Translations under genes and position numbers: made by a program | Shown here: positions 1 to 41,966 of the stretch, in pieces | Layout of the letters: every line of letters starts with the position of its first letter | Position numbering within the stretch: the first letter of the stretch is position 1 | Origin: Desulfobacterales bacterium | Lineage (GTDB): Bacteria > Desulfobacterota > Desulfobacteria > Desulfobacterales > JAHEIW01 | Reading direction: 5' to 3' | DNA length: 41,966 nt | Assembly: GCA_050122495.1 (NCBI GenBank) | Contig: JASFIU010000003.1 | Location: 1 to 41,966, forward strand | The notes under the pieces: model-generated | The model's input: the letters and a program-made list of their open reading frames with translations, nothing else | Told to the model about the DNA's origin: nothing | Database searches by the model: none

Positions 1-1
1 G

Positions 2-76
2 TGGTGATCCCAGCGGGATTCGAACCCGCGTTACCGGCGTGAGAGGCCGGCGTCCTAACCACTAGACGATGGGACC
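2..76 (-). tRNA. tRNA-Glu (anticodon CTC)
   Basis: Reverse complement GGTCCCATCGTCTAGTGGTTAGGACGCCGGCCTCTCACGCCGGTAACGCGGGTTCGAATCCCGCTGGGATCACCA folds as a cloverleaf: CCGGC/GCCGG anticodon stem, loop CTCTCAC, GTTCGAAT T-loop, encoded CCA. Confidence 0.97.
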
Positions 77-169
77 GTTACTACTGGGGTCTAAATACAT
101 AAAAAAGCGGACAAATGTCAATTCATAATTTAGATGCTTACCAAATTGTCCGTTGATGGTGGTCCGCTG

Positions 170-373
170 TTAATTGAGCTTTTTGCCTTTACGAAACCCG
201 AAGATCAAATAGATGAAAACACCGATAAAAGGAACCGATGCAATCACCCACCACAATGCTTTTTTACCCGTGGTGCCGAAATCCTTTTGAGCCACATCGA
301 CGATGGCCCAAACCGTGGCTATGAAAAACGGGATGCATAGCGCCAGGAATATGCCGAGTAACTTTAAAGTCAT
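170..373 (-). CDS. Small membrane protein, PLD-nuclease N-terminal (PLDc_N) domain
   Basis: Two hydrophobic helices; WAIVDV...KKALWWVIASVPFIGVFIYLIFG matches the PLDc_N pattern. Confidence 0.8.
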   Translation of the reverse strand: MTLKLLGIFLALCIPFFIATVWAIVDVAQKDFGTTGKKALWWVIASVPFIGVFIYLIFGFRKGKKLN

Positions 374-375
374 GT

Positions 376-689
376 TACCTTAATCTTCCATGAAAATTAA
401 TGAGAACCGAAAATTAATTTTAGTGTCACAAATTTAAGCAAACTGGCATGGCATAACAAATTACCGATCATTAATAAAGGATCATAATCATTTTATCTCA
501 TTACTTTTCACCCTCACGGGCGAGCCGGAGGCTTCCATCTGCTGCGTTATTAAGGCCGAGGCATCCCGCTTATAGCGGGATAGCCTCAGCCTTAAATGCA
601 CCGCTTTGCGGCATGAAGCATCTGATTTTTAAAGATTAAGGAACTTCTCCTTTTATATGAAAGCCTCCGACTCGTGGAAAATCAAGGTA
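376..689. mobile_element. TA-ended MITE/ERIC-like element, copy 1 (314 bp, with internal insertions)
   Basis: 18-bp imperfect TIRs TACCTTAATCTTCCATGA / TCGTGGAAAATCAAGGTA; core nearly identical to 29707-29908. Confidence 0.75.
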
Positions 690-1577
690 TTAACCTTCCA
701 GGCGCCGGGAGATTTTTAAGATGGTGTTTACGTAGTAGGTGCTGTGGTTGTAATGATAGATAATTTTTTCAGCTTTTTTGCGGCTTTGCCCCGGACGCCA
801 TCCATGGCTTTTGAGATAATTGGCAATACTGGCCATGGAGTCGGCGTGATTGAGCATATCAACCGTTCCATCATTGTTGCCGTCTTTACCGTAAGCCAGA
901 ATGCTGGTGGGCATAAATTGGGCAACGCCCACCGCACCGGCAAAGGAGCCGGGAATTAATGCCGGATCAAAACCTTCCCGGCTGGTGTATTTTAGGAAAG
1001 CTTTAAGTTCTTTATAAGCCCACTTCGATCTGGAGTCGGCTTTTTTTTCAAATTTTTTTCTTGAGATTTTCTTTGAATTCGGAATCAGATCCCAGAACTG
1101 CTCGCGCACCACCGGATCCGTCAGGGCTGCCAGGGTGGAAAGGGTATTCAATGTCGATCGTGTTCCCACCGAAGCACCCAGGCCGGTTTCGACCAGCATG
1201 ATAGCGGTGATGATTCGTCGATCCACACCGAAGGCTTTCTCGGTGCGGATCAGGTCCTCTTTATTTTTTTTCATGTACTGTTTGGCCTTGCGGATGGACC
1301 AGTTATTTGTGAATTGGCCGTAATCCACCTGAGCCTCTTTGTAGGTAAAAAGGATGGTGACACCGTCCGCTTCAAAAAATACCTGGGGCCGGCTGTACAA
1401 TCTATTTATTTTTTTGCGATCAAAACCATCTTTGATCAATTGTTTTTTAACCGATGAAAATGCCTGGCTATCGGGTTTTACTGTAGCCCTGGATTCGGTC
1501 AGAACCAAATATCCGGCGATCAGCAGGCTGATAGCGAAAATTATCCTTTTCGTTTTCCGTTTGTAGCAATGTCGCAT
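690..1577 (-). CDS. mltB: Lytic murein transglycosylase, MltB/SLT_2 family
   Basis: AIMLVET (catalytic Glu), GSFAGAVGVAQFMPTS, DGNNDGTVD EF-hand-like loop, SIANYL, YNHS. Start moved to ATG 1577 (GGGAG RBS, followed by a membrane anchor). Confidence 0.88.
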   Translation of the reverse strand: MRHCYKRKTKRIIFAISLLIAGYLVLTESRATVKPDSQAFSSVKKQLIKDGFDRKKINRLYSRPQVFFEADGVTILFTYKEAQVDYGQFTNNWSIRKAKQYMKKNKEDLIRTEKAFGVDRRIITAIMLVETGLGASVGTRSTLNTLSTLAALTDPVVREQFWDLIPNSKKISRKKFEKKADSRSKWAYKELKAFLKYTSREGFDPALIPGSFAGAVGVAQFMPTSILAYGKDGNNDGTVDMLNHADSMASIANYLKSHGWRPGQSRKKAEKIIYHYNHSTYYVNTILKISRRLEG

Positions 1578-1670
1578 ATAAAAGACTCCCGGTGAGATCT
1601 CAGACCACAAAAAGTCGCGTTCATTCAGCTGGATAGAACCCGCTTGATTGCGTTGATGTCCCATGTTATT

Positions 1671-1868
1671 TAGAACCCATCTCACAAAGGCGTCTAAGTG
1701 CCCATGGCGGCGTTGTAAACCGATTTAAAATGCTCACATACTAACGTGTATGCTCCGCTTTCAAATCGATTTGCGCCTTGATGCATACATTAATCTGATT
1801 AGATTAGACATGTAATCCCGCTTCAGCGGGGCCCTGAACCCTAAGCCACCTTTTTGAGATGGGTTCTA
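1671..1868. mobile_element. MITE-like element with 20-bp TIRs
   Basis: TAGAACCCATCTCACAAAGG ... CCTTTTTGAGATGGGTTCTA (19/20 inverted match), TA termini, internal hairpins, no credible ORF. Confidence 0.75.
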
Positions 1869-1912
1869 TATTTTTTATTGAATAATAGCACATTTATCGG
1901 GTTATTTCTATT

Positions 1913-3280
1913 GTGAAAAAAAGCGCCAAAACGATCTATTGCTGTCAAACCTGCGGCTACCAGACCCCCAAATGGATGGGCAAGTGCCCGGATTGCGGTA
2001 CCTGGGACTCCATTGTGGAGGAAAGAGCGGCGGCCGGCTCTTTTCTGAATGGAGGCCGGGCGTTGACAAAACCGCAAACCGCACCCGTTGCTATCGATTC
2101 CATTGAGTTGGATAAGGAAAATCGCCTCTTAACTGATATCCGCGAATTTGACCGGGTCCTCGGCGGCGGCCTGGTGCCCGGGACCCTGGTGTTGATCGGC
2201 GGTGATCCCGGAATCGGCAAATCGACCTTGATGTTACAGGCTCTTTATGGGCTTGCGAATCAGGGTCATAAAGTTCTGTATATATCCGGGGAAGAATCCA
2301 ACCGCCAGATTCGGTTACGCAGTCAGCGGTTGGATACCATCTCTTCAGAGCTCATGGTGGTATCGGAAGTCGAAATTGAATCGATTCTGGCGATGATCCA
2401 ATCGGTGCAGCCGCGGGTGCTGGTCATTGATTCGATTCAAACCATGTATAACGCCGAGTTGACCTCGGCTCCCGGAAGTGTCAGCCAGGTAAGAGAATCC
2501 ACGGTTCGGCTGATGCTGATGGCCAAAAAGACCGGTATACCGACATTGCTGGTCGGTCATGTAACCAAAGACGGCGCGATTGCGGGACCCAAGCTTCTTG
2601 AGCATATGGTCGATACTGTTTTATATTTCGAAGGCGACCGCAACCACATCTTTCGAATTCTGCGTGCGGTTAAAAACAGGTTTGGCTCGACCAACGAAAT
2701 CGGGGTCTTCGAAATGAAAGATCAAGGCCTGGATGAGGTGGCCAACCCGTCAGCGGTTTTTTTATCCGAACGGCCCGCAAATGCAGCGGGCTCTGCTGTT
2801 ACCGCCAGCATGGAAGGCACGCGGCCGATCCTGGTTGAACTTCAGGCCCTGGCAAGCGGCACCAGTTTTGGCACTCCCCGGCGAACCATACTGGGGCTGG
2901 ATCCCAATCGGGTGGCTTTGCTGGCAGCGGTTATGGAAAAACAACTCGGGATGCATCTGATGGGCTATGATATTTTTATGAACGTGGCCGGCGGGGTAAA
3001 GGTGATCGAACCGGCGGTAGATATGGCCATCGTTTCGGCAATTGCTTCCAGCTTTTTAGACAAACCCATCTCCGACGGCACCGTCGTGATTGGCGAGGTC
3101 GGCCTTACCGGCGAAGTCAGGGCCATCGGCCAGATTGATACACGGGTTGCCGAGGCTAAAAAAATGGGATTTAAACGCTGTCTGCTGCCGGAAAGTAACT
3201 TAAAACGCATTCCCGATAATGACGGGATTGAAGTCGCGGGGATAAAAACCGTGGCCGAAGCGGTTGAGATGCTTTTTTGA
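1913..3280 (+). CDS. radA: DNA repair protein RadA/Sms
   Basis: N-terminal C4 Zn finger, Walker A GGDPGIGKST, KNRFG motif, Lon-like C-terminal domain. Confidence 0.98.
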   Translation: MKKSAKTIYCCQTCGYQTPKWMGKCPDCGTWDSIVEERAAAGSFLNGGRALTKPQTAPVAIDSIELDKENRLLTDIREFDRVLGGGLVPGTLVLIGGDPGIGKSTLMLQALYGLANQGHKVLYISGEESNRQIRLRSQRLDTISSELMVVSEVEIESILAMIQSVQPRVLVIDSIQTMYNAELTSAPGSVSQVRESTVRLMLMAKKTGIPTLLVGHVTKDGAIAGPKLLEHMVDTVLYFEGDRNHIFRILRAVKNRFGSTNEIGVFEMKDQGLDEVANPSAVFLSERPANAAGSAVTASMEGTRPILVELQALASGTSFGTPRRTILGLDPNRVALLAAVMEKQLGMHLMGYDIFMNVAGGVKVIEPAVDMAIVSAIASSFLDKPISDGTVVIGEVGLTGEVRAIGQIDTRVAEAKKMGFKRCLLPESNLKRIPDNDGIEVAGIKTVAEAVEMLF

Positions 3281-3900
3281 TAATGAAGCGCGTGGGTTCA
3301 AAAAAACAGCAGCGCTGGTCGGATCATTATTCGGAGCGTGCCAAAAAAGAACGTTTTCCGGCCAGATCTGTGTATAAGCTAAAAGAAGCTCAAAAAAAAT
3401 ATCGGTTGATCACAAAAGGCGACCGGGTTTTAGATCTGGGATGTTCGCCCGGTTCCTGGCTGCTGTATGCGGCCGAGCTGACCGGCAAACGCGGAAAGGT
3501 CTTGGGGCTTGACCTGAAGCCGGTTACGATACAGATTCCATCCCAGGCTGAAACGCTTGAGGTTGATATTCGAACGATCGATCAAACATGGATTGAAAAG
3601 CAAGATCTGAGAAACCGGTTTGATGTGGTCCTAAGCGACATGGCGCCGGCCACCACCGGCAACAAGGCGATCGATGCCGAACGATCGTATCAGCTATGCC
3701 AGGCTGCCCTGGATATTGCCCGAATGACATTGCGGCCCGGCGGCTCGTTTATCTGCAAAATTTTTCAGGGACAAGAATTCAAGCGCTTTTCTGATTCGGT
3801 CAGACGTCGGTTTAAAAGTTCTAAGATTTTCAAACCTCAGAGCAGCCGCAAAGTAAGTAAAGAGATATTTGTAGTCGGTTTAGGTTTTAAAAAGAGTTAG
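3277..3900 (+). CDS. rlmE: 23S rRNA Um2552 2'-O-methyltransferase (ATG at 3283 is an alternative start)
   Basis: ARSVYKL, DLGCSPGSW SAM-binding motif, SDMAP; K-D-K-E catalytic tetrad present. Confidence 0.95.
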   Translation: MIMKRVGSKKQQRWSDHYSERAKKERFPARSVYKLKEAQKKYRLITKGDRVLDLGCSPGSWLLYAAELTGKRGKVLGLDLKPVTIQIPSQAETLEVDIRTIDQTWIEKQDLRNRFDVVLSDMAPATTGNKAIDAERSYQLCQAALDIARMTLRPGGSFICKIFQGQEFKRFSDSVRRRFKSSKIFKPQSSRKVSKEIFVVGLGFKKS

Positions 3901-3938
3901 CATACTTCAACATAAATATGTGTTATAGCGTCAGTCAA

Positions 3939-4067
3939 TTGGAATAATGGAATGGTGTAATAATGGGTTATGTCGATCAAAATCGGATAAAACAAGACCT
4001 TTTCCTTCTTTTATACCCAATATTCCAGCATGGCGCTAAAGCTTCACTTCGTGCCCAACATTCCATT
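3939..4067. repeat. Intergenic palindrome with degenerate 8-mer arms (GGAATAAT / ATTCCA)
   Basis: TTGGAATAATGGAATGGTGTAATAATGGGTT ... ACCCAATATTCCAGCA...CAACATTCCATT. Confidence 0.6.
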
Positions 4068-4148
4068 TGGTAATTAGAATGTGCTATCTTCAAGGTAAAT
4101 GATTTCATTCAAGATTAAAAATTTTGAGGAAGTGATATAGGAGGAAAA

Positions 4149-4892
4149 ATGTCGGGTCATAGCAAATGGTCGAGTATCAAGCATAAAAAAGCCGCAACCG
4201 ATGCCAAACGGGGCAAAATTTTCACGAAACTGATCAAGGAAATTACAGTTGCAGCCCGTATGGGCGGTGGCGACGCAGATGCCAACCCGAGGCTGAGAAC
4301 GGCCATACTGGCGGCTAAAAGTGAAAACATGCCCAAGGATAATATCGAACGGGCCATCAAAAAAGGAACTGGCGAGCTCGAGGGCGTCAATTACGAAGAA
4401 AGCATCTATGAAGGTTATGGCCCGGGGGGTGCAGCGGTTTTGATCGAATCCCTATCGGACAACAAAAATCGAACGGTGGCCGATATCCGTTATATATTCA
4501 GCAAAGCCGGCGGCAGTATGGGTGAAAACGGCTGTGTGGCCTGGATGTTCGATAAAAAGGGCTATATCGCTGTTGAAAATAAAGCCGTGGATGAGGAAGC
4601 ATTAATGGAGGCAGCTCTGGATGCCGGGGCCGAAGATATTCGCGAAGACGACAGCAATTTTGAAGTCATTACGGCGCCCGAAGATTTTGAAGGGGTCAAA
4701 GCGGCCATCGACAGCGCATCCATCCCCTATACAGTCGCTGAAGTGACCATGCTGCCGCAGTCCACTACCTTTTTGAAGGGTAAAGAAGCCGAGCAGATGA
4801 TTAAGCTTATGGATGCGTTAGAAGACTGTGACGATGTGCAGAAGGTTTATACTAACGCCGACATCCCCGATGAGATAGTTAATAGTTTATAG
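4149..4892 (+). CDS. yebC: YebC/PmpR (TACO1) family protein
   Basis: [15 protein letters not shown]-terminus, [17 protein letters not shown]; GGAGG RBS. Confidence 0.97.
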
Positions 4893-4938
4893 AATATTCT
4901 TGCTGGATACTTAATGGCTGCCGCCTACTGCTTCAAAT

Positions 4939-5122
4939 AGGTTTCAGCCGGCAAATTTAGGAATTGCGAATTCAGGAATTTAGGAATTAAAGGTATTCTG
5001 CCCGTCGAGAGCCTCCCTTCGAGTGCCTCAGGGTCTAACGACAGGGTCGAACGATCATTCTAATTCCTAAATCCCTCAATTCCTGAATTCCTCAATCATT
5101 GCTTGTCTGACACCTGACACCT
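4939..5122. repeat. Nested palindromic repeat: 8-mer arms (AATTTAGG/CCTAAATT-type) inside AGGTTTCAG/CTGACACCT arms
   Basis: AATTTAGGAATTGCGAATTCAGGAATTTAGGAATT ... AATTCCTAAATCCCTCAATTCCTGAATTCCTCAAT, between convergent yebC and lolA. Confidence 0.7.
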
Positions 5123-5141
5123 ATGTTTTTGACCCCTGAGC

Positions 5142-5849
5142 TTACTCGTCTATTTGTAAGACATCCACCCCCTCCGGGATTTCGAAGCTGAAGAGCGAAT
5201 CTTCCAAATTTACGCCAAATGCAGAATTGATCAGATCGATGCGGGTCTCGTCACCGTAAGAATTCAGGGTGCTGACCTGCAGGACGTTGAAGGTTTTTTG
5301 GGATATCATTAGATGAATCATCGAGATATCCAGCGTCTTTTCGAGGGGTATTAGCTTTAGATGATAGAACAGGTCGCTTTCTTCAGGTTTACCCTGTTCC
5401 AAAGAGATATCAAATTTTTGTCGAATCAGCCGGATATCGGATAAAAAACTTGCCCCTTTACCATCTTTGAAAAACGTAGGCGCATTGCCGGTCATGACCT
5501 GGTTGTCTTCGGGCCGGTAAATCCACAGCTTATCCGCATCGGTAATAATGATTTGCCGATCCGGCTCTTCATACTCCCAGCGCATCATACCGGGGTATTT
5601 GATGTAAACCTTTCCTGTCGCCAGATCTGTAATGTCCATCGCTTTGATGGTGGACTTTTGGATAAAATCTGCTGAAAATTTTGAATCCGCATACTTATTT
5701 TCGACTCGATCCAGGATATGATCTACCGTAAGGGGGGTACTCTCAGCTGCGACCCCCACACCCTGCAACCCGCCCAAGTGCAAGAGCATCATGACGCCGA
5801 GCAGAAAAGCTGAACCAAAACGACAAATTCGGGTTGTTAACCTCATCAT
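5142..5849 (-). CDS. lolA: Outer-membrane lipoprotein carrier LolA
   Basis: Signal peptide, FSADFIQ, GKVYIKYPGMMRWEYEEP, LWIYRPEDNQV, FSFEIPEGVDV. Confidence 0.9.
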   Translation of the reverse strand: MMRLTTRICRFGSAFLLGVMMLLHLGGLQGVGVAAESTPLTVDHILDRVENKYADSKFSADFIQKSTIKAMDITDLATGKVYIKYPGMMRWEYEEPDRQIIITDADKLWIYRPEDNQVMTGNAPTFFKDGKGASFLSDIRLIRQKFDISLEQGKPEESDLFYHLKLIPLEKTLDISMIHLMISQKTFNVLQVSTLNSYGDETRIDLINSAFGVNLEDSLFSFEIPEGVDVLQIDE

Positions 5850-5856
5850 TAATCCT

Positions 5857-6762
5857 CTAACTCAATTCTTTGATCAGTTTGTCGATATCATCTTTGCCTT
5901 CCAGGGCAATGGATTGCTCGCCCGGCGGCATTAAATCAAAAAATTCGGTTTTTCCAAAAACAGCCAGGCTGGTTCGATCAATCATTTCTATCTTTTTGCG
6001 TGCATCGGCCTTGTCAATATAGGCTACGCGTTTGCCTTTCATCACCAGGGTCTCGACATTATGCTTTGCTAACTGAATATCTAAATTTTTAGCTTTTTGC
6101 AAACTTTGGAAATAGAATCTTTTTTTGGTCATTAGCGCCTGGAACATATCCAGCTCATCTTTGCACTCATCTAAAAAGCTCAATATAAAATCAAGGTAAT
6201 CTAAAAATTCATCGCTATCCATTTGCAGTTTTTCAAAAAACATCTGCAGAAATACAATCTTGTTTTGCGACGTGATCGGCTTTGCATTTCGGAGTCGGAC
6301 TCTGCACCGGGTTTGAATGGTTACGGGAACGTATTTGTCGATTGAGGCGCTTAGCTCGGGGTTTGCAGACCTCAACAGGTTTAGGTGTCCGATGAACTGC
6401 GCTGCGTTTGCAGAATTAACCGCCATCTCCAGGGACCCCCGGTCGTCTGGGAAATGAATGCGGGCTTGAAAGGCTTTATGACAAACCAAATCCTGGATTT
6501 CTTGTTCGTCCTGCTTTTGGAGGCGGGTCTCTCCCAGCAATTGTTCCAACTGGATTTGCACCGACTCATCCGGGAAAAAGAGCAGCTCTATGAGCGAATC
6601 GGCTTCACAGTTGGATTCATCCTGAATCAGTTCCTCAAGTTCGCCGATAGAGGGATTTGAAAACGTCGAGTCGATATAATGCTGCGTATCTGCATTCAAC
6701 CTCAATCCGTCCTGCAGAATATCAATAATCTTTTCCGCTATCTGTTTATTTATAGATGCCAT
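5857..6762 (-). CDS. Hypothetical protein (301 aa, mostly helical)
   Basis: Long ATG ORF ending 7 bp before lolA; no family recognised. Confidence 0.8.
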   Translation of the reverse strand: MASINKQIAEKIIDILQDGLRLNADTQHYIDSTFSNPSIGELEELIQDESNCEADSLIELLFFPDESVQIQLEQLLGETRLQKQDEQEIQDLVCHKAFQARIHFPDDRGSLEMAVNSANAAQFIGHLNLLRSANPELSASIDKYVPVTIQTRCRVRLRNAKPITSQNKIVFLQMFFEKLQMDSDEFLDYLDFILSFLDECKDELDMFQALMTKKRFYFQSLQKAKNLDIQLAKHNVETLVMKGKRVAYIDKADARKKIEMIDRTSLAVFGKTEFFDLMPPGEQSIALEGKDDIDKLIKELS

Positions 6763-6799
6763 TTGAATTCAAATTAATCACGAAAACACAAAGTTTTTT

Positions 6800-6930
6800 A
6801 AAGTGCCTAAAGTGCCCTAAAGTGAGCTAAAGTGACTAAAGTTTTGGTGTCGCTACGCTCCGTCTCTTATGAAAATGATAGTATGCCTTAACTTTAGGCA
6901 CTTCCAACTTTAGTTCACTCTAGTCACTTT
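6800..6930. repeat. Intergenic palindrome with 9-10-mer tandem arms (AAAGTG-n-CT / AG-n-CACTTT)
   Basis: AAAGTGCCTAAAGTGCCCTAAAGTGAGCTAAAGTGACTAAAGTT ... AACTTTAGGCACTTCCAACTTTAGTTCACTCTAGTCACTTT. Confidence 0.75.
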
Positions 6931-6931
6931 T

Positions 6932-7519
6932 CTATATATAAGGAGCCAGCTTCATCATGAGATCATGCTTCTGCAACCCCCCCGGCATGCTCTCTTTCAT
7001 CTGACCGTTATCAAAAATAAACAAAAAGGGGACACTCATGATATTGTATTTTGAAGCCAGCATGGGATTAGCGTCGACGTTTATCTTGCCCACCCGGATT
7101 TTACCTTTGGCACTGGAGGCAAATTCATCGATAATGGGCGTTACCGAACCACAGGTCGGGCACCAGGGCGCCCAGGCATACAATAAGACCGGCAGGGGAG
7201 ATTTTAATACCTTGGCATCAAAATTACTGTCGGTGACCATGAGAGGCTGCGGCTCAAACAGCTCCTCGGTTTTAAGCAAAGCACCGCATTTGCCGCATTT
7301 GGCGCCGGCATCAATTTTATCGGCCGGAATTTTATTCTTCGCTCCGCATTCGGAGCAACGCATCTTGATGGCCTCGCCCGAGACGGTTTTTTTCTGTTCG
7401 GCCGGCAGGAGGGCGTGACATTTCCCGCACTTAGCAGCCGCGTTTGTTTTATCTGCAGGTATCCGGTTGCCGGCCCCGCACTCCGGACAACGAACGATAT
7501 GAAAATTAGTTTGATTCAT
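6932..7519 (-). CDS. Thioredoxin, TrxC/Trx2-like, with two N-terminal Zn-ribbon domains
   Basis: CPECGAGNRI..CGKC and CSECGAKNKI..CGKC, then a Trx fold with WAPWCPTC and cis-Pro MSVP. Confidence 0.9.
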   Translation of the reverse strand: MNQTNFHIVRCPECGAGNRIPADKTNAAAKCGKCHALLPAEQKKTVSGEAIKMRCSECGAKNKIPADKIDAGAKCGKCGALLKTEELFEPQPLMVTDSNFDAKVLKSPLPVLLYAWAPWCPTCGSVTPIIDEFASSAKGKIRVGKINVDANPMLASKYNIMSVPFLFIFDNGQMKESMPGGLQKHDLMMKLAPYI

Positions 7520-7610
7520 CTGCTCCCCACGTCATATCTTGACCATAAAATTTTCTATATCATAAGGACTCAAACGCTTAAGTAAAGGACTACGTCGTTA
7601 ATGTCATAAA

Positions 7611-7749
7611 CAGAATTCAGATGTCAGGTGTCAGGGGTCATTAAACAGAAGACAGAAGTTCTAATTTAGAGATTTTGGAGTTGTGCTGTTGATCTGTTGT
7701 TCTCCCTGCTCTGTCCTCTGTCCTCTGACTTCTGATTTCTGACATCTGG
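7611..7749. repeat. Intergenic palindrome with heptamer arms (CAGAnGT / TCTGnCC)
   Basis: CAGAATTCAGATGTCAGGTGTCAGG...CAGAAGACAGAAG ... CTCTGTCCTCTGTCCTCTGACTTCTGATTTCTGACATCTG. Confidence 0.7.
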
Positions 7750-7751
7750 CC

Positions 7752-9128
<1,377 letters not shown>

Positions 9129-9137
9129 AAGCTCATA

Positions 9138-10919
9138 TTACCTTCGGTTTAGTTTTTCACCAAAAGGGATTTTAATGCTGAAAGTAGTCCCCTTTCCTTG
9201 ATCACTCCTCGCATATATCTTGCCGCCCATTGCCTCTATTATATTGTGAGCGATCGCCAGCCCTAAACCGGTTCCGGTTGATTTTGTGGTAAAGTAAGGT
9301 TCAAAAATTTTGGATAAATTTTCCCGGCTGATGCCACGACCGGTGTCTGAAACCCGAATAAAGACATTGCGGTGTTGTCCATCGGAGGAAATCACCACCT
9401 TCAGTTCACCGCCGCGTTCCATGGCGTCAATTGCATTCAGATACAGATTCAATAAAACCTGATTAAGGCGATCGGGATCAATCCGTACCGTGTCCATCGG
9501 GGTGTTATTTCGCGTTAGGATAGAGATGCTTTTTTCGTCGGCGTGGTCTTTAATCAGCTTGACGGAGTCATCCAGCAGGGCCTGCAACGAAATCGATTTT
9601 GGCTTCACGGGCACCGGCTTTGCGAATTCGAGGAGCTGCCCCACGACCCGGTTGAGGCGGTCGACTTCCTGGATCATGATATCGGCGGTCTGTTGATCGT
9701 CCGGTCGATCCGGATAGCGCTCTTTAAAATAGGTGGCGAATCCCTTGATGGAGCTCAAGGGGTTGCGAATTTCATGGGCGACACCGGCAGCCAATCTGCC
9801 CACCGAGGCCAGGCGCTGACTGCGAGCGACTTCTCTCCTGAGGGTGCGCACTTCGGTTAGGTCTTTAAACAGCAGGACATGGCCCAGGAACACCTCGTCT
9901 TCATCTTTAAGGCGGCTGGCTCCGATTTCCAGCGGAACGCTATTTCCTTCGGATGTGGTACATTCGATTTCCTTTTCGATAACCGCATCCCGGTTTTGAG
10001 AATCTTCTATCTCTTCCAAGAGTTCTGCCGGAAGTATGCGCCGGGCCTCCCGGCCGATGATGTTTGTGGCGGAGAGCTGCAGAATGGATTCGGCACCACG
10101 ATTGAAGGCCGCAATTCTGCCCTGATTGTCCAGTGCCAATAAACCGATGGGCACATTTTCCACGACGTTATCGGAAAATGCCTTTATCCTGGAAAGCGAA
10201 GCCCGCGTGGCGCGATAACTTTGAAGCAGAAACAGCAGCGTGAACCCGGCAAATCCGACCAGCAGCAAGATGGCCCCCATCATAACGGCGTGGCGCACAT
10301 CTGCTCTTTGAGCCTCTTCAATCGGATTCATGTCCAGCCCAACGAAGATAATCTGCGGGGAGTCGGAGGCTGCTTCATTTTCCTGCCAGTGCGGTTGGGA
10401 ACGGCGGCCCATCATCCCCATGTGGCGCTGCATCATCCCCATCCCTCTGGGAGGACCGGATGGGATGAATTTTCGATAGACCTCAAAAATGTTGTTGCCA
10501 TCGTCCGGTGTAATCTGACGCCATTGCAGGGTTTTATTACGCGCTATTTCCTTAAGATCCAATTCGGCCGCATGGCCGGCACCGATTTGATCGGGATTGC
10601 TGTGGGCGAGGGCTTTTCCGGTTTCATCGGCCACCAGAAGATGAACGATATCAGGTTGTTGAGCGGTTTCTGCCAGGAGCTGCTGCAGCTGAAATCCTCC
10701 CCATTGCCTGCCCATCATTCCTGTTCGAGTGCCGGCTTCAAAGGATCGGATCAGGGCCGCTCCTTTTTCCAGCAGAAGATGGATGCTTTTTTCCTTCTGG
10801 CGGTTGATGTTTTCAATGGTAACAAAAACAACAATCGGCAGCAGTACGGCCGCCGCCCCGATTAATACCCAGGGCGGAACCCCGGCCCAGAATTTTTTAT
10901 TTTTTGATTTGGTAAACAT
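9138..10919 (-). CDS. zraS: PAS-containing sensor histidine kinase, ZraS-like
   Basis: Two TM segments, LLEKGAALIRSFEAGTRTGM (ZraS-like), PAS, H-box AHEIRNPL, HATPase N/G boxes. Confidence 0.8.
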   Translation of the reverse strand: MFTKSKNKKFWAGVPPWVLIGAAAVLLPIVVFVTIENINRQKEKSIHLLLEKGAALIRSFEAGTRTGMMGRQWGGFQLQQLLAETAQQPDIVHLLVADETGKALAHSNPDQIGAGHAAELDLKEIARNKTLQWRQITPDDGNNIFEVYRKFIPSGPPRGMGMMQRHMGMMGRRSQPHWQENEAASDSPQIIFVGLDMNPIEEAQRADVRHAVMMGAILLLVGFAGFTLLFLLQSYRATRASLSRIKAFSDNVVENVPIGLLALDNQGRIAAFNRGAESILQLSATNIIGREARRILPAELLEEIEDSQNRDAVIEKEIECTTSEGNSVPLEIGASRLKDEDEVFLGHVLLFKDLTEVRTLRREVARSQRLASVGRLAAGVAHEIRNPLSSIKGFATYFKERYPDRPDDQQTADIMIQEVDRLNRVVGQLLEFAKPVPVKPKSISLQALLDDSVKLIKDHADEKSISILTRNNTPMDTVRIDPDRLNQVLLNLYLNAIDAMERGGELKVVISSDGQHRNVFIRVSDTGRGISRENLSKIFEPYFTTKSTGTGLGLAIAHNIIEAMGGKIYARSDQGKGTTFSIKIPFGEKLNRR

Positions 10920-10962
10920 AACGACTTCTCAGAGCAAATTAAAAAGCCAAAGGCTTTTTAAT

Positions 10963-11012
10963 TGTGTACAAAATATCCAATTTTTTATTCGTAACTGGAT
11001 ACATAGTATACA
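10963..11012. promoter_or_regulatory. Pair of putative activator (ZraR-like) upstream sites
   Basis: Two 17-bp imperfect palindromes TGTGTACAAAATATCCA and TGGATACATAGTATACA, 33 bp apart, about 120-170 bp upstream of the sigma54 promoter. Confidence 0.55.
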
Positions 11013-11089
11013 TTATTTTCCCAAATTCAACCGGTAGGAATGGATCTTATCGATCGGGAATAACTCAATTATAAAAATTATTTTATTAA

Positions 11090-11102
11090 TATCAATTGGT
11101 TA
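11090..11102 (+). promoter_or_regulatory. IHF binding site
   Basis: TATCAATTGGTTA matches WATCAANNNNTTR, preceded by an AT tract and lying between the upstream sites and the sigma54 promoter. Confidence 0.65.
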
Positions 11103-11131
11103 TATAAACTTTTATTTCCCATCTTTAATTA

Positions 11132-11146
11132 TGGCACGCGAATTGC
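11132..11146 (+). promoter_or_regulatory. Sigma54 -24/-12 promoter of the ZraP-like gene
   Basis: TGGCACGCGAATTGC equals the consensus TGGCACG-N4-TTGC. Confidence 0.9.
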
Positions 11147-11264
11147 CGTATAAGTATGGCAAAATTAATGCCTAAATCATCAATTCCAATAACGAATAAC
11201 CAATAACAAATAGCGATCCAAAATTTCTCCAGAAATTTTGGATTCACAAAACGGAGGTAAAAAA

Positions 11265-11798
11265 ATGAGTTTTAGCAAAACAGGTAAGATTTTTATGGTA
11301 GTGGCAATCGTAGCGGTCCTTGGGATCGCGGTTACATCCTTCGCCGGCTGGGGCAGAGGACATTGGGGTTCTGGATATCACATGGGCCCGGGTTATGGAA
11401 TGCATCGCGGCTGGACGGACGGCCCCCGCGGTTATGGCGGCCGTGGATATCAGAGTGATCTGAGCGAGGAAGACCTGGCCAAACTGAACAAAGAGCGCCA
11501 GGCCTTTTTCGAAGATACCAGTGACCTCAGGGAACAGCTTTATCAAAAAGAACTCGAGTTAAGAAGCGAGCTTGCCAAACCGGAACCTGATGCCAAAAAA
11601 GCTGCCGGATTGCAGGCGGAAATCTCCAGTCTTGAAAGCCAGCTGGATCAAAAACGTCTTGAGCAGCGCATCAAGATGAGAAAGGATTTTCCCCGGTCCG
11701 GATACATGGGCCAAGGCTACGGTCCCCGGGGAAAGGGCCGCGGAATGTACGGTGGCGGCGGTTATGGTAGAGGCGGCGGCGGAGGCTGCTGGTATTAA
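11265..11798 (+). CDS. zraP: Periplasmic ZraP/Spy/CpxP-family protein
   Basis: GGAGG RBS before ATG 11265, signal peptide, Gly/His/Met-rich termini, helical core LSEEDLAKL...LREQLYQKELEL; divergent from zraSR. Confidence 0.8.
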   Translation: MSFSKTGKIFMVVAIVAVLGIAVTSFAGWGRGHWGSGYHMGPGYGMHRGWTDGPRGYGGRGYQSDLSEEDLAKLNKERQAFFEDTSDLREQLYQKELELRSELAKPEPDAKKAAGLQAEISSLESQLDQKRLEQRIKMRKDFPRSGYMGQGYGPRGKGRGMYGGGGYGRGGGGGCWY

Positions 11799-11828
11799 AA
11801 TCAAAATCTAATAATAATCAAATCAAAA

Positions 11829-11858
11829 GGGGGGCATTTTGCCCCCTCATTTTTTTTT
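11829..11858 (+). terminator. Intrinsic terminator
   Basis: GGGGGCA-TTT-TGCCCCC followed by a T run. Confidence 0.8.
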
Positions 11859-12342
11859 CTGCGGTCCTATCATCCTAATTATTATGGTATTCACCGCAAC
11901 TCATCCAGGATTGGGAAATTTCCCGTGGATACCGATCACCTGACTTAATAATATTTCATTCTTGACTCAGCTCTATATTTTCATTAATTACCTATTTATC
12001 CAAGAGGCTTTCATTTTTACCCCAAAAAAAAACACATGCGCCTTGAGAAAAGTCTCAGGCTCATTTTTGCAATAAACGTTTCTTTAATACTCCTTCCTTT
12101 TTTATAACGGCAACTCTGCAATCGCTTAACTAAGGCCTTTTTAAAGTTATCGAATGGCGGCCTGAGTAATACCTTTATCTTAACCGACTAAAAGGGATGA
12201 AAGGAGGTGATGGCAGCATAGGAATAATGGCGGTTTGTGGGATAAATATATTACCCTAAAACACTTAGACAGTAGGAGGTGATTGAGGATAAAAAGATTT
12301 TTATTTTTCAATTGTGACAACATTATTAAAAAGGAGGTCAAA

Positions 12343-13641
12343 ATGAAAAAGAAAATCTTAGCCGCAACAATCTTTGCAATTTTTTCAATGGCGCTGTTGC
12401 TACCGATTTTTGCCGGCGAAGCGCAGGCCGCAGAAAAAGTCGGCTGGGTCGGTCCGGTTTACACGGAGTTAGCCGAGAGTCTGAACAGGGGATTTACAGC
12501 CTACTATAAGAAGACCTATGGTAAGGATATAGAGATTACCTTCGTGAAGCCGGGCGGTTGGCCAGTTTGCCTGGACAAAGTGAGACTATGGGGCGGCAAA
12601 CCGGATGCCGACATCTTCCTGGGTGCCGGCGCTCCCGCGCATGAAATCGCGAAGAAAGAAGGATTGATCGTACCTTACCGGCCAAAGGATTGGGATAAAG
12701 TCCCCGCCAAATGGGGCGGTATGAAGGTAAAAGATGCAGATGATTATTGGACCTGTTTTGCGCCCTGGATCGTCACCAACCTATACAATGAGAAGGTTTT
12801 GAAAAAGCTTAGGCTGCCGCCGCCGAAAACATGGAACGATTTACTCAATCCCATCTACAGGGGAAACGTCGTGCATACCCTTCCGTACGCCTCCGGCACC
12901 ATGCATGAAACCGTAGAAATTCTCATACAGGCATTTGGGGAACAGGAGGCCTGGAAATATCTCAGATTATTGGCGGCACAGCTGGCACGCTTCTCCACCG
13001 GCAGCACCGATACGACTCAATTAACGAGCCGCGGAGAGGCGCCCATCGGGATCGCGCAGCCACAAATGAACGCGATGGCTGCGCGCAAAGATGGCTATCC
13101 CGTGCGTGATTTGCTCCCGGAAAAAACGATTCTGGTTCCGGAGGCCGTGGCCTTGTTGAAAGGCGCGCCCAACGAGGCTAACGGAAAAATCTTTCTCGAC
13201 TGGCTGTTCAGCATGGACGGACAAAAATATGTACTGGAAGGCCGATACTTTGCAGCCAGGACGGACATTAAATTCTCCGTATGGGAAAAAGAGGGCGTCG
13301 AAATGGCCAAGCACGCCACGAAGGCGCTAGGCGTTGATTCGTTCTGGGATCTGAAGGTCGGGTTTATTGAATACGATTTGGATCTTGCGGCCAAAAGATG
13401 GGACGACGTCAACAAGAAATACGAATACGAGATCTACCGCAAGTGGGGCGAGTTGAAAAGCAGTCTGTTCCTGATCGAAGAGGTCGAGGGCGAAATTGCC
13501 GCCGCCAAAGACCAAAAGATGGATGTCGCCAAAGCGGATGCCAAAATAAAAGAAGCCCGCAAGCTCTTTGAGATAGATGGCAACTATGCCGCCGCCCGCT
13601 TGGCTGCATCAAAGGCCCGCGCTCTGCTGGTCTCGCCGTAA
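12343..13641 (+). CDS. ABC transporter substrate-binding protein (FbpA/AfuA-like) with C-terminal helical extension
   Basis: AAGGAGG RBS before ATG 12343, signal peptide, ADIFLG, PKTWNDLLNP, ALLKGAPNEANGKIFLDWLFSMDGQ. Confidence 0.9.
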   Translation: MKKKILAATIFAIFSMALLLPIFAGEAQAAEKVGWVGPVYTELAESLNRGFTAYYKKTYGKDIEITFVKPGGWPVCLDKVRLWGGKPDADIFLGAGAPAHEIAKKEGLIVPYRPKDWDKVPAKWGGMKVKDADDYWTCFAPWIVTNLYNEKVLKKLRLPPPKTWNDLLNPIYRGNVVHTLPYASGTMHETVEILIQAFGEQEAWKYLRLLAAQLARFSTGSTDTTQLTSRGEAPIGIAQPQMNAMAARKDGYPVRDLLPEKTILVPEAVALLKGAPNEANGKIFLDWLFSMDGQKYVLEGRYFAARTDIKFSVWEKEGVEMAKHATKALGVDSFWDLKVGFIEYDLDLAAKRWDDVNKKYEYEIYRKWGELKSSLFLIEEVEGEIAAAKDQKMDVAKADAKIKEARKLFEIDGNYAAARLAASKARALLVSP

Positions 13642-13649
13642 CTTCAAAC

Positions 13650-13782
13650 TTGATTGGGTTTTCCAAACCGAGTGCTTAGCACCCGGTTCCACCCGCAACG
13701 ATTGGGTCGCTTCGCGCACCTATCTTTTACCGCCTATGGCGGTAAAATCCAAGCCACCCACTTTGCGGGTGGTCGTTGACTC
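13650..13782 (-). mobile_element. Non-autonomous IS200/IS605-end-like (PATE/omegaRNA-like) element, copy 1
   Basis: Minus strand begins GTCAACGACCACCCGCAAAGTGGGTGGCTTG; multiple hairpins; repeated at 22738-22884. Confidence 0.6.
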
Positions 13783-13825
13783 TCTGCTTTTTGGTGCAGA
13801 AATTCTCAAATTGGTTTAATTATTT

Positions 13826-13856
13826 ACTCCTCCCCCCCTTTTATGGGGGGAGGGGT
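13826..13856. repeat. GC-rich REP-like hairpin between SBP and permease genes
   Basis: ACTCCTCCCCCC-CTTTTAT-GGGGGGAGGGGT. Confidence 0.55.
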
Positions 13857-13984
13857 TAAACCATTGTTGTTGACCTATACACCCATTTCTTCTTGCAGGT
13901 TAACAAAGAAACAAACCAGCAACATTTACCCCTGTCCGATGGGCAAGATATTCCAAAATATTATCTTAATGCAAAGGATCTGAT

Positions 13985-15661
13985 ATGTCGCGCGGCAACA
14001 TCTCTCTGGCAGCATTCCTGTGGCTGATCATTGCCTTTTTCGTTCTTTATCCGCTGTCATTCCTGGTGCTGGAAAGTTTCAAAATCTCTGGGACCGACAA
14101 CTGGGGTATCCAAAATTATTTGGAATTCTTCCAGGACACTTATTATCTTAAAACCTTTGGAAATACCTTGCTCCTGAGCACGCTGGTGCTTGTGACGACC
14201 ACCATATTCGGGGTGCCTCTGGCGTACATTCTAGCGAGATACAGACACAGGGGTAAGACCGTCTTTACGGCCCTGATCCTTTTGCCGATTGTTTTGCCCG
14301 CTTTTGCCGGCGTATTTGCATTCATCATCTTTTTTGGCAAGTATGGTACTCTGAATCTGCTTCTGATGGATATGGGATTGATCGAGAAACCCATAAACTT
14401 CATTTTCGGTTTACATGGACTGGTATTTATTCAAGCCTTACATATGCTGCCGTTTATCGTGCTCGGACTTTCGGCCGGCTTTACCAACATCGACCCCTCC
14501 TTTGAAGAAGCCGCCGAGGTCGAGGGCGCCAGCGGCTTTCGGAGATTTTTCACCGTCTCGCTGCCGCTTTGCACGCCCAGTTATCTGGCGGGGGCAGTGC
14601 TTGTATTCCTATGGCCTTTTACTGACTGGCTCACGCCATTGATCTTGGGACAGCATGACTTGCTCCCATCGGTTTCGTACATTAACATCGCCTATCACTT
14701 TACCGATATGCACCGCAAATACATGGGCATCGTGGCGGTGGTCGTTTCTGCCGTTGTTTGCATTTCCCTCTTTTTGCTCGCCAGGTGGTGGGTTGAGAAG
14801 AAAAAGTATACCGGTCTCTCAAAAGGAACAACCTCGGAAGGCAGGGTGATAGAGCCCGGCGCGCTGGTGAAATCGAGCGCGTATGTGTACATGATTTTTA
14901 TCGCCATCCTCGTACTGCTGATACCGATCGTGCTGGGGTTAGCCGCTTTTTCCAGAAGATGGACCCTTGAAGTATTTCCAACTTATTGGACTCTCGAAAA
15001 TTTCAGGCTCATCCTACTGGAAACCCCGGGCCTGATAGCGAACTCTTTCAAGTTCAGCGGGATCGCGCTAATTTTCGGGATCGCCTTTGGACTTCCGGTC
15101 GCCTATCTAATTGTTCGCACCCGTGTCCCGGGAAAAGATGCGCTCGACTTTGTGATCACGCTGATGCTCGCGTTTCCGGGTATCGCGATTGGTGTGAGCT
15201 ATATGCTGGCATTTTGGAAAGGTATACCCTTAGCCCATCATTGGATCATTATGTCTATAGCCCTGTTTTCCCGGCGGCTCCCGTATTTTTTGCGAATGGC
15301 GCATTCTTCCTATTTGCAGTTGGATCCTTCGCTCGAGGAGGCCTCAGAGGTATCGGGCGCCGGTAAAATTAGAACATTTTTCAATATATCATTGCCGTTG
15401 CTGCTCAAAGGGGTGCTGGTGGGTGTGGTGATGTTCTTCATCATGGCGTTCCAGGAGATCTCTACTGCTGTGTTTCTCTATAAAGGGGGATGGGAAACCT
15501 TGCCCATTGGAATCTATTTGAACTGGCATCGCGGTATGGAATTCGGAAATGCCGCTGCCATGGCTTTTTTAATGATTGTAATCACCTTTATCCTGCTGCT
15601 GATTATATCGAGAATCAGCGGAGGCGTCCTCAAAGCCGCCTGGGGGTCAGGGGAACAATAA
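13985..15661 (+). CDS. ABC transporter permease, FbpB/AfuB-type (two fused TMDs)
   Basis: Two EAA motifs (FEEAAEVEGAS; LEEASEVSGAG), about 12 TM helices. Confidence 0.93.
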   Translation: MSRGNISLAAFLWLIIAFFVLYPLSFLVLESFKISGTDNWGIQNYLEFFQDTYYLKTFGNTLLLSTLVLVTTTIFGVPLAYILARYRHRGKTVFTALILLPIVLPAFAGVFAFIIFFGKYGTLNLLLMDMGLIEKPINFIFGLHGLVFIQALHMLPFIVLGLSAGFTNIDPSFEEAAEVEGASGFRRFFTVSLPLCTPSYLAGAVLVFLWPFTDWLTPLILGQHDLLPSVSYINIAYHFTDMHRKYMGIVAVVVSAVVCISLFLLARWWVEKKKYTGLSKGTTSEGRVIEPGALVKSSAYVYMIFIAILVLLIPIVLGLAAFSRRWTLEVFPTYWTLENFRLILLETPGLIANSFKFSGIALIFGIAFGLPVAYLIVRTRVPGKDALDFVITLMLAFPGIAIGVSYMLAFWKGIPLAHHWIIMSIALFSRRLPYFLRMAHSSYLQLDPSLEEASEVSGAGKIRTFFNISLPLLLKGVLVGVVMFFIMAFQEISTAVFLYKGGWETLPIGIYLNWHRGMEFGNAAAMAFLMIVITFILLLIISRISGGVLKAAWGSGEQ

Positions 15662-15662
15662 T

Positions 15663-15774
15663 GGTGTCAGGTGTCCGTGTTCAGGTGTCAGGATTGCGAC
15701 ATTGAATGCGTCAAGAGCCATCAGGTCTGCATTCTGTCATCTTTTCCTGACACCTGAACCGCGTCTAGCGGAAC
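15663..15774. repeat. Palindromic heptamer-armed repeat (GGTGTCA / TGACACC)
   Basis: GGTGTCAGGTGTCCGTGTTCAGGTGTCAGG ... CCTGACACCTGAA, capped by CCGCGTCTAGCGG; same family as 18638-18759. Confidence 0.7.
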
Positions 15775-15804
15775 TTTTGACGACTGTACAAGGAGACAAA
15801 CTGA

Positions 15805-16887
15805 ATGGCATTTATTGAGATCCAAAACCTGTTCAAGCGCTTTAAGGATGTAGTGGCCATTAATCGCATTCAGCTTGAAGTCAACAAAGGGGAAATGCTG
15901 ACCCTGCTGGGACCCAGCGGGTGCGGTAAAACAACTACCCTGCGCTGCATCGCCGGATTGGAGAAACCGGAAGAGGGCGACATTATTATTGACGGCCAGC
16001 CGATGCTTTCACAGGGATTTGTCCCGTCGTCCAAAAGAGGCATCGGTATGGTATTCCAAAACTATGCCGTCTGGCCGCACATGAAGGTATTCAGTAACAT
16101 TGTTTACGGCTTGAAAATTAAGAAGATACCCAAACCAAAAATCCGGGAACAGGCCAAGCAGGTATTGGAACTGGTGGGTTTGGCCGGTTTGGAGGACAGA
16201 TATCCGGCTCAATTGAGCGGCGGCCAGCAGCAGCGGGTGGCGCTTGCGCGGGCGCTGGTGACCAATCCCAAAGTACTGCTATTGGATGAACCGCTCAGCA
16301 ACCTGGATGCCAAGCTCAGAGAAGAATTGAGATTTGAAATCAAAAGCCTCGTCAGACGCATGGGCATCACGGCGGTTTACGTCACCCACGACCAGGCCGA
16401 AGCCATGGTGATCTCGGACCGCATTGCCGTTATGGATTCAGGCAACGTCGTGCAAATCGGTAATCCCCAGGAGATTTATAAAAAGCCCGCCAATCGTTTT
16501 GTGGCTGATTTTATCGGCACTATGAATTTCATGTCCGGCGAGATCGTCGAAGTTTTGGAAGACCGCAACGCGGTTTCGGTACGCACCGAATTCAGCGACA
16601 AGATGGTATGTATGTCGCCGGACAGCACCGCCGCAACACCCGGCAAAGCAGTGTATGCATCCATACGACCTGAGGATGTACAGGTGTCTGCAGAATCCCC
16701 TCAAGCCACTGAAAACGTGTTCAAGGGCAAGATCGTCCACAAGGCTTATTTGGGGAACTTTCTGTTCTATTTTGTCAGCGTAAATGACACCATGATCCGG
16801 GTACAGGCACCCCATCACCTGCCGCAAGAAGAGGGACAGGAACTTTACCTGTTGCTGGATCCGCAAAAATGTGTAGTCCTGTCTTGA
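15805..16887 (+). CDS. ABC transporter ATP-binding protein, FbpC/PotA-type with TOBE domain
   Basis: GPSGCGKTT, LSGGQQQR, LLLDEP, VTHDQ, C-terminal TOBE domain. Confidence 0.95.
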   Translation: MAFIEIQNLFKRFKDVVAINRIQLEVNKGEMLTLLGPSGCGKTTTLRCIAGLEKPEEGDIIIDGQPMLSQGFVPSSKRGIGMVFQNYAVWPHMKVFSNIVYGLKIKKIPKPKIREQAKQVLELVGLAGLEDRYPAQLSGGQQQRVALARALVTNPKVLLLDEPLSNLDAKLREELRFEIKSLVRRMGITAVYVTHDQAEAMVISDRIAVMDSGNVVQIGNPQEIYKKPANRFVADFIGTMNFMSGEIVEVLEDRNAVSVRTEFSDKMVCMSPDSTAATPGKAVYASIRPEDVQVSAESPQATENVFKGKIVHKAYLGNFLFYFVSVNDTMIRVQAPHHLPQEEGQELYLLLDPQKCVVLS

Positions 16888-17076
16888 TCTTACACATCAT
16901 TTAAGGCAAGAAACAACCGACAGCAAAGGTAGAATTGCCATACAAGCGGCAGCCCATCATCCGATTCAATCGTCTTCTATTTATGATTAACGCACATCCT
17001 TTTGACAAGGAAACCGGAAATGTGATTGAATGAGAAGGATTTAGTATCCTCAAAGAACCTTCCAAACAACAAAACG

Positions 17077-18627
17077 ATGCCCTCTTTAAGAACTCAGGTT
17101 TTAATCATCGGAGGCGGGGTTACGGGAGCCGGTCTAGCCCGGGACCTGGCTTTGCGCGGTGTAAACTGTATCCTCGTCGAACAGGGTGACATCAACGCCG
17201 GGGCTTCCGGTGCCAATCATGGTCTGCTGCACAGCGGAGCCCGCTATGTTTCCTCTGATCCGGGCAGTGCCGCGGAATGTCATACGGAAGGAACGCTTTT
17301 AAAAAAACTGGCGCCCCATTGTATAGAAGATACCGGAGGTCTGTTTGTGGCGGTTGAAGGCGATGATGAAAAATACGTGGCCGATTTTCCCGACTTGTGT
17401 GCCCGTTGCAATATCCCGGCACAGGCATTGGACGTCAAAGAGGCGCGCGAACTTGAACCGGCTCTTTCAGAAAAATTGATCGCCGCCTATACGGTAGGAG
17501 ATGCCTCCATCGATCCGTTTAAACTTTCAATGGAAAACATAGCCCAGGCCCAGGCCCTGGGTAGTAGCCTGCTGCGATTTACTAAAGTGGTCGGGTTCGA
17601 GAAAAATAATAAAAAAATCCAGGCAACCCGCTTGCACAATCTTACGACCGGCGAAGAATTTAAGATTGAGTCCGAACAGGTGGTCAACGCCACCGGTGCC
17701 TGGGCCGGCATGATTGCCGGGCTGGCAGGGGCTGAGATCGATATTATTAATTCCAAGGGAAGTCTGATCATCACCCACAATCGAATTACGGATCGGGTAG
17801 TAAACCGCATGCGCCCTTCCGCCAATGCCGATATTTTGGTTCCGGGGGGTACGGTATCCATTCTGGGGACCACTTCTATCCGCATAGACAGCATGGACCA
17901 GGTGTATCCCTCGGTGGAGGAGGTCGACGCAATGGTGGGTGAAGCGACCAGGATGATACCGGCTCTGGAAACGACTCGTTACATTCGGGCGTATGCGGGC
18001 GTCAGACCGCTGGTTGGGTCGAAGTCTGCATCCGACGACCGCGATGTCAGCCGGGGATTTGCACTTGTCGATCATGTTGAAGATGGTCTCGAGAACTTTG
18101 TTACGATTTCCGGCGGCAAGCTGACCACCTATCGGTTGATGGCCGAAAAAACAGCCGATCTGGTCTGTAGTCGCCTAGGTGTTTCCAAACCCTGTTTAAC
18201 CGGGACCGAACCCCTTCCGGAAACCCAACCCGCAAGATGGACCGAACCCGGGCTGGCGTCAAAACTGTGGCTGGCGCAACATGATCCGCAGGACATTTTG
18301 CTGTGCGAATGTGAAATGGTGCCCAAAAGCGCCGTGGATGCCCTTGTGGATTCCATTCAGAAGCAGGAAGGGCAGCCGGATCTCAACGCCATCGCCCTGC
18401 GCAGCCGAATCGGTAAAGGTGCATGCCAGGGAACGTTTTGCAGTGTCCGTGTGACCGCCTATTTATATGACCAGGGCGAATTGCAAACGGAGCAGTGCCT
18501 AACCAATCTCAAAGCGTTTCTCAGCAGGCGTTGGAGCGGGCAACACCCTACGCTCTGGGACAAACAGCTTGTGCAGTCGGAGTTGTTGGAAGCGTTGCAT
18601 TGCGGGTTGTTTGGGTTGGAGCTATAG
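17077..18627 (+). CDS. glpA: Anaerobic glycerol-3-phosphate dehydrogenase subunit A (TTG 17026 is an alternative start)
   Basis: IIGGGVTG FAD motif, NHGLLHSGARY, GGKLTTYRLMAE, C-terminal CECE...GACQGTFC [2Fe-2S] BFD-like domain. Confidence 0.93.
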   Translation: MPSLRTQVLIIGGGVTGAGLARDLALRGVNCILVEQGDINAGASGANHGLLHSGARYVSSDPGSAAECHTEGTLLKKLAPHCIEDTGGLFVAVEGDDEKYVADFPDLCARCNIPAQALDVKEARELEPALSEKLIAAYTVGDASIDPFKLSMENIAQAQALGSSLLRFTKVVGFEKNNKKIQATRLHNLTTGEEFKIESEQVVNATGAWAGMIAGLAGAEIDIINSKGSLIITHNRITDRVVNRMRPSANADILVPGGTVSILGTTSIRIDSMDQVYPSVEEVDAMVGEATRMIPALETTRYIRAYAGVRPLVGSKSASDDRDVSRGFALVDHVEDGLENFVTISGGKLTTYRLMAEKTADLVCSRLGVSKPCLTGTEPLPETQPARWTEPGLASKLWLAQHDPQDILLCECEMVPKSAVDALVDSIQKQEGQPDLNAIALRSRIGKGACQGTFCSVRVTAYLYDQGELQTEQCLTNLKAFLSRRWSGQHPTLWDKQLVQSELLEALHCGLFGLEL

Positions 18628-18637
18628 CCTAACGGCA

Positions 18638-18759
18638 GGTTTCAGGTGTCGGGTGTCAGGATGATGAACCCGCTGAAATTAAATAGTATCAGATTTCACA
18701 TTATGTCATCTTTTTCTGAAACCTGAAACCTGAAACCTGAACCGCCCACAGCGGAACCT
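18638..18759. repeat. Palindromic heptamer-armed repeat (AGGTTTC / GAAACCT)
   Basis: AGGTTTCAGGTGTCGGGTGTCAGGATG ... CTGAAACCTGAAACCTGAAACCTGAA-CCGCCCACAGCGG. Confidence 0.7.
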
Positions 18760-18785
18760 TTTTTATGTAAGGATAGATCACCTCA

Positions 18786-20072
18786 ATGAACGACATAGAA
18801 CCGCTCAAGTGTGACCTGTGCGTAATTGGCAGCGGCCTGGCGGGTATGGCGGCGACCCTTTTTGCCGTTACAAGAGGTCTGTCCGTTGCGCAGGCCGGTC
18901 ATACCGGTGAAATTATCTTTGCCAGTGGGTTGCTGGATCTGATGGGCGTGCACCCGGTCGCTGAAAAGCGGCTCTGGAGCGATCCCTGGGCCGCCTTAGA
19001 TGCGATCAAACGGGATATTCCCGATCACCCGTATGCGCGCTTAAAAAAAGATGATATCATGGCCGCCTTCGATGAAATCTTGGCCTTTTTGGAGGGGGCC
19101 GGTCTTACCTATCATAGACAAAGGGATCGTAACAGCGATGTGCTGACCGCACTGGGCACCATCAAACAGACCTACTGTGTCCCCCATACTATGTGGAACG
19201 GGGTTCGGGCACTGGAAGAAAAACCGGCTGGTCTAATAATTGATATTCGGGGCTTGAAAGGATTCAGCGCAAGTCAAATTGTGGGCGCCTTACAAAATGA
19301 ATGGTCTGATTTACGTTCCGCGCGGATCTCATTTCCGGGTAGCGACCATTTAAGCGAGGTATATGCGGAACATATGGCCAATGCTTTACTGCTGCCTCAC
19401 AATCGCGAGAAACTTGCAGAGGTCTTATGTCCCCTTGTTGAAAAATCAAAAATTGTGGGACTGCCGGCTGTTTTAGGGCTTTATCGAACGCATGAGGTCC
19501 TCTCCCACTTGGAGGAGTTGATCGGTGTGCCGATCTTTGAAATTCCCACCATCCCCCCGTCGGTTCCCGGACTGCGGCTCAAGGAAGCATTTGAAAGGGG
19601 GTTGCGTTTGAAGGGTGTTCACTATTTTTCTTTGAAGCGCGCTTTACAGGTGCGGCAACCGGTAGGTGGGCATTTTGAAACCCATATCGGCCTGAACGAT
19701 GTCGAACACATCATTCACTCCAGGGGAATCCTTCTGGCAAGTGGACGATTCATCGGAGGCGGATTGTATGCTGACCGCAAGTGCATTCGCGAAACAATCT
19801 TTGGCCTACCGGTTTACCAGCCCGACAGCAGGGCAGAGTGGCATCGCCGCGATTTTCTGGATCCCCGCGGACATCTGATTAATCAGTGCGGCCTCGAAAT
19901 TGATGAGAAATTTCGTCCCCTAAACGATTCCCGCCAGCCAGCTTTCGAATCGCTTTTTGCGGCCGGTTCCATTCTGGCGCACAATGATTGGAAACGCATG
20001 AAATGCGGTGCCGGCCTTGCCATCGCCACCGCTTTCGGGGCGATCAACTCTTTTATCCCGCTCTGTAAGTGA
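18786..20072 (+). CDS. glpB: Anaerobic glycerol-3-phosphate dehydrogenase subunit B
   Basis: VIGSGLAG, SGLLDL, EIPTIPPSVPGLRL, LASGRFIGGGL, GAGLAIATA; follows glpA. Confidence 0.92.
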   Translation: MNDIEPLKCDLCVIGSGLAGMAATLFAVTRGLSVAQAGHTGEIIFASGLLDLMGVHPVAEKRLWSDPWAALDAIKRDIPDHPYARLKKDDIMAAFDEILAFLEGAGLTYHRQRDRNSDVLTALGTIKQTYCVPHTMWNGVRALEEKPAGLIIDIRGLKGFSASQIVGALQNEWSDLRSARISFPGSDHLSEVYAEHMANALLLPHNREKLAEVLCPLVEKSKIVGLPAVLGLYRTHEVLSHLEELIGVPIFEIPTIPPSVPGLRLKEAFERGLRLKGVHYFSLKRALQVRQPVGGHFETHIGLNDVEHIIHSRGILLASGRFIGGGLYADRKCIRETIFGLPVYQPDSRAEWHRRDFLDPRGHLINQCGLEIDEKFRPLNDSRQPAFESLFAAGSILAHNDWKRMKCGAGLAIATAFGAINSFIPLCK

Positions 20073-20121
20073 TTTCCATTAATACGTCCATCCTTCGCAG
20101 ACACAAAAATCCAATATTGCT

Positions 20122-20138
20122 CTAACATTTTTCTAACC
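20122..20138 (+). promoter_or_regulatory. Pho-box-like direct repeat
   Basis: CTAACA-N5-CTAACC (11-bp period). Confidence 0.4.
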
Positions 20139-20255
20139 ATTCAGGTTTATTGTCTCTTCACAATGCGCTGGTTGCCCAAAGGCTCTCGAACTGAAACACC
20201 AACAAAAACAAGCAATCCATACCTTTATTATTTCGGAGTAGACACGGACGATGTG

Positions 20256-20444
20256 ATGGCATCTATTTTACGACACTATGAATTCAAACATCTTGGCGAA
20301 ACTAAGTGGCAAAAGGTTTCCGAGAAAACAGTTATGGAAAAATTAGTCGATAACTTTGATCCGGTTACACCCATACTTTCCAGGATACTCAGAGGCGAGG
20401 AAATCATTACCATCCAGGGTATATATCGGAAAATTCACCGTTAA
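20256..20444 (+). CDS. Small hypothetical protein (62 aa)
   Basis: ATG at 20256 within ORF 20163-20444; protein-like composition. Confidence 0.55.
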   Translation: MASILRHYEFKHLGETKWQKVSEKTVMEKLVDNFDPVTPILSRILRGEEIITIQGIYRKIHR

Positions 20445-20608
20445 TGTTTTAATAAGCATCAGACTTTTTGGGCTTGCTGCCCCCCTCCCTAAAACCTGCC
20501 AACAGTCCGTAAAATTAAGATTTAAAATTAAGCGTGATACACATTGTTACAATTTGTTACGTTCCTGAAAGGTAATTCTGGATTGAATATATTAACATTT
20601 GTCCAGAT

Positions 20609-20920
20609 ATGAAAAACTTAATAAGGAGGGCAGCGATGGCTCTCAATGCCAGGACTGATATTTTAGCATCAAAAGTGATTGGGTATATACGTCTTAGGCT
20701 CTTTGCCGAACAGACCCCTTCAATTTGTGTTCAATTTAGCGAATTCGAAAATATCGATAAAATGATTGAACACATGCGCGGTCGATTAAAACCCGCATTT
20801 CAACAAGAATATCGAGATGTTTATTATCATCGTTTCAATCGAACTCAAGTCGCAAATTCAAATGTCGATCTAATCTCTCCCGATTCAAAATTAGAGCTTA
20901 GTAAAGGAAAAAACTTGTGA
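20609..20920 (+). CDS. Hypothetical protein
   Basis: AGGAGG RBS before the internal ATG 20636; stop overlaps the next start (GTGA). Confidence 0.55.
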   Translation: MKNLIRRAAMALNARTDILASKVIGYIRLRLFAEQTPSICVQFSEFENIDKMIEHMRGRLKPAFQQEYRDVYYHRFNRTQVANSNVDLISPDSKLELSKGKNL

Positions 20921-21438
20921 ATGAGCCTAAAACAACGCGGGAGAAATGGTTTGAGCAGCGTGATGACCTCACGGGTGAACATCCCTTCGGTGATGCCGGA
21001 CAGATCATTTTTGCTCTGCTTTTTTTGGGAATATGGATTGCCGATTCATTTTTTTTGAAATACACCACACAGCTTAATGATATCGTTCCCGCCCTGGTCA
21101 GAAAACCTCTCGGGATTTTGATTCTATGCCTGTCAGCCTATTGTGCCTGGTCGGGCTTGAGAATCGTCTTTGGTGAAGTGCGGGAAACACCGTCCGTTAT
21201 CCGCAAGGGCGTTTTCGGCGTGGTGCGGCATCCGATTTATCTGAGCGAGGTACTGCTGTATTCAGGCCTTTTCATGCTCAACATGTCGCTGGCGGCAGGC
21301 GCAATATTGCTCGGTATTACGGCGTTTCTGTATCGCCTATCACGCTACGAAGAGGGATTATTGCTGAAACGCTTTGGCGATGACTACAGGTCATACGCTC
21401 GCGACGTTGGCATGTGGGTACCCCGGTTACGAAGGTAA
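20917..21438 (+). CDS. Isoprenylcysteine carboxyl methyltransferase / PEMT-family membrane protein
   Basis: GVFGVVRHPIYL, EEGLLLKRFGDDYRSY...VGMWVP. Confidence 0.88.
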   Translation: MNEPKTTREKWFEQRDDLTGEHPFGDAGQIIFALLFLGIWIADSFFLKYTTQLNDIVPALVRKPLGILILCLSAYCAWSGLRIVFGEVRETPSVIRKGVFGVVRHPIYLSEVLLYSGLFMLNMSLAAGAILLGITAFLYRLSRYEEGLLLKRFGDDYRSYARDVGMWVPRLRR

Positions 21439-21547
21439 GGGAGTCGGAGTTAGGCGTAGGGTTTTTGTAGGGTAATCGATCTTGCAAACGGTGGAGTCAT
21501 ACAGATAACGCACAGCTTAGAAAAGCTTTTGGTGACATTTATTAATC

Positions 21548-21865
21548 TCAGGTTGCCCTTTCATTTGCATTTGCACTATCCAGAATTAATGCAAACAATT
21601 CAACATATTCACTCTCACTATTTTTCGGTCTGACGTTATATCGCATATAGGAAATCAAATCCTTTAGAATTGAAGCGTATCTCTGGCCACATTTTTTTTT
21701 CTCGTCATCAGCGACCCCGCGTCGATATAAAAGACGTTCAGCCGCGGTCGCTTCCCGATCGGCTAAATAGATTATATCATGGTAATCCTCGTTTTTAATG
21801 GCCGCAACAAAATCAGAAAAGTTGCAATTGGAAGAGATCATCAAATCCTCCTCAAAAATGATCAT
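21548..21865 (-). CDS. Hypothetical protein (start possibly ATG 21841 after GAGGAGG)
   Basis: Helical ORF of about 100 aa with a strong RBS. Confidence 0.65.
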   Translation of the reverse strand: MIIFEEDLMISSNCNFSDFVAAIKNEDYHDIIYLADREATAAERLLYRRGVADDEKKKCGQRYASILKDLISYMRYNVRPKNSESEYVELFALILDSANANERAT

Positions 21866-22019
21866 TTCAGTTAATAAAATACATTAACACCCACACCCCA
21901 TGCTTGCAGAAATACGAAAAGGCAGGACGATGGAATTAAATATTGTTTTACGTGAAATAAGTCCAGAACAATTTTCTGCTCTCACCTACTTCGAATTGAC
22001 CAACAAATTAATCGATAAT

Positions 22020-22036
22020 TGTTAGATTTTTGTTAG
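22020..22036 (-). promoter_or_regulatory. Pho-box-like direct repeat
   Basis: TGTTAG-N5-TGTTAG (CTAACA twice on the minus strand) upstream of a minus-strand gene. Confidence 0.45.
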
Positions 22037-22243
22037 GAAAATCATAAAAAACTAACAAATGTTTGAGCTAATTTAAGGTCTAAAATCATGCAGTCAATAT
22101 CTGTCTGAATAAACTGACCATATTTTGTGACAGGATAAGTAGGTATGATTGTTGGTGGAATCTCAAGAAGATGATTCAACAGGTCCTGGCCGTCAATAGA
22201 CTTGGTCGGACCGCGTCGAGTCGGTGGAACTTTTGTGCGTAAC

Positions 22244-22552
22244 CTACTGGGGATATGATGAATTTAATAATTGATCGGCGCCTGAGAACTCCTTTGTTAG
22301 CTTACGAAAGGTTCTGCATTTTGGATAATCTGAACACCGGAAACGGATGAACGAATCGTCGCGCATATAAATATGCATCGGTTTCCCACAACCGGGACAA
22401 TCGGGCCTTTTTTTAACCTCAAATCGGCTTTTGCCGAAAACAAACTGACGATTGCATATTTGACATAGGTATCTTTGCTTGCCGTTTTTCGTCTTTCCAA
22501 ACTTGTATAGTGCGTCCGAATCGCATCTCGGACAATTAATGTCGGTACCCAT
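22244..22552 (-). CDS. Double Zn-ribbon protein: IS1 InsA-like N-terminal ribbon plus topoisomerase-type C4 finger
   Basis: CPRC..YKFGKTKNGKQRYLCQICNRQF followed by CPGCGKPM..FRCSDYPKC; no DDE domain nearby. Confidence 0.8.
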   Translation of the reverse strand: MGTDINCPRCDSDALYKFGKTKNGKQRYLCQICNRQFVFGKSRFEVKKRPDCPGCGKPMHIYMRDDSFIRFRCSDYPKCRTFRKLTKEFSGADQLLNSSYPQ

Positions 22553-22706
22553 GATTTGGAATCTCAGCTATCCTGACCGGTTAATACAATGTAATTTTAT
22601 GTTTATCAGAGATGACGCCGACAAATTAAATTGCTAAGATCGTTTAGTTACTTACCCCTTTGCCAACGATGCGAATCGATTGGTGCTCCGAATGGTATGC
22701 TCCAAT

Positions 22707-22723
22707 TGTTAGAATTATGTTAA
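22707..22723 (-). promoter_or_regulatory. Pho-box-like direct repeat
   Basis: TGTTAG-N5-TGTTAA upstream of the Zn-ribbon gene. Confidence 0.45.
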
Positions 22724-22737
22724 TATCAAATTAAAAA

Positions 22738-22884
22738 TTGATTGGGTTTTCCAAATCCCGCCATGGCGGGACTTCGCACCCAGTTTCACCGCGTTGTTTT
22801 CAACGATTGGGGCACTTCTCGCCCTGCCTTTACCGCTATGGCGGTAAAATCCAAGCCACCCGCTATGCGGGTGGTCGTTGACTC
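22738..22884 (-). mobile_element. Non-autonomous IS200/IS605-end-like element, copy 2
   Basis: TTGATTGGGTTTTCCAAA...TATGGCGGTAAAATCCAAGCCACCCGCTATGCGGGTGGTCGTTGACTC; homologous to 13650-13782. Confidence 0.6.
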
Positions 22885-23163
22885 GCAGCGGGATATCTTT
22901 GGTGCCGATAACAGACTTACATTTGAAATTTGCTTTCAGAAAAACGAAATCCGATTTTACCCTCTCGCAGGATTTTGTTTAGCCCTTAGCTAACTATATA
23001 GATTACTTTTTTCAGGACCGTTTTTCCCCAATGGATATGGTCCTGGGATTGAAACACATTTGTGATTTCATAGCGATCCAGTCGACTTTAAATCCAATTC
23101 TAATTTATCGTTAATTTTTTCCGAATATCCTCATCCTAATATCGATCACAACTTTTGAGTTTG

Positions 23164-23256
23164 ATAACTGAACCGGGTACTTTCTCGGCCGGAATCGGTA
23201 CCGAAAAGCCCGAATCAGAAGCAGTAAATGCTTTTGATTCGGGCTTTTCCATTTTT
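23164..23256 (+). promoter_or_regulatory. Structured 5' leader / attenuator upstream of phoA
   Basis: GGTAC/GTACC stem, then a 21-bp hairpin (23203-23249) with a T-rich tail, about 115 nt before the start codon. Confidence 0.55.
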
Positions 23257-23364
23257 GAAGAAAGGAGGTGAAACGAATCTACAAGAAAGACTTTTCATTG
23301 GATTTTAGGATTTTAACAACATTTAAACTCAGCAGAACGAGAATAAAATTTTAGGGAGGAAAAT

Positions 23365-25032
23365 ATGAAAAAAGGATTTACAATTCTATTCGCAACGTTT
23401 CTGGCTCTTGTCATGATGGCTTCATTTGCTGCAGCAGCCAAGCCAGCCAAGCCAGCAGCAGCCAAGAATGTTATCGTACTGATTCCGGACGGATGTGATC
23501 AAAACATTCAAACCGCCGCCCGTTGGTACAAAAAGCATGTGCTAGGGGATGAGAAACCGCTGGCATTGGACCAAATTAAGGTCTCAGGTATGGTAACGAC
23601 CCACATGGCAAACTCAATTATCACCGGTTCCGCTGCTGCTGCTACTGCTTTTGCCACTGGTTATAAGACCACTGTTCGTTTTCTGGGCGTTGGACCAGAT
23701 CCAGAAAAAGAGGCTTTTTTAACTGGATTTGACTCTCCTATTGATCCTTATGCCCCAGTGCAGTCCGTGCTGGAAGCCGCAAAATTAGCAGGAAAAGCCA
23801 CTGGTCTTGTTGCCACCAGCCGCATTACCCATGCTACTCCGGCTGCCTATGCCTGCCACATCAAAGACCGAGGTATGGACAATGAAATCATGGAGCACCT
23901 GGTCTATCAGGACCTCGACGTTGTTTTCGGCGGTGGCGCTCGTCATTTGATTCCAAGTGGCAGCAGTTACGAAACGTCTTTTGGCGCTTTCTGGGGCGGC
24001 AGACGTTCTGACGACGAAGATCTGATCCAGGTCTTAAAGGATCGTGGGTATCAATTTGTCGATGAAAAAGGTACCATGCTTGCCCTGACTACTGGTCGGG
24101 TTTGGGGAATGTTTGACGACAGCCATATGGAAGCAGATATCGACCGTGATGAATTCGCCCCTAGACAACCGTCGCTCGCTGAAATGACCGACAAGGCCAT
24201 CGAACTTCTGTCTCAGGACAAAGATGGATTTTTCCTGATGGTCGAAGGCAGTCAAGTGGACTGGGCCGGTCACGCCATGGATCCCATTCATATGATTACT
24301 GATTTTCTAGCTTTTGATATGGCAGTAGCTGAAGCCCTTGATTTTGCGGAAGGTACGGATACCGTGGTATATGTTTTCCCGGACCACGACACCGGGGCAA
24401 TGAGTATCGGTCATGAACAATCCGATTATCCGCCGGGTTATACAAGTACTACAGTGGAAGATTTGGTCGATCCGTTGAGCGAAATGCAGATTAGCGCCAC
24501 CGGTGTGGATCGAAAAATCTTAGCTTTGGGAGGCTATCATAATATAAACAATATTCAATCTGCTGTATCAGAGTGGTGGGGTATAAGCTTGAGTAATGAT
24601 GAAGCACAAGAGATTAGCCACCTCGTAGCGAACGGTATGTACGGCAACAATGCGATCGGCGAAGTTGTCAGCAAGTATCATACTGTCTTCGGGTGGACAA
24701 CCCATGGACACGCCGGTGGAGACGTGCCGTTATGGACATATTATGATGGATATGCCCATGCTGTTGGTCTTTTTGACAACACTGATCTTGCCAACCTCGC
24801 TGCAGCTGATTTGGGTGTAGCTCCTCTGACAGCCTCAGGTGAGTGGACAGCTTATGATGATACGGTATTGGACTGGGCCGATCCGCAAAATCCTGTGGCC
24901 GTAATCGGCGGAGCACGATATCCCGTCAGCAAGGATATCATGATTGTAGGAGATAAAGAAACTAACCTGCACGGCATTACTGTTTACAACGCTGATACTA
25001 CTAATAATATGGTTTATATTCCCAATGAATAA
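23365..25032 (+). CDS. phoA: Secreted alkaline phosphatase (PhoA family)
   Basis: Signal peptide, NVIVLIPDG, ITGSAAAATA (catalytic Ser), THATPA, MVEGSQVDWAGH, DHDTG, GHAGGDV. Confidence 0.95.
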   Translation: MKKGFTILFATFLALVMMASFAAAAKPAKPAAAKNVIVLIPDGCDQNIQTAARWYKKHVLGDEKPLALDQIKVSGMVTTHMANSIITGSAAAATAFATGYKTTVRFLGVGPDPEKEAFLTGFDSPIDPYAPVQSVLEAAKLAGKATGLVATSRITHATPAAYACHIKDRGMDNEIMEHLVYQDLDVVFGGGARHLIPSGSSYETSFGAFWGGRRSDDEDLIQVLKDRGYQFVDEKGTMLALTTGRVWGMFDDSHMEADIDRDEFAPRQPSLAEMTDKAIELLSQDKDGFFLMVEGSQVDWAGHAMDPIHMITDFLAFDMAVAEALDFAEGTDTVVYVFPDHDTGAMSIGHEQSDYPPGYTSTTVEDLVDPLSEMQISATGVDRKILALGGYHNINNIQSAVSEWWGISLSNDEAQEISHLVANGMYGNNAIGEVVSKYHTVFGWTTHGHAGGDVPLWTYYDGYAHAVGLFDNTDLANLAAADLGVAPLTASGEWTAYDDTVLDWADPQNPVAVIGGARYPVSKDIMIVGDKETNLHGITVYNADTTNNMVYIPNE

Positions 25033-25057
25033 AGTAATTAATAGTTAACACACCAAA

Positions 25058-25095
25058 TAATAAGAGCAGGATCGAGACTTATCCTGCTCTTATTA
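25058..25095 (+). terminator. Terminator-like hairpin after phoA
   Basis: TAATAAGAGCAGGAT-N8-ATCCTGCTCTTATTA (15-bp stem). Confidence 0.75.
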
Positions 25096-25767
25096 ACAAT
25101 ATATTTAATGAACAATTCTATTCAATCAATACTTACTTGTATTGAAACGCACTTCCTTACTTACCTAAAATAAAACCCCTGCTGTCTGCAAAATCATACC
25201 TGCCATACTCAGCATCAATTCCTAAATATTTCCAGATGTTTTCAAAGCAATAAAAGCCACTAAAATTATGATTAAGGAAACAAGATTGATTATTTTTCTG
25301 ACACCACTGTTTGGGCTCCGGCAAGCGACAAAGTTTATATTCCCAAGCAGTAGGTTAATCTTAGATTTTAAAAATCTCCTGGTGCTTTGAGGGGTTTTTT
25401 TTGCCTTCAATAAATAAATTTTTTTGCTTAAATCCTGCTTTAAAGTACATACCAAAAGGTCTCGTTTATTACAGAACCGTTTAAAACCGCTTTGAATTAT
25501 TGATAAATTATATGGATTTCATCATTAAATGGCCTTCATAAATTTTTGATACCGTCAAACAAATTAATGCAAATTATTCGTACATCTATTTTTAACGAAT
25601 CTCTAGCTTCGACCAAATATTAAGTGCCTAAAAATAGATTCACTATAAATTTATCTAATATATATGATTATATGATCAGGGTAATGCCAGAACTTTCCTG
25701 CGGCATGATATTTTGAATTGGATTCTCATCTGCAAGAAACCGATAACAAGTATTTCAAATTTATGCC

Positions 25768-25962
25768 ATGAAAACACAACAAATTGAAAATTTGAACCGG
25801 CCCATTCGCATTGACAAATCCAAAAAATTATCCCGCCTGCTCGAATACCTGAAAAGTCTAAACGATGAGCAATTTACCGGTTATCTCAAAATCAATTTCA
25901 GCCAGGGCGGCATTGCCAGAGTTGAGCGATTTGAAGAAGTATCTAAAAAACTAACCTTTTAA
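25768..25962 (+). CDS. Small protein resembling YezD/DUF2292 (helix plus beta hairpin)
   Basis: LLEYLKSL..FTGYLKINFSQGGIARVERFEE pattern; family assignment by eye only. Confidence 0.6.
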   Translation: MKTQQIENLNRPIRIDKSKKLSRLLEYLKSLNDEQFTGYLKINFSQGGIARVERFEEVSKKLTF

Positions 25963-26558
25963 CTCGGCTTCACCAGGAATTTTAAAAGCTCGAGCCCTTC
26001 CTCGCGGGCATGCAGGATGTGCTTGATGTCAATGCCGTGTAATTCTTCGCGAGGCAATATTCGATCCTTCAAGGCCTGCCGATAGAGCAGGTATTCTTGT
26101 TTTGCAGAAATATGGGGCTGGACCTTTTCCGAATAAAAAAGGGTGTCGATCGGCTGGTTTTTGCCATTCTGATTTCCTTCGGTTAAATCCACGCGGTGAT
26201 CACCATATTCCAGAAAGCAATGAATCATCGGAACATAGGGCAAATCATATTTTCTCAATATTTTGTTTGTCCCGGTGACGATCGCTTCGGTCATGGGGTA
26301 GATTCCGATCGATTTATTGATCGGCAAATCTAATTCCGCCGCCAGGGTTGCAATGACGGCATGTTTGGTTGTGCAACTGCCCATCTTTTCTTTAAACAAA
26401 ATCATCAGGTCATCTCTGTCGGAATTATACCCGTAAGGTAAATTATGGACATAATCGCACGCGTCCAGAAAATATTTTATTCCGGAGTTCAAAAAATGAT
26501 TTGAAATCGTGCCGGCGTCAATGATGGCCTTGTTCGGAAAAACAGGATAGGCTTCCAT
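25959..26558 (-). CDS. Hypothetical protein, possible transglutaminase-like Cys-His-Asp fold
   Basis: VHNLPYG, GSCTTKHA, IHCFLE, VDLTEG; directly downstream of ino1. Confidence 0.7.
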   Translation of the reverse strand: MEAYPVFPNKAIIDAGTISNHFLNSGIKYFLDACDYVHNLPYGYNSDRDDLMILFKEKMGSCTTKHAVIATLAAELDLPINKSIGIYPMTEAIVTGTNKILRKYDLPYVPMIHCFLEYGDHRVDLTEGNQNGKNQPIDTLFYSEKVQPHISAKQEYLLYRQALKDRILPREELHGIDIKHILHAREEGLELLKFLVKPS

Positions 26559-26603
26559 TATTATTTTCTTAGGAAACAAAAATTGTGTTAAAGATTTTTA
26601 TTA

Positions 26604-27725
26604 CTATGCATAACGCGTTTTATCCGGATGTTTAGATATAAATGTTTCGGTCATCCGATAGGCTTCATCATCTGTAAATTGCCGAGGCGGGTGTTTACAG
26701 AAGTAAGCAGAGGGTGCTTCGAGAACACCCCCCTGACCGCGTTCGAGGGCCAGCTTCGCACACCTGATGGCGTCGATCGTTACGCCGGCTGAATTCGGGG
26801 AATCCTCCACTGACAGTCGCATCTCAAGATCCATGGGAACATCTCCGAAAAGTTTGCCTTCCATTCGAATAAAGCACACCTTGTTATCTTTCTGCCAGGG
26901 CACCCAGTCGCTGGGTCCAATATGAATATTCTCATTTTCCAGTCGGCGGGCCGCAACGGCCTGAACCGCCTCGGTTTTCGATTTTTTCTTTGAGTAAAGC
27001 CGGTGCCGGTTCAACATGTTTAAAAAGTCGGTATTGCCACCCGTGTTGAGCTGATAGGTTCGATCGATCTTTACCCCTCGCTTTTTAAATAGATCGGTTA
27101 AAACTCGGTGAGTTATCGTTGCGCCCAGCTGTGATTTGATATCATCCCCAATAATTGGAACGGATTTTTCTTGAAACCGGTTGGCCCATTCCCGATCGCT
27201 TGCAATAAACACCGGAATATTATTGATAAATGCGACACCCGCAGCCAAGGCACATTCCGCATAGAATTTAGCAGCCTCCTCTGATCCCACCGGCATGTAA
27301 TTCAGCAGAATTTCAGCTCCGGTCTCCCTAAGGATATTGACCACCGCATGCTTATCGGGTTCTGAATCATCGGCCGGAAGAAAGGTATATTTATCCTCAT
27401 ATTCCGCCATGTGTTCTGAGAGACCATCTAGAATTCGTCCCATCTGAACGCGAACATCCGATGGAGGTAAAACGGAATGGAAAGTAGTTGTGCAATTTGG
27501 CAGTGCAAAAATAGCCTCATTCAAGTCTTTGCCGACCTTGCGCTTATCGATGTCAAACGCAGCAACCACATCAATATCACCGGGCCGATATCCACCAATT
27601 TCCCAATGCATTAATCCGATGGCATCCGCTGGATTCTTATCTCTATAGTAGTGAATACCCTGGATTAGAGAAGAGGCACAATTCCCAAGACCCGCTATTG
27701 CAATCCTTATTTTATTCATCGCCAT
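26604..27725 (-). CDS. ino1: myo-Inositol-1(3)-phosphate synthase
   Basis: [54 protein letters not shown]. Confidence 0.96.
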
Positions 27726-27997
27726 TCTATTTCCATTTTAGATTATTATGAGAACCAGATTTACATAACCGAATTTAGCTGAGATTGCTCAAGGCAATTA
27801 ATACCTAACGTTGACTTACGGCAATTTGCGCGGCCACCTTAATCCCTCCTTTCTCTGCTGCGTGATGAAATTAAATAAGAGATCGTCCATCGACGGTCAG
27901 ATGATTGCGAAAAGCGGCGTTGTTTTGGGTTTTTAAGTGGGATTGGCTGATCGGGATTTAACGCATTGGAAGGAATATTTCCAGGAAAAATATTATC

Positions 27998-28014
27998 CTA
28001 ACTAAATTCTAACA
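27998..28014 (+). promoter_or_regulatory. Pho-box-like direct repeat
   Basis: CTAACT-N5-CTAACA. Confidence 0.4.
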
Positions 28015-28084
28015 ATTCTGTATTACGGTTCATTCAAAAATTCAGCTTTTATCATAAATAATAACAATTCATACCTTTTGCATT

Positions 28085-28315
28085 TTGAACGGAATTGTAC
28101 CCTTGAACGCATCACCCATACCACATTTTAGCAAAAGCACCAAATACTGGCTTATAAGCGCCATATTCGTATTTATAATTAATGTTTTTATTCTTGTATT
28201 TCGAAATTACATTAATCCTTTGGTCGGGATTTCTTTTGCTTTATCCACACCTGGGATTTTGGTTATCTTTTATTTTCTAACGAAGTTATTCTTTAAAAGA
28301 TACGATGACCCATAA
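28085..28315 (+). CDS. Possible small two-TM membrane protein
   Basis: Two hydrophobic segments, but TTG start, no clear RBS and AT-rich sequence. Confidence 0.3.
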   Translation: MNGIVPLNASPIPHFSKSTKYWLISAIFVFIINVFILVFRNYINPLVGISFALSTPGILVIFYFLTKLFFKRYDDP

Positions 28316-28371
28316 GATAAATTCATTAGATTCTTTGATGAACTGATTCTCCCCCCTTTGTTTTATTCCTG

Positions 28372-29301
28372 CTAACCGGTGGAAAACCACAATGGATTGG
28401 TCCAGGCGCGTTTCCCTGCAGTGTCCTCGATCTCCAGACGGGCATACGGCCAGTCCGGCGGCAATTTGAATTCAGCCTGTAAAACGGATTCTTTTTCCTT
28501 GGCTTTAATCCAGCTCCCGTCCATTCGCGGGCCGATGAGGCGAACATATGCTACCGGTGAGGTTTCCACCTTAACCGTCTTTGCCGTATATTCAATGGTT
28601 TTAAACTCAGGTCCCTGGCTTGCATAAAAGTTGCCCCTGCGAATGGCATCTAAGATCTCTTCCTGGGCACAGGAAGCAGCGTTTACCATTATCCAGCCGC
28701 CTTTCCAGTATTTTTGTTCCGGCTTGAAATGGCTGTCATCTGTAGCAAAACCGAGAAAATCCGGATGCCGCGTCAATACGCTATCCCAGTGAGACAACGC
28801 ATACCCGCTTCCGTTTTCGCAATGGGAAGAATGATTGTAAATCTCCATGCCATCAAAATTATGCCGCTGGCCGTCCTGCGGTGAATTTCCGGTCCAATAC
28901 GGATGGGCCCATATCAACACTGCCCCTTGGGTGCGAGCAGCCTGCAAGGATTTTGAAAAATTGCGGGTGGCGGTGGATAGTTTGAGTGATGCGCCCAGGG
29001 CAACTACATGAAAATAAACTCCTGCCTTATCAAAGCCATCCAGTTCAATACCGTCGATGAGCAATAACCGCGCAGATTTTCGATCTCCATTGAACTCTGG
29101 CAGACACCAGTGATCGGTGACCGCAATAAAATCGAATTTTTCAGCGACATACATATCAACCAGTTCTTTGATCGAAAGATGACCATCCGAGCGATTCGTA
29201 TGCAGATGCAGGCTTCCTTTGAACCATTGTCCTGAGGTTACATACCGATATCTCGATCGATGTTTTTGCCGGATATCTTCTGCGATACAGCTTGTTGTCA
29301 T
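28372..29301 (-). CDS. PHP-domain metallophosphoesterase (CehA/McbA-like)
   Basis: LHLHTNRSDG, AVTDH, GIE, WAHPYW, MEIYN, TDDSH; GAGGAGG RBS before ATG 29301. Confidence 0.9.
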   Translation of the reverse strand: MTTSCIAEDIRQKHRSRYRYVTSGQWFKGSLHLHTNRSDGHLSIKELVDMYVAEKFDFIAVTDHWCLPEFNGDRKSARLLLIDGIELDGFDKAGVYFHVVALGASLKLSTATRNFSKSLQAARTQGAVLIWAHPYWTGNSPQDGQRHNFDGMEIYNHSSHCENGSGYALSHWDSVLTRHPDFLGFATDDSHFKPEQKYWKGGWIMVNAASCAQEEILDAIRRGNFYASQGPEFKTIEYTAKTVKVETSPVAYVRLIGPRMDGSWIKAKEKESVLQAEFKLPPDWPYARLEIEDTAGKRAWTNPLWFSTG

Positions 29302-29603
29302 GGGTATACCTCCTCTGTTTGATCGCATTTATTTGCACTTATATTAAAAGACAAATATTAGATATCGTTGAGAATTGTGTTAAAAATCAGTTTTATAGCA
29401 TCAAGTTATGATTAAATATGGAAGGTTATGGGCGAGGGTGATGATGTCAGAATCGATAAAATGAAAGCCATCCAATCCCATTATTTCCGTAATATGTGCG
29501 AATAGAATTTAAGGGGATTTTAGCCCTTTTTGCTCATGGAAAATTATTCTTGATTTTTATTAGGAAATTATATTTAACCGTACTTTACAATTTTGTAATT
29601 ATT

Positions 29604-29684
29604 AAACGATGGGAGTGTTACGACCATCGACCCTCCGAAGGCAAAAGCCCGTCAGCGCTTTAAACTTTGCGGTTGGAATCGTTT
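29604..29684 (+). ncRNA. Candidate glycine-riboswitch-like (variant) aptamer
   Basis: P1 AAACGAT/ATCGTTT enclosing GGGAGTG...CTCCGAAGGCA-[AAAGC..GCTTT]-AAACTTTGCGGT; compare the glycine consensus GGAGAG...CACCGAAGGAGCAA...AAACTCTCAGGT. Confidence 0.4.
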
Positions 29685-29706
29685 CCATGCAAGGCCCCCG
29701 GTTTAA

Positions 29707-29908
29707 TACCTGAATCTTGCATGAAAAGTAATGAGAAGTTGGTATTATATTTAAAGGATTAAGACCATTTTATCTCATTACTTTTCACCCTGCGGGCGAG
29801 CCGGAGACTTCCATCTGCTGCGTTATTAAGGCTGAGGCATAGTGCACTATAGCCTCAGCCTTAAGTGCCTTGCATATGAAAGCCTCCGACTCGTGCAAAA
29901 TTCAGGTA
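29707..29908. mobile_element. TA-ended MITE/ERIC-like element, copy 2 (202 bp)
   Basis: TIRs TACCTGAATCTTGCATGA / TCGTGCAAAATTCAGGTA (16/18); core shared with 376-689. Confidence 0.75.
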
Positions 29909-29979
29909 ATAAAAGCTTGTAACCGATCAGCGTGAGACGGATTTACTAACCCTGGACTATTATAGACAAGGAGTGAAAG

Positions 29980-31563
29980 ATGAATCTCAATCGATCGAAT
30001 GCAAACGAAGCGCTTCAAACGAAAAATAGATCTCGCGACGTCGCGCCTCAATCCGGTATCTGCAGCAGGTGTTTGGATGGTTGCAAAGGAAATTGCGACA
30101 TGTTCAAAGCCACTTTTCGGGGGCGGGAGCTTCTTTACCCCCAGCCCTTTGGCAGCGTTACCGCCGGTGCCGATAAGGACTACCCGGTGGATTACTCTCA
30201 TTTAAATATTATGGGCTATGCCCTGGGCGCCAAGGGCATTGAAGCCGATCCTGATAAAGCCACCTTTCCAAACGTCAATACCGAAACCGAATACGGCGTT
30301 ACCGATAAGGTCAAGATGAAAGTGCCGATATTCACGGGCGCCCTCGGCAGCACCGATATTGCGCGCATCAACTGGAACCATTTCGCTATTGGCGCCGCCA
30401 TCAGCGGGATCAGTCTGGTGTGCGGGGAAAATGTCTGCGGAATCGATCCCGCATTGGAATTTGGCGACAACGGTCTGATCAAAAGTTCACCGGAGATGGA
30501 TCGCCGCATCGAGCAATATCGCCGCTACCACGAAGGCTATGGTGATATACTGGTTCAGCTGAATGTAGAGGATACCCGTAACGGTGTGGCCGAATACGTC
30601 ATTGAAAAGCACGGGGTTGAAACCATCGAATTAAAGTGGGGCCAGGGCGCCAAATGTATCGGCGGCGAAATCAAGGTGAACTCTCTGGATCGCGCGATTG
30701 AATTGAAAAAACGGGGCTACATCGTAACGCCCGATCCAGAAGACCCTGCGCATCAGGCCTCTTTTAAGGCCGGGCCTTTGAAACAATTTGAGAGGCATTC
30801 GCGCCTGGGTTTCGTGGATCAGGAAGGCTTCATGAAGGAGGTGGAACGGTTGCGCAAACTGGGCGCCAAACGCATCACCCTCAAGACCGGCGCCTATCCG
30901 ATGAGAGAGCTGGCCATGGCCATCCGCTGGTGCAGCGATGCCGATATCGATCTGCTGACCATCGATGGGGCTCCGGGCGGTACCGGAATGAGCCCCTGGC
31001 GAATGATGTGCGAATGGGGCATTCCGGCTATTTACCTTCATTCTATGGCCTATGAGTTAAGCGAACGCCTTGCGAAAAGCGGCAAGCGCGTTCCGGATCT
31101 GGCATTTGCAGGCGGCTTTTCCTCTGAGGACCATGTTTTCAAAGCCTTAGCCCTGGGAGCCCCCTATTGCAAAGCGGTTTGCATGGGCCGGGCATTGATG
31201 ATTCCGGGCATGGTCGGCAAGAATACCGAACGCTGGTTGCGGGACGAAGATGGCGGACTGCCATCAACCGTATCGAAATTCGGATTTACCAAAGAAGAAA
31301 TCTTTATGAACTATGAAGTTCTAAAGGCCAAATACGGATCGGAGATGGACAACATTCCGTTAGGCGCTGTCGGGCTCTACAATGTCGTTGATAAAATTAA
31401 AGTGGGGCTTCAGCAACTCATGGCAGGATCTCGCAACTGGGAAGTGCGCTATATCAGCCGGGACGATCTATTCTCTCTGACAGAAGATTGTGCCAAAATC
31501 ACCGGCATCAAGTATGTGATGGATGCGTATCGGCAGGAAGCTTTAGAGATCATCGATGCTTAA
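29980..31563 (+). CDS. Stand-alone FMN-binding glutamate synthase family protein
   Basis: IELKWGQGAK, TIDGAPGGTG, KALALGA, MGRALM FMN-barrel motifs; N-terminal CSRCLDGCKGNC Cys cluster; no glutamine amidotransferase domain. Confidence 0.9.
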   Translation: MNLNRSNANEALQTKNRSRDVAPQSGICSRCLDGCKGNCDMFKATFRGRELLYPQPFGSVTAGADKDYPVDYSHLNIMGYALGAKGIEADPDKATFPNVNTETEYGVTDKVKMKVPIFTGALGSTDIARINWNHFAIGAAISGISLVCGENVCGIDPALEFGDNGLIKSSPEMDRRIEQYRRYHEGYGDILVQLNVEDTRNGVAEYVIEKHGVETIELKWGQGAKCIGGEIKVNSLDRAIELKKRGYIVTPDPEDPAHQASFKAGPLKQFERHSRLGFVDQEGFMKEVERLRKLGAKRITLKTGAYPMRELAMAIRWCSDADIDLLTIDGAPGGTGMSPWRMMCEWGIPAIYLHSMAYELSERLAKSGKRVPDLAFAGGFSSEDHVFKALALGAPYCKAVCMGRALMIPGMVGKNTERWLRDEDGGLPSTVSKFGFTKEEIFMNYEVLKAKYGSEMDNIPLGAVGLYNVVDKIKVGLQQLMAGSRNWEVRYISRDDLFSLTEDCAKITGIKYVMDAYRQEALEIIDA

Positions 31564-31587
31564 AATTCCAGAAATGTTTGTATTAAG

Positions 31588-31610
31588 AAGTGGTTTTGAA
31601 ACCACTTTCT
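31588..31610 (+). terminator. Hairpin between the GltB-like gene and the GDH-like gene
   Basis: AAGTGGTTT-TG-AAACCACTT with a short T tail; weak terminator or processing site. Confidence 0.4.
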
Positions 31611-31640
31611 AGCTCAGTGCCCCACTGAAGGAGGTAAGAG

Positions 31641-32993
31641 ATGGCAGATACGACTTTGAAGCAGATTTTAGCAAGAGACCCGGAGCAGAAGGAGTTTCAC
31701 CAGGCTGTTCATGAGGTCATTGAAACCATAAAGCCGGTTTTAGATCGCCACCCGGAATATCACCAACTCGGTGTTCTCGAGCGGATTACGGAACCCGAAC
31801 GCGTGATCCTGTTTCGGGTGCCCTGGATGGATGACGAAGGATACGTGCGCGTAAATCGGGGGTACCAGGTAGAAATGAACAGTGCACTGGGCCCTTTCAA
31901 GGGAGCGCTTAGATTTCACCCTTCGGTCAATCTTGGCATTCTAAAATTTCTGGCCTTTGAGCAAACGTTTAAAAACGCCCTGACAACCCTGCCCATGGGG
32001 GGTGCTCAGGGGGGGTCGGATTTTGAACCCAAAGGAAAATCAGATGATGAGATCATGCGCTTCTGTCAGAGTTTTATGAGCGAGCTGTCCCATCACATCG
32101 GTCAGGATACGGATGTTCCGGATGGTGGTCTGGGCGTGGGAGCCCGAGAAATCGGGTACCTTTTTGGCATGTATAAAAAGCAACGCAATGAATTTAGCGG
32201 TGTTTTGACCGGCAAAGGGTTGCAGTGGGGCGGAAGTTATATTCGTCCCGAAGCAACCGGCTACGGTGTGGTCTATTTTGCAGTAGAAATGCTCGCTACC
32301 CGCAATGAAACCCTGGAAGGCAAAACCTGTCTGGTGTCCGGATCCGGGAACGTGGCGCAACACACGGCTCAAAAACTGATTGAACTGGGCGGCAAAGTTT
32401 TGACCCTCTCGGATTCGTCCGGCTATATCTATGACCCGGAAGGTATCGATCAATCCAAGCTGGATTTTGTCAAACGCTTGAAAAATATCAAACGGGGAAG
32501 GATCAAAGAATATATCGATAAATATTCTGAAGCGATTTACACTGAAGCCGATACCTCACTGGAAGCCAATCCCTTGTGGAATCAAAGAGCAGATTGTGCA
32601 TTTCCGTGTGCCGTGGAAAATGAAATTTCAGAGAATGATGCCTATAATCTGCTCAACAACGGCATCAAATTGATCTGCGAAGGCGCCGACATGCCGTCAT
32701 CACCGGGGGCTGTTAAAATCTTTGCGGACAAGAAGATTCTGTACGCACCGGCTAAGGCAGCCAATGCAGGCGGAGTAGCGGTGTCCGGGCTGGAAATGGC
32801 CCAGAACAGAATGCTCCTGAACTGGTCGGCTGAGGAGGTCGACAGCCGTCTGAAGACCATCATGCAGAACATCCATCAAAACTGCCTGGAGGTGGCGGCC
32901 CATTACGACATGCCGGGCAACTATCTGGTGGGCGCCAACAGCGCCGGTTTTGTGCGGGTGGTTAATGCCATGCTGGATCAGGGATTGGTATAA
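31641..32993 (+). CDS. gdhA: NADP-type glutamate dehydrogenase homologue with substituted catalytic residues
   Basis: Full-length GdhA fold (LRFHPSVN, FEQTFKN, RPEATGYG, SGSGNVA, AANAGGVAVS) but GGAQGG replaces GGGKGG and PDGGLG replaces PAGDIG. Confidence 0.92.
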   Translation: MADTTLKQILARDPEQKEFHQAVHEVIETIKPVLDRHPEYHQLGVLERITEPERVILFRVPWMDDEGYVRVNRGYQVEMNSALGPFKGALRFHPSVNLGILKFLAFEQTFKNALTTLPMGGAQGGSDFEPKGKSDDEIMRFCQSFMSELSHHIGQDTDVPDGGLGVGAREIGYLFGMYKKQRNEFSGVLTGKGLQWGGSYIRPEATGYGVVYFAVEMLATRNETLEGKTCLVSGSGNVAQHTAQKLIELGGKVLTLSDSSGYIYDPEGIDQSKLDFVKRLKNIKRGRIKEYIDKYSEAIYTEADTSLEANPLWNQRADCAFPCAVENEISENDAYNLLNNGIKLICEGADMPSSPGAVKIFADKKILYAPAKAANAGGVAVSGLEMAQNRMLLNWSAEEVDSRLKTIMQNIHQNCLEVAAHYDMPGNYLVGANSAGFVRVVNAMLDQGLV

Positions 32994-33066
32994 TCCCTGA
33001 ATTGCGGGATGAAGCGTCTAATTTTATGACGCCAAGGGGCTTCTCATGATAATTAATGAGAAGTTG
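32994..33066. repeat. Partial copy of MITE modules between convergent genes
   Basis: GCGGGATGAAGCGTCTAATTTT..AAGGGGCTTCTC resembles 608-649; CATGATAATTAATGAGAAGTTG resembles 29720-29741. Confidence 0.55.
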
Positions 33067-33075
33067 AGACTGTAT

Positions 33076-34194
33076 TTAATCGTTTAAGCTTTGCCTGAGA
33101 TACGTGTAAAGATCGATCACCTTGAGATCTGATTGCGTGCCGCTCTGGGCGCACGAAAAATGAATCAGGCATTTGGGGCAGGCAGTGACAAGGATTCGGG
33201 CTCCCGTTTGCTCGGCTTCCTGCAAGCGTTCATCCTGAACGGCTTTCGAATAGCTTGAGCAGGCCATCCAGGCGCTGGTCCCGCAGCAAAGTGCATTTTG
33301 GCGGTTACGCTCCATCTCCACCAGGTCAGTATGGGGAAGCGATTTTAAAAGCTCACGGGGCGGTTCGTATATGCCTGCCAGGCGACCGAGGCGACACGGG
33401 TCATGATAGGTAATTGGACCGGCCGTGGACGGCTGGAAAGATAAGCTTGAATCCGGAAGTTTGCGCGCCAGAAATTCCGTCATGTGCAAAACTTCAAAGG
33501 GAAGCTTGCCAAAATACTTTGGATAATATTTTTTAAAGGTGGCATAACCCTCGGGGCAACTAAAGAGCACGGTCTTGGCTCCGGAGGACTGAATCACTTC
33601 AAGGTTCCAGCCGGCCAGCTTGCGGAAGGTCGCGTGATCTCCACACCATAATGCATCGTGCCCGCAACAGCGTTCATGATTGCTGATGACGGGTTCAATT
33701 CCCATTTTATTTAGCAATGTGAGCACACTCCGCCCGGTCTCCAGGGCGGACAGGTTCAAATATCGGAAGGTCACGTCAAAGAAAGGCAGGCACCCAACAA
33801 AATAAAAATATTCCCCGGTGTCCCCAAAAGCTCCCGCTTCACGAGCCCACTGAGTACGCTGCTGTTTTAAGTCAAAGGTTTGCAGACCGGCGACTGCCTG
33901 CAAAATACCGTGATGGCTTTCTTGAGGATAATTTCCAGCGCTGCGAGCCTCCTGGCGGTGGGCACTGATGAATTCTGGGAAGTCAATCTCTGCCGGACAG
34001 CGTTCACTGCAACTTGCGCAGCTCAAGCAGGCCCAAATTTCGCGACTCTGAACGAGACCGCCATCCGGATCCAATACAGCTTGTTTGATGAGCTGTCTCG
34101 GCGAAAATGTAGACAGCTCACGGCTGATGGGGCAGCTTCCGGTACACAGACCGCATTCCATGCAATAGTCGATTTGTTTTTGAGTAAGATCCAT
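33076..34194 (-). CDS. HdrD/GlpC-like Fe-S protein with CCG domains
   Basis: CMECGLCTGSCP and CLSCASCSERCP ferredoxin motifs; ERCCGH, HDPCRLG, LCCGT, TACPKC. Confidence 0.9.
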   Translation of the reverse strand: MDLTQKQIDYCMECGLCTGSCPISRELSTFSPRQLIKQAVLDPDGGLVQSREIWACLSCASCSERCPAEIDFPEFISAHRQEARSAGNYPQESHHGILQAVAGLQTFDLKQQRTQWAREAGAFGDTGEYFYFVGCLPFFDVTFRYLNLSALETGRSVLTLLNKMGIEPVISNHERCCGHDALWCGDHATFRKLAGWNLEVIQSSGAKTVLFSCPEGYATFKKYYPKYFGKLPFEVLHMTEFLARKLPDSSLSFQPSTAGPITYHDPCRLGRLAGIYEPPRELLKSLPHTDLVEMERNRQNALCCGTSAWMACSSYSKAVQDERLQEAEQTGARILVTACPKCLIHFSCAQSGTQSDLKVIDLYTYLRQSLND

Positions 34195-34207
34195 ATCTTT
34201 ACATTAT

Positions 34208-34624
34208 TCAATTTTCAATCTTCAATTCCGGTTCAAGCGTTTTGAGCAATTCAACAAAATTATGAATTTCTTCTGCAAACGCCGCCCCTTCGGATGCTGA
34301 AATCCATTTCAGTCGCAGGCGGCGCTTATCGATCCCAAGCAATCTGAGAATTTCCCAGGTCTCTTCAATGACCTTTTCACATTTCACATTACCGTCCAGG
34401 TAATGGCAGTCGCCGATATGTCAGCCTGAAACCAGTAACCCGTCTGCCCCCTTAAGGAAAGCTTTTAACAGGAAGCCGTGATTGATTCTGCCGGTACACA
34501 TCACGCGGATCAGGCGCACATAGGTCGGATACTGAATGCGGGACACCCCTGCCAGATCGGCTCCGGCATAAGCGCACCAGTTGCAGACAAAGGCTAAAAT
34601 TTGAGGTTGCGCTGCATTTTTCAT
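34208..34624 (-). CDS. mvhD: MvhD/FlxD [2Fe-2S] subunit, selenoprotein (Sec at TGA 34421-34423)
   Basis: [19 protein letters not shown], then [15 protein letters not shown]...WISASEG in frame to a stop at 34208 (138 aa). Confidence 0.92.
34387..34405 (-). promoter_or_regulatory. Bacterial SECIS element
   Basis: CATTACC-TGGAC-GGTAATG hairpin 15 nt 3' of the in-frame UGA. Confidence 0.75.
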
Positions 34625-34657
34625 TTTCACAATGGCCAGAAATTAATTATTCAATAT

Positions 34658-37600
34658 TCAATCTTCACTTTTCAATTGGTAACGGTCTTCAATCATCCCA
34701 TTGATTTGCTCATCTTTAAAGTGAGACAAGGAGGCCGCTCCGGTGGGGCAGGCCACATTACAGACCCCACAACCCGTACACAGTGATTCTGTCACCAGAG
34801 CCCGCTGCCGGCCTTCGGGAACTTCGGTTACATTGATGGCTTCAAAACTGCAGGCCCTTTCGCATTCACCGCATGCCCGGCAAAGTTCGGCATCCACCCG
34901 ATTGATCATGCCTTCAGCCACAATTTCCTTTTTGGAAAGCACGGTGACTGCCCGGGAAACTGCTCCACGGGCTTGCGCGATGCTTTCATTGGCGAATTTG
35001 GGGCCCTGGGCCAGTCCGCAGAGATAAAAACCGGGCGTCGCAATATCGAGTGGTCTCAATTTCGGGTGGGCTTCCATGAAGAATCCATCTTCATCCAGGG
35101 GCAGCCGCATGGCTTCGGCCAGCTGTTGGCTTTCTTCCCGGGGACGAATGGCGGCGCTCAAAATCACCAGATCCGTTTGCAGCTCAACCGTTGCCTGCAA
35201 TTGCGCATCAAAAACATAAACACCGAGGGTGCCGTCTTGATTGCTTACCCGGGGCTTGTGGTCAAGCTCGAATCGATAAAAGCGAACGCCATGTCGGCGT
35301 GCTTCCGAATAGTACCTTTCTTTGAAGCCAAAGGTACGGATATCCCGGTACAGGACCGATATCTGCGCATTCGGGTTAATGGTTTTTAATTTCAAACTGT
35401 TTTTAATGGCCGCTGTGCAGCACACTCGGCTGCAATAAAGATGTTCGGGCTCACGCGAACCGACACACTGAATCATGGTGACCCGCCTCAGCTTCTTGGC
35501 AGCGTCGGGATCTGATTTCAACCGATCTTCAAATTCTTTTTGGGTGATCACGCCGGGGTGCCGGCCATAAAGGTATTCGGTGGGTGTATGTTCCTGTCCG
35601 CCCGTCGCCACAACCACGACACCATGAGAGATGGTCTGGGACTGATCTTTGACCGTAATATGAGAAGTATAATTGCCACAACTTCCGGTAATGGATGTCA
35701 CCTGTGCTTCTCTGTAAACCGTGATCAAGGGCTGATTTTCAACTTTCTGAATAAGATCTCGAACATATTGAGCTGGATTGGCGCCGTCTTCAGTGTAATA
35801 TAGGGTACGGGCATTGCCGCCCAATTGAGCGCTTCGTTCCACCAGGGTGGACTCAAATCCCTGTTCGGCAAAGGCCAGAGCAGCGCTAAGACCGGCGAGC
35901 CCGCCTCCGACGACCAGGGCTTTTTGAATCACCGCATAGGATGTTTCGTAAAGCGGTTCTAAAAGACGGGCACGCGAAACTGACATTCGCACCAGTTCCT
36001 TAGCCTTATCCGTTGCCTCTTTCGGCGCGGCCTGATGGACCCAGGCATCCTGCTCACGAATATTGGCGAGTTCAAAGAGATAGGGATTGAGGCCGGCTTC
36101 ACGCAGCGTATTGCGGAAAAGCGGCTCATGGGTTCGCGGCGTGCAGGATGCCACCACCACCCGGTTGAGATTATGGTCCTTAATTGCCTGCTTAATTTCC
36201 TGGAGTTGATCGGTGGAGCAGGCAAACATGCAATCGGTTGCATATTTTACGTTCGGCAGCGTACGGGCAAATTCGGCAACCGCCTTCACGTCAACCACAC
36301 CGGCAATATTGATGCCGCAATGACAGACGAAAACACCCATACAAGGTTCTTCTCCAATGACGTTGCGTTCCGCAAGGGGAGATGGGGTCGTCACCAGTGA
36401 ACCTCTTGTTTCCGCTAACAGGGAGGTTGCCTGGGCGGCAGCGCTGCTGCCCTGTTGAACGGATTCCGGAATATCTTTGGGCCCCTGAGCAGCGCCGCAG
36501 ACATAAATCCCGGGCTTTGAGGTGGAGACCACATCCAACGATTCGGAGGCACAGAAGCCATGCTCATTTATTTTTAAGCCAAGGCGTTTTGCCAATTGCA
36601 CAGTTGAAGCGTTCGGACAAAGACCGACGGAAAGGACGACCATATCATATGTTTCTTCCTGGAGGTGATGGTCCGGCGCGGCATAAGAAATGCTCAAGGT
36701 ATCATCTTCGGGATTCGGAATCACTCTGGAGATCAGGGATCGCACGTAGCGGACGTCATTTTCTGATTCGGACTTCTCGTAAAACCGATCGAATCCCTTA
36801 CCCTGGGCCCGAATATCAATAAAAAAAATGGCGGTGTCGATGTCCCGGGCATGTTCTTTGGTGATTATGGCCTGTTTGGTGGCAGACATGCAGCATACGG
36901 CCGAACAGTAATCGCTTCCCATATGGCTGTCACGGGATCCCACACACTGGATCCAGGCGATACGGCGCGGCTTTTGGCCGTCAGAGAGGCGTTGGATGTG
37001 GCCCTGGAAAGGACCGGCTGCTGAAAGGATGCGTTCGTATTCCAAACTGGTGATGACATTGGGCCACCGTCCGTAACCATATTCTCCTTTCGAGCGCGCA
37101 TCAAAGGGTTCAAATCCCCCGGCCAAAATCAACGCCCCCGTTTCGACGGTGACGATTTCATCTTGCTGGTCGAAAATAACGGCTTTATTTTTACACACTT
37201 TTTCGCAGATCCGACATTTTCCTTTTATAAAATAGGTGCAATGTTCTTTATCAATGGTGTAAACAAGGGGGACCGCCTGAGGATAAGGGATATAAATGGC
37301 TTTGCGCTGATTTAGATTTAGATTGAATGGATCGGAAACTATTGCAGGGCACTTCTCAGCGCAAATGTTGCAAGCCACGCATCTTTCCGGATCAACACCA
37401 CGGGCTTTCTTTTTAAGACTTAACTGAAATCGGCCCGGCTCGCCGTCTAAACTGAGAACATCAGTATACGCAAAGATATCGATATTGGGATGATTGGCCA
37501 ATTCCGCCAGCTTGGGGCCCAGCATGCAAGAAGAGCAATCATTGGTGGGGAAGGTTTTGTCCAGCTGCGCCATAACCCCTCCCACATGGGGCCTTTCTTC

Positions 37601-37726
37601 TACTAGATGCACTTTAAAGCCGGAATTGGCAATATCCAGGGCCGTTTGGATGCCGGCTATGCCGCTGCCGACGATGGTGATGGATCCGATTTTTTCTGTA
37701 TGCGGTTTTATTTGTTCCGGGGTCAT
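34658..37726 (-). CDS. hdrA: Large heterodisulfide reductase subunit A-like flavoprotein (two FAD modules)
   Basis: GSGIAG, DKTFPTNDCSSC, QCVGSR..CSAVCC, FVCHCG..SCTPRTH, second GGGLAG/QCVGSR..CSRVCC, ferredoxin motifs; ATG 37726 overlaps the hdrB stop (ATGA). Confidence 0.93.
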   Translation of the reverse strand: MTPEQIKPHTEKIGSITIVGSGIAGIQTALDIANSGFKVHLVEERPHVGGVMAQLDKTFPTNDCSSCMLGPKLAELANHPNIDIFAYTDVLSLDGEPGRFQLSLKKKARGVDPERCVACNICAEKCPAIVSDPFNLNLNQRKAIYIPYPQAVPLVYTIDKEHCTYFIKGKCRICEKVCKNKAVIFDQQDEIVTVETGALILAGGFEPFDARSKGEYGYGRWPNVITSLEYERILSAAGPFQGHIQRLSDGQKPRRIAWIQCVGSRDSHMGSDYCSAVCCMSATKQAIITKEHARDIDTAIFFIDIRAQGKGFDRFYEKSESENDVRYVRSLISRVIPNPEDDTLSISYAAPDHHLQEETYDMVVLSVGLCPNASTVQLAKRLGLKINEHGFCASESLDVVSTSKPGIYVCGAAQGPKDIPESVQQGSSAAAQATSLLAETRGSLVTTPSPLAERNVIGEEPCMGVFVCHCGINIAGVVDVKAVAEFARTLPNVKYATDCMFACSTDQLQEIKQAIKDHNLNRVVVASCTPRTHEPLFRNTLREAGLNPYLFELANIREQDAWVHQAAPKEATDKAKELVRMSVSRARLLEPLYETSYAVIQKALVVGGGLAGLSAALAFAEQGFESTLVERSAQLGGNARTLYYTEDGANPAQYVRDLIQKVENQPLITVYREAQVTSITGSCGNYTSHITVKDQSQTISHGVVVVATGGQEHTPTEYLYGRHPGVITQKEFEDRLKSDPDAAKKLRRVTMIQCVGSREPEHLYCSRVCCTAAIKNSLKLKTINPNAQISVLYRDIRTFGFKERYYSEARRHGVRFYRFELDHKPRVSNQDGTLGVYVFDAQLQATVELQTDLVILSAAIRPREESQQLAEAMRLPLDEDGFFMEAHPKLRPLDIATPGFYLCGLAQGPKFANESIAQARGAVSRAVTVLSKKEIVAEGMINRVDAELCRACGECERACSFEAINVTEVPEGRQRALVTESLCTGCGVCNVACPTGAASLSHFKDEQINGMIEDRYQLKSED

Positions 37727-38589
37727 GAGCCATCCCACAGGTTGAGCTGCCGGAGAAGAGAAAAAGGATCTGAGATATGTCGCGCCAACCAGCGTTCAAC
37801 CCCGGCGAGGTTATGGGCCAGTCCAATCAGTTCGGTAAAGTAATAGATCGGGAAAGAAAACCGTTTGCCCCAATCCGCTCCGATCGATTCCTGATGCATG
37901 TCCAGATTGGCCTGGCACATCTGGCAGGATACGACAATCGCCTGGGCATCGACCCGCTGAGCCATATCATAGAGCTTTCCCACCAGGCTCGAAACGATGT
38001 CCCGGCGCGAGAACACCTGACTGGCGCCACAACAGTCGGTTTTGTACGGCCACGGAATTGGCGTGGCACCCAGATTCTGAATGATGCGATCCAGCGCCTG
38101 TGGATTTTCAGTGTCGGTTGCCTCGGTGATCTCCGGCGGGCGGTTGGCCATACAGCCGTAATAGCATACGACCTTTAAACCCTCCAGCGGTTTGCTTATG
38201 TTTTTGGCCATTAATTTTAACATGGGTTCGGTGGACAGAAAATTTGCCAGATCCCATACGTTGGGCACGGAAGCTTCCAGCTGGATATCGTAACGCTTTG
38301 CGAAATCCTGATTGAGTGCCCAGATTGCCGTTTTGAGTCGATTGAAACACATGGGGCAGGGAACCAGCATGTCCGGGTGCGGAAGACTGGCAGCCAGATT
38401 CAGCGTTCGACCGGCCAGTTCGACGCTTGCCTGATGATCGATGCTGTGGGCGGCGGTTGCTCCGCAACAATTCCAATCGGGAATCTCTTCTAATTGAATG
38501 TCCAGAGAAGTGCAAATTCCGATGATAGATTCAGCGTAATCTCTTGCGGTTCCTTCCAGCGAACAGCCGGGATAATAGGTTGCCTTCAT
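37723..38589 (-). CDS. hdrB: Heterodisulfide reductase subunit B
   Basis: YYPGCSL, WNCCGA, PCPMC, YYGC, DCCGAS, SCQMCQANLD. Confidence 0.93.
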   Translation of the reverse strand: MKATYYPGCSLEGTARDYAESIIGICTSLDIQLEEIPDWNCCGATAAHSIDHQASVELAGRTLNLAASLPHPDMLVPCPMCFNRLKTAIWALNQDFAKRYDIQLEASVPNVWDLANFLSTEPMLKLMAKNISKPLEGLKVVCYYGCMANRPPEITEATDTENPQALDRIIQNLGATPIPWPYKTDCCGASQVFSRRDIVSSLVGKLYDMAQRVDAQAIVVSCQMCQANLDMHQESIGADWGKRFSFPIYYFTELIGLAHNLAGVERWLARHISDPFSLLRQLNLWDGS

Positions 38590-39173
38590 GATGGATACGA
38601 TCTCTTTTTATGACGACCCAGTATTTTGCGGACCTCTTTTTTTCCTTTGATTGTTTTAGTAAGCACCGGAAATCTTTTTTTGCGGATCATCTGCCAGCCC
38701 AGCTTGATTTCATACCGCCAGGTGCCGGTCTGCCATAACCTCAGGAACTCACCGCTTCGCAAGAAATATTGCGGTAGGAAGGTTGTCTCAAATGCCCGGC
38801 CCCATCTCTTTACATCTTTTAAGAAGGCGTCATGCAAGGTTAGGATCTTTGGCTGGGGGCTAGGGATGCCTTTTTGAATGGCCATTTCTTTGAGACCATC
38901 CATGAGTTCGGCAATTTTAACGTCATTCGGACAACGCGTTGTGCATGTTTCGCATGCGGCGCACACCCAAATCGTGTGACAACTCAGCACAACTTCGGGT
39001 TGCCCGATAATCACGAGGCGGATCACCTCGTCCGGATAAAGATCCATGGCAAAGGTGACCGGACAGCCATTGGTGCACTTGCGACATTGGAAACAGGCGC
39101 CTGCCTGATAGGGTCCGGCAGCTTCAAGCTGCTCTAAAAAGTGATAGTCCGGAATTAACGTTTTCTGAGACAT
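38586..39173 (-). CDS. hdrC: Heterodisulfide reductase subunit C
   Basis: CFQCRKCTNGCP and WVCAACETCTTRCP; ATGA overlap with hdrB. Confidence 0.92.
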   Translation of the reverse strand: MSQKTLIPDYHFLEQLEAAGPYQAGACFQCRKCTNGCPVTFAMDLYPDEVIRLVIIGQPEVVLSCHTIWVCAACETCTTRCPNDVKIAELMDGLKEMAIQKGIPSPQPKILTLHDAFLKDVKRWGRAFETTFLPQYFLRSGEFLRLWQTGTWRYEIKLGWQMIRKKRFPVLTKTIKGKKEVRKILGRHKKRSYPS

Positions 39174-39286
39174 TGATTTTGATCCATTTCCCCAAGCGTT
39201 TGCGCTTGTTAGGCCTACCTGTGGAATAACCTAAATGGCAATTTTAGAGGCTTTTTGTAAGCCCAGGATTAAGGCTGAAAACATTC

Positions 39287-39315
39287 ATTAAAATAGAAGC
39301 GGCTATCTTTGTCAA
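39287..39315 (-). promoter_or_regulatory. Sigma70 promoter of the hdr operon
   Basis: Minus strand TTGACA-N17-TTTAAT. Confidence 0.6.
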
Positions 39316-39338
39316 GGGGAAAAAGCTGGGTGATGCGG

Positions 39339-40259
39339 CTATAATCCATTGGATTTACAAAGGATTAAGCCAAGCGATAAAAGTAAGCTATAAATCAGCG
39401 TGAGTTTGGCTGTTTTTGCGAGTGCTTGATTTAATCCGGGGCCTACTGGGCTTTTCCACATAAGGTGCATTAGCGGTAGCGCCATCGGTAGGGAAAGAAA
39501 CGGCAACAGCACCCAGGCAGACATCCAGCCCCCCAGCCACAGAATTACCGGAATGGTATATGCAATGGCAAGCAACAGCACATACTCGATTCTCGAACGG
39601 CGATCTCCGATGATGACCGCCAGCGTGCGTTTGCCGGTCTGACGATCCGATTGGATATCCCTCAGATTGTTGACCACCAGTATCGCGGTGATCAGCAAAC
39701 CCTCAATCACACCCATTAACCAGACCAGCGGTGTCAGATGCAGGGCTTGAACATAATAGGTGCCGCAAACGGCAACCAAACCGAAGAAAATAAAAACAAA
39801 GAGATCACCCAGTCCGTGGGAGGCCAGGGGGAAGGGGCCGCCGCTATAGGCCAGCGCCGCACAGATACAGGCCAGCCCGATGATGAAAACCGGCAGGCCG
39901 CCTACAGTGATCAGATAGATGCCCGGGATGAGGCTAAGGCCTAATGTCAGCAGCATGCCCGCTTTGACCTGGTTTGCCGGAATCAGCCCGCTTTGGGTCA
40001 CCCGTACCGGCCCCAGACGATCCTGGGTATCAATGCCTTTGCGGTAATCGAAATAATCATTTGCCAGATTGACGCCGATTTGCAACAGCAGGGCCACGCT
40101 CAAAGCGGCACCAGCCGGAAGCCACCCAAAATTTTTGTCCGCCATGGCGATTGCCGATCCCAGTACCACCGGAGCGATGGCGGCCGGCAGCGTGCGGGGA
40201 CGGGCGGCAATCAGCCAGGCGCTTATCTTCCGTTTGTTTTCAGCGTCTTTAGCGTTCAT
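39339..40259 (-). CDS. menA: 1,4-dihydroxy-2-naphthoate polyprenyltransferase
   Basis: AARPRTL, NLANDYFDYRKGID, VNNLRDIQSDRQTGKRTL; start moved to ATG 40259. Confidence 0.95.
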   Translation of the reverse strand: MNAKDAENKRKISAWLIAARPRTLPAAIAPVVLGSAIAMADKNFGWLPAGAALSVALLLQIGVNLANDYFDYRKGIDTQDRLGPVRVTQSGLIPANQVKAGMLLTLGLSLIPGIYLITVGGLPVFIIGLACICAALAYSGGPFPLASHGLGDLFVFIFFGLVAVCGTYYVQALHLTPLVWLMGVIEGLLITAILVVNNLRDIQSDRQTGKRTLAVIIGDRRSRIEYVLLLAIAYTIPVILWLGGWMSAWVLLPFLSLPMALPLMHLMWKSPVGPGLNQALAKTAKLTLIYSLLLSLGLILCKSNGL

Positions 40260-40271
40260 GTGGATCGAAAA

Positions 40272-40399
40272 AAGAATATCGAATGTCAAATAACGAATAT
40301 CCAACCGCAGAAGTTTTAAATTCCCAAAGCATATATTCTACTTCGACATTTGATTCGGCTGAGCTCGTCGCAGGCTACGGTTCCCTGTTCTGCGGTTCA
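40272..40399. repeat. Degenerate heptamer-armed palindrome
   Basis: AGAATATCGAATGTCAAATAACGAATATCCAACCGCAGAAGT ... ACTTCGACATTTGATTC...TTCTGCGGTTCA. Confidence 0.55.
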
Positions 40400-40411
40400 T
40401 GTTTAGTTTTT

Positions 40412-41170
40412 TTAACTGGGTTCTTCGGTCCGATAGCGATTCACCTTCAGCTCCAGATTGTAGATCACAAAATAGAGCACCAAACCCAATAGACTCATGG
40501 CCAGGATGCCCGCATACATTTCAGGGTATCGCAATACCTGGTATGTTTCGACTACGATATAATACCCCAGGCCATGGGTCGTTAATGACTGCTCGGCAAT
40601 AAAGAGCACCGCAATTGCGGTTCCGACCGATACGCGCAACGCCGTCAGCACGGCGGGCAAAGATGCTGGGAAGTAAACATATCTGAAAAGCGCCTTTCGG
40701 CCGGCGCCCAGCGATCGCACCGAAAGAATCAATTCCGGATGTAGATTGGCGGCTTCATCCCTGACCACGACCAGAATCTGGAAAAAGATGATGATGGCGA
40801 TCAGGAATATTTTAGAAATATCGGTGATGCCCATTAAAACATAGATGACCGGCAAAAAAACAATTTTAGGGATCGGGTAAACGATGGCGATCAGGGGTGC
40901 GAAGATGCGATTGACTTTGGGGAGCTGACCCAGCCCCAATCCGATCGGCACCGCGGTGACAACCGCCACCCCGATGGCCGCCAGAACACGACCGGTGCTG
41001 GCTAAAAAGTGAACCCCCAGGCTGCCGAACAAAGAGGCGCCGAATATGGGGAGTACCTCAAGCGGAGAGGGCATGATGGGCCGGCGGATAATCCAGGCCA
41101 GCACCTGCCAGATGGCAAGAAACATCAGCAGGCCGATGACGGCCGCTTGCAAATTTAACCTGCGCATCAT
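40412..41170 (-). CDS. ABC transporter permease, NitT/TauT (SsuC) family
   Basis: MPSP, YPIPKIVFLP, EAA-like SVRSLGA, AEQ..GLGY. Confidence 0.92.
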   Translation of the reverse strand: MMRRLNLQAAVIGLLMFLAIWQVLAWIIRRPIMPSPLEVLPIFGASLFGSLGVHFLASTGRVLAAIGVAVVTAVPIGLGLGQLPKVNRIFAPLIAIVYPIPKIVFLPVIYVLMGITDISKIFLIAIIIFFQILVVVRDEAANLHPELILSVRSLGAGRKALFRYVYFPASLPAVLTALRVSVGTAIAVLFIAEQSLTTHGLGYYIVVETYQVLRYPEMYAGILAMSLLGLVLYFVIYNLELKVNRYRTEEPS

Positions 41171-41946
41171 GTCATTGATCCCAGTAAATCGCGTAAATCT
41201 TCACAGGTGTGCCGGAATTCATCCTGCCCACGGGCATCGGTGAACCCGGCACAGGCATTGTCCATTATCCGGGCTTCCTGATTACAGCCTTTTTGTAGCA
41301 CCAATATTTTTTTGCCCATGACGACGGCGACTTCAATATCATGCGTAACGATAACATAGGTTAAATCGGATTCATGGTGTAACGTGATAATGAAGTTCTG
41401 CAGCTCTTCACGGGTCGGGGCATCCAGGGCTGAAAAGGGTTCATCCAGTAACAGCAGATCCGGCTGCATTGCCAGGGTTCGCGCGATGGCGGTTCGTTGG
41501 CGCTGCCCGCGCGACAGCTGCAGGGGGTATTGATCTTGAAGGTTCTCGATTCCCAATTTTTTGAGCCAGTCGCCAACACGCTGATCGGCCTGATTTGCCA
41601 CCAGTTGTTCGTCGGCAGGGGCGTGTCGGCCGTCGGATCCGTAAAATCCCCAGATGGTAAGGCCCAGGCGGGCATTTTCCCGCACCGTTTGCCAGGGCAA
41701 TAAGCCGTGATCCTGCAACACCAGTCCACTGCGGGGTCGCGGACGGGAAATCGGCTTATCGTCGATGCGAATGGAGCCGGATTGCGGATGGCGCAAGCCG
41801 GCCAGCAAATACAGGAGGGTTGTTTTGCCGCAACCGGAAGGACCGATGATTGAAAGCGCTTCTCCGCGGCTGACATGCAAACTATACCCCTGAAAAATGG
41901 GCGCATGCCCGCTGTAAGCAAAAGTTAAATCGTTTATTGCTATCAT
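41167..41946 (-). CDS. ABC transporter ATP-binding protein, NitT/TauT (SsuB) family
   Basis: GPSGCGKTT, LLPWQTV, signature LSRGQRQR, LLLDEPFSALD, VTHD. Confidence 0.93.
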   Translation of the reverse strand: MIAINDLTFAYSGHAPIFQGYSLHVSRGEALSIIGPSGCGKTTLLYLLAGLRHPQSGSIRIDDKPISRPRPRSGLVLQDHGLLPWQTVRENARLGLTIWGFYGSDGRHAPADEQLVANQADQRVGDWLKKLGIENLQDQYPLQLSRGQRQRTAIARTLAMQPDLLLLDEPFSALDAPTREELQNFIITLHHESDLTYVIVTHDIEVAVVMGKKILVLQKGCNQEARIMDNACAGFTDARGQDEFRHTCEDLRDLLGSMT

Positions 41947-41966
41947 CAGACAATTTTTCCACCTGG

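Follow-up and report, generated by a model that had tools for sequence, protein, structure and literature searches.

What is a glutamate dehydrogenase (GDH) without its catalytic lysine doing directly behind a gene that resembles the FMN domain of glutamate synthase? The two genes lie co-oriented on the plus strand of the 41,966-nucleotide stretch of a Desulfobacterales genome analysed here (the window; Table 1), the GltB-like FMN gene first and the GDH paralogue second, about 77–78 bp apart, with no terminator-like call in the 31564–31640 spacer. Their minus-strand neighbours are genes for a PHP/CehA-like hydrolase and an inositol-3-phosphate synthase upstream; downstream follow CCG/Fe-S, FlpD and Pyr_redox_2/Fer4 genes. 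A sequence-only reading of the window had combined an operator-like palindrome, a riboswitch-like leader, the FMN protein and the dead GDH into one glutamate sensing-and-conversion module. The features themselves are real, but only part of that interpretation holds. The part concerning the genes as such does: the two form a conserved, co-oriented unit, and their linkage is seen across relatives.

Table 1 Features of the GltB-like/GDH locus (positions in the window)
Feature	Position	Strand	Remarks
Window-specific intergenic stretch	29387..29535	.	Missing from nearest relative (BLASTN, alignment)
Perfect palindrome TTACAA-TT-TTGTAA (TTACAATTTTGTAA)	29585..29598	.	Exact position confirmed
Short (~45 bp) repeat copy	29638..29682	+	At least 12 more copies on other contigs of the genome
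~205-bp repeat element copy	29703..29914	+	'Riboswitch-like' part of leader
Leader segment common to close relatives	29915..29979	+	Includes ribosome-binding site AAGGAG
GltB-like FMN TIM-barrel protein, 527 aa	29980..31563	+	'FMN-binding glutamate synthase family protein'
Cys4 motif codons, C28-x2-C31-x3-C35-x3-C39	30061..30096	+	Family-wide
Inter-gene spacer	31564..31640	+	GAAGGAGG ahead of second ATG; short hairpin without T run
GdhA-type GDH paralogue, 450 aa, without catalytic residues	31641..32993	+	ORF, profile and residue comparison
Gln123 codon CAG at catalytic Lys place	32007..32009	+	GGAQGG vs GGGKGG
Gly163 codon at conserved catalytic Asp place	32127..32129	+	DGGLG vs AGDIG; Asp two residues earlier (D161)
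Asp350 codon at conserved Asn place	32688..32690	+	EGADMP vs EGANMP

The product of the second gene matches NF006929 at 696 bits (cut-off 536). Its scores of 533 bits to PDB entry 5ijz and 188 bits to 3aoe assign it to the large GdhA type; 3aog, 7mfm and 7mft are also among the PDB entries matched. Residues were read against 5ijz and the genome's own canonical paralogue. The loss of the catalytic Lys, from which the sequence-only reading had called this GDH dead, is genuine and is joined by two changes that it had missed, at the catalytic Asp and at a conserved Asn; K, D and N are retained at the three sites in 30/30 canonical relatives. By contrast, the protein retains its motif for dinucleotide binding as well as the residues that contact the dicarboxylate (K87, K111, R202 and S382), and the GSGN and SDS motifs are invariant in every GDH clade. 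The new residues are fixed in the window's subclade (Q in 22/23; G163, L164, D350, R390 and L392 each in 23/23), and in two of the replacements a charge seems to have moved two positions along the chain (D163 to D161, R392 to R390). The replacements are not random loss; they would suit a pocket that was remodelled and may be catalytic no less than they would a sensor.

The median dN/dS was 0.072 within the subclade (205 pairs) versus 0.056 among canonical GDHs (116 pairs), and the Lys-less GDH is thus under purifying selection. In the tree, the cluster-linked canonical GDHs enclose a single group of 34 Lys-less rows (SH-aLRT 89), with a support of 99 for the window's subclade (n = 23); in this topology the Lys-less neighbours of the GltB-like gene derive, by one event, from canonical GDHs of the same operon. 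A separate class, in which the Lys is replaced by Ala, comprises 14 copies. Seven of these come from genomes that lack a GltB-like match, as does the genome with the single Lys-to-Ser copy, the eighth of this kind. Since the Lys-to-Ala class never adjoins the GltB-like gene, Lys-less GDHs can act independently of that enzyme.

The first gene had been taken to encode a glutamate-synthase FMN-barrel protein. The barrel stands: the AlphaFold2 model (pLDDT 83.9, pTM 0.87) retrieved FMN-barrel matches in Foldseek, topped by 1ofd (TMq 0.50). The match to glutamate synthase is partial, as Pfam Glu_synthase (PF01645) covers residues 278–408 only (E 2.7e-15) with a third of the profile (185–309 of 369), and no NCBIfam model matches the protein. 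VIA-align gave the longest alignment (345 residues) with GltS 6s6s at Z 21.7, and Z 23–25 with mandelate oxidase, IDI-2 and IMPDH; at the level of the predicted model, GltS thus does not stand out from hydroxy-acid oxidases, IDI-2 and IMPDH, which score equally or higher. Hhalign, on the other hand, aligned the protein with the genome's own Fer4+Glu_synthase protein, an archaeal-type GltB (probability 92.6, E 4.6e-7), pairing ELKWGQGAKCIGGE with IKYGQGAKPGDGG in the GQGAK stretch and IDGAPGGTGMSP with IDGEDGGTGAA in the GGTG stretch. The FMN TIM barrel and these two stretches are what the protein has in common with the FMN domain of glutamate synthase and with archaeal-type split GOGAT. Phmmer reached only 1100 representatives at E ≤ 1e-3 (192 at E ≤ 1e-30) of 1.84 billion, so the GltB-like proteins constitute a separate family; its members are 75–95% identical over 80 loci in many genera. 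It is a small, highly conserved and unstudied family, and the FMN domain of glutamate synthase is a distant relative.

The N-terminal CxxCxxxCxxxC cluster described from the sequence is indeed there, with C28, C31, C35 and C39 retained in 23/23, 23/23, 22/23 and 23/23 of the members covering the N-terminus. It is probably an Fe-S (or metal) site, and its region has low pLDDT in the model, which was folded without cofactor. A putative N-terminal Fe-S site is a likeness to the genome's own Fer4+Glu_synthase subunit, although the FMN protein has one Cys4 motif and not a two-cluster ferredoxin domain. The protein contains no amidotransferase or GXGXG domain and, unlike glutamate synthase, its locus has no amidotransferase, GXGXG or GltD partner. 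This absence, also pointed out earlier, is local, as another contig of the same genome carries a split GOGAT; a canonical GDH is likewise encoded elsewhere in the genome. GOGAT-type GXGXG genes are found in 284/301 genomes of the order, which leaves no obvious need for a second enzyme that forms glutamate.

How tightly are the two genes bound to each other? Among the 301 genomes, 18 of the 19 GDH copies with Gln, Arg or His at the Lys place lie directly behind a GltB-like gene, as does one Ile copy. This position holds across several families; GGAQGG itself is directly downstream of the GltB-like gene in 14 relatives' loci. Seen from the other side, the co-occurrence anticipated by the sequence-only reading is loose: of the 221 genomes with a GltB-like match, no more than 19 show an adjoining Lys-less GDH, and at the level of loci the adjacent Lys-less copy is found in 23/80. 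Because the clade is under purifying selection, its Gln/Arg/His copies are nearly all behind the GltB-like gene and most GltB-like genes are unpartnered, we tentatively favour the view that the Lys-less GDH is a non-catalytic, putative ligand-binding accessory of a nitrogen-regulated, GltS-like FMN enzyme. The FMN protein would perform GltS-type chemistry without glutamine: it would reductively aminate 2-oxoglutarate or a similar 2-oxo acid, drawing electrons from a low-potential donor by way of the Cys4 site. The GDH would have lost glutamate turnover, and may take up NADP(H) and a dicarboxylate and thereby tune the FMN enzyme post-translationally. Dead amino-acid dehydrogenases that act as regulators have precedents in Thermus thermophilus GdhA, taken up below, and ADLP, and ADLP is the closest match to the proposed mechanism. 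This pseudoenzyme resembles alanine dehydrogenase and regulates a CoA transferase. Like the Lys-less GDH, it is homologous to an amino-acid dehydrogenase but has another residue for the catalytic Lys, and it is reported to retain NAD(H) binding and to regulate a different enzyme. The dehydrogenase family and the target differ, and the interaction and NAD+ sensing of ADLP are established by experiment, whereas we only infer them here.

The Lys-less GDH might instead still be an enzyme of changed chemistry, serving the pathway of the FMN protein without regulating it, for example in the NADPH-dependent reduction of a preformed imine or 2-oxo acid without Lys/Asp-assisted imine formation or hydrolysis. 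The fixed residues, the apparent charge relocations, the intact dinucleotide motif and a dN/dS as low as that of active GDHs would all suit such an enzyme. So would the replacement of K87 by V in 8/11 members of the Desulfotignum subclade, as the side-chain-contact Lys changes when substrate specificity shifts in this dehydrogenase family. However, the residue at the Lys place differs by subclade (Q, R, H, I, C or S), which makes it less likely that this position gained one particular catalytic function; fixed residues in close kin may only mirror shared ancestry; and no active member of the family is known to lack the Lys or the Asp. We regard this alternative as unlikely, if worth keeping in view.

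It is also rather doubtful that the Lys-less GDH co-assembles as a regulatory subunit with the canonical GDH of its genome, in which case shared regulation alone would account for its position after the GltB-like gene. The two paralogues are 71% identical, and a further GDH motif copy is present in 17/19 genomes with an adjacent Lys-less copy. There is also a precedent in the T. thermophilus GdhA–GdhB system, where the catalytically inactive GdhA is reported to be a regulatory subunit (bioRxiv 10.1101/2025.10.31.685773); there as here, an inactive, presumably regulatory paralogue is kept by selection alongside an active GDH. Unlike T. thermophilus GdhA (3aoe), the Lys-less copy is of the large GdhA type and adjoins not an active GDH but a GltS-like FMN gene, and a hetero-oligomer is hypothetical here. 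The canonical GDH is on another contig (C300), and two of the 19 genomes (79% and 87% complete) contain no further GDH motif copy. The near-constant position of the Gln/Arg/His copies also speaks against this role, which the Lys-to-Ala class would fit better.

The sequence-only reading had gone further and proposed an obligate two-protein enzyme, assembled from parts of both classical pathways, with the FMN/Fe-S protein as catalyst and the pseudo-GDH as an NAD(P)H-binding or allosteric subunit. The synteny is tight (spacers of 54–78 bp with a ribosome-binding site), and gain and loss are joint within the genus, both genes being present in 14 genomes and neither in six, one of which is 97% complete. 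The Bacillus subtilis GudB–GltAB complex cited in support is real: it is reported as a counter-enzyme complex whose GDH and glutamate synthase, linked both physically and in function, control the flux of glutamate, so GDH and GOGAT can bind. In that complex GudB is an active enzyme, and GltAB is a complete GOGAT that includes amidotransferase and GltD-type subunits, whereas the present pair consists of a dead GDH and a single FMN-domain protein. In 20/80 loci the FMN gene lacks any GDH over distances of up to 6 kb, and in 19/80 its GDH is fully canonical, so that any partnership is optional; adjoining Lys-less copies are, moreover, scarce where a GltB-like match is present. A Lys-less partner is thus dispensable for the FMN protein. 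In addition, the GDH fold has no flavin to hand NAD(P)H electrons singly to an Fe-S/FMN chain. An obligate enzyme is accordingly improbable. The B. subtilis GudB and GltAB genes are not known to be adjacent. It is scarcely credible that the GDH copy lacks a function, whether as a pseudogene in decay or as an artefact of assembly or sequencing: some lineages do decay (the L048 copy is read in three frames and the G022 copy is split, about 1 Mb apart), but intact 450-residue frames with the same replacements recur in dozens of independent assemblies, decay would need a dN/dS near 1, against the median of 0.072, and frequent frame disruptions, and RNA libraries contain contig pieces that match both genes exactly, which is weak evidence given that DNA may have been carried over.

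The sensing elements assigned to the upstream region fared less well than the genes. The palindrome exists exactly as read, but a role as operator is not supported. Its exact pattern has an expectation of 0.09 per window and occurred at least once in 9/100 shuffles. Because its class is common, with 17 perfect 6+6 palindromes in the window at a 2-nt spacer and 74 at spacers of 0–4, and because it sits inside 29561–29918, a stretch missing from the nearest relative (L038/L009), it is no more than chance gives. BLASTN of the leader against L009 matched 29331–29386, 29536–29560 and 29919–29978 only. The leader (about 29600–29979) is rich in hairpins, and its Rfam search returned seven matches at E ≤ 1, all microRNA-type hairpins far under the gathering scores. 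Instead of a riboswitch-like sensor it consists mostly of two repeat families, each with many copies in the same genome. The ~45-bp repeat also occurs in the leader of one relative (L025). The ~205-bp element has terminal inverted repeats of ~15 nt (29707–29721 and 29894–29908) and two long internal hairpins; nine more full or partial copies, 75–94% identical, lie on eight other contigs and once more on C3, and their stems show paired changes. RNA-library contigs end at its borders (29703 and 29905–29913). The sole leader part common to close relatives is the last ~65 nt ahead of the ATG. The palindrome and the hairpin leader are inserted repeats specific to the window, with no conserved role.

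The GltB-like family is nonetheless tied to nitrogen regulators in relatives. Where the GDH is canonical, the cluster runs from a GAF-ANTAR gene through an ANTAR-type leader, the GltB-like gene and a receiver-PPDK_N protein to the GDH. Among relatives, an NrpR-family gene is also upstream in seven loci. The ANTAR-type leader forms a pair of short hairpins, each with a 6-nt loop, and a terminator overlaps the second; this arrangement is found in 18/19 canonical-GDH loci versus 0/22 Lys-less loci; both it and the GAF-ANTAR gene are absent from the window and its whole Lys-less clade. In that clade, the GDH accessory may have accompanied the loss of RNA-level ANTAR control, a coincidence that is a single phylogenetic observation. 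Geobacter GnfK/GnfR offers a parallel from a related group, in which ANTAR antitermination is reported to control nitrogen genes (PMC2995071). The relatives' GltB-like operon is likewise preceded by a GAF-ANTAR gene and dual hairpins with a terminator, but its sensor is a GAF domain and not a receiver domain.

The GltB-like FMN protein and the GDH copy are encoded on the same strand of a contig (C3) from a draft genome of 4.79 Mb (597 contigs, 85.6% complete), separated by a spacer of 77 bp. This spacer contains GAAGGAGG along with a small hairpin that lacks a T run, and our promoter and terminator scan called no terminator-like site within it; the counts of that scan were at the level of shuffled sequence, no promoter was assigned, and inspection of the leader by eye revealed no sigma-54 -24/-12 element. 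The neighbours on both sides are encoded on the opposite strand: a PHP/CehA-type hydrolase and an inositol-3-phosphate synthase upstream, and a CCG/Fe-S protein, an FlpD protein and a 1026-aa Pyr_redox_2/Fer4 protein downstream. Since these flanking genes are common only to the closest relative, L038, we place them outside the unit formed by the two genes. The downstream, Hdr-like genes were considered as an electron-donor partner of the pair and dropped, as the CCG/Fe-S gene is shared with L038 only. Pieces of contigs from four metatranscriptome runs matched both genes exactly, although DNA may be present in such RNA libraries, and no Logan contig from these runs, whose cover is patchy, spanned 31563-31641.

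Features of the locus, of its own genome and of related genomes. Locations are positions in the window or contig:positions; L, G and C numbers denote loci of relatives, genomes and contigs.
Feature	Location	Strand	Remarks
GltB-like FMN protein ORF	window 29980-31563	+	527 aa
GDH copy ORF	window 31641-32993	+	450 aa
Exact-match pieces, GltB-like gene	window 30020-30283, 30386-30536, 30441-30661		metatranscriptome runs
Exact-match pieces, GDH copy	window 31742-31892, 31908-32077, 32163-32390		metatranscriptome runs
Convergent cluster	window 33076-37738	-	CCG/Fe-S (HdrD-like), FlpD (MvhD-like), 1026-aa Pyr_redox_2/Fer4 (HdrA-like)
Palindrome	window 29585-29598		2-nt spacer
~205-bp repeat	window 29703-29914		~15-nt terminal inverted repeats, two long hairpins
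~205-bp repeat, further copies	window 475-693; C199:5482-5687; C387:3219-3426; C21:1805-2007; C100:1712-1916; C315, C155, C306, C25
205-bp repeat, fragment	window 33045-33088		between GDH gene and HdrD/FlpD/HdrA-like cluster
~45-67-bp intergenic repeat	window 29638-29682 (29704 in some copies)		at least 12 further copies in own genome
~45-67-bp repeat, further copies	C351, C178, C40, C17, C31, C223, C93, C106, C80, C498, C54, C5
Split GOGAT cluster	C2:8641-13936 (L142)		three genes
Receiver-PPDK_N homologues, own genome	C19:15575-18502; C84:2353-5265		55% identical
Receiver-PPDK_N, examples	L098:4115-7081; L047:7706-10672	+
GAF-ANTAR gene and leader, examples	L098:1281-2256; L047:5029-6001; L088, L097, L070, L072, others		25 leaders
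NrpR-family genes	L089:2949-3956 (-); L090, L092, L095, L096, L099, L116
Group II intron domain	L061:594-664		RF00029, 53.3 bits
Decayed Arg-type GDH	L048:7617-8963		read in three frames
Split Lys-less GDH	G022, C1:2886870-2888450 and 1874252-1875436		residues 1-65 beside GltB-like gene, 56-450 ~1 Mb off
Canonical GDH remnant	G023:C1:6344378-6345142		2 TAG stops, upstream of GltB-like gene
Adjacent GDH with Lys	G108:C1:2194378-2196407		GGAKGG...DFEP
Lys-to-Ala GDH paralogues	L138:6561-7910 (-); L139:1983-3344 (-); L140, L141
Lys-to-Ala GDH paralogues, order sample	G158, G034:C436, G117:C46, G274, G299, G169:C53, G087, G193, G228, G149, G053:C15, G131:C39, G304, G279:C20
Tandem GDHs	G303:C102:37732-39147		Lys copy and Ser copy, 1.4 kb apart
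Tandem GDHs	G236:C4:328560 and 333520; G268:C21:112271 and 117232		identical-motif copies, 5 kb apart

As far as profile scores go, the GDH copy is an ordinary GdhA: it matches both ELFV domains (PF02812, E 2.8e-45; PF00208, E 1e-83), NF006929 at 696 bits (cut-off 536) and PDB 5ijz at 533 bits, and it is 71% identical to the canonical paralogue of its own genome (449 aa, contig C300). Three replacements set it apart from 5ijz and this paralogue, namely GGGKGG to GGAQGG, AGDIG to DGGLG and EGANMP to EGADMP. The sequence-only reading had called the copy a dead GDH, of the K-to-Q kind; Lys is present at that position in 5ijz, in the own paralogue and in all 30 canonical relatives. In our alignment of 70 distinct GDHs, the D and the N at the other two sites were likewise kept in 30/30 canonical relatives. 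The subclade of the window, comprising 23 Lys-less GDHs that also lack the Asp, has Gln (22) or Arg (1) at the Lys position, Gly at the Asp position (23/23) and Asp at the Asn position (23/23). Work on Clostridium symbiosum GDH assigns this Lys and Asp the roles of general base and proton relay, and the 1bgv match has an offset that agrees with the numbering of that enzyme. The dinucleotide motif (G234, G236 and N237, with S257, D258 and S259) is invariant across all clades, and K111, R202 and S382 are kept in all of them. K87 is kept in the window's subclade and is Val in 8/11 members of its sister subclade. After the C. symbiosum enzyme, we take K87, K111 and S382 to be carboxylate contacts. 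Within the window's subclade A122, L164, R390 and L392 are fixed and D161 is found in 18/23, and fixed, partly "shifted" residues of this kind would suggest that the Lys-less GDH is an enzyme with an altered catalytic activity; we consider this unlikely.

We examined how far the two genes travel together. A GGAQGG copy stood directly downstream of the GltB-like gene in 14 loci among 40 relatives, and within the genus 14 genomes have both genes and six have neither, including one that is 97% complete (G011); in one genome a contig end truncates the GltB-like gene. Among 80 genome-contig loci, the GltB-like gene was followed by an adjacent Lys-less GDH (Q, C, S, R or H) in 23, by a 988-aa receiver-PPDK_N gene and then, about 3.1 kb downstream, a canonical GDH in 18, by a canonical GDH 370 bp downstream in one, by the receiver-PPDK_N gene and then a contig end or no GDH in eight, and by no GDH within up to 6 kb in 20, with ten loci too short to judge. 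In a sample of 301 genomes of the order, a degenerate GDH-motif pattern gave 265 matches in 208 genomes. The codon at the Lys position began with a base other than A in 34 matches from 28 genomes (Q 13, A 14, R 3, H 3, S 1), and there was one further Ile copy. Of the Q/R/H copies, 18/19 lay directly behind a GltB-like gene on the same strand, as did the Ile copy; none of the 15 A/S copies did so, eight of them being in genomes without a GltB-like match (E<=1e-60).

A further copy of the GDH motif is found in 17 of the 19 genomes with an adjacent Lys-less copy, and one might picture a hetero-oligomer of the Lys-less and the canonical GDH; however, the canonical gene of the window's genome is on contig C300 and no neighbour of the dead copy, and we regard this arrangement as decidedly unlikely. 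GltB-like matches occur in 221/301 genomes, so that only a minority has a dead partner. The proposed co-occurrence of the GltB-like family with K-to-Q GDHs is thus borne out from the side of the GDH but not from that of the FMN protein, since most genomes with a GltB-like gene have no dead GDH. The dependence is one-way: a dead GDH of the Q/R/H type accompanies the FMN gene, which for its part can do without it. This is the pattern of an accessory and not of an obligate subunit, which makes the obligate two-protein enzyme envisaged in the sequence-only reading very improbable. A complex prediction of up to 1000 residues for the FMN protein and the GDH copy, run without controls and with alignments for both, gave no answer (score 0.00) and speaks neither for nor against binding.

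The GDH tree was built from 73 translations with at least 400 aligned residues (70 distinct) by a quick IQ-TREE search with SH-aLRT as the only support; shorter pieces from L048, L056, L073, L074, L078, L083 and L125 were left out. All 34 Lys-less GDHs that adjoin a GltB-like gene fell into one group (SH-aLRT 89), which nests inside the canonical GDHs located in GltB-like clusters. The subclade that lacks the Asp as well received an SH-aLRT of 99, and the stand-alone canonical GDH of the window's genome belongs to a separate, basal group. The Lys-less copies behind the GltB-like gene thus all derive from one active GDH that was linked to the operon. Pairwise dN/dS (NG86; dS between 0.05 and 2.5) had a median of 0.056 among canonical GDHs (116 pairs), 0.072 in the window's subclade (205 pairs), 0.118 in the sister subclade (52 pairs) and 0.047 in a third, Lys-to-Ala clade (6 pairs). 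These low values, indicative of purifying selection, show that the dead GDH copies are maintained proteins and not decaying genes. Individual lineages nevertheless show decay: the L048 copy is read in three frames, and the Lys-less GDH of G022 is split, its parts lying about 1 Mb from each other. An adjacent GDH in another genome (G108) keeps the Lys and already has the Gly-to-Ala and Asp-to-Glu changes; judged from its motifs, it is a possible intermediate towards the Lys-less state. In G023, a canonical GDH survives as a remnant.

Lys-to-Ala GDH paralogues form a separate class, with the motif GGGASG within the genus. Their gene is a solitary one, with an ABC transporter on one side and an HMGL-like gene on the other, and never adjoins the GltB-like gene; in the order sample, 7/14 copies are in genomes without a GltB-like match. 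In this order, then, the occurrence of Lys-less GDHs goes beyond the pairs with the GltB-like gene. Three genomes carry GDHs in tandem, in two of them (G236 and G268) a few kb downstream of the GltB-like gene.

The FMN protein matched PF01645 (Pfam Glu_synthase) at 56.9 bits (cut-off 20.4; E 2.7e-15), the match covering residues 278-408 only, which correspond to positions 185-309 of the 369 in the profile. No NCBIfam model matched it, and a sequence search of the PDB returned only de novo designed TIM barrels, over a 30-residue stretch, and no natural structure. Public sources and the ESM Atlas label the family, by an automatic name, "FMN-binding glutamate synthase family protein". The family is compact: a phmmer search of 1.84 billion representatives gave 1100 sequences with E<=1e-3, of which 192 reached E<=1e-30, with many fragments among the matches, and it is 75-95% identical over the 80 loci, which come from many genera of the Desulfobacterales and their neighbours. 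An AlphaFold2 model of the protein (25-row alignment; pLDDT 83.9, pTM 0.87) falls among FMN TIM barrels by both Foldseek and VIA-align. In VIA-align, hydroxy-acid oxidases, type-2 IPP isomerase (IDI-2) and IMPDH gave Z 23-25 over 285-309 aligned residues, and glutamate synthase 6s6s gave Z 21.7 with the longest alignment (345 residues); the highest TMq in Foldseek, 0.50, belonged to 1ofd.

Comparison by hhalign with the archaeal-type GltB of the same genome (probability 92.6, E 4.6e-7) paired ELKWGQGAKCIGGE with IKYGQGAKPGDGG, GENV with GEGG, and IDGAPGGTGMSP with IDGEDGGTGAA. The GQGAK and GGTG stretches of the GltS active site are thereby aligned in the FMN protein; we take these to be the 2-oxoglutarate/imine site of GltS, with residues that are catalytic there. 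Cysteines 28, 31, 35 and 39 near the N-terminus are kept in 22-23 of 23 members, and the other cysteines are not conserved. GltS carries its [3Fe-4S] cluster on three characteristically spaced cysteines in the C-terminal part of the FMN domain; this site is absent from the FMN protein, which has only C397 (kept in 9/25 members) and C401 (15/25) in that part. The FMN protein is a real but distant relative of the GltS FMN domain, with a predicted metal site of its own.

Unlike a GOGAT holoenzyme, which has amidotransferase, GXGXG and GltD-type parts, the FMN protein and its flanking genes have none of these domains, and PF00310 was not found in its genome (85.6% complete). The earlier claim that there is no amidotransferase or GltD partner is therefore correct for the locus but not for the genome, where a split GOGAT cluster on contig C2, the only contig with a GXGXG match, includes this domain. 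This cluster consists of a 376-aa gene without a Pfam match, presumably an amidotransferase-like subunit, a 544-aa Fer4 and Glu_synthase gene, and a 782-aa fusion of GXGXG with a GltD-like Fer4_20/Pyr_redox_2 part; carbamoyl-phosphate synthase genes come after it. The FMN protein is distinct from this GOGAT. GOGAT-type GXGXG genes are present in 284/301 genomes of the order, so that a role of the FMN protein as a stand-in for GOGAT is neither called for nor ruled out by these data; 7/17 of the genomes without one do have a GltB-like match.

In relatives, the GltB-like gene has nitrogen regulators for neighbours. Many loci have a ~240-aa GAF-ANTAR protein upstream (Pfam GAF, E 1e-20; ANTAR, E 1e-19), whose GAF part resembles that of NifA. 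A divergent NrpR-family gene (Pfam NRD1_2, E 5e-81) is found upstream in seven bacterial loci, NrpR being the 2-oxoglutarate-responsive nitrogen repressor of methanogens, and a KaiC-HTH-cupin regulator in twelve. Between the GAF-ANTAR and GltB-like genes lies a conserved leader with a TTGACA-type promoter and two hairpins with 6-nt loops, for example GCAC-AATGGC-GTGC and GAC-AAAGGC-GTC; the 3' side of the second runs into a GC-rich stem with a T run behind it, forming an overlapping terminator. Dual hairpins with 6-nt loops, the second overlapping a terminator, are the anatomy of ANTAR targets. By its sequence features, the combination resembles an ANTAR regulon linked to nitrogen that is as yet undescribed; in Geobacter, control of nitrogen genes by ANTAR proteins is documented (PMC2995071). 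A search of 10 related loci with Rfam gave nothing relevant, its single match being a group II intron (L061).

The dual-hairpin pattern was found in 19/25 of the relatives' leaders. By locus class, the leader was present in 18/19 loci with a canonical GDH, 7/8 with the receiver-PPDK_N gene only, 7/20 without a GDH and 0/22 with an adjacent Lys-less GDH and enough upstream sequence, and the GAF-ANTAR gene was absent from all 23 Lys-less loci. The dual-hairpin pattern had no match in the window or its genome, where tblastn found no close GAF-ANTAR homologue (best, 27% over the GAF part); a Pfam ANTAR search of this genome gave 0 matches, with the control matching in 0/14 genomes. The receiver-PPDK_N protein (ATP-grasp-like) is encoded, in 25 loci, after the GltB-like gene and ahead of the canonical GDH, and the window's genome encodes two homologues elsewhere. 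Three things have thus changed together in the Lys-less clade: the receiver-PPDK_N gene left the operon, ANTAR control went, and the GDH lost its catalytic residues. As they may trace to one ancestral event, we count them as one observation and not as many.

In the reading we prefer, the FMN protein would carry out a GltS-type reductive amination without glutamine, with electrons entering through the Cys4 site, and the dead GDH would still bind NADP(H) and a dicarboxylate and, as a sensor or modulator, influence the FMN enzyme. An extended form of this scheme, which we offer as a long shot, would see in the pair a hitherto unrecognised means by which energy-limited anaerobes assimilate ammonia. 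In it, a GltS-type reductive aminase that draws on ferredoxin and needs no glutamine would be gated, or supplied, by a remodelled GDH shell, which would neither form nor hydrolyse the imine and would still bind NADP(H) and a C5 dicarboxylate. Such a shell might be a redox and C/N sensor, or it might handle the imine and so connect the ferredoxin pool with that of NADP(H) via glutamate/2-iminoglutarate, and control at the protein level would have replaced the ancestral GAF-ANTAR riboregulation.

Glutamate formation is the entry of nitrogen into biomass, and the textbook routes are two, GDH and GS-GOGAT. An abundant group of marine and freshwater sulfate reducers appears to have a third enzyme, an uncharacterised flavoenzyme of GltS-like type with ties to nitrogen regulators (GAF-ANTAR and NrpR), and in one large clade its gene is welded to that of a catalytically disabled, strongly conserved GDH. 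A dead dehydrogenase kept as an accessory is of a kind already known. According to one preprint, Thermus thermophilus GdhA is an inactive GDH that regulates GdhB, and the alanine-dehydrogenase-like ADLP of the same species, its catalytic Lys replaced, keeps NAD(H) binding and regulates a CoA transferase (bioRxiv 10.1101/2025.10.31.685773). In the GdhA type the active GDH is encoded alongside, whereas here it is on contig C300. The B. subtilis GudB-GltAB complex offers a further precedent (bioRxiv 10.1101/2021.04.12.439528). What is new here is the partner, the GdhA-type scaffold, the visible series from ancestor to derived state and the exchange of one regulatory architecture for another. Our search of the open-access full-text literature found no paper on the FMN family or the Lys-less GDHs. 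The locus would provide a natural case of an enzyme turning into a pseudoenzyme, with ancestor, intermediate and derived state all extant in related genomes, and a candidate pair for the study of NADP(H)/2-oxoglutarate sensing by dead dehydrogenases. It also offers a handle on the function of a protein group that automatic annotation names as if it were GOGAT.

Upstream of the pair, the palindrome that had been taken for an operator is present, but it belongs to a common class and has no counterpart in orthologous loci. By chance, this exact pattern would turn up 0.09 times per window, and 9/100 shuffles had at least one; the window holds 17 perfect 6+6 palindromes with a 2-nt spacer and 74 with spacers of 0-4. 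Against the nearest relative, whose GltB-like protein is 95% identical, BLASTN of 29330-29979 matched only 29331-29386, 29536-29560 and 29919-29978, and among 75 other upstream regions L038 was the sole match, over the last 65 nt and one 25-nt patch. The idea of a riboswitch in the leader fares no better: its hairpins are real but lie within repeats, the leader is not kept in orthologous loci, and Rfam gave no match at the gathering score, the seven matches at E<=1 being microRNA hairpin models that score 19-26 bits where the cut-offs are 50-230. Since most of the leader is repeat DNA, its hairpins belong to mobile or repeated elements and not to a conserved riboswitch.

The ~205-bp repeat has nine further full or partial copies of 75-94% identity, on eight other contigs and once more on C3, in addition to a fragment downstream of the GDH gene. 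Its stems show paired, compensatory-looking changes among copies, some copies have an extra insert of ~50 nt, and Rfam had no match for it; candidate interpretations are a MITE-like element and a structured RNA family. RNA-library contigs stack on this element at high depth and break at its ends, as expected of a multi-copy element. The shorter intergenic repeat (~45-67 bp) recurs in the corresponding leader of another genome from the genus (L025).

Follow-up and report, generated by a model that had tools for sequence, protein, structure and literature searches.

What does a protein with the fold of a glutamate dehydrogenase (GDH) do when the residues that perform the reaction have been replaced? 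This question is raised by one gene in the window, the whole stretch of 41,966 nucleotides that was analysed. The gene encodes a GDH-fold paralogue, here called Q-type, and lies downstream of a gene for an FMN-binding protein. The features of the locus are as follows.

29980..31563, + strand: coding sequence of the conserved upstream partner, a 527-aa FMN-binding protein from the glutamate synthase family (assigned from Pfam, synteny, the AF2 core and the Atlas cluster name)
31564..31640, + strand: 77-nt intergenic spacer containing a hairpin of 9 bp around 31587-31608
31630..31634, + strand: ribosome-binding site GGAGG, with the ATG 6 nt further on, as read from the sequence
31641..32993, + strand: coding sequence of the Q-type GDH-fold paralogue, 450 aa, with Q123 for the catalytic Lys, G163 for the catalytic Asp and D350 for the Asn at the alpha-carboxylate and nicotinamide
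32007..32009, + strand: CAG codon of Q123, at the position of C. symbiosum K125 and E. coli K126
32121..32129, + strand: codons GAT GGT GGT of D161-G162-G163; G163 corresponds to the catalytic Asp165 and D161 to Ala163
32613..32618, + strand: codons GTG GAA of V325-E326, which turn ATQNE into AVENE; all 141 Q-type sequences have E326
32688..32690, + strand: codon GAC for D350, which corresponds to SpGdh1 Asn340 and EcGDH Asn348

The Q-type gene is real, conserved and under purifying selection. The initial annotation had described an intact reading frame behind a GGAGG site, and 31641..32993 indeed contains no stop and no frameshift. Misassembly or gene decay might be suspected, as the source genome is a metagenome-assembled genome (MAG) of 597 contigs and 85.6% completeness. 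However, an independent DNA contig (X2 record 9) matches 31808-32813 without a single difference, including positions 32007 and 32121-32129, which the initial annotation had singled out for a check of sequence support, and no variants are listed within the gene. This contig and one from RNA library X20 (record 12) both match the CAG of Q123 with 0 differences. Transcript support consists of short contigs from two RNA libraries, and such libraries can hold DNA; the shares in the RNA runs are small (0.05-0.11), and the two runs examined gave short contigs. Homologues with the same Q/G substitutions, another check that had been proposed, are plentiful, as 141 distinct sequences from databases and genomes share the Q-type states. 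The median NG86 dN/dS is 0.070 (274 usable of 300 pairs), in agreement with the earlier view that the protein is retained by selection although the catalytic Lys and Asp are missing. The ratio is 0.073-0.081 for the three closest Q-type pairs, 0.059 in domain I and 0.088 in domain II, and 0.037 for the canonical paralogues of the same genomes. The matching DNA contig, the 141 sequences, the intact frame and the dN/dS of 0.07 ruled out an assembly error or a pseudogene.

No regulatory signal stood out in the scans of the spacer and its surroundings. The folding energy of its hairpin is no better than that of shuffled sequences, no terminator-like site was called inside it, and promoter-like and terminator-like sites do not occur above their frequency in shuffles. 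An Rfam scan of 29200-33200 returned sub-threshold miRNA-like matches alone, which sit on a palindrome.

The protein belongs to the GDH family over its full length. Pfam ELFV_dehydrog_N (PF02812) matches residues 52-180 (E 2.8e-45) and ELFV_dehydrog (PF00208) residues 197-448 (E 1e-83). Alignment to a GdhA model, as the initial annotation had recommended, placed the protein above the cut-off of the NCBIfam equivalog NF006929 for NADP-specific GDH, EC 1.4.1.4 (696 bits compared to 536), and the solved NADP-GDH 5ijz_A could be aligned to it residue by residue (E 4.9e-159). It shares the two-domain fold of the 50-kDa hexameric NADP-GDH class (5ijz/5gud, E. coli GdhA 4bht, C. symbiosum 1bgv) and the carboxylate- and NADP-binding residues of that class. 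Unlike that class, it has Gln for Lys, Gly for Asp and Asp for Asn, along with 10 more fixed changes, and its gene is paired with that of the FMN protein. Compared to 5ijz_A, GGGKGG has become GGAQGG, PAGDIG has become PDGGLG, KGGLR has become KGALR, ATQNE has become AVENE and EGANMP has become EGADMP, while K87, K111, RPEATGYG, GSGNVA and AANAGGVAVS are retained. All five of these active-site changes, which the initial annotation had listed, can be read in the codons and the alignment, but two of its points do not extend to the whole clade. Among 25 clade members, position 89 of KGALR is polymorphic (A12/G9/S4). Position 161 is D19/G5/E1, and the argument that A161D adds a charge to the pocket is weak because some clade members have G or E in place of D161.

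The missing residues are those at the center of the reaction. The catalytic Lys of GGGKGG (CsGDH K125, EcGDH K126) is replaced by Gln123, the catalytic Asp of PAGDIG (CsGDH D165, SpGdh1 D153) by Gly163, and the Asn of EGANMP (SpGdh1 N340, EcGDH N348) by Asp350; all three original residues are present in 34 of 34 canonical GDHs. Dean et al. reportedly observed in 1994 that mutants of Asp165 lost most of their activity. The C. symbiosum numbering rests on a +2 offset from the match to 1bgv_A (query 5 is chain 7), and the earlier assignment of K125, D165 and A163 fits both this offset and the CsGDH residue list in the available part of bioRxiv 10.1101/2024.12.26.630402. In SpGdh1, eight side chains hold 2-iminoglutarate, with an Asp holding the imino nitrogen, according to the accessible text of PMC12301742, and imine formation depends on the catalytic Lys, according to that of PMC8784811. 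By these accounts, 3 of the 13 clade-defining positions fall among the eight side chains (PMC12301742), and Q123, G163 and D350 replace three contacts to the imino nitrogen and alpha-carboxylate of 2-iminoglutarate (PMC12301742, PMC8784811). In contrast, the carboxylate ligands K87, Q108, K111, R202 and S382 (K89, Q110, K113, Arg and S380 in CsGDH terms) are unchanged in 141 of 141 Q-type sequences. At the NADP site, G234, G236 and N237 are found in all 141 and S257, D258 and S259 in 140. The Lys, Asp and Asn that contact the substrate at C2 are lost, while the residues that bind the carboxylates and the nucleotide are all kept. The Q-type protein has thus probably lost GDH activity and probably still binds its ligands.

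These states mark a single clade, which is separated from canonical GDHs by 13 of 450 positions. New residues at seven positions (Q123, L164, E326, D350, R390, L392 and R439) are fixed in all 141 sequences. In the tree, 25 of 25 Q-type rows fall into one group with an SH-aLRT of 100 and a stem of 0.17; the trees come from quick searches with branch support from SH-aLRT only, and the genomes sampled are MAGs and close kin and do not count as independent. A second, canonical gdh, which the initial annotation had suggested looking for, is present elsewhere in the source genome at C300:56-1405, and its product is 71% identical to the Q-type protein. A canonical GDH co-occurs in 15 of 19 Q-type genomes, the remaining 4 being 71-87% complete. 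The Q-type gene never adjoins the canonical gene, which lies on other contigs or far away.

The neighbour of the Q-type gene is the FMN gene. Its 527-aa product carries an N-terminal CxxCxxxCxxxC motif, has no NCBIfam match, and matches Pfam PF01645 weakly and partially (E 2.7e-15, residues 278-408 only). It lacks the full set of amidotransferase, FMN and GXGXG domains plus GltB that makes up a complete glutamate synthase; the GXGXG match and the stronger PF01645 matches of the source genome are on contig C2. In an AF2 model of moderate quality (pLDDT 65.9, residues 1-97 below 50), the core is predicted to be a TIM barrel most like FMN oxidoreductases, and Foldseek returned general FMN TIM-barrel matches (TM 0.3-0.5) and no specific family.

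The pairing of the two genes is conserved. At 16 of the 17 Q-type loci that have 400 nt or more of upstream DNA, the FMN gene is the immediate upstream neighbour in the same orientation. As controls, 1 of 62 loci of other GDHs and 0 of 80 metagenome GDH loci contain it. The metagenome scan, which sought an independent lineage with the same neighbour by using P0217, a distant representative with non-K/G163/D350 states, returned no close relative (best 51% identity), and 78 of the 80 loci were canonical. Of 201 genomes examined in the order, 143 encode the FMN protein. Among 68 orthologous FMN-gene loci, the gene directly downstream encodes a GDH in 22 and a response-regulator/PPDK_N protein in 12 plus 3, and neither kind is found there in 30. 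Most FMN-gene orthologues have no GDH neighbour, and the FMN protein can therefore do without a GDH-like partner; the genes adjoining it in such cases encode HTH-cupin proteins, PAS histidine kinases, integrases and proteins of no family, none of them informative. PF01645 is absent from all 92 GDH-containing proteins of 789-2250 aa, which indicates that GDH and glutamate synthase are not fused among them. Complex prediction for the FMN protein and the GDH-like protein scored 0.00 in two runs without controls, which speaks neither for nor against binding. We infer a putative functional or physical partnership between the two proteins.

Across the order, active-site loss among GDH genes linked to the FMN gene is not confined to the Q-type clade. 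At least one of K, D and N is missing in 19 of the 22 GDH genes downstream of the FMN gene. The Lys position in these genes is Q, H, R or I, intermediate states also occur, and at least three changes of the Lys state are required on their tree. The replacement residues differ between lineages, which fits loss of catalysis and not the gain of one new catalytic residue. Lys is kept in the stepwise intermediates L142 and L156; L142 has it together with Glu163, Gly165 and Asp350, and this relative might be active. In the L152 type, the Lys alone has been lost. In a sister clade, termed A-type, Lys has become Ala or Ser, and no conserved same-strand partner was found at its loci. The Q-type lineage derived from a GDH gene that was already linked to the FMN gene. 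The unit with the FMN gene, the FMN-linked series with other states and the sister clade go beyond what the initial annotation had described.

The reading that we favor, with a probability of roughly 0.5, is that the Q-type protein is a ligand-binding, non-GDH paralogue that acts with the FMN protein. Derived from a GDH, it would no longer perform the glutamate dehydrogenase reaction but would still bind NADP(H) and a C5 dicarboxylate (2-oxoglutarate or glutamate). It would most likely serve as a regulatory, scaffolding or substrate-presenting subunit alongside the FMN protein encoded upstream, and ordinary GDH chemistry would be left to the canonical GDH encoded elsewhere in the genome. This reading draws on the active-site losses, the low dN/dS, the single clade, the synteny with the FMN gene, the repeated loss of Lys, the canonical copy and the precedents discussed below. 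The missing fusion, the FMN orthologues that mostly lack a GDH and the possible activity of L142 were counted against it. Furthermore, the invariant new residues and the intact substrate and NADP sites are equally expected of a new enzyme. A neofunctionalised enzyme that uses NADP(H) and a dicarboxylate for other chemistry is possible if rather unlikely; it might move hydride onto or off a preformed imine, or perform another function at C2 that needs no activation of water or ammonia, and it may act in sequence with the FMN protein. Invariant NADP and carboxylate ligands and seven fixed new residues, two of them new pocket acids (E326 and D350), argue for it, as do apparent shifts by two positions (the acid stands at 163 instead of 165 in most members, and the Arg at 390 instead of 392), the Lys-keeping intermediates L142 and L156, and the ability of the family of the FMN partner (PF01645) to handle 2-iminoglutarate at an FMN site. 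However, the acid at position 161 is missing (Gly) in part of the clade, the gene context yields no candidate substrate, and the Lys position, being Q, H, R, I, A or S by lineage, has not converged on a new catalytic residue. It appears quite unlikely that the GDH-derived protein and the FMN/Fe-S protein make up a so far undescribed two-protein enzyme or switch in nitrogen assimilation and pass 2-iminoglutarate unhydrolysed between NADP(H) and FMN sites.

In another reading, the Q-type protein would be a regulatory subunit that forms mixed hexamers with the cell's own canonical GDH, as GdhA of Thermus does with GdhB. The available part of PMC9570180 confirms the earlier statement that GdhA of Thermus thermophilus is an inactive regulatory subunit, and the GdhA-GdhB heterohexamer (PDB 3aoe) resembles the present case in role, with a non-catalytic paralogue beside an active one. 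The 71% identity and the co-occurrence in 15 of 19 genomes are consistent with such an arrangement, but the conserved neighbour is the FMN gene and never a canonical gdh, unlike the Thermus-type pairing; four Q-type genomes, though incomplete, show no canonical copy; and Thermus GdhA is of another GDH subfamily (3aoe_E, only E 1.4e-37 over query residues 45-273). We regard mixed hexamers as improbable. It is more doubtful still that the Q-type protein works as a GDH by substitute residues. Its score above the equivalog cut-off, its retained NADP- and substrate-holding residues and the acid that most members have two residues ahead of the lost Asp would suit a working enzyme; however, the imine-forming Lys and the imino-nitrogen-holding Asp, as described in the accessible parts of PMC8784811 and PMC12301742, are both missing, the 13 clade-defining changes include no Lys, and K, D and N are universal in the canonical set. 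For a subunit acting with the FMN protein, another precedent is the "counter-enzyme" GltAB-GudB of B. subtilis, in which, according to the available text of bioRxiv 10.1101/2021.04.12.439528, a glutamate synthase and a GDH-family hexamer form one assembly controlling glutamate metabolism. Here too, genes of the GDH and glutamate synthase families form a conserved pair. However, GudB is active and GltAB is a complete synthase, whereas the Q-type protein lacks the catalytic residues and its FMN partner, a divergent stand-alone FMN-domain protein, has no amidotransferase domain.

A literature search, covering listings and passages of text, found no account of a GDH paralogue of this kind. The name "NADP-specific glutamate dehydrogenase" has been given to hundreds of metagenomic and MAG proteins in the clade, and the curated equivalog model accepts them; metabolic reconstructions of Desulfobacterales consequently count a GDH that probably is none. 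If the two-protein enzyme were real, the repeated loss of the water-activating Lys (to Q, H, R or I) would be adaptive and not degenerative. The conserved pairing offers a first handle on what this FMN-binding member of the glutamate synthase family, widespread and so far uncharacterised, may do. The Q-type clade, its sister clade and the intermediates constitute a natural series of stepwise active-site remodelling under purifying selection, a useful basis for work on the ways in which a central metabolic enzyme gives rise to pseudoenzymes or new activities.

The window carries a glutamate dehydrogenase (GDH)-like gene next to a gene for an FMN-binding protein of the glutamate synthase family (the FMN gene).

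29980..31563, + strand: FMN-protein CDS, 527 aa, adjoining the GDH-like gene upstream with a 77-nt spacer
31630-31634, + strand: GGAGG ribosome-binding site of the GDH-like gene, read from the sequence
31641..32993, + strand: GDH-like CDS, 450 aa, uninterrupted ORF
32007-32009, + strand: codon CAG of Q123, read directly
32121-32129, + strand: codons GAT GGT GGT of D161-G162-G163, read directly
32688-32690, + strand: codon GAC of D350, read directly

The initial annotation described an intact but apparently catalytically dead GDH, and its observation is right and real. The ORF is open over 450 aa behind its GGAGG, the codons of Q123 and residues 161 to 163 lie where they had been placed, and both GDH domains are matched along the whole length (Pfam); the NADP-specific GDH equivalog model (NCBIfam) gives 696 bits, above its cut-off of 536. 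Alignment with the closest solved relative (5ijz_A, E 4.9e-159) displays all five motif changes that had been listed, namely GGGKGG to GGAQGG, PAGDIG to PDGGLG, KGGLR to KGALR, ATQNE to AVENE and EGANMP to EGADMP; the remaining motifs named there are unchanged.

The chance that the gene is an artefact or in decay is negligible. A DNA contig of sequencing run X2 spans 31808-32813 with 0 differences and one of run X3 spans 31925-32815 with 5 differences, the run that best matched the window (X1) having been excluded as a possible source; the comparison with the read runs listed no variant within the gene. The altered states are common to relatives. Among the best 120 of 8000 scored relatives, which are 81-97% identical to the window protein with one at 67%, GGAQGG is found in 113 (GGAEGG in 1, GGGKGG in 1, pattern-unmatched in 5), Gly-Leu-Gly at the Asp position in 119, EGADMP in 109 (10 pattern-unmatched) and A[VMFA]ENE in 110. 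The combination Q123/G163/D350, which marks the Q-type, recurs in 141 of 197 distinct sequences when database relatives are pooled with genome loci. The median Nei-Gojobori dN/dS of the Q-type is 0.070 (274 usable of 300 pairs), which argues against decay, and the window gene compared with its three closest relatives gives 0.073-0.081 at dS 0.50-0.57; both Q-type domains are constrained (0.059 and 0.088). The canonical paralogues in Q-type genomes give 0.037.

A tree built from 68 GDHs of relatives, by a quick search with no bootstrap, places the 25 Q-type rows in a single clade (SH-aLRT 100, stem 0.17) nested within Desulfobacterales GDHs. Thirteen positions define it, with one residue in at least 95% of Q-type and another in at least 85% of canonical GDHs (122, 123, 129, 155, 159, 163, 164, 181, 326, 350, 390, 392 and 439); 123, 163 and 350 hold by construction, as the Q-type set was chosen by them. 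Within the tree-defined clade, Q123, G163, L164, Q195, E326 and D350 are each present in 25/25. Of the five changes originally pointed out, two vary among the 25 members: KGALR (position 89: A12/G9/S4) and A161D (position 161: D19/G5/E1). Because of the latter variation, the argument built on a negative charge at position 161 is weakened.

In the alignment, the residues replaced in the window protein are exactly the three at the substrate C2 (Lys by Q123, Asp by G163 and Asn by D350), and K87, Q108, K111, R202 and S382 are retained. Mutants of Asp165 reportedly lost nearly all activity in the hands of Dean et al. in 1994. According to the available part of a study of SpGdh1 in complex with 2-iminoglutarate and NADP+ (PMC12301742), Gln98, Lys101, Lys113 and Asn340 contact the alpha-carboxylate, Lys77, Arg192 and Ser377 contact the side-chain carboxylate, and Asp153 holds the imino nitrogen. 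An excerpt on the E. coli enzyme names K92, K116, K126, N348 and S380, with K126 acting in imine formation (PMC8784811), and the accessible portion of bioRxiv 10.1101/2024.12.26.630402 numbers K89, Q110, K113, A163, G164, D165 and S380 in C. symbiosum.

A second gdh, canonical in all its motifs, is present in the same genome (contig C300, 56..1405; 449 aa, 71% identical to the window protein). It groups with canonical GDHs of the same genus in the 68-GDH tree, so contamination is unlikely. Among 41 genomes searched, 15 of 19 with a Q-type have a canonical copy; the four in which none was found (G005, G010, G013 and G021) are 71-87% complete.

The FMN protein has an N-terminal CxxCxxxCxxxC motif and a weak, partial Glu_synthase match (Pfam, E 2.7e-15, residues 278-408); no NCBIfam match and no solved relative were found by sequence, and its Atlas clusters are named 'FMN-binding glutamate synthase family protein'. 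Its AF2 model is a TIM barrel (pLDDT 65.9, core 80-90), with lactate oxidase, IDI-2, Dus and IMPDH as top Foldseek matches (TM 0.3-0.5). The genome's stronger Glu_synthase match (FMN domain, 192.7 bits) and a GXGXG match lie together on contig C2 (10387-12281), so the genome has two members of the family, the window gene being the divergent second one. The C2 arrangement resembles archaeal-type split glutamate synthases. No GATase_2 match was found in the assembly, which is 85.6% complete.

Of 17 public-genome loci that extend at least 400 nt upstream of the Q-type GDH, 16 have the FMN gene in front of it (83-95% identity), some of these loci coming from genomes also in the 41-genome search; the exception is a 5'-truncated Q-type copy (L049). 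In the control sets, the FMN gene was present at 1 of 62 loci carrying other GDHs and at none of 80 GDH loci from metagenomes. No fusion was seen among 92 longer GDH-containing proteins. The apparently damaged copy in genome G022 (L049/L020) can be aligned from residue 57 onwards only, and it lacks the upstream FMN gene.

Several further features surround the pair. The FMN-gene leader (29703-29914) holds a palindromic dispersed repeat, ~210 nt in length, that has two long hairpins (fold z-score -7.6) and resembles a MITE-like or REP-like insertion; another copy lies at window 475-599, and at least 8 more, at 75-94% identity, on contigs C199, C387, C21, C100, C315, C155, C306 and C25. The intergenic region upstream of the FMN gene is 650 nt in the window and ~211 nt in locus L032. 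In relatives, a GAF-ANTAR regulator gene (RNA-binding antiterminator type) often lies upstream of the FMN gene (e.g., L051:271-990; also L140, L141, L150-L153, L155, L156, L158-L161, L169, L170, L177, L178, L186, L187, L191, L195 and L197); it is absent there in the window, and the genome has only weak matches (28-30% identity). Downstream, a convergent cluster of heterodisulfide-reductase-like (Hdr-like) genes (33076-39173) is common only to the nearest kin.

33076..34194, - strand: CCG/4Fe-4S protein
34658..37738, - strand: HdrA-like flavoprotein, 1026 aa, with ferredoxin domains
37723..38589, - strand: CCG protein
38586..39173, - strand: 4Fe-4S protein

Of 201 genomes belonging to the order, 143 have the FMN gene; what follows it was examined in 68 orthologous loci (74-100% identity).

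Genes downstream of the FMN gene
Q-type GDH, directly downstream: 9/68 loci
Other altered GDHs: 10/68 loci
Canonical GDH: 3/68 loci
992-aa response-regulator/PPDK_N gene: 15/68 loci
Neither GDH nor 992-aa gene: 30/68 loci
Contig too short: 1/68 loci

Other altered GDHs, by locus
L142: Lys kept, E163, G165, D350
L148: K to I, E163, G165, D350
L144 (3117-4463, genome G220): K to R; read in three frames, apparently damaged, beside the FMN gene
L152: K to I only
L156: E163, N to E
L163: K to R
L165, L167: K to Q, E163, Asp kept, N to T
L166, L168: K to H, E163, N to S

In an 80-row tree, the FMN-adjacent altered GDHs and the Q-type form one group of 54 (SH-aLRT 93). Since a canonical FMN-adjacent GDH stands at its base, the FMN-GDH linkage is older than the remodelling. 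A clade of 29 (SH-aLRT 99) unites L142 and L148 with L163 and the Q-type, and the non-Lys state requires at least three changes. On the line leading to the Q-type, the Lys was lost after the Asp and the Asn had changed.

In other families of the order, the 992-aa gene (response regulator and PPDK_N, PEP-utilising, ATP-binding) separates the FMN gene from a canonical GDH (L051:2915-5893, L140, L141, L145-L147, L149-L151, L154, L159-L162, L171 and L188), the GDH being visible beyond it in L051, L171 and L188. Database proteins P0202, P0203 and P0211 are fusions of PPDK_N (and a receiver domain) with a GDH part, and the window's own genome has two homologues of the 992-aa protein, on contigs C84 and C19. 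There are hints that this protein may be linked to GDH.

GDH-like proteins without the Lys occur in other lineages too. The A-type, a sister clade of the Q-type (12 rows), has Lys changed to Ala or Ser, the Asp kept and Thr206 changed to Ala, with the motif GGG[A/S][S/G]G, Asn350 to Ser in most, and a dN/dS of 0.047. Its loci (L112, L115, L121, L125, L126, L129-L131, L024, L025, L053, L054 and L202) are at other genomic sites and share no conserved same-strand neighbour. The A-type was not found in the window's own genome (G000) and is present in 8 of 19 Q-type genomes, so that some have three GDH paralogues. The Lys position was compared in the best 150 of 12,512 50%-identity representatives, a sampling that over-counts odd, small clusters: 117 have K, 23 have a different residue and 10 do not align there; the distant Lys-less representatives P0217 and P0266 also have Gly163 and Asp350. 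Further Lys-less examples are P0204, P0205, P0208, P0209 and L214. Oomycete kinase-fused and plant GDH-like proteins have H, A or G at this position, and one metagenome locus combines K to A, A163E and N to S. No published description of such proteins was found in the literature searched, supplements aside.

We suggest, with a probability of about 0.5, that the Q-type may be a non-catalytic ligand-binding partner of the FMN protein, serving as a regulator, scaffold or substrate presenter. A GDH duplicate would have given up GDH chemistry, kept its ligand sites and become functionally tied to the FMN protein. This proposal draws on the different residues at the Lys position in different lineages, on the canonical GDH that the same genome usually has, and on known inactive GDH-family subunits and a known glutamate synthase-GDH assembly. 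In the parts of the sources available, Thermus GdhA is such an inactive regulatory subunit (PMC9570180), and a GDH-family member of B. subtilis enters the assembly (bioRxiv 10.1101/2021.04.12.439528). Mixed hexamers like those of Thermus are an unlikely state for the Q-type, and residual GDH activity, in a protein with all three C2 residues replaced, is more doubtful still. A new NADP(H)-dependent activity is a tentative alternative that deserves more weight, since all ligand residues are invariant, as are seven new ones.

The initial 'pseudoenzyme' reading of the window protein is plausible as a prediction from sequence. Inactive or repurposed enzyme paralogues are an already known kind of protein; what is added here is the conserved pairing with the FMN protein and a stepwise, repeated remodelling of GDH.
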